Part shown: piece by piece, positions 1 to 64,000 of the stretch
How the letters are laid out: every line of letters begins with the position of its first letter
How positions within the stretch are numbered: position 1 is the first letter of the stretch
Assembly: GCA_964016885.1 (NCBI GenBank)
Contig: OZ024746.1
Location: forward strand, 93,558,001 to 93,622,000
Reading direction: 5' to 3'
DNA: 64,000 nucleotides
Source of the DNA: Eledone cirrhosa
Lineage: Eukaryota
The notes under the pieces: generated by a model
What the model was told of the DNA's origin: nothing
Databases searched by the model: none
What the model saw: the letters and a program-made list of their open reading frames with translations, nothing else
Translations under genes and position numbers: made by a program

Positions 1-1218
1 TGCATACCTTTTGATGTCTATAGATATAAACGTGCCGACACACAAACACACATATACGCACACATGCATTGCACACTGATGGGCACACACATATTTGTAC
101 ACAAGTATTCCCATACGGCAGGGCCTAATTGATTCCCCTTGCAGTACGTACAATCTGGACACTCACACACACCTTGGTGTTATGACAATACTATATATCA
201 TTTCACCCCTTTTATTATTAATGTTTTTGATGTTCTTTTGAGAGAATCGTATTTGCAAATTACTGACAATATCGAATAATGTACACCATTTTTACCAGTA
301 TCACAAAAATACTGGGCCATCCACACACACATACACTAACATACAAACAGACATACACACACACACACTTCTCCGTATAAGACAAGAGCTGATATCTTTC
401 AACATGTTAAAATATCCCCCACTCACGTATACACACATTCCTACTGACAGAATTTATTTCCTCTACCACAACCACTCTGCTACACACACACACACACACA
501 CATTTGTCTCAATAGACACCTGAACTGTTGACCTTTCAACATGACTGCAATTCACACACACATCCCTACTGACCATTATCACATCAATGAACCTCTTCAC
601 TACACACACACACACACACACACACATCCCTACTGACCATTATCACATCAATGAACCTCTTCACTACACACACACACACACACACACATATTTGTCTTAA
701 TAAACTTATATTTCAGTGACTTCTCAATCAGGCGAAAGGGGACACTCTTCGACAAACCTACATTTGGCGCAAAATCAATTTTTAACATTCACGTGACCTC
801 TACCGACCAATCAAAATTGTTTTGACTACAAGAATTGACGCGAATGTTATAGTACTCATTCACGTGACATTCAACAACCAACCAAATCTTAATACCTCTG
901 GAGCCACTTTTTTCACATAAAACAGGAAGAATTTCCAAAACTGATCAGATTAGAGCAAACATCAAGGGCGCTCTATCTCAGAATTATTTTTGAAAAGCAT
1001 TAGAAATGCGCAACCGGTAAAAACTTAAAACTAAAACTGAATACTAACCAATACTTATTCCTAATTAAACTATTTTTCACTGGGAAAAATTTGTCAGCAT
1101 TTTCTTTTCCTTTTACTAATATATCACAACTCGTGTATTACACCTCTATTTTTTAAAATATATGTATGTATATGTGTATATATATAGATATGTATACGTG
1201 TATGTATATATATATGTA

Positions 1219-1259
<41 letters not shown>

Positions 1260-1313
1260 ATGTATATATATATGTATGTATATGTATATATATATGTATG
1301 TATATGTATATAT

Positions 1314-1345
<32 letters not shown>

Positions 1346-1526
1346 GTATACATATATATATATATATGTATATATATATGTATATATATATATATATATG
1401 TGTATATATATATATGTATATGTGTATATAAATATATATATATGTGTGTATGTATATGTGTATATAAATATATATATATGTGTGTATGTATATGTCAGGT
1501 GTATGTATATGTATATGTATGTGTCA

Positions 1527-2130
1527 GGTCACCAGTTGGTGCTACTGGTAACATATATCCCAGTACAACCTGTCTCATGGTCGGGTCGTTGGCGACTAAA
1601 CTGGCAACCCCACCAAGGTTTCTTGGTGAGGAGGGTGACTTTGGACATCCTGCAGGACTAAAAACAAAACCTGTCAAAGGGCAAAGGAGCTCTTAAGAGT
1701 CAATGGCCATCCAAAATCACAGGGAGAGATGACCCCTTAGCCTTTGTCAAGGCAGAATTCTAGGAGAAGGAAAACTCTGATATAACACCTGCAACCCTGA
1801 TGGTATCCAATGATGTTGAATTGTTCTTCTTTTTGGTAAATATCATCTTGGTTAAGAGAGTGGGACTGGCTTTGTGCAGTGCCTTTGCTCACTATAAAAG
1901 CTTCACAGCACAGGCATTGCTTTATATCTGGAGATCTCTCTGCACTTGTCGTCACATGGTACCATGGGCCCAGCACTATGTGTCAATAATTGTCACAGGT
2001 GTAGTGTTTGTACCAGAGTTTTCAAGTCGCTGGCTGGACTAAAAAGTCACACTCGTTCAGCGCATCGGTAGGGGTTGTCCTACATGGATATAAAGTAGTG
2101 GCCATACTCGAAAACGAGTTGGCAGCCACC
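1527..2130 (+). mobile_element. ~600-bp non-coding interspersed element in a TA/TG microsatellite
   Basis: Near-identical copy at 39356-39959; diverged copy at ~40793-41410; ends ggcagccacc. Confidence 0.8.
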
Positions 2131-2495
2131 ATATATATATATATGTATGTATATGTGTATATATATATGTATGTATATGTGTGTATATATATGTATATAT
2201 ATGTATGTATATGTGTATATATATATATATGTATATGTGTATATATATGTATATGTGTATATATATATGTATATGTGTATATATATATATGTATATGTGT
2301 ATATATATATGTATATGTGTATATATGTATGTATATGTGTATATGTATGTATATGTGTATATATATATATGTATGTATGTATATGTGTGTATATATATAT
2401 GTATGTATATGTGTATATATATATGTGTATATATATGTATGTATGTATATGTGTGTATATATATATGTATGTATATGTGTGTATATATATATGTA

Positions 2496-2526
<31 letters not shown>

Positions 2527-3278
2527 GTGTATATATATGTATGTATGTATATGTGTGTATATATATGTGTATGTATATGTGTGTATATATATGTGTATGT
2601 ATATGTGTATATATATATATATATGTATGTATATGTTTATATATATATATATGTATGTTTATATATATATATATATGTGTGTGCGTGTATGTGTTTTTAT
2701 TTTATATAACAATTTGTAAACAGCTGCTCTGTTGGTTATAGGTTTCTTATAAGCCAATCATTAGTTCACAGCCTATCCGGTGTCAAGAGACACAAAGGAG
2801 TGTCTTTAACTTGGTGCTGAACAAATATCGATAAGGACTTAATTCAAAGAGCTGTTATTGATTATTTATTACAGTGTCTGACAAATTCTTAGTAGTGTTT
2901 TTTCCATTTCTTTATGTTGTAAAATTCTAATCCCAATGAAGTCAACTTGACGTTTCTACCTTCTGAATTTGACAAAATAGATACTGGTCAAGTGCTGGGG
3001 TCGATGTAATCGAATTCATCCGAACACGAAAAAAAAAAAAAAAAAAATTCTGTCCTTTTTGCCAAAATTAGAAGCCATTATATTTCTTGCAATGAATGCC
3101 AAGGTCATGCCCAATGGATTTAGCAGACACTCTCCAAGACTAGAATTACCAACTCAGTTACTGATCCTCTTGAATAACTAGGTGACAGCTGCAGGAAAGA
3201 CATTGACAGAATCTTGCTAGGTTGAAGATTTGGGATTTGAATTCAGGACAAACTGAAGTTTACATCCAGTGAAGCCTT

Positions 3279-3770
3279 CAGCCCACACTGTAAAGTGGTT
3301 GTGTAGACGACACAACAAAAAGCACCCAGCCCACACTGTAAAGTGGTTGTGTAGACGACACAACAAAAGCACCCAGCCCACACTGTAAAGTGGTTGTGTA
3401 GACGACACAACAAAAAGCACCCAGCCCACACTGTAAAGTGGTTGTGTAGACGACACAACAAAAAGCACCCAGCCCACACTGTAAAGTGGTTGTGTAGACG
3501 ACACAACAAAAAGCACCCAGCCCACACTGTAAAGTGGTTGTGTAGACGACACAACAAAAAGCACCCAGCCCATACTGTAAAGTGGTTGTGTAGACGACAC
3601 AACAAAAAGCACCCAGCCCATACTGTAAAGTAGTTGTGTAGATGTCATGACAAAAAGCACCCAGCCTATACTGTAAAGTGGTTGTGTAGATGTCATGACA
3701 AAAAGCACCCAGCCTATACTGTAAAGTGGTTGTGTAGATGTCATGACAAAAAGCACACACTGTAAGTGTG
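3279..3770. repeat. 47-48-bp minisatellite expanded within a SINE
   Basis: ~10 units of cagcccacactgtaaagtggttgtgtagacgacacaacaaaaagcacc, followed by the SINE tail. Confidence 0.9.
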
Positions 3771-5422
3771 GTTGGCAATAGGAAGGGCATCGAACCATAG
3801 AAACCAAGCCAAAATTAACCCTGCGTGAGCAAAACCTGCTCCTCCGACCAGATCTCTCACAAAGGGACAGCCCGCCCTGCCCATGCTAGCATGGAAAATA
3901 GACATTAAATGATGATGGTGATGAATGCTGGGTACTGGAATAAATACTGCAAATTATTCTATTCAATGTTCTAATGACTTTGCTAATTCACTGAACACAT
4001 ACAAACACTCACACAATCATTTATTATTTTTAGTAGCAGAAAAACCACTCTTCGGGTGGTTTTCTGCTAGTCTGTGTAGTGTGTATAATATCAATATACA
4101 CACTACACAGGCTAGCAAATATATATGCATGTAAATAAAATCGTAATTGACAATATACACATAAATTGAACGAAGACTGTGTTACACTGTCTTATGTAAT
4201 CAGTAACGTAATCCATGATAGATTTAAAAAAAGACGATATTATATATAAACTGCATCAAGAGAAAATTAGCGATGGAAATATATGCGATTATAAGTGTTA
4301 TAATATAACGGCCATGTTGACATTTGACAATTTTAAAGAAGTGAATCTTTAACTAAGCTATAAAATATATTTAATCAACAACCACGAAATTTAGTAGATA
4401 AATTATGTAATATTCATTCATTATTTATTCAAATCCCGCCGAGGTTAACTTTGCCTTTCATCCTTACGGGGTCGATAAAATAAAGTACCAGTAATACACT
4501 GGGTAATTGCTGGCCTTGTGCCAAAAATAGAAACAATTATTTATTCAAAGTAATCCAACTTATTTTACAAACGGAGTAAAAAAAAATATTCTGGATGCAG
4601 TCGCGCACTCATTTCTTTATTATAGTTAGATTCCTGATTTTTCACATCCTTACACGCTGTGGTAAGAAACTCTCAGAAGAGCTGGACAGCAGAAGGTCTT
4701 AAGAGAAGAAACTCCCCACCTCAAGTGAGTGCTTCAGCCCTTAACTTCTTACACTCTAAAGGGACTGGTCTGCATCCAGGTCATGACTCCTGGGTACCCT
4801 TCTGCTGACATTTAGCCATTCGGAAATCGGGGACTTTTCTGTGTATTTAAACCGTATGGAGATTTTATTGACAGGATTTAGCTGGAATTCCTCTCCGATA
4901 TATATATAAGCCGAAGCTGAAGCATATAGATAATATGGCCCCACCTCCTCCCACTGCAAAGTGGTCGTAGAGGTTTCACCACAAAAAAACACCCAGTCCA
5001 CACTGTAAAGTGGACGCCATGGTAAAAAAGCACCCAGTACTCACTGTAAAGGAGGTTGGTGTTAGGAAGGGCATCCAGCTGTAGAAATCAAGCCAACATC
5101 AGTTCCCGTATGGGCAAGACAAGGTCACCCGACCTGGCATTGCCCACAACAGAACAACCTGTCTAACCCATGCTAGTATGGAAGAATGGAAATAAAACGG
5201 TGATGATGATGATGATATATATATATATCATCATCATTATCATCATCGTTTAATGTCTATCTTCCACGCTAGCATGGGTTAGACGGGAATTGTCCCACTT
5301 GAGGCAAGATTGGTCAGGTGACTGTCTCGCTCGTATAGGACTATCTGCCAGGTTTTCTACGGCTGGATGCCCTTCCTAACACCAACCACATTTAAAGTGA
5401 AATGAAACCACCAAATTTAAAC

Positions 5423-5484
<62 letters not shown>

Positions 5485-6866
5485 CAGGGAAAACAGGCAT
5501 TAATTGATGGTAATGGTGATATATAAATAAGGTTTAAAAGTAGTTTAACCCTTTACCAATTAAACCAGCTGTATCTGGCCAGAATTCTCTCACCTCTTTC
5601 TGTTCAAACCAGCTATAACCAGCCACTCATACTTATGTTAAGGTATAGTTCTCAAAATAAATAATATCAAGATCTTATAGATTCGCTATTATGCGAGATA
5701 ATTATGTGAAGTAAAGCCTTTACTGTGAGAATATATTAGTAAATATAGAGTAATGTAAACGTTAGACACACACACATAGACACATACCCACATATACACA
5801 CACATAGACACATATACACACACACATATATACACACACACACTAGCACACACACATGCACACACATAGACACACACACACACATAGACACGCACACACA
5901 GATACACACACACACATACACACATACATACATGTACACACATGCGAAATAGGTCAATGTTGGCAGCAGTTAAGGCTGGTGCTTGTATTGGTCGATGAGG
6001 TTGTGGTATGGCTTTGATTGGCTAAGAACATTTTACACCTTGTAGAAACTTCTTGAAAGCCACTCCACAAGTGACTGCCTGTCCAGTGGTATTATCAGGT
6101 CAAACAAAGTATGAGGATCGATATGGACTTTATCTTTATATGTCCAGATTAAGCAGCCATTGTTTGTTTTCATTGTCTTCCTAGCAATTGTTGTTGTTTG
6201 TTGAAATCTGGATTGGCATATTGATTTTTATTTCCCCCATTGATTGGTTATTTTCATTCTTCTTCTTCTTCTTCTTCTTTTTCTTCTTCTTCTTCTTCTT
6301 CTTCTTCTTCTTCTTCTTCTTCTTCTCATTAGGTTTAACCCCCCCCCCTCCCACACACACACACATACACAAATTCTATGTTTTTGTCCTGTGCCACCAT
6401 AATGTTTTTCTTGATGTAAATCCTTTTTGCCTAAATCAGAAATCATCATTATTTGCCTTTCATCCTTACGGGGTCGATAAAATAAAGTACCAGTAATGCA
6501 CTGGGATAATTGCTGACCTTGTGCCAAAAGTAGAAACAATTATTATTTACTCTGTCCATGCACCTACAGGCCAGCTAATTTGAGGAGGAGAGGGGTGCTC
6601 TCCCCGGGTGCCCTAGAAGCGCAGGGTGGTTTAGGATGGGTGGGGTACCTGAGTCACCCCAGGGTCGTCCACCCCCTATCGGGGAATTTATTTTGTCATA
6701 TTTATACATAGTTTATTCTATATTTTTATATCTTCACTGTTAAATTAGTTTTGCCATTGTGCACTTTTACTCGACCTTATTGTAACCCCCCCCCCCACTG
6801 TCCTTGTCTTTGTATTGTCCCCTACATGTCAGCCCTTGTGGCCAATAAATGAAACCATTATTATTA

Positions 6867-6928
<62 letters not shown>

Positions 6929-7134
6929 GGCGACCTACGTAGGAAATCGTATTATCCTGAGCTTCGCAAAGGTTTGTTGTTTTCAGTTGTTTCAAATTGG
7001 AAAATTTTTGTTGTTAAGTGTTTATAAGTTCACATATATTGCTTTCTGAAAAGGAAACTCAAAAAGATTGGGGCCTTGAGCCCAAAATTTAAACTTCTAT
7101 AATTATCAAACAAAAACTTTCTTTGAAAAAAAAC

Positions 7135-8790
7135 ATGGACGACTCACAGCCACACGAAGCTGACAGCCTTCCTCACAAACTATCACCTCACACCAACACC
7201 ACCATTGTAAATATTACTACGTTTGCCAACACTAAAAATATAGCAGTAGATATAATTTAAATTTGTCTCATGCAGACATTCATTTCCCGCCATTACAAAT
7301 AACTGCAGCTGTTAAAGCCGCCACCCCCACCACCACAGCGACAACAGAAACAAAAAAAAAATTATTATCCCGTGACATCGAAATGGATTCACCCAGAAAT
7401 GACTCATCCACACCGAACACCACTGACGCCACCAACACCACAACTGAAACTAAAAATAACAATAACAAAAATAACAATAACAACAACAGCAATAACAACA
7501 ATGAGAATAACACCAAAAACATCAACACCAGCGCAAATGTGTCGTTTGCCAAAGCAGCCAAGAAAAGCGAAATAATCCAGGTAAGCCAGGATGAATTAAA
7601 TGAAGCCAAGAGAATGGTAAAAAAAGATGGGTAAAGGGTCAGCTCCCCCCTCACATACACACACACCCCACCTAATAAAATGGAGCATCGGCGCCTATGC
7701 ACCGTGTCTTATCGGACGATAAACACAAAATCACGCCGAGTGGAACGGGCATCCGAGTCCCAAATACAAAAAGCTTTGGGACATGTGTAGGCAAAAAAAC
7801 CCCACATCAGACGTGGGCAGAAATATGGAACCGTGGATGTGTTCTTTGGAACACCACAGGAAGCCAGAGAGCACTCCATGGCCCCATTAAGAAGGAACCC
7901 ACCTAAAGGCTTTCTGCCCTCAGGCTAAAAAGTTGAGGCCACCTCTCTTACCCACCCCAGTGATCAACCATCAACACCACCAGCTGCAGAAATGGCAGCA
8001 ACAACTGTAGCAACAACAACAGAAACAACTGTAGCAGCAACAACCCCAGCAAATGTAGTAAAACCAACACCACCACCACCCACCGCACCAGAACTAGCAC
8101 CACGCCTCCACCATCCACCACGCCAAAACCAACGCCTGTGGAGGATTTTCCACTCCCCGACCTATCGCAACTGGAGACAGATTGTGACGACGAGGAGTGA
8201 GAAACTGTATCAGGAAAAAAGAAAGAAAGAAAAAGAACCCAAAAAAGAAAAAATCCGCTTCCTTCCCCCTCCAAAAACAAAATACAGGGGGAAACAAATA
8301 AACTAACAAACAAAATATTAGGACAGCTATGCCACCATCCACACCAGCATCACCAGCCCCATCACCACAAACACCAACACCATCACCATCATTAACCCCA
8401 CAACCACCATCACCAACACCACAAAAGTGACCAAAAAGCGAAACAGAAACAAACCCACAACAAAAGCAAACAAAACAAAACAACCAAAACGATACACACT
8501 ACACAGCATTAAATTTGAACAACAACCAATTATTACACTACGTCCAACACAACACCAGCATCACAGAAAAAGACTACACAACACGCCCAAAATTCACACC
8601 ACCTCCACACATACAAATCACTCGCATCACACAGAAAACGTACACGACACTAAAACAAAAATACCCCAAAGACATCGGAGACTTCCGACAAGCACTCTCC
8701 AGGGGGATTTATAAGGACATCCTTCCGGAGGAGGCCACAAGCAGTGAAAAGGATGGAGAAACCGTCCTTCCTCTACGAGAAGTAAGGTAA
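7135..8790 (+). mobile_element. Possible decayed LINE ORF1-like region
   Basis: A/C-rich, broken T/N/K/P-rich frames (SFAKAAKK) directly upstream of the endonuclease. Confidence 0.3.
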
Positions 8791-8824
8791 GTGGTCTTTC
8801 CCATCTTTTCCACTCCATTTCAAC

Positions 8825-9490
8825 ATGACCTCACTCAGAATAGGCAGCATAAATGCGCGTGGCTTGGGGTCGTCATGGAAGCAGAGGCACCTGCTCAACG
8901 ACCTCAGGTCACTAAACATAGATGTAGTGATCATCAGCGAGACCAGATTCTCCGAAGCACGAGCCTTCGCACCGATCTTCGGCGGCTATGATGTGTACGC
9001 ATCTCCCAGCCGTCCTGGATCGGGGGGAGGAGTTGCTGTGCTTTTTCGGAGAGGTTTGGATCTCGCCATACGGACCATCTTCCTGGACCCAGAAGGTAAG
9101 TTGGTGGTGCTGGACGTGACCAGCGGAGACGGGCAAGCTTTCAGACTAGTGGCCGTCTATGCCCCAACAGGAGCAGGGCGGCCTGATTTCTTCCGGCATC
9201 TGGAGACCTTTCTTGGAACGTCCCGCTCTTTAGTGTTAGTGGGCGACTGGAACGAGATCTTAGATGCACGCTGGGACTGTGTGGGATTAGCGGATAGGGG
9301 AGGAGGGTGCAAGAGCCTCCCCAACCTACTCAGGCGTTTTGAACTGTCTGACAGGTACCGATTGGATTTCCCGAATGTGCCAATGTGGACTTGGACAAAC
9401 CGCATCGGGTCATCCAGATCATATCTCGATAGAGTATTTTGTATGGAAATAGATAGGTCTAGCATAGGCTGTCCACAATTCAAGATATAT
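8825..9490 (+). pseudogene. Tx1/L1-like LINE ORF2 apurinic-type endonuclease (truncated)
   Basis: SINARGL, ISETR, GGGVAVL, VYAP, GDWNEIL, WTW...SYLDR motifs; ORF runs into a SINE. Confidence 0.85.
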
Positions 9491-12400
9491 AATATAATTA
9501 TTATTCTTTTTAAAATGAGTTCAAATCCCACCAAGGTTAGCTTTGCTTTTCATCCATATGGCGTTGATAAAATAAGGTACCAGTGAGATACTGGGGTTAA
9601 GTCAATCAACTTTCACCATAACCAAAATATGTTAGCCATGTGCCTGAATCAGGAAATATTATTATTGCGGTGGCTTTAGAATAAATATTGAGAATAAATA
9701 TTGTCGTAAATAATCTGTGATATGCCTGGCTGGACTGAGGAAGTGATCATGGAAAACTAACCAGATATAATAATGAAGGACTGAAATGTAAAAAGCTGCA
9801 CATTCATAAGCATTTCAGTGCCTTCTGGCCAAAACATTGCTTGAAAAGTGGTGGAAAAACTGTCAAAATTCAAGGATCTTAAAATTGAAATTAGCAGAAG
9901 TGGAGTATGAAAATAAAACCTATCATCATCATCATTTTACGTCTGCTTTTCCCTGCTTGCAAGGGTGGGACGGGAACTGATTCTGGCTTGATTTCTACAG
10001 CTGGATGTCCTTCCTAACACCAACCTCATTTACAGTGAGTGCTGGGTGCTTTTTGCCTGGCGCCTACACATCCACCTTACAGTGTGTGCTAGATGCTTTT
10101 TTGCCGTGGCACCTCCACTATCACTTTGCAGTGGAATGATAGGGACCCGAGTCCCTATCATCTCATTTCTACAGCTGAGTAAACTGGAGCAATGTGAAAT
10201 AAAGTGTCTTGCTCAAGGAAACAACACATCACCCAGTCCGAGAATTGAGCAGGTGATGTGTTGTTTCTTATCTAATAGTAATTGAAGTACTAGATATTAA
10301 AAAAATATGAACAAAAGCCTAAGAACCAGGTCAGGGCTCACATGTTATACAATTAAAAAGAATATCTCTTCTAAGTATAGCTTACACCTTATTCAATACA
10401 GTAGCACAACTCAGACAGGATGCAAGGGTTGCTGAAAGGTTCCTGACTCTGGGTAAATAAATACAGGAGGATCAGTTAAAAGAAAATATAGGAAGATCAG
10501 TTAATTATGATTTTATTCAACATATTCCCCTCTCAGATTCACACACTTATTGCAACAGTCCTACCTCACCTATAAAGGTAACAGCTCTACTCTTTTGCAA
10601 TACCCTTAAAGCCAGGAACTTTTCAGCACCCCCTTGTACATACATTTCATTACTGAGATAGTAACCAAACAAATCATGGAATATGTCACAGATATGTGTG
10701 ACAAAGGAAAATTGAGAAATTATATTTATATGTTTAATTGTTGGTCAATCAATGATAAACATTGATTGCCAGCTAAATTATTTATAAAGATATAAAAATA
10801 TACTGAAACAAAAGACAAACGAAACAGTGAGTGTGTTTTACTATTTTTGGCAATATTAGGATGACATGACCCTCCCCAAATATAGCAATAACTTAAATGC
10901 TTCGTATATAAAATTATGTTGGTAGATTTTAATTTAGATAGGAACCTTTTGAAATTGATAGTTTTATTTCATAGAACTAAGTTTGGTTTTGGGCGGGTTG
11001 GTATCAAAGGAGTTAAGAAGTGACTAATTATTAGCAAATATAACTACACACACCCACACACCCACAGAGAGAGAGAAAGAGAGAGAGTCCCTGTTGTATA
11101 AAGTGACTAGATGGTCATGATTGAAACACCATTGTTCATAGGTCTTCTTCTCTATTGAAGTTGAACTAGGAATAAACAACAAAACAACAATAACTGGTCA
11201 GTCAATCAGTCAGTCATTTAGTGGTGGTGATGGTGGTTAGGTGACTGGGAACCCAACCTGCTCCACCCTGTTTACCTGGTGAGTAATAATGGCTCTTCAG
11301 ATTTCTCGTACCTCCTCCCTCTCTCTATATATAGCTCTATCTTACACCTTACACTCTTATTCTCTCTTCTCTGTTCCACTCTTTTAACTGAAACATGTAG
11401 TAATAGTGAGTTTGTGCAAAGTCAAGTTTTCTCACGGGAATTCACTGAAGTGCAAACAATTGACAATTGGCTTTTGTTTTCAGCTTAAGCAGGTACATGA
11501 GTGTGTGTGAGTGTATCTGTGTATGTGTATCTGTGTCTGTGGGTGTGACTGTGTGTGTATGAGTGTATCTGTGTATGTGTGTCTGTGGGTGTGACTGTGT
11601 GTGTATGAATGTGTCTGTGTATGTTTGTGTAGGGACTTTAAGATTTGTGATTGTGTACATATCATTATATTAATATTAAATATATTACATTATATTAATA
11701 TTATATATATTATATATATCATCATCATCATCGTCGTTTTAACGTCCCTCCACTATATATATATTAATATAAATATGATGATATATTTACTTGCATGTAA
11801 TGTGTGTGAAGGTGCATGGTTTAGTGGTTAGAGCGTTGGGCTTGCAATTGGGAGGTTGTGAGATCAATTCTTGGACGAGTGATGCATTGTGTCCTTGAGC
11901 AAGACATTTTATTTCATAATGCTCCAGTTTACTCAGCTGTAGAAATTAGTTACAGCATCACTGGTGACAAGCTGTATTGGCCATTGCCTTTCCCTTGGAC
12001 AACATCGGTGACATGGAGAGGGGAGACTGGTCATTCAACAAACAAACCATGCCCAGGCTTGTGCCTTGGAGGAAAACTTTCTAGGTGCATACAAACACAC
12101 ATACGATGGGCTTCTATGCAGTTTCTGTCTACCAAATTTACTCACAAGGCATTGGTCAGCTTAGTTCAAGTAGACTTATTCTGAAAGGCATTCTAGCATG
12201 TTGCCATCTGATCATTTTTCTCAGGTAGTTTGTAACGAAAGCCATATTGTCTATTGCACCTTTTCCTTTTAATTGAGTAGGGAAGTTTTTCCCCAAAGTA
12301 CATTCCAAGGAACCCTAATGTTCCACAAAACATTCTAGAGTACAACAAGATAAGGCAAAGGTTCAGGGGGTGTTGAGAAGGTCCAGGGGAGTGCTGGGAC

Positions 12401-13639
12401 TTAAGGGGTGGTGGGGGAGGGGTCGGTAGAGATGATATAATAGTATATTAAATATCAAATGATACATATTATATATAAATATAGAAAAATAAAAAATATA
12501 TAATATATATTTATACATAGTATATATTATATTATTTACTATATATAAATTAATGATTTTATCTATTATATATTATTTACAATTTTTGTGTAGGCAGGAC
12601 TCTCTGGAAATAGGGTTATGGGGAGCTGAGGTATGACATAACTGTGAGGGGGGCAGTGGTTCAAAAGGTTTGGAAACCTTTGAGATAAGGGATCATTTAA
12701 TAAAACATTAAAAATTTATGAACATCTGGTTGACTTGAGAAACAATTTGACCCTGTACAGCCGAGCTCCTCTGCAAGATCGGAATGCTGGCAGCCCATCT
12801 GAGGAGGGAGCCCCGCGAGGTTGGGTGGCTATGGCAGCGGGTGTCACTGATCATCATCCGCAGGAATGCTTTTGCGGTCTTGTCTGCGGGGTGCAGCAGT
12901 TCTTCCCCCATGCCCTAGGCCCAGGGCCCAATCACCCTCCCCCATCACCTCTCCCCTCTCTTCTGTGACTCCAGAGCTCTTGCCATCCCCTCCCTTTCCC
13001 ATTTTTCTCTCTTTTCCCTATATTTCCCTATTCATTTGTTTACTTGTATTGTATATAAGTGACAATGTGTCAAATATCTTATTTTTAAAAATTAAAATAC
13101 AATTATTTTAAACTTTATTCAGACAAGAAATAGAAAATATTTCGACAAATACACGAAGAAATGTATATATCAGTTGAAGATTTTATACTGATGAATATTG
13201 ATTTATATTTCTTAAATGTCCCATATGTTGGTTAACTATGAATATTTTGGAAAAAATGAAAGCAAAAACAAAAGAAACTATTTGTAATTTGAGCAGTAGT
13301 CATCCCAATATATATATATGTAAAATGTTTTTGAGAGATAATTAATTTATATTAAAAAAAGACAAATTTTATATTATAAATGTAGTCTTCCCAATGTAAA
13401 TGACTATAATAGTAATTACAATAAATAATTGTTGAGAAAATTAGGTAAGATACCTCCAAAACCAGAGAAGTGCCACTCTCCACTCCAGGGGTACTTTACC
13501 CAATTTTCTCATCTATTATTTATAGTGATCAAATGTTACAGTGATCAACTGAAATGGGGTTCCTCCAAAGGGTCTTTGGAGTAACATTACTCGATAGATT
13601 ATATAGCTTAGAGATCAGAGAGTCAGTAATATACCAGCT

Positions 13640-14170
13640 TCAGTATTCAGTTATCAGAAGAAGGGAGGTAGGTGTAAAAGCCAAACTCACTATCTTCAAT
13701 TCGGTATTTGTGCCACCAACCTTTACCTAGGGTCATGAATCTTGCGTAATGACCGAAAGAATATGATCGCGAATACAAGTGGGCAAAATAGGGTTCCTTC
13801 AAAGGGTCTTTGGAGTAACGTTACTTGATAGTGTGCGTAGCTCGGAGATCAGAGAGTCACTCCAGGTAGAGCCGCTACTTCTCCGAATTGAGAAATTACA
13901 GCTCTGATGCTATGGACATGTGGTTTAGAATGTCACAGGAAATGATCGTTGGACAGCTTTTACAGGTAAAACTAACCGGCAAGGGGCCCAGGAGCAGACC
14001 CCTAGCAAGATGGCTGGATAACATCTATGACCCCTAACAAGATGGTTGGATAACATCCATGAGCTCAGCTGGTCTCGCTTGGGGATCCAGCTGGGTGAGC
14101 TGGAAGGAATGTTTGAAAACTCTGTCCTCCATGACCCTCTCAGGAATAAGTGGGTGAAGAAGAAGAAGAA
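13640..14170 (+). mobile_element. RTE-clade LINE 3' fragment
   Basis: KAKLTIFNSVFVP..GHESCVMTERI.SRIQ..GFL-like decayed frame; (GAA)n tail. Confidence 0.7.
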
Positions 14171-14956
14171 TTGTTACAATCATTTATATTGAGACAACTA
14201 TATTAATAATTTAATATTTGTCTGTCTTTATATAAATAAATAATCTTTCAAAATCATTTTTTTTGTTTCATTTAATATCTTAATATTAGGATAATTTAAT
14301 TGTTTCTACTTTTTGGCACAAGGCCAGCAATTACCCCAGTGTATTACTGGTACTTTATTTTATCGACCCTGTAAGGATGAAAGGCAAAGTTAACCTCGGC
14401 GGGATTTGAACTCAGTCTGTAAAGGGACGTAACTGTGCTGCAAAGCATGGCGTCCGAGCCTCTGCCTATACTGCCAATCCACCACCCTTAATATTAAGAT
14501 AATTTAATATCTTAATATTAGGATAATGATAGTTACGTGTTTAGCAATTTTTTTTTTTTCCTTGAAAATTATATAAGAATTCTTTAACAAAATGAATTTA
14601 GGAACCATCAGAGTATTATTTGAAGGGTGTTTAACTCTTAATTCTAACGTGTCATTCAACCACATTGACATTAATCTTGGCTTGTTGCTATATTGTTAGT
14701 TGATGCAGGTTGTAAAGGAGATAGTTTTGTTGTTAGTAAATCAGAGAAACGGAAATTCTTCAAAGATGGGTTTTACAAGATATATACAAGCCGGATGGCT
14801 GAAACAAGTAAAAGAGTAAAAGAGTAAGCTACTTTATATTGTCACTTTCTATCTATTTGTCTGTTTTATCTATCCATCTAAATCAGTCGATGTATACTTT
14901 AGAAAATACTATATGTTCTGAAGAGTTTAAGTGAGTTACAAAAGAGAGAGATGCAC

Positions 14957-14999
14957 AATCTTGACAAAGGGCAATAACCCAGAAGCAATATTGTCGGAT
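14957..14999 (+). ncRNA. Possible decayed U3-A8 hammerhead motif
   Basis: aatc-TTGACAA-a-ggg(caataa)ccc-a-GAAG-caatattg-TC-ggat. Confidence 0.35.
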
Positions 15000-15433
15000 G
15001 TTTCTCTCTGTCACCGCTAGAACAAAAGGATGGTGAAGGACATCTAAAAACCATGGTGTAATGAGGCTGTTTGCTTGCAAACGAATCAGATATTATTCAA
15101 TATAAAACTCACAAAGACATTTACGTATCCGCTATGTTAGAGCAAAAAACCAAATTCTAATTTTGTTTTTATCTATTTGTCTGCTTTATCTATCTATGTT
15201 TGAAGGCACGTAGCTTTGTGGTTAGGGTATTCGGTCCACAATTGTAAACTCAGGAGTTTGAAACCTGACAGTGTACTGTGTCCTTGAGCAAGACATTTTA
15301 TTTCACATTGCTCCAGTCCGCTCAGCTTGCAAAATCAGGTTGTACCTGTAATTGAAATGGCTAGCCTTGTCACATTCTGTTTCATGCTGAATCTCCCTGA
15401 GAACTTCGTTAAGGCTACATGTGTCTGTGGACA

Positions 15434-15830
15434 ACAACTCATTCCCTTCTTTAAATACCACTTCAGAAGGAAGGTGAAGTGGAGAGAGAGGTGCTACACC
15501 CCAGTAAATTTGCTGAAAGGTGGGTGAATGTGGCGAAAATGGCCCGAGTGAATGGGTTTTCTCTGCATATAAACCTGTAGGTTGAGGAAGACAAAAAGAG
15601 GAAAGACGGAAACACCTACATAACGTACTGTTGGTGTTGAGGGTTGTTCTATCCATGGGGTGTAAAACCACGATGCAGTAACGTTTCCCCCTATTGGGGA
15701 TTACAATTGTTAATTTGTTAATATATAGTTTATTGTTAATTATTAATGTTTATACGATTTTTATGTAAAACCTCCGCCTTATCGTCTTGTAATGTCCCAT
15801 TTCTTGTACGCCCTTGTGGCAAATAAAGAT
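15434..15830 (+). mobile_element. 3'-end fragment of the same Tx1-like LINE
   Basis: Homologous to ~17110-17510; a related 3' end lies at ~6545-6860. Confidence 0.7.
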
Positions 15831-15899
15831 ATCTATCTATCTTTCTATTTCTTTATCTATCTATCGATCTCTTTATCTGTCTATCTGTCTGCCGTAACC

Positions 15900-17510
15900 G
15901 TAATGGTGTAGAAAACCTCGGCAATCAGAGTAATCGCAACTTATTACAGGAATACGAAACGTTGACAGGAGCAAGACTAAACCCAAACAAGTCTGTCGGT
16001 TTGCAACTCGGCACATGAAGAGGCAAACTCATGCCTTCCGACGGTGTCGTTGGACGCTGGACGGAAGGACCGGTGAAATTGCTCGGGGTCTGGTTTGGTC
16101 CAGACCTCCAGGTGGACAAGAGCTGGAACGAGGTCATGGCGAAGGTGTTTACATTCACCCAGAAGTGGGCTGAGTGCAAACTCTCCTTGAAAGGTCGTCG
16201 GAGGTGGCGAACACTTACAAAGCGTCTGTCATCTACTACCGCTTGACAGTCGTGCCTTGCCCCCGCGAATACCTTACCAAAATGGAACGCCTACTCTTCA
16301 AGTTCCTCTGGAAGAAACAGGCTCCATTGGTGAGGAGATCCATCTGCTGTCAACGCCCTTCTAACGGAGGGCTGATAATGCCGTAGCTGATGATGCGCAA
16401 ACCTGCGCTGAGGCTACGCCATCTCCAGCTATTCCTGACCGGTGAACCGGTGTGGCTGTCGTTTGTGAGACGAGCTCTTCCACAACTCGTCTTGCTAATA
16501 GAGCTGCAGTCTGGGTCAACCGAAGACCGAAAATGGGTGCCTGGCACCTCGAGTATCTACAGACGCTCACAGCCCTCTACCAAGCGGAAATGGTAATTAG
16601 CGGAGACTCCACTTCAACATTCTATAGGGGACTAGTAGAGGATAAGTGCAACAACGTTCTTGGGGAAACTCTAGGCATCGAAGATGACGAACTGATTAGT
16701 CTGTTTGGGAGGACTTTCCGTCCAGGGCCTATGGATAACTTCCAGAGGTCTCTGGCCTGGCAGTGCTACCGAGGAGCTCGACCAGTTCGAGACAAAATCT
16801 ACAGGTATGGACGCCCTGGCAGAGATCCTGCCAAAAGGACCTGTCCAAGATACGAGCAGGACATCGAAACCATCCTACATGCAATTGTTCAGTGCCCAGG
16901 GGTGACCGACCTGTGGAATTATGTCGACTAGCTACTGTCACGTGTAGGACGCATCCAGTTGTCAGCCGAGTCCATCGTGAGGATCACCCCGCCGCCTTCA
17001 TTGAAGAATGAAGGAGAGGTGGTCTTCCTTTGTCTGGTGGCTATGGCGAAAGTAATATGGTAATATGGTAGACGAGGTTAAAAGGACTGAGGGCAAACAC
17101 CTTTCTCTCTGGACAACAACTCATCCCCTTCTTTAAATACCACTTCAGAAGGAAGGTGAGAGTGGAGAGAGAGGTGCTACACCCCAGTAAATTCGCTGAA
17201 AGGTGGGTGAATGTGGCGAAAATGGCCCGAGTGAAGGGGCCTTCTCTGTATATAAACCTGTAGGTTGAGGAAGATAAACAGAGGGAAGACAGGAACACCT
17301 ATAAAACGTGTTCCTGGTGTTGAGGGTTGTTCTATCCACGGCGTGTAAAACAACCCTGCAGTAATGTTCCCCCCTATTGGGGACTTCGATTGTTTTATTT
17401 TGTATATATTTATTGTTATCCATTATTATTGTTAAATATTTTATGTAAACCCCCGCCATCGCGTCTTGTAATGTTCCATTTTTGTACGCCTCTGTGGCAA
17501 ATAAAGAAAT
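15900..17510 (+). mobile_element. Tx1/L1-like LINE 3' part (RT C-terminus and zinc-finger region), decayed
   Basis: YETLTGARLNPNKS, VKLLGVWFG, LSLKGR, FKFLWK, GGL, CPR..ETILHAIVQC; ends gtggcaaataaaga. Confidence 0.8.
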
Positions 17511-18004
17511 ACATCTATATGTCTGTCTGTCTGTCTATCTGTCTGTCTGTCTGCCTGTCTGTCAGTCTGTCTGTCTGTTTATTTATCTCTTTGTCTAACT
17601 ATCCCTCCATCTCTTTTATTTGTCGTAGATTCAATGATGCAGCATCAAGTGGATTAGCTGTAACTACTATATGGATAATCTCTCATGGCTTAAGTAGGTA
17701 ATCCAATTTTTCCCTTGGTTACTTATATAGTCCAACAATCAATTAACTTATTTGTTCACTCAATTTATATTCTCACAAGATCAATTGATCAGCTTTCTTT
17801 ACAAAATTTACTCATGGTAGATCACACAGCAGAGTCACATTGAATATCATCAGGGATAGGACCCTAGAGGCCAAATAGCGAAGTCAACTAGATTCAATGT
17901 ATTGGATTATGAAGTGTATAATAATGCAATGTATTAGATTATTATAACAGTTTGTAACTTGTGGGTTTATATCTATTGCTAGTATTAATTTATACTGTCT
18001 CTGG

Positions 18005-18118
18005 CCAATACACTTAGTTTAAAGTGTTTCTATGAATCCGAAATCAAATATCTGACTTACGTAATAGGCACGCTCGTGGTATTCCATGATCAAACAAAGG
18101 ATTCATTTCATCAACAGG
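18005..18118 (-). ncRNA. Decayed hammerhead motif with long stem II
   Basis: RC: cctg-TTGATGA-a-atgaatcc...ggattcat-a-GAAA-cactt(taaact)aagtg-TA-ttgg; stems II and III perfect, core position 3 and stem I altered. Confidence 0.5.
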
Positions 18119-18329
18119 AGTTCCGCTCTGTCCAAAAACGACATGGACGCTAAATGCTGCTGCTATGGGCAAGCTAAACATACATTTAGTTATCACATAT
18201 TATTTCCAACAAGGGAAGCAACCCCCGGTTTTTGGCGGGTAGATTCAAAGTGTTAAACAAAGGAAATATTATAATTTCCGCTAACATTCAGAATAAAAGT
18301 TCTCAACCAGATGTTATTAAACAAACACA

Positions 18330-18438
<109 letters not shown>

Positions 18439-19042
18439 GAAATATATGGAGAATAGAGATGGCTGTGTAGTTGCTATTTAAGGTAACTTAAAGGAAACTG
18501 CTCAAAGGAAAAGGAATCCTGAGCTCTTCAAATCCTGAGCCATCAATAAAACAGAGAAACCACCTGTGTATGGATACACTGGTGGTTTCCCTCACTCTCT
18601 CTCTCTAGTGTGTTATCCTTTCTACATATTGTATATATCTGTATATCATCATCATCATCATCACCGTTTTACGTCAGTTCTTCCATGCTAGCATGGGTTA
18701 GACGGGTTGTCCTGTTGTGGGCAATGTCCGGTCGGCTGACCATGCCTTGCTCATACGGGAACTGATTCTGGCTTTATTTCTACAGCTGGAAGCCCTTCCT
18801 AACACCAACCTCATTAACAGTGAGTGCTGGGTGCTTTATTGCCGTGGCACCTCCACAACCACTCTACAGTGGAATGATAGGGACCCCAGTCCCTACCATC
18901 TCATTTCTACAGCTGAGTAAACTGGAGCAATGTGAAATAAAGTGTCTTGCTCAAGGAAACACATCACCCAGTCTGAGAATTGAACTCACAGCCTTTTGAT
19001 TGCAAGCCCAATGTTCTAACCACTAAGCCATGTGCCTCCACA

Positions 19043-19112
<70 letters not shown>

Positions 19113-19680
19113 TAAACATATGGTGTATATATATACATATATATACAAACATGGTCTACATATACATATTTGTGTGTATATACACATATCATCGACACCT
19201 CTGTCTTATGTCCATTTACCACACTAGCATGGGTTAGACGGGTTGTCCTGTTGTAGGAAATCCTAGGTCAGGTGATCATATCTTGCTCATTTCGGTCTGG
19301 TTCTGGCCTAGTTTCCGTAGCTGGATGCCCTTTCTACCATCAACCTCAATTTACACAAGTGGGCTGGCCACTTTTTGCTGTGTCACCATCACAGTTACTT
19401 TACAACTTGGGCTATGGCGGGGGTTGGGGGAGGGACTTCATTGGATGCATTTAGTTTGGCCTGTCCTCCTGGGGGTAAATGAGAGGGTGGGTTGGGGTGG
19501 GGCATACTGTATATATGATTTGGTTTGTGCTCGTGGGAAGTCGGGTCTTCTGTATTACTGTGTATTGCCAGAGATCCCGGTTATCTGTCATCGCCTTTGA
19601 GAAGTACAATTGGGCAAGGTCGACTTTTATCACCTCATCCTAAGTTTTCCTGGGTCTCCCCACTTTGAGTGCTCTGCTAT

Positions 19681-19711
<31 letters not shown>

Positions 19712-19859
19712 GCATGTTTATGTATATATATATATGTATATCTATATATGTATGTATATATGTATATATATGTATATACATCTATATATATATATATTAA
19801 TCTGGAACTAGCTGTTGAAATGACAAGATCTCCTCAGCTGTTGGCGTCCTGACTCATTC

Positions 19860-19948
<89 letters not shown>

Positions 19949-20540
19949 AATGCAAACTAACATACTTAATGTAGTAAGCCCCACCAAAAATGTTTAATGA
20001 ATTAAAATTACAAATCTGATGCTTTAGGAATTCTGCCAATCTGTAGCCATATATATATATATATATATATATTTAGAGAGAGAGAGAGAGAGAGAGCTAA
20101 CATATGTAAGAGAGATGGGCACTCATCCCCATCTTGAAGGACAACAACATTCAAATTTGGTCTGTATGACCCATCTAACCTATGCCGGCATAGAAAATTG
20201 ATGTTAAATGATGATTATATATATATATTCTCACACACATGTATATATAAGGGCTGAAAGTTTCAATTAGGGGTGTGGTTTTTTGTTTTTTCAGGTTTTT
20301 AGTTTGAAATTTGAAATGTTTTCTTAAGATGCTGAGAAATTTCACAAGATGCTGGAATTATTTTTATTTATTAGTTAGTAATGGCACAAACACAGTGTGG
20401 TTCAAAATAAAGGTATGGCACAGAAGGTAGGGTGTTTGAGTCATGATTATTGGTTCAATTTCTAGACTGGGTGGTGTATTGTGTTCTACAAAACGTTTCA
20501 TCTATCATTGATTTTCATGGTAAGACTGCAGCTTCTATCT

Positions 20541-21338
20541 TTAACCCTTTAGTATTCACATTATCTATATTTACTATTGTACTTTTGTGGTAAAGGCTTT
20601 ACCTCACATAATTATCTCACATAATATTGAATCTATGAGATTTTGATATGATTTTTTTAGAACAATACCTTAACATCAGCATAAATGGCCAGTTACAGCC
20701 AGTTTAAACAGATAGAGGTGAGAGAATTCTAGCTGGATACAGCCAGTATAAACAGATAGAGGTGAGAGAATTCTAGCTGGATACAGCCAGTATAAACAGA
20801 TAGAGGTGAGAGAATTCTAGCCGGATACAGCCAGTTTAAACAGATAGAGGTGAGAGAATTCTGGCCGGATACAGCCAGTTTAAACAGATAGAGGTGAGAG
20901 AATTCTGGCTGGATACAGCTGGTTTAAACAGATAGAGGTGAGAGAATTCTGGCCGGATACAGCTGGTTTAAACAGATAGAGGTGAGAGAATTCTGGCTGG
21001 ATACAGCCAGTTTAAACAGATAGAGGTGAGAGAATTCTGGCTGGATACAGCCGGTTTAAACAGAAAGAGGTGAGAGAATTCTGGCCAGATACAGCCGGTT
21101 TAAACAGATAGAGGTGAGAGAATTCTGGCTGGATACAGCCGGTTTAAACAGAAAGAGGTGAGAGAATTCTGGCCAGATACAGCCGGTTTAAACAGATAGA
21201 GGTGAGAGAATTCTGGCCGGATACAGCCTGTTTAAACAGATAGAGGTGAGAGAATTCTGGCTGGATACAGCCAGTTTAAACAGATAGAGGTGAGAGAATT
21301 CTGGCCGGATATGGCTGATTTAAATGCTAAAGGGTTAA
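20541..21338. mobile_element. piggyBac-like MITE with an internal 44-bp tandem array
   Basis: ttaa-cccttt...aaaggg-ttaa; ~14 units at 20694-21310; compact copies at 5545-5765, 22823-23006, 37460-37678 and 60129-60331. Confidence 0.75.
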
Positions 21339-24069
21339 AATCTCTACGAATCCTCCTATAATTTATATCATAATAAGAGTCTAGCTAAACATGCATAAAT
21401 ATGAGCTTTTAGTTTTAATGCATATATGATATGTTTGTCTGTTTATAATACATAAACATATTATTCTGAGTCACACTGTGTTAGTACAGTATACACTTCC
21501 TCAGTCTCAGTGTCTCATAGTAAATGTCTATTGATGGTGGGTTAATAAATCCTGAAATACATGTAATACATGATCTTTCATGTAATCTGAGGTAGTTGTG
21601 ATATGATTAGTTTTAAATACTCACAGAGAGACCATATAAGTCTTTATTCTACATCTGATTTCCATTATTGATAACTTATTTACGTATAGTGCAGCTTTGA
21701 TGGGCCTGTATTGATTAGTAATAGCATTACTGGTGTTAGGAAGGGCATCCAGCTGTAGAAAACCTGCCAGACAGTCCTATACGAGCAAGACATGGTCACC
21801 CGACCAATCTTGCCTCAAGTAGGACAACTCCCGTCTAACCCATGCTAGCGTGGAAGATAGACGTTAAACGATGATGATGAAAACACCAGCGTGACTCAGA
21901 ATAAATGTGTATATATCATCATCATCATCACCATTTAACGTCCATCTTCCACGTTAGCATGGGTTAGACGTGTTGTCCTATTTGAGGCAGGTTGGGTCAG
22001 GTGACCGCATTTGGCTAATACAGAACTGTTTCTGGCTTGGTTTCTATGGCTGGATGCCTTTCCTAACGCCAACCACATATACGGTGTGTGCTGGGTGCTT
22101 TTTGTCATGACACCTACACGACCACTTTACAGTGTGGACTGGGAGCTTTTTGTCATGACACCTACATGACCACTTTACAGTGTGGGCTGGGTGCTTTTTG
22201 TTGTGACACCTACATGACAACTTTACAATGTGTGCTGGGTGCTTTTTGTCGTGACACCTACATGAACACTTTACAGTGTGGGCTGTGTGCTTTTTGTCGT
22301 GACACCTACATGACCACATACATATATAATGTTGAACAATGAAATAAATTATAACACCTGAGACTCCTGTGATCAGAAATGAATGCATTTCAAACTGTCT
22401 AACAAGTACACACCAGAAAGGATATCTAATATATCACAAATTGATATTTATGTATGATTTGACAGTTACAATGTGTATATTGACTCATAAACATACATAG
22501 ACATTGTATATGTGATATACACTAAAACTAAAACCTCTGCACCTCACATCTGTACATTTTAGCAGACCTCCTACAAGGTGGTATCTCATAGGTTTCTTGA
22601 ATGTTTTAATGGTTTCTAGAGTGTTTTATCACAAAAAGCAATGTGAAATAAAGGGTTTTACTTAAGCACACAGTGCATCACCCAGTCCAGGAATCAAACC
22701 CTTATTGTACCTGGGTCTATATAGGCTTTTAATTTTAGCTATCTAAACATACTCTTTAGCTTTTCGTTAATTCAGTGTTCATTTAAGCAATGAAAGTATA
22801 ATGGAAATATAGTTTCCTTGGTTTAACCCTTTAGCATTTAAACTGGCTGTATCCGGCCACTCATACTGATGTTAAGCTATGGTTCTCAAAATAAATAATA
22901 TCAAAATCTCATAGATTCGATATTATGTGAGATAATTATGTGAAATTAAGCCTTTACCATGAAAATATAATAGTAAATATAGAGTAATGTAAATGTTAAA
23001 GGTTTAATTCAGTCTTCATTTAAGCAATGAAAAGTATAATAGAAATATAGTTTCCTTGGCTTAAGGCAGTGGATTGGTAGAGCACCGGACACTATGCTTT
23101 GCAGCTTTTACTTATGTCTCTTTACATTCTGAGTTCGAATTCCACCAAAGTTAGCTTTGCTTTTCATCCTTACAGGGTCAATAAAATAAAGTACCAATAT
23201 CACACTGGGGGTTGACATAATCGACATTCCCTTCCCCCAAAATTGCTGGCCTTGTGCCTATAGTAAAAACCATTATATCATTGTTTCCTTGATCTGATCT
23301 ATCAATTGACTTCTTTTGTTTCTTTCCTTTAAGCTGTAATTTCAATTTTACCATGCAATTCCACCTGTTGCTTCCCACCTCTTTAATACACCTTCATCCC
23401 CCTGCTACCTAGTCACTGCTCTATATTGTTTGTATAAGGAGAGATATCTTTAGATTAGTTTCTATATTCAGTCCCCCACCTACCACTAACACTATTACTC
23501 ATCTTTCATCCCCCGCTTCCTGGCCACCTCTCCACGTATGGCATTCTTCACTCCCTTGCTCTTGTCTGACTCTATTGGCAGTATCGGTAGAGGGTTGGAC
23601 GCCATGCTTTCTAGCATAATTACGTCCCTTTAATGTCTAAGTTCAAATCCCGTCGAGGTTAACTTTGCCTTTCATCCTTATGGGGTCGATAAAATAAAGT
23701 ACCAGTAATGTACTGGGTAATTGCTGGCCTTGTGCCAAAAGTAGAAACAATTATTAGCTTATGTAGTCACACTCCTCTCTATACTCTGATTCTCTCAACA
23801 TATTCCATAACTCAAACAGATACCGCTGACACTCTCCTTTCACCTCATGGCCAAGCCATTACCATAAATCTCTACCATCATATCCTCACCCCCCTCAACC
23901 ATTCAGCCTGTTTCCTCTACCATTCCTCTCTTCTCTATTCACACTCTGGTCCTTGTTACCATAGTCTGTTGTAATGCAAGACAAACTCATTAGTGCTGAT
24001 GCCATCATAAAATCCTATTGCTATCTGGATGTATTTCTACGAGGGTCTTTCAAGTTTAACAATATATAT

Positions 24070-24530
24070 CATCATCATCATCATCATCATCACCGTTTTA
24101 TGCCCGTTCTTCCACGCTAGCATGGGTTAGACGGGTTGTCCTGTTGTGGCAGTGTCCGGTCGGCCGAACTCGTCTTGCTCAATGCAGGAGCTGATTCTGG
24201 CTTGATTTCTACAGCTGGATGCCCTTCATAACACCAACCTCATTTACAGTGAGTGCTAGGTGCTTTTTTTTTTTTCCATGGCACCTACACGTCCACCTTA
24301 CAGTGTGGGCTGGGTGCTTTTTTTTTTGCCGTGGCACCTCCACGACTACTTTGCAGTGGAATGATAGGGACCCCAGTCCCTATCATCTCATTTCTACAGC
24401 TGAGTAAACTGGAGCAATGTGAAATAAAGTGTCTTGCTCAAGGAAACAACACATCACCTGGTCTGAGAATTGAACTCACAACCTTTCGATTGCAAGCCCA
24501 CTGCTCTAACCACTAAGCCATGCACCTTCG
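24070..24530 (-). mobile_element. Second tRNA-derived SINE family with (GAT)n tail, representative copy
   Basis: Head tggcttagtggttagagc..gagttcaattc, ccttgagcaagacact domain, tail aggaagggcatccagctgtag..ctaacccatgctagc; copies at ~9925-10250, 18645-19040, 21920-22320 and 27800-28090. Confidence 0.8.
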
Positions 24531-25939
24531 ATAAGCTAATATATATATATACATATATATGTTCAGGGCCTGATTTAACAGGGGCAAAGGGGGCAATTGC
24601 TCTGAGCCCCACCAGTGATGGCCGTAGCAATTTATTTGTGCCCTCAGCTGGGCTTTTTAGTTTTAGGATGGTTAGAATTTTTGAAGTTAATACTTGTATG
24701 TATAACTTTTCAATTCCAATTACTTGCGCCAAGCTAACTTTGATATGTAAAATTGGGGGGGTTTGCTGTGTATTTTATTTTTTTGTGTATGAGAGGCCGC
24801 CAAAATCTGAAGTGCCCAGGGTCCCCCAAGGTCTAAATCCAACCCTGACTACACTTGTATGGCCATGTGATGTGTATGGATGATGATCGTTGGGGGAAGA
24901 ACTGCCAGAAGTTCCCAGTGGAAGGAGGTTGCAGAAGAGGGTGATCAGGGAAGACTTTGGCAGAAGTAGTGAGAATAGATATTATAAAGTTGAACTTTAC
25001 AGAGATGACAGATGAATGTAGCAAATGAGGGGAAGCTCTATTGGAAATGATCTGTCCAATTCATGCAAGCATAGAAAAACAGACATAAAATGATGATGAT
25101 GATACATACATTGGTACACCACTGATTTCCCAGCGTTCTTCATTATAGATTTGATTTGAGGGAGACTTGATATTTACTGAATAATTACTGAGGGATTCAC
25201 TACACCAGCAAGTATGATGAAATCTATTAATTGTTGATGAGGTCAGAATAACACTGAAAACATATCCGGAGTTACCTCCCATACAACAATAATTAAAACA
25301 ATATTAGCCTCTGACTAATATTACTTTTTTCCTCATTGCTTAATGATTCCTAGTTATCTTTTAAATGTTTCCTGCATTAGATATGAACTAAACTATTGTG
25401 TTTATACATGTCTATGTGTTCTATTAAAAACATATGGCAGTGTTTTTATTGTAAATGTTTATATGTGTGTCAGTTTCTCGTGAAGCTGTTTGCTCACATG
25501 TCTTTGTTTATTTATATATTTGCACATTTCCTGTTGCAGGCGTGTAAACTGGGCATTAAGATGTGTATAGGTATTCATGAGTGAATATACATGTGTGTGT
25601 GTGTGTGTGTGTGTCTGTGTATGTGTGTGCATGTGTGTGTGTGCTTGCATGCATGGTATGTGCATGCAGAAAAATATATTGATGTGTACATATAAAGATG
25701 AGAAAACTCATCGCTAGAACAGCCATATGTTGTCAACGACAGCGATGGGCAAAAATGCTTCAGAGGAGAGAGACCAGCGGCCAGTAGTCAACACAGAGAA
25801 ACAATCCACAGGGTGGGTGACAGGCAGATGAAATATAGAAAAGATTGGCAGAGGAAGAGTACAAGGAGAAGTGTGTTGGCACATAGAAAGGACAATCTTT
25901 TCTATTTCATCTGCTTGTCACTCACATAGGGTCCCACAC

Positions 25940-26140
25940 AACCATGATTTAAGCTCCCAGATTTCTTTCTTTGGCTCTATTTGAAGGATAGGGCATATGT
26001 CAACAGATCCAGGACCACCAGGACCAAATCCAGGAACTAAAGGAGGACATCAAGGAGGAGCTCAGAGCCATCCCTAGGTTAGTTTGTAAAGACGTTATGC
26101 TAAACTTCACCATGCACCTCATAAAATGCATAGATTTAAT
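25940..26140 (+). pseudogene. Tc1/mariner transposase C-terminal fragment
   Basis: FFLWLYLKDRAYVNR..ELKEDIKEELRAIP-like frame. Confidence 0.55.
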
Positions 26141-26149
26141 TGAGGACCC

Positions 26150-27110
26150 TCAGGTACCCCCTATCCTCTACCCCCGAGGCCAGCGCCAAGCGTTTGCGTG
26201 ACTAGGTAAACGCAAAGCTTATCATGGGTAATGTCTCGGCCGCAGTCAGAGTTCTTGCCTCAGACGACACTGTCCTCCAACCCACCGAGGAGGTCCTGGC
26301 TGCTCTGCAGCTCAAACACCCTGAGCCACCCACTGGTCTCAGACCCATACCCCCACCCGACCCCCCACTTGCTCCTTGCGGCTACTAATGCAGATATCAT
26401 GTCCGCCATCAGGTCCTTCCCAGCTAGCAGCTGCGGAGGTGTTGATGGTCTCCGACCAGGCCACCTCAAGGAGTTGACATCCCCCCTCTCCGCTGAGGCC
26501 GGGCGCAGCCTTCTGAGTGCAATTGTGGCGCTCACCAATAGGCTCATCCATGGCGCCCTGGACCCTTACGCCCGAGGCCTCTTTTTTTGGGGCCAGCCTC
26601 ACCGCTTTCAGGAAGAAAGAAGGTGGTATACGCCCCATTGCTGTGGGCAATGTCTTCCGGAGGCTGGCTGCCAAGGTGATCTGCAAGTCCATCACACACG
26701 AACTGGGTGAGGAGTTTAGTCCGGTGCAACTGGGTGTTGGCGAGTCCGGTGGCTGTGAGGGGGCCGCTCATGCAACCAGGCAGTTCTTCAGCAGCTGCCC
26801 ATCGGAACCGGCATCCAGGGACTCCAGGCACCTCATTGTCAAGCTTGACATGAGGAATGCCTTCAACTCTTTACGGCCGGATCATCCGCTCGAGGCCTGC
26901 CTCAGCCGAGCCCCCTCTGCCTACCTGCTGGTCTACCTGTCATATGGCGCCCCGAGCATACTCCTAGCTGCTGATACGGTCATACCCTCGGCTACTGGGG
27001 TCCAACAGGGCGACCCTTTGGGATCCCTCCTGTTCACCCTGGTATTGACCACATCGCCCGGAGTATCACGGCCCCTCTCAACATTTGGTATCTGGATGAT
27101 GCTACGTTGG
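26150..27110 (+). pseudogene. CRE-clade non-LTR reverse transcriptase fragment
   Basis: GVDGLRPGHLKE, KKEGGIRPIAVGNVFRRLAAK, QLGVG..GGCE, KLDMRNAFN, GVQQGDPLG, WYLDD after a frameshift. Confidence 0.85.
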
Positions 27111-27234
27111 ATATTTCTTCATAAGAGCCTTATTCTTATAGCTTGGTCTAATTGATTTTTTTATATGGTTAATTATGCTAATTAGGAGAGGAAATGGTAT
27201 ATATTATATCTAGTGATTCTAAAGACATATTTTA

Positions 27235-27271
<37 letters not shown>

Positions 27272-27274
<3 letters not shown>

Positions 27275-27688
27275 GAATGTATGTATAGTATATTTGGCAA
27301 TATACCGTATGTTTAATTAAAAACATTTTGAAGACCTTGTGCTATCATTTTTATATTATACATACTTTCATGTATACATCGCTATTTCAGAGCACCAATC
27401 CTAATTTTTAATTTTTGCTGGACTTGCAACTGCTCTGTATAATCAGTTCCTGATTATTACTGGAATTCTATAAGAATCAAGCGTCTATAATTTTCGGCAG
27501 AGGTCGGGGAGTACGTTGCTCTGAGGATCGCCAACAGCGTGAAACAGAATCTGTCAGCTTCTCTCCCTGCTTTTGCCGAAAAAAGAAGTAAGTGACATAG
27601 TCACTTCTTTAAAAAGGATAGCGCAAGGTCTTCAAAGTGTTTTTACTTAAACATACTGTATATTGCCAAATATACTATACATACATTC

Positions 27689-27690
<2 letters not shown>
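27272..27690 (+). mobile_element. Hammerhead-bearing foldback element in (TA)n
   Basis: ~80-bp inverted arms 27272-27352 and 27611-27690 around a hammerhead; (TA)n on both sides. Confidence 0.7.
27491..27583 (+). ncRNA. Type I hammerhead ribozyme with extended stem I
   Basis: gct-CTGAGGA-t-cgc(caaca)gcg-t-GAAA-cag(aat)ctg-TC-agc; GUC cleavage triplet; stem I extends via gggag/ctccc and ttttcggca/tgccgaaaa. Confidence 0.85.
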
Positions 27691-27783
<93 letters not shown>

Positions 27784-28095
27784 CATATGTATACATCATC
27801 ATCATCATAATTCATCATCACCGTTTAATGTCCATGTTTCTACGCTCGCATGGGTTAGACGAGTTATCCTGTTGTGAGCAATGCTAGGTCAGATGACCAT
27901 GTCATGCTCATCCAGAACCAATTTTGGCTTGGTTTCTACAGCTGGATGCTCTTCCTGATGTCAACCTCATTTACAGTGAGTACTGGGAGCTTTTTGTCGT
28001 GATGCCTACACAACCCCTTTACAGTGTGGACAAGATGCTTTTTGCCACAACACCTACACAACCCCTTTACCGTGTGAGCTGGGCGCTTCTTGCAT

Positions 28096-28169
<74 letters not shown>

Positions 28170-28185
28170 TATATATATATATACA

Positions 28186-28322
<137 letters not shown>

Positions 28323-28356
28323 TATATATATATATACAGTATATATATATATACAG

Positions 28357-28394
<38 letters not shown>

Positions 28395-28913
28395 ATGTAT
28401 ATATATATACAAATCAGTGCTTTTGTTATTGTTTGTTGACTTTCAAAATTATATATATATATGTATCATCATCATCATCATCATCATTTTACATCCGCGT
28501 TTCCCTGCTTGCAAGGGTGGGACGATGTATATATATATATACACACGGTTATAATAGAAAAAAATCAGTCATATATATATATATAATGTATGACTGATTT
28601 TTTTTCTATTATAACCGTGTGTATATGTAATTTAAGACATTAGATTTATGTTTATGCTTTATTTAGTCCATTTTTTTTCTTTTGTACTAAAGAGACTAAA
28701 TTGAAATTACTCATTCCTTTGTACTGTAAGCTTTATATATTGGGCTGGAAATTTTGAGCGGGAACTATTCTCATTCGCAAAATACACGCACATTTACTAC
28801 TACTACTACTACTGCCAACACCACCGCCACTACTACTACCACCACCACCACCACTACAACTATCAGCACCACTACCACTACAACTATCACTACTACTAGA
28901 TCTACTACCACCG

Positions 28914-28992
<79 letters not shown>

Positions 28993-29411
28993 CCCACCAC
29001 CACTACTATTACTACTTCCACTACTACCACCACCATCATTTAACGTTCACTTTCCCTGATATCAAGGGCTGGATGGGTTGTCATAGACCAAGTCAATATA
29101 TATTTGGAGCTAAAGGTTTTTCAGATTTCTCAGATGGGCTGGGGGCAGCATCTCACACATATTCCAGCACTCTACAACATGCACTAAGCACATTTTATCG
29201 TGGCCAGGGTTGAATTTAAACCTTGGGGGGTCTCGTGTCACTTCAGGTTTGGGGGATCCCTTCATACATAAAAAATTAGAATACACAGCAAACCCCCCAA
29301 TTTTACATATCAAAGTTAGCTTGGCGCAAGTAAATGGAATTGAAGTTATACATACAGGTATTAAATTAAGTAATATATAGTGTGCGCGTATATATATACA
29401 TACATATACTA

Positions 29412-29474
<63 letters not shown>

Positions 29475-29479
<5 letters not shown>

Positions 29480-29810
29480 ACAAAAAAGAGAATCAGTGTT
29501 GCGACGAACGAATGCAATTTATTGGACATATTACAATCGTTTCTCTGGCGACCGGCTCTAGGCACGATCGATGTGCTGATCAAACCTGACTCTGAAAATC
29601 GCAAAGTCCTCAGACACGTCTTAATTCTACGAAGCAGATTTTCCTATAGGAAAGCTGGTCGCCAGAGAAACGATTGTAATATGTCCAATACATTCCATTC
29701 GTCGCAACACTGATTCTCTTTTTTTCTGTGATATCATACTCCGCTCTATGAGAGCATCGAGTGCTCATACGGCGTACCGCATACGGACGCTTTAAGCATC
29801 AAACACCAAT

Positions 29811-29811
<1 letters not shown>
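29475..29811. mobile_element. Hammerhead foldback element in (TA)n; second copy at 32848-33142
   Basis: Inverted arms ~29475-29556 and 29654-29733 plus a unique tail shared with 33060-33142. Confidence 0.75.
29525..29620 (-). ncRNA. Type I hammerhead ribozyme with long stem II
   Basis: Reverse complement: gacgtgt-CTGAGGA-ctttgcgatt...ggtcgccaga-GAAA-cgattg-TA-atatgtc; 7-bp stem I with G-U pairs. Confidence 0.8.
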
Positions 29812-29844
<33 letters not shown>

Positions 29845-29992
29845 TACATACATATATATATATGTGTCAAGTAAGAATATTTTCGAAACAGCGAGCGAGT
29901 TTGAAATTATAAATGTAAGCTATCGCCGTATTTTGACTAAAGAAATTAAAGAAAATTATTTAGCCTGATAGAAATGGAAAAAAAGATGAGTA

Positions 29993-30063
29993 TTGACGTA
30001 CATGGGAGTCGAACCCACATCTTTGGTTATCCACACCACTGTGCTACCATTACACCAACACAT
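29993..30063 (-). other. tRNA-like (Pol III A/B box) sequence inside an inverted repeat
   Basis: RC: tgttggtgtaatggtagcacagtggtgtggataaccaaagatgtgggttcgactcccatg; flanked by arms ~29904-29961 and 30083-30149. Confidence 0.55.
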
Positions 30064-30146
30064 CACTGGGTTCTTAACCCCACTATCAGGGTAAATAATT
30101 CAGTTTAATTTCTTTAGTCAAAATACGGCGATAGCTTACATTTATA

Positions 30147-30200
<54 letters not shown>

Positions 30201-30211
30201 TATAAATATAT

Positions 30212-30330
<119 letters not shown>

Positions 30331-30493
30331 TATATATCTCTATATATATATGTATAATATATATATATATAAATTATAAATGTAAGCTATCGCCGTATTT
30401 TGACTAAAGAAATTAAACAGAATTATTTATATATATATATATATATACACACAATATATTAATAAATAGAAACTATATTTATAAAATCCTAAT

Positions 30494-30559
30494 TATTTTA
30501 TTATAGATATTTCAAGGGCGACCAAGATAAATTATGGTGCACTTTCATCAGATAAAATA
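30494..30559 (-). ncRNA. Minimal type I hammerhead ribozyme
   Basis: RC: tattttat-CTGATGA-aagtgcacca...tggtcgccctt-GAAA-tatcta-TA-ataaaata. Confidence 0.8.
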
Positions 30560-30669
30560 CATTTACTCCATCAGATAAAATATATTTACTCCACTAATTT
30601 GTTGAGTGCTTTATATCAGTTATAAAAATGTTTAAGCTTGTTGAATCCCAACAAATTAAATATAAGCTC

Positions 30670-30719
<50 letters not shown>

Positions 30720-32037
30720 TAGATACATATATATATATATATATATAGATACATATATATATATATATATAATATATATATACATACATATATATATATA
30801 CATATATATATAGATACATATATATATATATATATCATCATCATCAACATCATCATCGTTTAACGTCCATCTTCCACGCTAGCATGGGTTTGGACGGGAA
30901 TATTCCCACTACAGGCAAGATTGGTTGTCTTGCTCGTATAGGGCTGTCTGGCGGGTTTTCTACGGCTGGATGCCCTTCCTAACACCAACCACGTTTACAG
31001 TGTGGACTGAGAGGTTTTTACCGTGTTACTTACACGGCCACATTACAGCGTGGACTGTGTTTTTTGTCGTGACACCTACACGACCTCATTTATTCAGGAC
31101 TGGATGTTGTGGTACCAACATAACTTTACATCGAGAGGGGTTGGTGTGGATGGGGTGGGGGTAGTGGGACGAGGGTGTATTTTGGTTAAGAGGTGCCTAC
31201 TGCCTGTAGGTTTCGCTTTGTACTTAGGCAAGGCGGGTCTTCTGTATTATATATATATATATATATAAAGACCTACCTGTATACATGTGTTAGATGGAGT
31301 GAGGAGGTAACCTGTATTACAGTAAAAGATAAATACTGTGGGAACAGCTGAGACCGTGTCTTGGCTGCATGTCTTTCATTCCCATCGGAAAACCTGTGTA
31401 AAGTACCTTGTAGCGGTCTACATATAACCACGTTTAAAGAAGTTACATCATTTCTCTCTCTCTCTCTCACTCACACTCACCCCCTCTCTATGTCTCTCTC
31501 ACTCATCCCCGCTCTCTCTCTCTCACTCTTACTCAACTCCTCTCTCTCCCCCTCTCTCTCTCTCTGGCCTCAGGGGAATTCCATCTACTTACTGCTGCTA
31601 TAAGACGTTTGTGATTAACCAGTGCACGTGTACACACAAACACACACACACATACACGCTCATAAACACACACACACACATACACGCTCATAAACACACA
31701 CACACACATACCCGCTCACAAACACACATACACGCTCACAAACAGATACACACACACACACATGTATATTATAATGGCTTCTTATATAAACACAAGGCCA
31801 GCAATTTTGGGAGAGGGGAAAGTCGATTAAAATACTTTATTTTATCGACCCCGTAAGGATGAAAGGCAAAGTTAACCTCAGCGGGATTTGAACTCAGACC
31901 ATAAAGGGCCGTAACTCTATGCTACAAAGCATGGCGTCCGACCATCAACCGATACTGCCAATCCACCGATGTATTAAAGTAGTTCAAAAAATCCATATAA
32001 AAACCTCACTTTCTAAAATATATATATATACACACAC

Positions 32038-32302
<265 letters not shown>

Positions 32303-32487
32303 AAGTTTTATTTAAATTGTTGGGTTACAACGAGTAAATATTTATATATATATATTAGAAAGTGAGGTTTTTTTTACAAAATGAAAAAAAAACGAGGTGT
32401 CCTACACGAGTGAAAGTATAAGGAAAAAAGATGAAATCGAAAATGCAACTGGAATCTTTTTTTTTTAAATATATATTTATTTGGTTC

Positions 32488-32523
32488 CTTTACCGGTTTC
32501 GCAGTTCTTGTGCTTTTCAAAAG
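32488..32523 (-). ncRNA. Minimal hammerhead ribozyme, U3-A8 core variant
   Basis: RC: ctt-TTGAAAA-gca(caagaac)tgc-GAAA-ccgg-TA-aag; palindromic ACCGGT at stem/loop III. Confidence 0.7.
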
Positions 32524-32805
32524 TAGAATTGAGAGGGAGGGTCTATGGTTTTTCTCACATCTGGTTTGTGTTTGAATGTTACTTCTGTTTCATATGGAAA
32601 AAAGTGGCTCGAAATGCTAGGTTTTTAGAGAAGTAATTTGGTTGGTTGGTGAATAAGTATAATAAATTTCGCGCCAATTCGCGTTAGAAAGTTCTTATTA
32701 TGTTTGCCTTAAAAAGGGGGGCGGGCTCAGGTTGTTTTTTCTTATATGAGTGAAGTTTGGTTGGTTGATGCAGTCACCTGAATAAGCACATCAGCTTTCG
32801 TGCCA

Positions 32806-32847
<42 letters not shown>

Positions 32848-32854
<7 letters not shown>

Positions 32855-33138
32855 ATAAGAAACGGAGAATCGGTGGTGCGACGAATTAAAATTTATTAGA
32901 CATATTACAATCGTTTCTCTGGCGACCAGCTCGAGGCACGATCGATGCAATGATCAGTATGACTCTGAAATCGTAAGATTGAGCTGGTCGCCAGAGAAAC
33001 GATTGTAATATGTCTAATAAATTTTAATTCGTCGCACCACCGATTCTCCGTTTCTTATGTGATATTTTACTCTGCTCTGTGAGAGCATCGAGTAATCAAA
33101 CGGCCTACCGCATACGGACGCCTTAAGCATCCCATACC

Positions 33139-33142
<4 letters not shown>
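32848..33142. mobile_element. Foldback element of the 29475 family
   Basis: Near-perfect arms ~32849-32932 and 32981-33064; both arms stop inside hammerhead stem II. Confidence 0.75.
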
Positions 33143-33186
<44 letters not shown>

Positions 33187-33212
33187 TTACATAATAAACA
33201 ACACGATATAAT

Positions 33213-33286
33213 TATTCGATTACCAAAGGTTTCAGGAAACTAGACGATCCTAACAGAAACGTCCAGTTCGCTCATCAGATGAAATA
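33213..33286 (-). ncRNA. Type I hammerhead ribozyme, imperfect stem I
   Basis: RC: tatttcat-CTGATGA-gcgaactggacg...cgtctagtttcct-GAAA-cctttgg-TA-atcgaata. Confidence 0.65.
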
Positions 33287-33481
33287 GTTATGTTTTGGAT
33301 ATAATATTTGAAATTAATATCTATTAAAAATGAAAGTGAGGGTGAGTTAAAATAATGGAAAAAAAAAATATATATATATATATATATACATGTACACACA
33401 CATTCAGAATTACATACATGCACATAGACATAAAAATACATGCGCACATCTTCTTTCCTTTACCTTTTCTACGGAAATACT

Positions 33482-33599
<118 letters not shown>

Positions 33600-33653
33600 T
33601 AATAAAAATAATGAATAAAAACAAAGAAACAGTTCCTTATATTAAAAAATTCA

Positions 33654-33785
33654 TCATTTTACGATCGTTTCTAGGATATATATGTTTGTGTTGGTATGTA
33701 TATCATATAGATCTATGTAAAAGTTTTACAAGCTATCAGAGGGAATATACATACCTACACATATATATGCTGTCTTCAGAAATAA
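33654..33785 (-). ncRNA. Hammerhead ribozyme with ~100-nt stem II
   Basis: RC: ttattt-CTGAAGA-cagcatatatatgt..ggtatgtatat...atatacatacc..acatatatat-ccta-GAAA-cgatcg-TA-aaatga; palindromic CGATCG. Confidence 0.75.
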
Positions 33786-33857
33786 TCGGAAATTATTCGG
33801 ATTACATTGAGTTCTTCATACGGATTGGACACTACCGTATATTTTGGTAGATTTATC

Positions 33858-33884
<27 letters not shown>

Positions 33885-33888
<4 letters not shown>

Positions 33889-34140
33889 AAGTAAAAGTTA
33901 AGTGGAAATATCCATAGGACGAGTTTAGTATAAATAATTACAACAGTGACATAAACAGGAACTTAAATTTCGTTGGGTTCTTGGCCCCAATTTATTCGGC
34001 CTGTCATGAGGAAAATAAAAAATAAAAATAAAATAAAAATAAAAGGGACATCTTTGTTTTTATTTTTCTCATGGCAATGAATTGGGGCCCAGAACCCAAC
34101 GAAACTTGAGTACCTGTTTATGTCACTGATGTAATTATAT
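33885..34140. mobile_element. Foldback element with hammerhead 3' halves
   Basis: Inverted arms ~33933-34035 and 34052-34140 containing cccaac-GAAA-cttgag-TA-cctg. Confidence 0.6.
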
Positions 34141-34210
34141 ATATATATATTCCGTTTCCACCCTTCCAGTATTCTCAATCTTTCTATTTCTTCTTTAATT
34201 TCTCTTTCAT

Positions 34211-34246
34211 TCTTCTGATGAAGGATTAACGTCCGAAACGTTAAGA
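34211..34246 (+). ncRNA. Minimal hammerhead ribozyme (Penelope-type)
   Basis: tctt-CTGATGA-a-gga(ttaacg)tcc-GAAACGTT-aaga. Confidence 0.8.
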
Positions 34247-34328
34247 CTCTCTTTCTTGCTATTTCAAGCGTTAAACTAATATATTTCTTACATGTACTGT
34301 GCCTTTTGTTTTGTTATATTTGTTTACC

Positions 34329-34465
<137 letters not shown>

Positions 34466-35532
34466 CAAATATATATTAGCGAGAATCGCATTTCGGCTAT
34501 TGGAAATTAGCGGAAAACAACTTCCGAGATGTGTGGCAAGCGCTTCATAGAAGCTAGTGAACTATAGCAACAACGTACGTTAAAAGGCCAAACACAATGA
34601 GACGATGGTTAAACCATTATCCGCACAGCCATAGAAACGACCAAGCAATTCGGGTCAAACAAATAATAAAATATGATTGAAAATTATACCCGGACCCCTG
34701 GAAACGGTGGTAAAATCCAATATGGGTTTCCTGTAACTCCTAAATCAAGTACTGTCTGCTTAAACAAATAATTGTTTCTACGTTAGGCACAAGGCCAGCA
34801 ATTACCCAGTGTATTACTGCTACTTTATTTTATCGACCCCGTAAGGATGAAAGGCAAAGTTTACCTCGGCGGGATTTGAACTCAGAATGGCAAGGGCCGT
34901 AACTCTATACGTCAAAGCATGGCGTCCAACCCTCTACCAATACTGCCAATCCACCAAACAAATAATGTTAAGCTTTTGGTATGATGATCGAACAAGGAAG
35001 TCACTTTTTCAACAGGCATTTAGTTCTATGCAAAGCTAAGGAACTGACCGTTATCTAAACCCACGTGGGGTTTAGAAGGGAGACAACCCCTAGTCTTGGC
35101 GGATGAATTCAGTATGTGTGGTTATTGCAAAATTGTAAAATATCACAAAACGAATTAATCTCTCAACAGAATAGTTTTTAAAAATTAACATATATTTATA
35201 TAAACGTAATAGATCACCAAGGTTCAATAATTCTTTCATTCTCCAAAGAATGTTATTTTCAATACCTTTGTAGAGAAATCACCAAAACCAACTATATACA
35301 ACCTATAAAAGGTATATATTTACCGACCAGATATATTGGTCAAATTATATTTTTTGAAATACCACAATTTCCTATTTACTTGTAATACGCCCTTCGTCTC
35401 AAATGTTTCTGTATCCCTGTTTTAAATATATAGCAGTGACATAACTAGGGAAAATAGTGCCTATGGCAAGCAGTAAAATTGGGCTCAAGCCCAGAACTGT
35501 ATTTTTACCGATGGGCCTAATAATTCATATAT

Positions 35533-35960
35533 GACTAGCAGCAGAAAAAACACCCTTCTGGTGGTTTTCTGTAGCATGTGTAGTGTGTATATTGATATTA
35601 TACGCAAATATATATACATGTATATATATATGATGCATCAAATGAAATCGTAATTGACAATATACACAGAAATTGAAGAGAAACTGCGTTACACTGTCTT
35701 ATGTAATCAGTAACGTAATCCATGATACATTAAAAAAAGACGATATTATATATAAACTGCATTAGGAGAAAATTAGTGACGGAAATATATGAATGTTTAT
35801 ATAAGCGATCGCTAACCGGAAGTGTTGACATTTGAAAATTTTAAAGACGTGAATCTTAAAATAAGCAATATTCATTCATTATTTATTCAAAGTAATCCAA
35901 CTTATTTTACAAACGGGATTAAAAAAATATTCTGGACGCAGTCCCGCACTCCTTTCTTTA
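35533..35960 (-). mobile_element. Helitron-like repeat; second copy at ~4030-4620
   Basis: Two homologous copies; CTAG-like end with adjacent hairpin (cagaaaa..ttttctg). Confidence 0.5.
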
Positions 35961-36289
35961 CGGCAAGCAGTGAAATTGCGCCCCTGCCCAGCACTGTATT
36001 TTTACCTATGGGCCTTATTAATTTATATAAATGGTTTAATGATCCAGCCACCATAGTGTTCCCCCCATGATAATCAGAGACATCATACATCTGACGGAGT
36101 TTCTTTTTTCACTCTCCAACGAGGTCTATTTGACTTTAATAGAACTTGCTTCTAATCCAAGTGGCGCCCCCTTATGTGGAGTTCATGGTACGTGCCATGC
36201 TTTCCATACCTTAGTGACGCATCTGATAATGAGACACGCATAAATCTAATATCTTGACTAGAAGTGTAATGAAAACGAACCCATAGTAA

Positions 36290-36965
36290 GTTATGGCCCC
36301 ATGACTCCAGCAACAGATAACTTTAACCACCAAACTACCTGGTTTCACTATTTGAGTGACACTTGATGTCAGGTACACTAGAGCACTCAAATAGCAGACA
36401 GATGTTGAGTGATAGTTTAACCATTCAGCTACTTGGCTTCAGATATATTTGAGTACAGATATACTAGATTACTTCAAGAGTAGATTCATGATATTGTTGT
36501 CCTAATATTACCAAATATAGTAAAACAAACTCACTGCTTGGTTTGATTTTCGCATCAGTTTCAGTATATATATCTTTTAATATTTCCATAAATAATTTAG
36601 CTGGTAATCAATGTTTATCCTTGATTGACCAACAGTTTAAATATAAATATAATTTATCAAAGTTCTTTCGTCACACATTTCTGTGACATCTTCAGTGATT
36701 ATCGCTGTGTTTCCTCCCGTTGTGTTTCTATAACAATATATTTTCAACTCACGATTTCATATCAAAACCTTACAAAACAAATACATCGCTGCCAGATGAA
36801 TACTTTACCATTCAGCCACATAACTTCCGGTAAACTAGAACACTCAAAGAGCAAACTGTAGTTGAGTAACACTTTAGCCACATGTCTTCCGGTAAACTAT
36901 ATCACTCAAAGAGCAGACTGAAGTTGAGTGACACTTCAGCTATATGACTTCCAGTAGAACACTGA
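36290..36965. repeat. Degenerate ~59-bp tandem repeat
   Basis: Recurring acttccggtaaactag..cactcaaagagcagactg..gttgagtgacac, clearest at 36810-36965. Confidence 0.5.
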
Positions 36966-38285
36966 AACAGGAGACTGTATTCGGCGAGAAATATGGTACT
37001 AGGTGATCTGGGAGTGTTACCTTAGATAGACTGACATCCTATCCAGGATAAAACAGTGAGGGTTGCCACATTTCGCTTGAAATAACGTTTTTAGTATTCT
37101 TATTGACCAATGATTGCACCATTTTCGCACCGGTCACTGTCGAGACCTCAGGCGGACTTAGACCCCTATGTTGTCGAACTCTTCCGCAAGATCGGAACGT
37201 CAACAGCGCGTCTAACGAAGGAGCTCCGTGAGATGGGGTGGCCATAGCAGCACGTGTCGCTGACCATTGTCCGCAGAAATGCTTTTGCGGTCTTGTCCGC
37301 GGCATACAGCCCAACACCATAGCGCCCTAGACCTAGAGCCCACCCCCTCCCCTTACCCTCCCATTCTTCTGTGACCATAAAGCCCTTGCCTCTCCCTTCC
37401 TTTTCCGTTTTTAAATATCTGTAGTGTTGTTATTTGAAATAGATTTGTTTTAACTTTTTATCATTTACATTACTCTATATTTACTATTGTATTTTTGTGG
37501 TAAACGCTTTATCTTACATAATTATCTCACATAATATCGAATCTACGAGATTTTGATGTTATTATTTTGAGAAGAAAACCTTAACGCCAGTATAAGCGGC
37601 CAGTTACAGCCGGTCTGAACTGAAAACAGTTAGAAAATTCTTGTCGAATACGGCCGGTTTAAATGCTAAAGGGTTAAACTTGACCTTATGAGTAACATGT
37701 GAGTACTTTGAGGAATTAACAGATGTTATAGTTCGAAATGGGAAATAGACGAACCCAATGACACGGAGATTTGAAGGAAGAAAATTCTACACTCTTTGTT
37801 TGGATGCATATCTCAGCTGCGGCTTGCAGATAGGATGGCGAAAGCATTGCTGCTGAGAATTGCCAGCGATACCAGTTGCATTAGACATTCAATACGATAC
37901 CAGTTGCATTGGCTTCAAGTAATAAGCTCTTCCCAGATCTCGACGGCAACGGTACAAAAAAGAAACGGTCAGTAAAAGCCTAATATGTAGTTACATAAGG
38001 TATATATTTAGTAATAAAGTGTAAACTTTTGTTACAACATTACAAGAAGATAAAAATAGATACCTTTTGTCTAACTATGAGAAAAACCAGAAAAAAATTT
38101 TTTTTTTTTACAAATCAGAATTACTCAAACGTAAATTCGTTGTATTATTGAAATCAACCTAATAATGCACCATATATATATATATATATATATATATAAG
38201 AGAAAAAACAAAACAAAACAATAACAAAGGGTGCAGTACGAACAGTGCGGTATTAGGTTCACGCTTATATATATATATATACATG

Positions 38286-38388
<103 letters not shown>

Positions 38389-38565
38389 TTATCCCGAGTT
38401 CAATCGGGGGTAACCACAGTAAGTAAAGTACTCAATACATGGCAGAATAATAATATTTAATATAGAAACGGTTTCTACATGACTAGAACTGTTTCAATCA
38501 GTACAATCAAATGGTGTTTAAAACATTTAAACACCATTAGATTGTTATTTATGTTGTATTTCTGG

Positions 38566-39355
<790 letters not shown>

Positions 39356-39959
39356 GGTCACCAGTTGGTGCTACTGGTAACATGTATCCCAGTACAACCT
39401 GTCCCATGGTCGGGTCGTTGGCGACTAAACTGGCAACCCCACCAAGGTTTCTCGGTGAGGAGGGTGACTTTGGACATCCTGCAGGACTAAAAACAAAACC
39501 TGTCAAAGGGCAAAGGAGCTCTTAAGAGTCAATGGCCATCCAAAATCACCAGGAGAGATGACCCCTTAGCCTTTGTCAAGGCAGAATTCTAGGAGAAGGA
39601 AAACTCTGATATAACACCTGCAACCCTGATGGTTTCCAATGATGTTGACTTGTTCTTCTTTTTGGTAAATATCATCTTGGTTAAGAGAGTGGGACTGGCT
39701 TTGTGCAGTGCCTTTGCTCACTATAAAAGCTTCACAGCACAGGCATTGCTTTATATCTGGAGATCTCTCTGCACTTGTCGTCACATGGTACCATGGGCCC
39801 AGCACTATGTGTCAATAATTGTCACAAGTGTAGTGTTTGTACCAGAGTTTTCAAGTCGCTGGCTGGACTAAAAAGTCACACTTATTCAGCGCATCGGTAG
39901 GGGTTCTCCTACATGGATATAAAGTAGTGGCCGTACTCGAAAACGAGTTGGCAGCCACC
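39356..39959 (+). mobile_element. Second copy of the 1527-2130 element
   Basis: Same termini and only scattered substitutions; embedded in TA/TG microsatellite. Confidence 0.8.
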
Positions 39960-39984
39960 ATATGTATGTATATATATATGTATT

Positions 39985-40251
39985 GAAAAATAACCGAGGT
40001 GTCCCACACGAGTGAAAGTATAAGGAAAAAAGATGAAATCGAAAATGCAACTGGAGTCTTTTAAAAAAATATATATTTATTTGGTTCCTTTACCGGTTTC
40101 GCAGTTCTTCTGGTTTTCAAAAGCAGAATTGAGATGTGAGAAAATCCACAGACCCTCCATTGAAAAGCAGAACTGCGAAACCGGAAAAGGAACCAAATAA
40201 ATATATATATTTTTAAAAGACTCCAGTTGCATTTTCGATTTCATCTTTTTT

Positions 40252-40255
<4 letters not shown>
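39985..40255. mobile_element. Foldback element of the U3-A8 family; longer copy at 32390-32806
   Basis: Inverted arms ~40023-40120 and 40160-40255; homology to 32390-32560. Confidence 0.7.
40088..40190. ncRNA. Inverted pair of U3-A8 hammerhead motifs, both mutated
   Basis: Minus copy 40088-40123 and plus copy ~40160-40190 (ttgaaaa-gca..tgc-gaaa-ccgg); same family as 32488. Confidence 0.6.
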
Positions 40256-40324
<69 letters not shown>

Positions 40325-40593
40325 TATAACAGATTAAAGTTTAAGCAAAGAATCGCTGCTTTCACCCTTTAACAAACAAGGTGTGGTAAGAAACCAGGTG
40401 GACCATAACGCACCAGAGTACTCAATACTTAGGGTAGTAGAGTGGGTAATAGGAAATAGTCAGGACCCCGACGGCTGAGCTCTGGCCGTTTCGACAGCTA
40501 GATCCGAACGCTCGTATCTAGATTTCGAAACGGCTGGAGCTCAGCCGTCGGGGTCCTGACTCTATTCCTATATATATATATATGTATGTATAC

Positions 40594-40721
<128 letters not shown>

Positions 40722-41417
40722 GTATATGTATATATATGTATATGTGTATGTATATATATATGTATATATATACATATATACATATACATGTCGAGTCACT
40801 CTTGAGTGCTATTGGTAACATGTAACCCAGTACAACCTGTCGCATGGACGGGTCGTCGGCGACAAAACCGGCAACCCCACCAAGTTTACTTGGTGAGGAG
40901 GAGGATTTTGGACACCCTGCAGGACAAAAAACAAAACCTGACAAAGGGCGGAAGAACTCATAAGAGTCAACGGCCATCCCACGGTGTGTAAATATGTATA
41001 TACACATGTACATATCTATGTATATGTATATGTATATGTGTATATACATGGGTGCATGTGTATGTACATGCGCGGGGACATAGAAATAATCGGGCTGGAC
41101 ACCCGATCGGGCGGTTAAACCACTGGAAGTGAAGGACCCCTAGCCTTTGTCAGGGCATTCTTCTAGTAGAAGGCAACTCAGGAAACTGGGATAACTCCGA
41201 TATAAAACCTGCGGCTCAGTAGTTACCGATGATGTTGATATTATCTTCTTTTCTACTGACGCTCGGGGAGTGGGATTGGCTCAGTGCACAGTCTTTCCTC
41301 ATTTAAAAAAATATCTTCATGCACAGGCATTGCACGATAGAATTAATTAATAATTATTAATAATGGTATATCGTGCAATGGTTATACTCGATAACGAGGG
41401 GGCAGCCATCATATATG

Positions 41418-41451
<34 letters not shown>

Positions 41452-41940
41452 CATATATATATATATGTATATACATATATATATATGTATATATATATCT
41501 ATATCCAAAATTAAGATAAATCAAATGAATTTAATCTAAATCAAAATTATGGGTGTCATGCCAGAAAGACATGCGCCATATCACCCGCAAAATAAGCTCT
41601 AAGATTCTAACGAGTAGGTCCGAGCATTTTATAATAACTAGAAATTGATTAACATATAAATAAACATGAATAATCACAGGAGATCATTTTTACAAGTGTG
41701 TAACCACACATAGCTAGGTTGGTAACTAAATAAAGTTGACCAGAGCTTCAAAAATAGATACCTTATAATATGATTAATCTTCCCTGTATATATTACATTA
41801 AAGAAATATATTTCACCAATTAATCGGATGGTAAACCACGGAAGTAGAGACTTGGATTTTCAACAAGGAAGAAGTTCCAGCGATCCGTGTTTACACTTCC
41901 ATATACTGTACCGATTATGTTGTTATTTCTGTTTACCTTT

Positions 41941-41973
<33 letters not shown>

Positions 41974-41979
<6 letters not shown>

Positions 41980-42334
41980 ATGCTTTGGGAGGGTCATGTT
42001 GCCAATAAGAAACACACGCACCAGTTGCTTTCACTTCAATTTATTATAAATTAAATTTATAAATTTCCGGTTAGTTGGTTGGTTCCACAACCAGACGATT
42101 GTTCATATATTGTCAAAGAATGTGTGACGAAAGAACTTTGACAATATATGAACAATCGTCTGGTTGTGGAACCAACCAACCAACCGGAAATTTATAAATT
42201 TAATTTATAATAAATTGAAGTGAAAGCAACAGGTGCGTGTGTTTCTTATTGGCAACATGACCCTCCCAAAGTATAACAATATCGGTTTCAACACACGTTT
42301 TCAGATAAAGAATTTTGCTAAACAAATTCAGAAA

Positions 42335-42337
<3 letters not shown>
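41974..42337 (+). mobile_element. Foldback 3' terminus of the 52.7-kb Penelope-like family
   Basis: ~145-bp arms 41974-42118 and 42136-42281; sense strand starts at tgtgtgacGAAA, inside stem II. Confidence 0.75.
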
Positions 42338-42387
<50 letters not shown>

Positions 42388-42391
<4 letters not shown>

Positions 42392-42559
42392 AAAAAGTAT
42401 GACCCCGACGGCAGAGCTGGACTGTCCAGAAATAGCCGTCGAAACGGCTTGAGCTCTGCCGTCGGGGTCATACTTTTTCCTATTTCCCACTCTACTACTC
42501 TAAGTATTGAGTACTCTAGTGCGTTATGGTCCATCTGGTTCCTTACTACATTTCCTTTG

Positions 42560-42604
<45 letters not shown>

Positions 42605-42789
42605 AACGAGTAGGACCCCGACGGCTGAGCTCAAGCCGTTTCGACGGCTAATTCTGGACAGAATTGGCCGTCGAAACGGCTTGAGCTCAGCCGTCGGGGT
42701 CCTACTCGTTCCTATTACCCACTCTACTCTTAAGTATTGAGTACTTTGGTGCGTTATGGTCCACCTGGTTCCTTACCACATTTCCTTCG

Positions 42790-42791
<2 letters not shown>
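42388..42791 (+). mobile_element. Two tandem foldback elements with GAAAcggc..gccgUC hammerhead 3' halves
   Basis: Copies 42388-42561 and 42600-42791 separated by (TA)n; other copies at 40375-40570, 44740-44810, 48836-48994 and 50619-50703. Confidence 0.7.
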
Positions 42792-42840
<49 letters not shown>

Positions 42841-43087
42841 ATATTTATAATATTAGCAGGGAGGTAAATAGAGAAGGATAGACAATGGCTGCCAATTGGT
42901 GAGTCAATTTGAAACATGGGACGGTGGGAATATCTGTTTTTCTGAGCTTTTCTTCTATTCCTATTCTTTCTCGTTCCCAAAGTAGTAATATCCGCCCCAT
43001 ACTCATCTAGTACAACATGTTTATTTATTTATTTATGCCTTGCCCTGTTTACGTATATATACGTGGCAATGACAGAGGGGTGTATAT

Positions 43088-43137
<50 letters not shown>

Positions 43138-43267
43138 GTATATGTACATATATACATATGTATCTATTATATATGTATATACTTATATATATGTATATAT
43201 ATATATATATATATACATATATGTATATATATATATACATATATGTATATATATATATACATATATC

Positions 43268-43321
<54 letters not shown>

Positions 43322-43425
43322 GTGTGTGTGTGTGTGTATATATATGACTATATACAGATGTATATATATATATGTATATATATATGTATATATATGTATA
43401 TATATATGTATATATATATATATAC

Positions 43426-43471
<46 letters not shown>

Positions 43472-43473
<2 letters not shown>

Positions 43474-44615
43474 TAGCGGCCCCAAAGCCCTCGCCACGGT
43501 CCGTACTGTGCTAAAATCTCTTCATAAGGTACCTATTGTCATCTATCGTAATGTCCATTTCTTTTCGAATAAAAGATGTTAAAAGGTATTTAAATATTGC
43601 ATAACATAATTTAAAAAAAATAATTTAGAATATCTAAATACAGAAAGTAATAAAGAAAAGAATAGAAAAATGTATTTTAGGAAAATTATAAAACATTTAC
43701 AGAACCTCAGTATATACAATGATTTTAGCATCGATAGATTTATAGGTCTGGCTATCTCTAGTGATCCTTTGTGAGAGATTTTGTTGATGGCATTCACTGT
43801 GATGTTTTGGGGGACAAGGATTGCTCTTTCACACAGCCACTCCTCGTTGGAATAGTGGATTTAGAAATTGGGGAACACTTAATTAATTTAACTTACAACG
43901 CTTTCCACAACAGTAGAAAACGATGAAGGATAAAAACAGCCTTCAGTATCTATAAATTTAAACAGCTGAGAGGTGCTTATTTGTAACTCCGAGTATCCTC
44001 TTCCCTTCCTGCCTCTATTATCCACACTGAAGAAATCTCCGAGGCTGGGAAGTTCCCAGGGTCCCCGCCCCGTTCTGTTTTCAGAAAAGAAGTCGAACGC
44101 AAGTATTTCGGAAGTCAGATTAGTTGAACACAGGAAAAAAAATGTCTTCGTGATCCCCAGCGGGTGTTTTTCTATAAATTTAAACGGCTGAGAGGTGCTT
44201 ATCTGTAACTCGGACGCTCCCAGTCACTCACCGCTTCCGTTTTCGGAAAAAGGAGTCGTTGGCAAGTGATTAGAAAACAAAGGAAAATTCCTGGAAAATA
44301 AAAAAATCCCGCAGTAGACATCTCCGAGGTTGGAAAAATCTGATATAGCAGCCATATTGGAAGTAGGACACTTCGTTGGACATATTTCATCTTCGTAGCG
44401 CAATCATGGCAGCATCGAAGCCATTGTTGGCGTATTTGTACACACACTTTATAGGTTCCCTCTAGCCCCAATTCCGTTTGCGATAAAAAAAGAGGCGGGG
44501 GGATTGCGAGCATGTTGGAGGTCACATTAGTTAAAAACACGAAAAACCTTAATTTTTATCAATTTTATTTAATTATTAGCGGTCAACCTACAAATAAACT
44601 TCCTTTTTATAAGGT
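43472..44615 (-). mobile_element. Non-autonomous Helitron with a helicase remnant
   Basis: Minus-strand 3' hairpin + CTAG at ~43472-43502; [31 protein letters not shown] at ~43780-43880; 5' boundary approximate. Confidence 0.7.
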
Positions 44616-44821
44616 TATGTATATATATTGTTATATTTGGAGATGGTTACGTTGTCAATATTGACAATAGAAAGAAACACACGCACCATATAATTGTCAC
44701 TTTTTCTTTATTGTTCGTTGTTCATTTGTTTATTAAAGTTAGATCCCAACAGTTCGGATCTAGCTGTCGAAACGGCCAGAGCTCAGCCGTCGGGGTCCTG
44801 ACTCTTTCCTTTCTCTCTCTC

Positions 44822-44889
<68 letters not shown>

Positions 44890-44916
44890 CACACACACAC
44901 ATATATATATGTATAC

Positions 44917-44949
<33 letters not shown>

Positions 44950-44971
44950 AAATAAATACACACACACACAC

Positions 44972-45025
<54 letters not shown>

Positions 45026-45066
45026 ATGATATTAATAAATGGAAACTATATTTATAAAACCGTATT

Positions 45067-45129
45067 TATTTTATTATATATATATTTCAAGGGTACCAAA
45101 ATGTTGGTACACTCTCATCAGATAAAATA
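45067..45129 (-). ncRNA. Minimal type I hammerhead ribozyme
   Basis: RC: tattttat-CTGATGA-gagtgtacca..tggtaccctt-GAAA-tatatata-TA-ataaaata. Confidence 0.8.
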
Positions 45130-45233
45130 CAAAATTTGTTTTATCGGTTCAGGTTTAGTTTGGATATCCTAACTGAACCTGAACCGATAAGGTCTGGTTT
45201 CTTGAGTATGTCACCATTTATAAAAACAATTTG

Positions 45234-45294
45234 TATTTTATCTGATGAGAGCGTACCAAAATGTTGGTACCCTTGAAGTATATATAATAGAATA
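45234..45294 (+). ncRNA. Hammerhead ribozyme copy with GAAA>GAAG change
   Basis: tattttat-CTGATGA-gagcgtacc..ggtaccctt-GAAG-tatata-TA-atagaata; inverted partner of 45067. Confidence 0.65.
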
Positions 45295-45511
45295 AATATG
45301 GTTTTATAAATATAGTTTCCACTTATTAATATCATTGATATTATACTCCAGAAAAACTGTAGAGTGCTTCGAATCTGTCATAAATAAATTTGTTGAATAA
45401 CCAACAAATTGAATATCTCTTTGCTTATATATATATCCGGGAGCTTCCAACCGACATGGTCGCATTCTTTAAGGGTATGTCAATATTTGTTTATAAAACT
45501 GATCTATATTA

Positions 45512-45576
45512 TATTTTATCTGATGAAAGCGCACCATAATTTGCTTTGGTGTCCTTGAAATATGTATAATGACATA
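45512..45576 (+). ncRNA. Minimal type I hammerhead ribozyme
   Basis: tattttat-CTGATGA-aagcgcacca...tggtgtcctt-GAAA-tatgta-TA-atgacata. Confidence 0.7.
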
Positions 45577-45755
45577 AATATGGTTTTATAAATATAGTTT
45601 CCATTTGTTAATATATTGTATTTTTACTCCAAAAATGTGTTGAGTGCTTTATATCAGTTATAAAAATATTTGCAAATTAAATATAACTTCTACATATATA
45701 TATATATATATGGAATCCTACTACTTAAAATAAAACTTCGCTGGAGATATATATA

Positions 45756-46102
45756 TACTCTCGGGTCTTGAATAATCGTGTCCCCACTTATTAATTTTTC
45801 AGATCCCCACCCACCCCCGCTTATTAGATTTTACTAATCTATCTCCAGCGAAGTTTTATTTTAAGTAGTAGCATTCCTGCGACAATTAATTTTCTTTATA
45901 CATTAAAAAACATTATACATGAAAAAAAGAACATTACTAGAAATCCCATATGTTGTAAAATAAATAGGATGAGCTGAGGTCTTAATATGTAAACTAAAGA
46001 ACTAAATCTGTTTGTTTTGTTTTGTTTTTAAATCAACGGAGACAACCTAGAAAAATAATCGATTTTTCCACCCCACCACCTTATTATTTGGGACTCGGGA
46101 AT
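45756..46102. mobile_element. MITE (TA-flanked, Tc1/mariner-like ends)
   Basis: tactctcgggtcttgaataat ... attatttgggactcgggaata; relatives at ~59425-59582, 60387-60750 and 63695-63900. Confidence 0.55.
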
Positions 46103-46200
46103 ATATATATATTTTGGGTCGTCAACTATGAAATTTGTAGAGGTTTGTAGAAAAAAAAGAAATTTCTACAAATTTCATACTTGATGACCCAATATGTGTG

Positions 46201-46346
<146 letters not shown>

Positions 46347-46414
46347 GGCCTATGATGTAGCATAAATCGTGTTTTGTTCTTTTGTTGTTTGTCATTTCTT
46401 CGTTTCTCGTAATC

Positions 46415-46486
<72 letters not shown>

Positions 46487-47134
46487 CTATCTATATATCT
46501 ATATATATCTCCCGCTATCTATATATCTCTCTCTTTCTCTCTTCTCCTTCTCTACCACCCTCTAATTTTCTTTCTTCCTTTCTCTCCCTCACCTCTAGTT
46601 TAATAGAAATATCACTTCTTTTTGTTTCCTCAGATTGGCTTTGATCCAATCGCGACCATCCTGTCTTTTCCCGCCACCTTATTAGAAAATACGATGTTTG
46701 TTTTCCAGTCACAAGTTCCAGTAAACAGTCTATTCACTCATTTGTTGGCAAGCGATAGTTTGTTAAAGTAGTTTATTTAAGTATCAACAGCAACATAGAA
46801 TTGATAAATGTGTCCGAACACGGAAGAACCGAACTCCTACTGTCATCGCCTCCATCTCTCTCACCCTCCCCATCTCTCTGTATTATGAGCAAATGGGGTC
46901 CCACGTGTTGGCCGCCCCACAGCCCCTGCGGACAGAATGGAGAAGGCGTTTTCCCGGTGGATGGTAAGGGAGATGAGCTGGAAGAGTCATTCCATCCCGC
47001 GAGGCTCACACCTGTAGCTAGTCAGCTCAGAACCTATGGTGGTAAGTAAGTAGGTAGCCCTAGGGCCAAGGACACCAGAAGTCTCCATTGCAAGGGGCAC
47101 GACCGCAAACTTATCGGAGAGCTACCGAAACATA

Positions 47135-48010
47135 CGAGGTCTGTCTGAAAAGTAACGGGACTGATGTCACAAATAATGTATTTCAATTCCAAACAACAAA
47201 CAACATGGTTTCCCCTTCAAAGTAATCTCCTTCGAGTCTAATGCACTTTTCCATCTTTCTCTGCCATCATTCTATGCACTGCTGGAAGGATTATTCTGGG
47301 ATGGCTCTGAAACCTTCGTTATGGTTTTCTTGATAGCTTCCACACCTTCAAAATGGATCCCCTTGGTCACACACTTGAGTTTGGGAAAAAAAACAAAGTC
47401 ACACGGAGCAAGATCAGGTGAATAAGGAGATTGTTCCAGTACAGCGATGTTCTTCTCGGCTAGGAAATGCCGGATATTTAGGGCGTTGTGACCTAGCGAT
47501 CTTTTGCATGCCCAAGTTTTGGTGATAATCAGCCAAACACTGTCGCGGTTAATGTCCAGATCACTTGTGATCAGTCAAACAGTTGGCCGACGATCGCCAG
47601 ACACCACCTGCCTCATGCACTCAACCTTGGTCTATTTCCCGCTCCTGCGGTCGTCTTCTACGTTCTCGTGTTCCTTTAAACCTTTTTTGCCACTCGAAAA
47701 TCCGTGAGCACGACATCGTCTCATCTCCGTACACTTGCTGAAATATTCCGAGTGCTTCTACGGAGTTTTCCCAGCCGGACCAGAAACTTCGGGCTGGTTT
47801 ATTGCTCTGTGCCCATCGCTCGACGACCTAAAGTTGAGTAGTTGTTAACAAAAGCACGCAAAAAAACAACATACAGTGGCTGTAGAGTGCTGAGATTGCA
47901 GTTATATACTCCCCGGATATTACGTCACACGGCGAGGCAATCCGCTACCCCCTACTACACTCACAACTCACACAGTCCACTATGTCCTGTTACTTTTCAG
48001 ACACACCTCA
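47135..48010 (-). mobile_element. Internally deleted mariner transposon
   Basis: TIRs cgaggtctgtctgaaaagtaac / gttacttttcagacacacctca with TA flanks; minus-strand SPDLAPCDF and GDYFEG motifs. Confidence 0.85.
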
Positions 48011-48217
48011 TATATACCAAACTTTTATGTAACTATATGTATTTTGAAAAAGACTAAAAGCTGAGATTTGTTTGGGGTGGAGTTGGGCAAAAGAAAGATC
48101 TTTGAGCTTGCCTGACTCTGAAGAATCTATTTTTAAGTATGATGGCTGTTTTTATCTACATGTTTAAAAAGACGGCAGAATTATCAACTGTAACAATACG
48201 GTGTGAGCGTTCGTACA

Positions 48218-48303
<86 letters not shown>

Positions 48304-48715
48304 AACAAAAAAAAGTCTAAAGTCTGTCTTAAGCCAGAAGGCTCATTTGGCCGGTGCTTATCCCGGTTTCATGGCGTGAAGCGACTGAGAGTACAAGACT
48401 CCCCCCTGGACAGGACGCCAGTCCATCGCAGGGTTAAACCTCCAGCTATTGCTGGTACTCATTTTCAGCTGAGTATACTGGAGCAACGTGAAATGAAGTG
48501 TTTTGCTCAAGAACACAACACTCAGCCCAGGAATCGAACCCACGGCATGTATATACATATGTTTGTGTATATATATATGTGTGTGTATATGTATATGTAA
48601 GGGTGTATATGAATATATATATATATATATTTGTGTCTTGGTACCCTTGAAATATATATAATAAAATAAATATGCTTTTATAAATATAGTTTTCCATTTA
48701 TTTAATATCATTGAA

Positions 48716-48836
<121 letters not shown>

Positions 48837-48993
48837 CGAAGGAAATGTGGTAAGGAACTAGGTGGACCATAACGCACCAAAGTACTCAATACTTAGGGTA
48901 GTAGAGTGGGTAATAAGAACGAGTAGGACCTCGATGGCTGAGCTCAAGCCGTTTCGACGGCTTGAGCTCAGCCGTCGGGGTCCTACTCGTTCC

Positions 48994-49044
<51 letters not shown>

Positions 49045-49230
49045 AAAGTGAGAGAGAGGGGGGAGAGAGAATGGAAAACGAAAAATCAGTGATGTATCGG
49101 AACTCAATTTATTGTGTTACAATTGTTCCCCCGGTGAACAGCTCGAGGTGCGATCTGTGTGTGGATCTACCCGACTCTGGATTCACAGGTCCCTCGGACA
49201 TGTCTATTCATTTCGGAGCATATCCTCGGA

Positions 49231-49308
<78 letters not shown>

Positions 49309-49468
49309 CATTCAGATATTTAAAGCTCAAATGTAATTTTATTCCCACCAAGACTGGCGAATGACAGCTCAGAGTTAAATCTAGTCATCGTAGTATTACA
49401 AAATGGCAGAACAGTTATAAATGAGAAAATAATAATTTATTGAACCTTGGTGATTATTATTTTTTCAA

Positions 49469-49948
<480 letters not shown>

Positions 49949-49954
49949 ATATAT

Positions 49955-50010
<56 letters not shown>

Positions 50011-50054
50011 GTGGTTACACATATAAGAGGTTATACGTATAACCATGTCCATTA

Positions 50055-50092
50055 CGAGCTGAGGATCCGCTAAGGTGAAACAATTGTTCTCG
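50055..50092 (+). ncRNA. Minimal hammerhead ribozyme
   Basis: cgag-CTGAGGA-tcc(gctaa)ggt-GAAA-caattg-TT-ctcg; palindromic CAATTG. Confidence 0.75.
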
Positions 50093-50464
50093 GTATGGTG
50101 AACTAACTGTTGTGTAACCACTTCTACCTAACTCGTCCCATGGACTGCGTGCTCTACCACTACGGATATTACCTTCCAGTGTTCTACCACTAAGTATGTA
50201 TGCGTACATACATATATGTATACAGACGTACAGTAGTATGTATATATATATACATACATGCACACATATATGTACGTACATATATATATGTGTGCATGTA
50301 TGTATATATATATATACATACTACTGTACGTCTGTATACATATATGTATGTACGCATACATACTTATATTTAAGCAACAGCCGTACTAAGAGTGAGAAAT
50401 GAAATTTCGTTTCATTTTTTCCGTTTATATATAACAATGATAGTGAGTAAAAGGTTGCAGCTAC

Positions 50465-50548
50465 GGCAAGCATCTTTCGAGAGAACAATCCTCAAGGTTT
50501 GATCTGTATCGATCTAGCCCAACTCTGGAATCAAAAGCTCGTCAGACC
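50465..50548 (-). ncRNA. Hammerhead ribozyme with long stem II
   Basis: RC: ggt-CTGACGA-g...c-GAAA-gatgc-TT-gcc; stem II interior (ccagagttgggctagatc..gatc..cttgag) resembles the 29525 family. Confidence 0.6.
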
Positions 50549-50555
50549 TATGTTG

Positions 50556-50601
<46 letters not shown>

Positions 50602-51773
50602 CAAAGGAATTGTGGTAAGGAACCAGATGGGCCATAACGCACCAGAGTCTAAAAATAGCCGTCGAAACGGCTTGAGCTCTGCCGTTGGGGTCATACCTTT
50701 TCATATATATATATATAATGCATTTCCTACCACAGACATGCTGTTGCAGTATAAAGTTTCGCTTTCCATTGATTTTTCCCTGTAAATAGTTATTTTTCCA
50801 AAGCTACCCATACTTTCAATCCTGTTTGTCATTTGTGTAATTATATCCCTGAAAACATTAAAATATCATTTTTTAAATCTTGACCCATTTCCACGTGTCA
50901 TTGATATATTAACTGTAGGGTTTCTTTTATGCAAACCATTAATTTATCAAAACGCCTGGAGACTTTCGACGGAATGCAAAAGTTGTGTCATATCTGCTAA
51001 ATGCTGTATAAACTGAATTTTGTCAACTCTCTGAATTTCATCAGTGCGTTGACCTGTGATCAAAGATATTCCAGCCGTGACTATCTCGTCTGTTTTATTT
51101 TTCAGACATCCTGTCTATTAAGACTACATTATCCAATGTTACATCATTCCTCATTTATGACGGTGGGGTGTGATAGGGGAATGATTTGGTTGTTGTTACT
51201 AGCAGGTCGAGTGGCATCATAGATGCTTACTCGTTTGCTCGTCTCCAAGCTGCTTGTGAAAGTGGAATGTTTAGTCTAATTATTATGTTACTACATTATT
51301 GATCCCGAGTTCAAATCTGCTGTCCCATCTTGTAATTTGTTATCTTTAGACGGGTCGTTTTAAACCACATACTTCATCTATAATTACAAGGTGGTATGTA
51401 TAATTCTCGTGCGCCAGAAGCTACAGAAACCGGTTTTTTTAAGGATTACTATTTGACTATTAACTAAGATTGCTGGTCTTTTAGGGGTTATCTGAACTGT
51501 TAATCTCACCTTTTGTATTATATGTACACTCTTAAGGTGTTGGATTGGCAGTATCAGTAGAACGTTACTCAACATGATTTGTGGCATGTAGTTACGGCTC
51601 TTTACTTTCTGAGTTCAAATTCAGCCGAAGTTAGATTTAACTTTCATTCTTACGGGGTTGATAAAATAAAGTACCAGTAATGCAATGAGGTCGATTTAAT
51701 CGACTTTCTCCTCTCCACCAAAATTGTTGGCCATGTGCCTAAATCAGAAATCATTATTATTATTATTATCTAA

Positions 51774-51962
51774 GGGCGGTGGATTGGCACTATCGGTAGA
51801 TGGTCGGACGCCATGCTTTGACGCATAGAGTTACGGCCCTTGCCATTCTGAGTTCAAATCTCGCCGAGGTTAACTTTGCCTTTCATCCTTATGGGGTCGA
51901 TAAAATAAAGTACCAGTAATGCACTGGGTAATTGCTGGCCTTGTGCCAATAGTAGAAATAAT
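51774..51962 (+). mobile_element. tRNA-derived SINE (gcctttcatccttacggggtcgataaa central domain), representative copy
   Basis: A/B-box-like head (gagttcaaatc); more than 15 copies, e.g. 14299-14488, 23574-23753, 31785-31968, 34768-34956, 56623-57431 (four in tandem) and 60502-60685. Confidence 0.85.
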
Positions 51963-52285
51963 TATTGTTATTATCTTTAATTGAACGTGCTCGTCCTGAT
52001 AGTGTCTCTAGTCTCCAGACTCCAGTCTCAATCACTTACTGTAGCCAGTGGCTCCACCTATATATATATACAAAATTTGCCTTGGTTGCCCTTGAAATAT
52101 ATATAATAAAATAATTATGGTCTTATAAATATAGTTTCCATTTATTAATATATTGAATATTTACTCCAGTAAACTGTTGAGTGCTTCATATCAGTTATAA
52201 AACTTTTAAGCTTGTTGAATCCCAACAAATTAAATATAACTTTTGCATATATATATATATATATATACAGTATTTTCCGTTTTTC

Positions 52286-52362
<77 letters not shown>

Positions 52363-52861
52363 AGTACAGATTAAAAGTTTAAGAAATACATTTCTGCGTT
52401 CAGCCTCACAGAAGATTTCGCTTGGGGTGAAAGCTGAAACTTGTTGCTTAAACTTTTAATCTGTACTAATAATAAATATTAGCCCTACAGACTTATATAT
52501 ACTTATATATGCAACCCTTTTCGAATTACAGGTTTTAAATAGCAGAGTGACCTTCTCCTAGAGAGATATAAAAAACATACATACTTACACAGACGCAAAT
52601 CTTTTGATGAAAGCAAAAGTTGTTTGAAGTTTGGTGTATCGAAACAAAATGTCGACGGATCGATTTTCAAATGACTGGAAATTATATAAAGATAATTCGT
52701 TTTTGAATTTATTTTGCGAGATTTCTTATCTGAAAACGTATATTGTTATATTTTGGGAGGGTCATGTTGGCAATAAAAACACACGCACCTGTTGGCCTTC
52801 GGTTCAATTTATTATAAATTTCCGGTTGGTTGGTTCGATAACGGAAGGTTGTTTATATAAT

Positions 52862-52904
52862 GTCAAATCTCTTTCGTCACACAGTCTGCAACCTCCTCAG
52901 TGAC
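52862..52904 (-). ncRNA. Hammerhead ribozyme in the 3' region of a Penelope-like element
   Basis: RC: gtca-CTGAGGA-g-gttgca(gactg)tgtgac-GAAA-gaga-TT-tgac. Confidence 0.75.
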
Positions 52905-53146
52905 TAGATTTTTATTTTGTTCGTTTCTCCTTTGTTCTGTTCTACACCATTTTGTTTTTGTGTGTTGTGTGTTGTGTGCTTAGTTTGCGCATGCGTTACA
53001 TCCGGATGTGTGCGTGTGTTTTTCTATATTTATTTGTTTTTTTTTAATTGTCACTAATTGGTTGTTTGTTCTATCTGTGTGTGTATGATTTGTTTTGTAA
53101 GTTTGTTAGTTTGGTTTTTGTGTGTCTGTATGTCTTTAGCTTGTCC

Positions 53147-53369
53147 TTAATTACTAGTTGTGATGTTGCTATTCCACTCATGTTTTCTGTTTAATTTTGG
53201 TTGGAGTTCGTTTACATTTGTTGACTCTGTGATTTGCTTGAACATTGCATCTTTTCTGTGTGTGGATATAATTTTTATCTCTCTCTCTCTCTAATGTGCC
53301 CATATGTTCTACTTTGGCATATTGGTGGAGTACTGATGAGTTTTTCCCATCCTGGAGTTCTCGCCAGTG

Positions 53370-53372
<3 letters not shown>
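53147..53372 (-). pseudogene. C-terminus of a Penelope-like element GIY-YIG endonuclease (frameshifted)
   Basis: Manual translation with one shift in a (GA)n run: [28 protein letters not shown]../[43 protein letters not shown]; resembles the EH..S.L..H..RQI.E...LN.K.EW tail of PLE endonucleases. Confidence 0.65.
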
Positions 53373-53438
<66 letters not shown>

Positions 53439-53488
53439 TTATCCGATATTTACATTGCTTTATTGTGCTACAATAAAACGCACCTCCT

Positions 53489-53564
<76 letters not shown>

Positions 53565-53686
53565 AGGAGGTGCGTTTTATTGTAGCACAATAAAGCAATG
53601 TAAATATCGGATAAGTAGCACTCTACAGTTTGTAGGACTGGAGTATAAATAATATAAGATCAAAAGATGGTTAAAAGAGTTCCAAG

Positions 53687-53757
53687 TATTTTATTATGCG
53701 CATTTCAAAAACAAATATCATCATGGGATGATATCTGCGTTCTCATCAGATAAAATA
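53687..53757 (-). ncRNA. Type I hammerhead ribozyme
   Basis: RC: tattttat-CTGATGA-gaacgcagatatcatc(ccat)gatgatatttgttttt-GAAA-tgcgca-TA-ataaaata; palindromic TGCGCA. Confidence 0.85.
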
Positions 53758-54736
53758 GGGAGACATGATATGAAGGTTAAAAAACACTTGTGAATAGTGA
53801 AGTGTTAAATCAACATATGTATATATAAAGATATAATTGAAAATAATTGTTTCTACTTTAGGCACAAGGCCAGCAATTACCCAGTGCATTACTGGTACTT
53901 TATTTTATCGACCCCGTAAGGATGAAAGGCAAAGTCAACCTCGGCGGGATTTGAACTCAGATCAACTATGCTGAATGACCTGTAGTTAGAGAACTCTCTG
54001 GAATGACCAGAGTGAGTGAGTAAGATAGACAGCGTGGAGAACTCAATGGATAACTATTGGTCATTTCAGAGAGTTATCTAACTACTGGGAGAAGGAGAGA
54101 GAGACAGACAGACAGAGGCAGGAAGAGAGAGAGAGAGTGAGAAAGTGACAGAGTGAGAGAGAGAGGGGGGGAAATAAAGGAGGAGAAGAGGGGATGAGAG
54201 CAAGCGAAAGATGGTATATTATCTACGACATATGGGACATACCTTGCTTACTTGGGGTTAACTTTGCCTTTCATCCTTACGGGATCGATACAATAAAGTA
54301 CCAGTAATGCACTGGAGTAATTGCTGGCCTTGTGCCAAAAGTAGGAATAATTATTACATCATTGTTATATCCGGCTGTCCCTTTATATAGTTGATGTAAG
54401 GTGGCACTTTTAAGATGTATGTTTTTCATTTATATTTGGTGGCGGTGATAAAAAAACCTTTCTATCTATACATGCCTATATATGTTACACCAGATTGTGC
54501 AACCCCGTCTTAGTAGTGAAGTTATTCTTACCCTCGCCCAGACCATAGATTATCTCCCCATTCCCACCTTAACTTCAATTATTTACTCTGTTTCCTTCTA
54601 TCAACTTATGCAAGTGAGGGAGGGGAGCAGGAGAAATGTTCCTGTCTCCCTGTCTTTCTTCTCATTCAGAAGAAATTCTATATCTTGCCTGCCAGCTTCC
54701 TTTCGGGGCATGATGAAATATCGGTTGATATATAAC

Positions 54737-54814
<78 letters not shown>

Positions 54815-54878
54815 ATGTGTGTGTATACATACATATATACGTGTCTGTGTGTATACTTCTATGTGAGTTAAAAATGTA

Positions 54879-54909
<31 letters not shown>

Positions 54910-54920
54910 TTATCTATCTA

Positions 54921-54983
<63 letters not shown>

Positions 54984-55471
54984 ATCTACCTATCTATATA
55001 TCTATATATCGGTCTATCTGTGGTAGGTAATGAGTTTCAATTCCAGGGGGTGGGGGGTGAGGGTAACATCCAGATGCTTAACGCCATTGAAACCAGGATA
55101 CGCTCTAGGCTGATGAACCTGAAGGTTCGAAAGATGTTTTATTTCCACTATCTGCTATCATGAAATAATGTATTCCGTCTTTAAGAAATTTCCTTAATAA
55201 TTAGTCGTCGTTAAAAGCAGGGGTTACCCAACATTTTTATACTCCCGGAGAACAAATAAAAGTATTTTCGTGCACTCTGTACATACTACCAGATCTTGAA
55301 TAATCAATTTCCCCCCCCCCCCCCCAACCCCGCTTAGTAATTTTTCAGATTTTTTTTCTATCCCATCCCCCTGACATGGTAGTTGGTTAAGATTCAGTCA
55401 TGGTAGTATATATATACTACCATGACTGAATCTTAACCATCTACCATGTCAGGGTATGTCATGCATCATCT

Positions 55472-55538
55472 TATTTTATCTGATGAGGACGTACTGTTGA
55501 ACTTAACTCAGTACCTCTGAAATATGTATAATAAAATA
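55472..55538 (+). ncRNA. Type I hammerhead ribozyme
   Basis: tattttat-CTGATGA-ggacgtactg...cagtacctct-GAAA-tatgta-TA-ataaaata. Confidence 0.8.
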
Positions 55539-55653
55539 TACTTGATCACAAGAATATCTATTTTGTTAATATTTTGAATATATATATATATAACAAATAT
55601 ATATGTGTGTGTATGTATATATATATATGTATGTATATATATATATATGTGTT

Positions 55654-55734
<81 letters not shown>

Positions 55735-55803
55735 AAACGTTCCAGTGTATTGTATCTTGGTAGAGACGACTCAGTTTTCTACGGTGAACTAAGTCAAGGC
55801 AAT

Positions 55804-55898
55804 CGAAAACAAGCCTACCCCACCACCGAAAACAAGCCTACCCCACCACCGAAAACAAGCCTACCCCACCACCGAAAACAAGCCTACCCCACCACCGA
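55804..55898. repeat. 23-bp tandem repeat x4
   Basis: cgaaaacaagcctaccccaccac repeated. Confidence 0.9.
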
Positions 55899-56559
55899 AG
55901 TCGTTTCAGGGACCAACTCAAGTGCCAGCTGATCCAAGGCAATATTGATCACAGGTAATGGGAACACCTGGCAGAAGACAGAGAGAAATAGAGAGTGACA
56001 GCTGCAGCTTCTGAAGAAGAAATCTGCCCGGGACCCAACCACGAACTGACCAAGTACACACTTGCCCCAACTGTACTAGAGTCTGCAGGTCCAGGATTGG
56101 CCTCTACAGCCACCTCAGGGTGTGTCACCACACGGAGCAGGACAATAATTCTTCTCACTGATCTTCGCAAACGAAGAATCCGCCATTCATTCATTCATTC
56201 AGTCGGGACTCAATAAGATACTAGGGTGTTCGAAACCAGATAAAGTCAATCCTTTTTATTGTAATAATGAATCGATAGTATCTAAAACAATACTTACTTC
56301 TACCAGCTGTAGAATATAGACATAACTACGTAAGGATGTTAAACTGTAGGTACACATACTGCTACTTCAATCATACTTCGTCGTTCATCCTTTTTCAAAC
56401 TACATATGGTTCTTAAATGAATAAATACCGCCTCGATTTCGACGTTAAATTGAAGGTTTTCCAGCATAAATTTAAGCCTTTTTCATACTACATATGGTGC
56501 TTAAATGAATAAATACATCATCGTTTTCAACGTTGAATGGAAGATTTTCCAGCGAAGAG

Positions 56560-56619
<60 letters not shown>

Positions 56620-56811
56620 CAATTAATTGTTTCTACTTTAGGCACAAGGTCACCAATTAACCAGTGCATTACTGGTACTTTATTTTATCGACCCCGTAAG
56701 GATGAAAGGCAAAGTCCACCTCGGCGGGATTTGAACTCAGATCGTAAAGGGACGTAACTATGCTGGAAAGCATGGCGTCCGACCCTCTACTGATACTGCC
56801 AATCCACCACC

Positions 56812-56874
<63 letters not shown>

Positions 56875-57096
56875 ATTAATGGTTTCTTATATAGGTATAG
56901 GCACAAGACCAGCAGTTTTGGGGAAGGGGAAAGTCGGTTAAATCGACTCCAGTACGTTACTGGTGCTTTATTTTATCGACCCCGTAAGGATGAAAGGTAA
57001 AGTTAACCTCGGCTGGATTTGAACTCATACCGTAAAGGAACGTAACTCTATGCTGCAAAGCTTAGTCGCCGACTCTCTACCGATCCACCGTCCTTG

Positions 57097-57133
<37 letters not shown>

Positions 57134-58178
57134 GCTACTACTACTAATTAATTGTTTCTACTTTTGGCACAAGGCCAGCAATTATCTCGGTGTATTACTG
57201 GTACTTTATTTTATCGACCCCGTAAAGATGAAAGGCAAAGTTAACCTCGGCGGGATTTGAACTCAGAACATAAAGGGCCGTAACTCTTTGCTGCAAAGCA
57301 TGGTGTCCGACCTTCTACTAATTAATTAATTAATTGTTTCTACTTTTGGCACAAGGCCAGCAATTATCTCAGTGCATTACTGGTACTTTATTTTATCGAC
57401 TCCGTAAGGATGAAAGGCAAAGTCAACCTCGAATACATACAATTTTGCATCATCGATGACAAAGCCTAGTTTAAAAATCTTTTTTCCGTGGTGTCGCTAA
57501 ACACGAGATCTGAATTCTTTACATGTCACCACTTCGATAAATAGTGGAAATTTACACCGTCCCCTGTTTAAACATAATAACTACATCGAGCTATTTGATA
57601 CTATCTCATTTGTTTCTCATTGCTTTCTTTCTCCATTTACAGAGCGTGTCAAGGATCCCCAGACTGTCTATCGTGCCTGACTATGTAACCTTCTAGCTGA
57701 CCTTTGATGGTCAGAGTCTTAAGATAACTTCTCGGTTCCCCTTTGAACTAAAACACTCTATGCTTATTAGTATCTTATTACTTATACAGACTATGCTATT
57801 CATATTAGCGCCATTTACTTATTTATTTATCGACTTTATGCATGCGTTTGGACGTAAAACATGAGTAAAATTACATTGTACACATAATAGAGGTTGTTTC
57901 TTTTAAACTGATAATTCTTCTTGTTTTTATTACATCACTTCAGAATGTATTGAAGCTGGGAAAGTCGGAGTAGCGACGGAGCGAGCCATCAGCGTCTTTA
58001 TCTATGTATGTATGTATGTATGTATGTATGTATGTATGTATGTATGTATGTATGTATGTGTGTATGGATGGATGTAGGTGAGTATGTATGTAAGTATATA
58101 TTTATGTATGTATGTATGTGTGTATGCATGTATGTGTGTGCATTATAATATCATACAGGGCCCCCTCCCCCACCAAAA

Positions 58179-58227
<49 letters not shown>

Positions 58228-58829
58228 TATACACACACACCCCCACTCTTAAAACGGCAATAAAGACATTAAAAGCTACAGCAATGTGGAAGACATCCAT
58301 ATACATAATATGAAAGTACGCATTGTTTATTAAATTAAAACAAGATTATGGGAAGTCAAAACGAATGTACATTTGTTTGGGACATCCTCTTTAATAGAGT
58401 ATAGAATAGGCACATGGCTTAGTGGTTAGAGTATTGGGCTTGCAATCGGAAGATTGTGAGTTGGATTCCCGGGTGAGCAAGACATTTTATTTCACGTTGT
58501 TCCAGTTTACTCAGCTGTAGAAATAAGTTGCGACGTCACTGGTGCCAAGTTGTATCGGCCATTGCCTTTCTCTTGGATAACATCGGTGGTATGGAGAGGG
58601 GAGACTGGTATGTATGGGCAACTGCTGGTCTTCCACAATCAAACCTAGGTTGTCTCCGTTGATATTTTTAAAAACCAGAATTAGTCATTTAGTTTACATA
58701 TTGAGACCCCCCAACCCATCCTGTTTATTTTATAACATGGGATTTCTAGAGGTATTCTATATACAAGCACGTAAAATGGAATTTTCACATGATCCACTGG
58801 ACAGGTGCAATGTGTCTGAACACTGAAGA

Positions 58830-59420
58830 GCCGAACTCCCACTGTCATTGCCCCCATCTCTCTCCCGCCCCTCCCCATCACTCTGTATGGTGAGCAGATG
58901 GGGTCCCACGTGCTGGCCTCCCTACAGCCCTTACAGCCCCGGAGGATGGTAAGGGAGATGCGCTGGAAGAACCATTCCATCTCGCGAGGCTCACACCTGC
59001 GGCTGGCCAGCTCAGCGCCTATGGTGGTGAGTAGGGAGGTAGCCCTAGGGCCAAGGACACCAGAAGTCTCCACTGCCAAGGGCACGATCGCAAACCTGTC
59101 GGAGAGTGACCGGTACTTGGAGAGTTGCCCGCCTGGGTTAGCCGCAGACTGCATCAGGTTGCGGCTGCAGAAAGTGTCGCTGCAAGTGGCATCCTAGACG
59201 AGGAGTTTTCCACCGCGGAACGGGAAGATGGTCATACCGTCTGGCCTTTTGCCGTCCCCTCGGCCCAGCCCCACCGACTCGAGCTGAGAGAGGAAGCCTA
59301 GATCATCCAAGCCATGCTTTATGACCGCATTGAGGGCAGCATGGCGTTGAAGGCGGCCGGCACTGTAGCGATAGGAAAGCGGGCGGAGGCTGACAGAGTC
59401 CACGGTGGATCCGCAGCGAC
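58830..59420 (-). pseudogene. CRE-clade restriction-like endonuclease C-terminus
   Basis: RHAALN, DGKRPDGMT, KY..L..F..VPLAVETSGVLG, FFQRIS; shorter 3' fragments at ~12759-12990(+), 37120-37410(+) and 46845-47130(-). Confidence 0.85.
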
Positions 59421-60776
59421 ATTTGTAATATAGAAAATTAATTGTCGCAGAAATGCTACCACTTAAAATAAAATTTCGCCGGAGATAGATTAGCAAAATT
59501 TAATGAGCGAGGTGGGCGGGTGAATAAGTGGGACGGTGGGGAGTTTGAAAAATTAACAAGAGAATTCGAGACCCGAAAGTATATATATTCCAGGAAGTGA
59601 ATTGTTCTCTAATGCTTCGACTAGTAAATTTGTTAAAGATTCCCCAACAATGGCTGTGCCCCAGCATGGCCGCAGCCGGATGGCTGGAACAGGTAAAAGA
59701 GTAAAAGAGTAAGGGATGAGCATATCCGAAGTTCTATCCCATCCTTGCGGAAATAATTGTTTCTACTTTTGTCACAAGGCCAGCAATTACCCAGTGTATT
59801 ACTGGTACTTTATTTTATCGACCCCGTAAGGATGAAAGGCAAAGTTAACCTGTGATTGGAAATTAATGTTATCATAAACGATAGGAAATAGTTACCATAA
59901 TTATTTTGGATTAACTGTGGGGGTCAAGACTTATTTCATGCGACCGACAGTTTCTATGGTGACGCTGGGGTTTATGAATTTATTCAAAAAAGCAATCAAG
60001 TTGGGGATATAAACCCCTAGAGACGCAAAAATTAGACAGAGCTGCCTGTGGGAATCAAATTTACATCTGTGTGTGCTGGACAACCGTATTACCATTACTC
60101 CAAAGCTTTATCCATTGTCCAGGAGATTTAACCCTTTAGCATTTACATTACTCTATATATACTATTGTATTTTCATGTTAAAGACTTTCTTACATAATTA
60201 TCTCACATAATATTGAATCTATGAGATTTTGATATTCATTTTGAGAACAATATCTCAACATGGCCGAGTTTGAACAGAAGAGGCGAGAGAATTCTGGTCG
60301 AATATGGCCGGTTAAAATGCTAAAGGGTTAAAGAAATAAACAATCGTTTTACGGCGTGTTGAGGGAATTTGAATCTTGAAAGTATGTACTCTCGGGTCTT
60401 GAATAATTGTCCTCCTCTTCGTTTATTAATTTTTGCTAATTCATCTCCGGCGAAATAATATTGCAAGTGATTCATATCGATACAGCAGCTGGAGAATCTA
60501 AAAATTGGTTCTACTTTTGGCACAAGGCCAGCAATTACCCCAGTGCATTACTGGTACTTTATTTTATCTACCCCGTAAGGCTGAAAGGTGAAGTTAACCT
60601 CAGCGGCATTTGAACTCAGAACGCAAAGGGTCATAACTCTATGCTGCAAAGCATGGTGTCTGACGCTCTACCGATTCTGCCAAACCAATTTTATTTTACA
60701 TTAAAAAATACATAGCAAAAAAAATAACATTACAAGAAATCCCATATTTACGAATGTACACTGTACAATTACCGTA

Positions 60777-62025
60777 GTGGTGGTGGTGGTGGTGGTGGTA
60801 GATGTGGTGGTGGTGGTGGTGGTGGTGTTAGGGGTGGTGGTGGTGTTGGTGGTGGTGGTGGTGGTGGTGTTAGAGGTGGTGGTGGTGGTGGTGGTGGTGG
60901 TGTTAGGGGTGGTGGTGGTGTTGGTGGTGGTGGTGGTGGTGGTGTTAGAGGTGGTGGTGGTGGTGTTAGTGGTGGTGGTGGTGTTAGAGGTGGTGGTGGT
61001 GGTGGTGGTGGTGGTGTTAGAGGTGGTGGTGGTGTTGGTGGTGGTGGTGGTGGTGGTGGTGGTGGTGGTGGTGGTGGTGGTGGTGGTGGTGGTGGTGGTG
61101 GTGGTGGTGGTGGTGGTGGTGGTGGTGTTAGAGGTGGTGGTGGTGTTGGTGGTGGTGGTGGTGGTGGTGGTGTTAGAGGTGGTGGTGGTGTTAGAGGTGG
61201 TGGTGGTGGTGGTGTTAGTGGTGGTGGTGGTGTTAGAGGTGGTGGTGGTGGTGGTGTTAGTGGTGGTGGTGGTGTTAGAGGTGGTGGTGGTGGTGGTAGA
61301 GGTGGTGGTGGTGGTGGTGGTGGTGGTGGTGGTGGTGGTGTTAGAGGTGGTGGTGGTGTTGGTGGTGGTGGTGGTGTTAGAGGTGGTGGTGGTGGTGTTA
61401 GTGGTGGTGGTGGTGTTAGAGGTGGTGGTGGTGGTGGTGGTGGTGGTGGTGTTAGAGGTGGTGGTGGTATTAGAGGTGGTGGTGGTGGTGGTGGTGGTAG
61501 AGGTGGTGGTGGTGGTGGTGGTGGTGGTGTTAGAGGTGGTGGTGGTGGTGGTGTTAGTGGTGGTGGTGGTGGTGGTGGTGGTGGTGGTAGTGGTGGTGGT
61601 GGTGTTAGAGGTGGTGGTGGTGGTGGTGGTGTTAGAGGTGGTGGTGGTATTAGAGGTGGTGGTGGTGGTGGTGGTGGTGGTAGAGGTGGTGGTGGTGGTG
61701 GTGTTAGAGGTGGTGGTGGTGTTAGAGGTGGTGGTGGTGGTGGTGGTGTTAGTGGTGGTGGTGGTGGTGGTGGTGGTGGTAGTGGTGGTGGTGGTGTTAG
61801 AGGTGGTGGTGGTGGTGTTAGAGGTGGTGGTGGTATTAGAGGTGGTGGTGGTGGTGGTGTTAGAGGTGGTGGTGGTGGTAGAGGTGGTGGTGGTGGTGGT
61901 GGTGGTGTTGGTGGTGGTGGTGTTAGAGGTGGTGGTTTTAGAGGTGGTGGTGGTGGTGGTGTTAGAAGTGGTGGTGGTGGTGGTGGTAGAGGTGGTGGTG
62001 GTGTTAGAAGTGGTGGTGGTGGTGG
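60777..62025. repeat. (GGT)n microsatellite punctuated by gttagag/gttaggg
   Basis: Direct reading; explains the poly-Val ORF. Confidence 0.95.
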
Positions 62026-62313
62026 AGCGGATGATAGTGATAGTGGTGAGGGAGGATGGTAATGGTGATGATGGTAGTATTGATGGTGACAGAGAAAGAA
62101 AGCGATAAGGAGATAAAGAGAGAGAGGGTGCTATAGATTGTTCTGCCGTTCAATGCTATCTCTCTACACCATTGCAATATAATACACTCATATCAGCTAC
62201 TTTCTCACGCTCCCTAAGACCACCTCGATGGATTCTTATCTATCCTTGTATTTCACCTGGCTGCACTTGTTGATGTTGTTGTTGTTGTTGTTGACGTTTC
62301 CACTTGGCAGCAA

Positions 62314-62408
<95 letters not shown>

Positions 62409-62443
62409 ATACTGATGCTGATACTGATGCTGATACTAGTAAC

Positions 62444-62493
62444 GCATTCCTGATGATTTCTCCCGAATGAAACAGTTCTAGTCCTGTAGAAGC
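62444..62493 (+). ncRNA. Type I hammerhead ribozyme
   Basis: gcattc-CTGATGA-tttc(tccc)gaat-GAAA-cag(ttctagtc)ctg-TA-gaagc; truncated relative on the minus strand at ~38390-38545. Confidence 0.65.
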
Positions 62494-62578
62494 CATTTCT
62501 ATATTAAATATTTATACTCTGCTACCTTACTTATTGTAGTTAACCCCGATTGAACCTGGGATAAACATATATATATAA

Positions 62579-62657
<79 letters not shown>

Positions 62658-62871
62658 AGAAGTTATATTTAATTTGTTGGGATGCAACAAGTAAATATTT
62701 TTATAACTGATATAAAGCACTCAACAAATTATTGGAGTAAAACTACAATATATTAACAAATGGAAACTATATTTATAAAACCATATTTATTTTATTATAC
62801 ATTTGGTGTCCTTGAAATATATATAATGAAATAAATATGGTTTTATAAATATAGTTTCCATTTGTTAATAT

Positions 62872-62939
<68 letters not shown>

Positions 62940-62995
62940 AGAAGGTAGTACAGCATAATCGAGGCTCTGGTTGCGGGCAAGCTAACGAATGAAAT

Positions 62996-63050
<55 letters not shown>

Positions 63051-63054
<4 letters not shown>

Positions 63055-63260
63055 AATAATAATAAATTTGAAGACTAAAATCCAAAGAGGGCTCGATAAG
63101 GATAAATATATATCAAATATATAAGAACCGTAGAGCAAATATTTATTAAAATAACAGATTAAAGTTTAAGCAAAGAATCGCTGCTTTCACCCTTAACGGG
63201 ATCTTTCAGAAGGGTGAAAGCAGCGATTCTTTACTTAAACTTTAATCTGTTATTTTAATA
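63051..63260. mobile_element. Foldback element in (TA)n; relatives at 52358-52560 and 40320-40370
   Basis: Arms ~63144-63195 and 63209-63260; shared gtgaaagc..ttgcttaaactttaatctgt. Confidence 0.6.
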
Positions 63261-63287
63261 TATATATATATATACGTATGTGTGTGA

Positions 63288-63318
<31 letters not shown>

Positions 63319-64000
63319 CGTATATACCTCTCAAGTGTTGGCTGGGCGCAAGGTATGTGTGCCGGGCTGATGATAATTCTGTCGCTGTTGTTACTGCTGT
63401 TGTCATTATCTTCTACAAGGTACTGACCCCCACATGTTTGTAGTTTATTAACCTATACAGGAGAATGTGGGTTGTGTGTATGGTAAAGAGACGTAGTTGT
63501 AGTAGTGTTGGTGTTGATGAGCTATAGAGAGGAGGTTGCGCAGTCGGGTAGATAGTTGAGTGGTTTTACTGGGGAGGGGTACCTCTTAGAAACCAGATGT
63601 TATAGCAATGGCCTTCTTAAACCCTTTTGCCACCCTTTCATTTTGCTCTTCGCCCCCCCCCCCCCCTCTTTCATCTTTTTTTTTCTCTTTAATTCACTCC
63701 CAGGTCTTGAATAACCCCACCCCCACCTACCGCTTATTAATTTTTCAGATTTTTTCCACCACCCCCGATTTTATTCTAGCCCAGCCCACACTTATTAAAT
63801 TTTACTAATCATTTTATTGCAAGTGAATCATATTGATACAGCAGCTGGAGAATCTAATAATTATTTTATTTTACATTAAAAATAAACAACAACATTATGT
63901 ATAACAAGGTGGGGGGTGGATTGGCAGTATCGGTAGAAGGTCGGACACCATGCTTTGCAGCAAAGAGTTACGGCCCTTTATGGTCTGTGTTCAAATCCCG

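What the first reader, a model, noticed from the sequence alone, without database searches (positions are those of the whole stretch)
52687..53372. Penelope-type GIY-YIG endonuclease tail joined to a hammerhead: the link to the parent element
A minus-strand frame missed by the ORF track (frameshift in (GA)n) reads EH...SSVLHQY...H...KDAMFKQITES...LNRKHEW, resembling the C-terminus of PLE endonucleases. About 240 nt downstream lies an intact hammerhead, followed by the tail also found in the foldback at 41974-42337. This ties at least one mini-element family to a protein-coding PLE.
Basis: partly seen in the sequence, partly recalled or inferred. Interest (0 to 1): 0.75.

Follow-up and report, generated by a model that had tools for sequence, protein, structure and literature searches.

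The report
Penelope retrotransposon stump, unusual enzyme lineage
This is the dead tail end of a very abundant Penelope-type jumping gene in an octopus-like genome, and its full-length relatives encode a reverse transcriptase with an extra 70-residue insert at the spot where telomerase has one, which may mark a branch of these elements not yet described.

Summary
Confirmed. 52691-53372 (minus) is a 5'-truncated, frameshifted copy of a high-copy Penelope-like element (PLE): last 75 codons of a GIY-YIG endonuclease, then a pLTR with a minimal hammerhead and the PLE "tail". Longer copies carry a telomerase-like RT; one locus of a sister subfamily has an unbroken 1235-codon ORF between two pLTRs. 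Two corrections: the hammerhead here keeps its core but has lost the helix III pair; and the 41974 foldback is a truncated-plus-inverted insertion of the sister subfamily, not a fixed mini-element (foldback spans run 202-1521 nt). Peptide, hammerhead, tail, TA targeting and inversion are all known PLE traits. Beyond that: (1) the RT has about 70 extra residues between motifs A and B, which the literature I could search denies to C-terminal-endonuclease PLEs; (2) 13 of 13 foldbacks in an unselected sample pair one short with one long end; (3) short copies' 5' ends cluster 56-74 nt before the hammerhead, likely the RNA's start. Clade placement is open: no named reference set was available. The scan noted octopus PLE foldbacks before on other DNA; none of the listed notes mentions the RT insert.

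The parts
53373..53437 (.). (TA)n run at the 5' truncation junction; likely the insertion target
   Evidence: 43 of 45 element 3' ends in the unselected sample are followed by TA-rich sequence
53147..53372 (-). Last 75 codons (with stop) of the PLE ORF: C-terminal half of the GIY-YIG endonuclease with the catalytic H, both H of the CCHH motif, E and N; the invariant R before E is K here; +1 frameshift in (GA)n at 53292-53278
52905..53146 (-). AC-rich 3' UTR / upstream part of the pLTR; the place where short copies of the sister subfamily start maps to about 52950-52970 (inferred RNA 5' end)
52862..52904 (-). Minimal type I hammerhead: stem I 4 bp, core, one bulged base, stem II 6 bp, helix III reduced to a palindromic stub that is mutated in this copy
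   Evidence: exact 35-nt family motif occurs 6411 times in the genome, control 0
52743..52765 (-). Start codon (52765) and first 23 nt of the ORF, ending at the 'short' 3' end used by many copies
   Evidence: ORF of full-length copies begins at this ATG
52691..52742 (-). PLE 'tail' (59 nt in the family, 12 nt deleted here) = ORF codons 8-28; gives the 'long' 3' end
41974..42337 (.). Foldback insertion of sister subfamily B: inverted short-end arm (41974-42118) joined to direct long-end arm (to 42337) inside the hammerhead, flanked by (TA)n; no complete hammerhead
36647..36698 (-). 52-nt isolated fragment of the subfamily B hammerhead

Best explanation
The stretch is a dead, 5'-truncated copy of an autonomous Penelope-like retrotransposon, likely made when the element's RT began copying at one of two sites just inside the ORF start of a tandem transcript, primed at a nick in (TA)n, and stopped after 686 nt inside the endonuclease region. 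Shown: unit about 4.07-4.08 kb, pLTR-ORF-pLTR, ORF starting inside the pLTR 135 nt after the hammerhead core, RT then C-x4-C-x2-C linker then GIY-YIG; two 3' ends at ORF +23 and +82; TA flanks; 5' ends from under 100 nt to full length. Inferred, by analogy with the anole PLE tested in vitro (PMC11167929): the two ends are two RT start sites; both target strands are cut and extended; one insertion uses one site on each strand, and the two cDNAs are joined head to head at short homologies, which gives foldbacks such as 41974. Inferred: the abundant 260-320 nt copies are run-off products that reach the RNA 5' end in the upstream pLTR. The hammerhead likely works only as a dimer or with protein help, and in this copy is likely impaired.
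For: Genome search: 7244 first-look candidates, 40 scored, 83-88% identity. Upstream of the same point other copies read linker Cys motif, VVY..C....C..YIG, and RT motifs. 2 of 14 fetched 5'-complete loci give stop-free frames of 1230-1235 codons from the pLTR ATG, one fully in frame and one with a compensated shifted stretch; the window peptide is 72-74% identical to their C-termini. 60 homologues keep C-x4-C-x2-C, C, Y, C, YxG, R, H, H, H, R, E, N invariant. AlphaFold models: RT pLDDT 86.8, top five Foldseek hits all telomerase RT, VIA Z 13.3; endonuclease best match I-TevI, Z 10.3, rmsd 2.1 over 88 residues. Foldbacks pair short+long in 13 of 13 (hammerhead-pattern sample, 28 loci after dropping 2 duplicates), 7 of 7 (endonuclease-query sample), 7 of 8 (single-arm sample). 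In 5 of 17 subfamily-B pairs the two arms differ by a 16-20-column duplication that is common in the family, as if copied from two templates. 10 of 16 arms that start within 300 nt upstream of the hammerhead start at -74 to -56 (binomial 1e-7 after correcting for 16 bins, bin chosen after seeing the data). Fixed differences between subfamilies fall on N7, loop 2, loop 3 and H17 only while the endonuclease DNA differs by 18%.
Against: No activity was measured: cleavage, priming sites and RNA start are inferred from insertion ends. One foldback has two short ends (L096). The arm difference could be slippage. Pfam scores for RT and GIY-YIG stay below curated cut-offs and the PDB has no sequence relative. 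No unbroken ORF was found for the window's own subfamily A (one search shows only broken frames among 30 loci). The short-versus-long tree has no strongly supported branch. No target-site duplication can be read in TA runs.
Confidence: 0.92

Rival explanations
1. The short hammerhead-bearing copies and foldbacks form a separate non-autonomous mini-element (retrozyme- or SINE-like) family that is transcribed on its own and moved in trans by this PLE; the fragment is the bridge to its parent.
For: A recurrent short class exists (10 of 16 arms start in a 19-nt band; 10 of 16 single-arm loci similar); six other foldbacks of 351-410 nt resemble 41974; animal retrozymes are proposed to derive from pLTRs (bioRxiv 10.64898/2026.07.22.740005).
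Against: Junctions differ between those foldbacks and cluster on the hammerhead's own short repeats; spans are continuous 202-1521 nt; short and long copies are mixed in the tree, 16 changes against 19.0 shuffled, 43-47 of 500 shuffles as low; no tandem arrays of a short unit were seen among the loci examined; the 41974 copy has no hammerhead core.
Confidence: 0.15
2. The parent is simply a Nematis-clade PLE that gained a long fingers insert, rather than a separate clade.
For: Short linker (5-9 residues between CxxC and the next C in 93 of 102 homologues) and the R..I.EA..I....P.LN end match the Nematis rows, not the Neptune rows, of Craig et al. Figs S2 and S7; a Nematis-like canonical PLE is the only distant hit of the endonuclease search (P0300, E 3e-6).
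Against: With the insert left out, 16 long-insert RTs are separated from 21 canonical-spacing RTs (Nematis-like and Penelope-like by my motif labels) by a branch of about 1.2 changes per site, SH-aLRT 100; Nematis-like rows sit with the other canonical ones. The tree is unrooted and holds no named reference.
Confidence: 0.3
3. The peptide is a chance reading of A-rich DNA next to a non-coding repeat.
For: No Pfam hit for either half; A/C-rich composition.
Against: 40.9 bits against non-octopus homologues versus 7.6 for shuffles; contiguous RT upstream in many copies.
Confidence: 0.01

Closest known systems
Canonical C-terminal-endonuclease PLEs, Nematis clade (Craig et al. 2021, PMC8557442; passages, section 12, supplement parts 53-55 and 57-59 read; figures not seen)
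   Same: Single ORF RT then GIY-YIG; CX2-5CxxC linker, short as in Nematis; CCHH motif; R, H, E, N; pLTRs, partial tandems, inverted 5' copy, tail at one end, TA bias, hammerhead in pLTR.
   Different: Motif A to motif B distance 135-136 (median 136 in 67 homologues) against 63-67 in canonical PLEs (65 and 67 counted by hand from Fig S1); ORF 1050-1235 aa; motif B reads GAIG/GPIG; tail 59 nt rather than 30-40.
Naiad/Chlamys PLEs and telomerase RT (insertion in fingers domain, IFD)
   Same: An insert at the same place between motifs A and B; the RT model's best structural matches are TERTs.
   Different: Naiad/Chlamys have an N-terminal endonuclease and lack canonical hammerheads; their insert is about 20-40 aa (A-B about 91 in one Naiad, hand count from Fig S1); human TERT 122 by the same count; this one 135. 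Structural likeness of the insert to the TERT IFD was not tested.
Poseidon from Anolis carolinensis, PAc (Frangieh et al. 2024, PMC11167929; abstract and main text read)
   Same: Two 3' ends inside the ORF start that bracket the tail; AT-rich targets; hammerhead at the pLTR-ORF junction.
   Different: PAc is Penelope/Poseidon clade without the Cys linker; its ORF starts within the hammerhead and RT starts near +111-118, here ATG is downstream of the hammerhead and ends are +23 and +82.
Minimal hammerheads of metazoan PLEs (Cervera and De la Pena 2014, PMC4209133; parts 1-2 of 4 read)
   Same: Type I, stem I 4 bp, long stem II, bulged base after A9, G10.1-C11.1, tiny palindromic helix III.
   Different: Nothing of kind; cleavage triplet CUU or CUA in the family; helix III broken in this copy.
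Animal non-LTR retrozymes (Li et al., bioRxiv 10.64898/2026.07.22.740005; parts 1-3 of 5 read)
   Same: Short hammerhead-bearing pLTR derivatives.
   Different: Defined there as tandem repeats with a hammerhead in each unit; here copies are dispersed truncations and foldbacks of variable length.
Adineta vaga Penelope families (Arkhipova et al. 2013, PMC3846280; passages read)
   Same: pLTR holds the first codons of the ORF, tail extends them; inverted pLTR; long Asn-rich in-frame insert in the ORF.
   Different: Those are Perere/Penelope-type; the Asn-rich block lies upstream of the RT here.

Membership tests
EN+ Penelope-like elements | Single ORF with RT and GIY-YIG endonuclease | tested here: met
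   1235-codon open frame in L156; models match TERT and I-TevI
EN+ Penelope-like elements | Telomerase-related RT with DK, RT1-7 motifs | tested here: met
   Motifs; top five Foldseek hits are TERTs
EN+ Penelope-like elements | CCHH motif and catalytic R, H, E, N in the endonuclease | tested here: met
   Invariant or nearly invariant columns in 60 homologues
EN+ Penelope-like elements | pLTRs, partial tandems, inverted 5' copy, optional tail | tested here: met
EN+ Penelope-like elements | Hammerhead motif in the pLTR | tested here: met
   self-cleavage itself not testable
Nematis clade | Short CX2-5CxxC linker before GIY-YIG | tested here: met
   against Craig Figs S2, S7
Nematis clade | No insertion in fingers (canonical A-B spacing) | tested here: not met
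   135-136 versus 67
Nematis clade | RT groups with named Nematis elements | tested here: inconclusive
   Separate from motif-labelled Nematis-like rows in an unrooted tree without named references
Neptune clade | Long linker between CxxC and GIY (about 25-30 aa) and GLN-type C-terminus | tested here: not met
   Linker 5-13 aa in 102 of 102 matched homologues; Neptune rows
Penelope/Poseidon clade | No Cys linker | tested here: not met
   C-x4-C-x2-C invariant
Naiad/Chlamys | N-terminal endonuclease | tested here: not met
   Endonuclease is C-terminal
Hydra clade | CCHH absent, CxCX5C linker, MGSYDG-type motif B | tested here: not met
Non-LTR retrozyme | Tandem units each with a hammerhead, fixed monomer | tested here: not met
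   Variable spans and junctions; genome-wide tandem search not done
Non-LTR retrozyme | Circular RNA and self-cleavage | not testable with these tools
   No RNA holder listed
TERT-type IFD | Insert folds like the telomerase IFD | tested here: inconclusive
   Insert is confidently modelled as four short helices (pLDDT 85-97) but the searches give only overall ranges

The most novel reading that the evidence does not exclude
The parent belongs to an undescribed deep clade of Penelope-like elements, spread through marine invertebrates (octopus, a jellyfish, many unnamed marine assemblies), that joins a C-terminal Nematis-type endonuclease to an RT with a fingers insert longer than human telomerase's; it is recent and still unbroken in this genome, and its insertions record a rule that each target strand is primed at a different RNA site on a different template, with strong-stop-like short copies marking the RNA start.
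Probability: 0.4. Interest if true: 0.65.

Novelty: new variant of a known kind. Interest (0 to 1): 0.42.

Why it matters
The fragment alone is ordinary transposon debris. Its family matters for two reasons. First, the insertion in fingers is used as an argument in how PLEs and telomerase are related, and is stated to be absent from canonical PLEs; a large C-terminal-endonuclease group with a telomerase-sized insert would need a place in that tree, and an unbroken natural ORF exists to study. Second, thousands of young insertions make the unexplained PLE foldback/tail structure countable: the one-short-one-long rule and the clustered 5' ends give direct predictions for an in vitro assay of the kind already working for an anole PLE.

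Tried and rejected
Rfam scan of the window and of the locus: no hammerhead family hit. Free folding: z 0.06. Pfam on the two peptide halves: nothing; RT and GIY-YIG only below cut-off in longer copies. PDB by sequence: no PLE or TERT relative; weak bacterial RT hits only. Foldseek for the endonuclease model: no match at E 0.001, I-TevI best at 3.6e-3. Protein atlas gave no result. First tree kept the insert columns and two mis-cut long rows; replaced, which left out P0366, P0373, P0075, P0339, P0343 and P0129. Literature searches for a described long-insert C-terminal PLE group and for pLTR start sites or two-template foldbacks found none; subscription papers (Arkhipova 2006), Repbase/Dfam entries, Craig's Fig. 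8 and the bioRxiv supplements could not be seen and may hold this group. The Octopus vulgaris repeat paper lists Penelope-like families without clade or ribozyme detail (PMC13282606, passages). The window's second hammerhead family could not be tied to an ORF. Rejected: fixed mini-element for the 41974 foldback; Neptune, Poseidon, Naiad, Hydra membership.

Full report
Observation. Against 28 other copies the break is a one-base gain where an AG-rich stretch turned into pure (GA)n. Read through with X, the 72 residues score 40.9 bits (E 6.6e-12) on a profile built from 65 homologues with octopus rows removed; 1000 shuffles reach at most 7.6 bits and none of the other window frames passes. The hammerhead starts 243 nt after the stop. 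It has every invariant core base and full stems I and II, but C16.2 is changed, which removes the helix III pair and the predicted dimer duplex. In 49 hammerheads from copies picked by their coding part, 20 are fully intact by the same test, and decay is about even over core, stems and loop 2, as expected after insertion. The tail is shared with both arms of the 41974 foldback at 75-77% of columns.

Host and copy number. The window lies in a 3.0-Gb assembly; the best named homologue is an Octopus vulgaris protein at 67%, so the host is octopus-like (inference). The 686 nt give 7244 first-look candidates; an exact 35-nt hammerhead motif occurs 6411 times, reversed control 0.

Parent element. 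Walking upstream through copies gave the linker C-x4-C-x2-C, the GIY-YIG core with two internal Cys, then RT motifs, then a long Asn/Thr-rich N-terminal part that begins at an ATG inside the pLTR. A search with that 5' part returned many near-equal copies; of 14 fetched, L156 has an unbroken 1235-codon frame between two pLTRs, L159 a stop-free frame with a compensated shifted stretch, and the hammerhead-to-hammerhead unit is 4.07-4.08 kb. Five near-complete copies are 96-97% identical. These belong to a younger subfamily B; the window copy belongs to an older subfamily A (91% to A, 82% to B over the endonuclease DNA), for which only broken frames were seen. The RT model (pLDDT 86.8) matches telomerase RT best; the endonuclease model matches I-TevI, T4 EndoII and UvrC GIY-YIG domains.

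The foldback. 41974-42337 is subfamily B (other loci 94-99% identical to its direct arm). Its arms meet inside the hammerhead, so it has no core. Six other foldbacks of similar size have different or independently formed junctions that fall on the hammerhead's own short repeats. In a sample taken only by the hammerhead pattern, foldbacks span 202-1521 nt. It is thus a truncated and inverted insertion, the arrangement Craig et al. describe for PLEs in general.

Mechanistic traces. Copies end at ORF +23 or +82 and run into TA repeats (43 of 45 ends). In the anole PLE the two ends that bracket the tail are the two RT start sites and both target strands are cut and extended. Here foldbacks pair one short and one long end in 13 of 13, 7 of 7 and 7 of 8 cases in three samples; the seven found with the foldback as query are not counted as evidence. 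In 5 of 17 subfamily-B pairs the arms differ by a common duplication, which fits two templates but could be slippage. Of 16 arms that begin within 300 nt upstream of the hammerhead, 10 begin at -74 to -56. That band holds a motif resembling a YY1 site with an NRF1-like motif upstream (names recalled, no call), so it is likely the RNA start and these copies are run-off products of the upstream pLTR. They do not form their own lineage in a low-resolution tree. This short class is the kernel of truth in the 'mini-element' idea.

Classification. Architecture is canonical C-terminal EN+ PLE. The linker and endonuclease end look Nematis-like, not Neptune-like, when read against Craig's alignments. 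But the distance from motif A to motif B is 135-136 in this family and has median 136 (range 95-148) in the 67 of 248 stored proteins where my patterns found all three motifs, against 63-67 in canonical-type PLEs. By hand count from Fig S1 Penelope is 65, Nematis 67, one Naiad 91, human TERT 122. Craig et al. state that canonical PLEs lack the insert, that Naiad/Chlamys have a shorter one than TERT and that Coprina has it sporadically. The insert is confidently folded in the model. With it removed, the long-insert RTs still form one side of a long branch (SH-aLRT 100) against Nematis-like and Penelope-like RTs; labels are mine, by motif, and the tree lacks Neptune, Coprina, Athena, Naiad, Hydra and TERT, so it shows distinctness, not position. 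The group is large: 1747 representatives at E 1e-30 (which may include other PLEs), full-length members 1050-1200 aa, one from a jellyfish. My searches did not find it described, but key sources were out of reach.

Verdict. Observation confirmed, with the hammerhead partly damaged; PLE parent found; mini-element reading weakened. Ordinary as a locus, moderately interesting as an entry to a possibly undescribed PLE lineage and to countable insertion rules. Earlier scan notes on other octopus DNA reached the same reading of foldbacks; none matched this sequence.

Noticed in passing
window 45520(+), 55480(+), 53749(-), 45121(-), 30551(-): Further hammerhead motifs unrelated to this family, with AT-rich stem I. 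The 45430-45620 one has many 98-99% identical copies, two alternative 3' ends and frequent inverted arms; no ORF was linked within 1.5 kb in 20 loci.
   Followed up: partly
G000 C1:311371476 and about 57 other places (L185-L204): A second PLE family with canonical motif spacing and many stop-free frames near 905 codons, often in pairs; apparently young.
   Followed up: partly
L067 oriented 3340-7402: A subfamily A unit followed directly by a truncated subfamily B unit in tandem, so tandems can be chimeric.
   Followed up: no
window 53438-53610: Palindrome with arms around (CA)n(TA)n(TG)n immediately upstream of the fragment; may be another element's foldback end.
   Followed up: no
window 53850-53960, 54250-54330, 51600-51960: Several copies of a common short interspersed repeat, one inverted pair; the same repeat interrupts the PLE ORF in L062.
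   Followed up: no
window 42390-42800: Two related short inverted-repeat elements between (TA)n runs right after the foldback.
   Followed up: no
L171 oriented 45-416: A third, more distant subfamily of the long-insert PLE.
   Followed up: no
L156 ORF residues about 245-435: Asn/Thr/His-rich in-frame block upstream of the RT, absent from non-octopus homologues inspected, like the Asn-rich inserts of rotifer Penelopes.
   Followed up: no
window 29994-30064 (-): tRNA-like Rfam match above gathering score.
   Followed up: no
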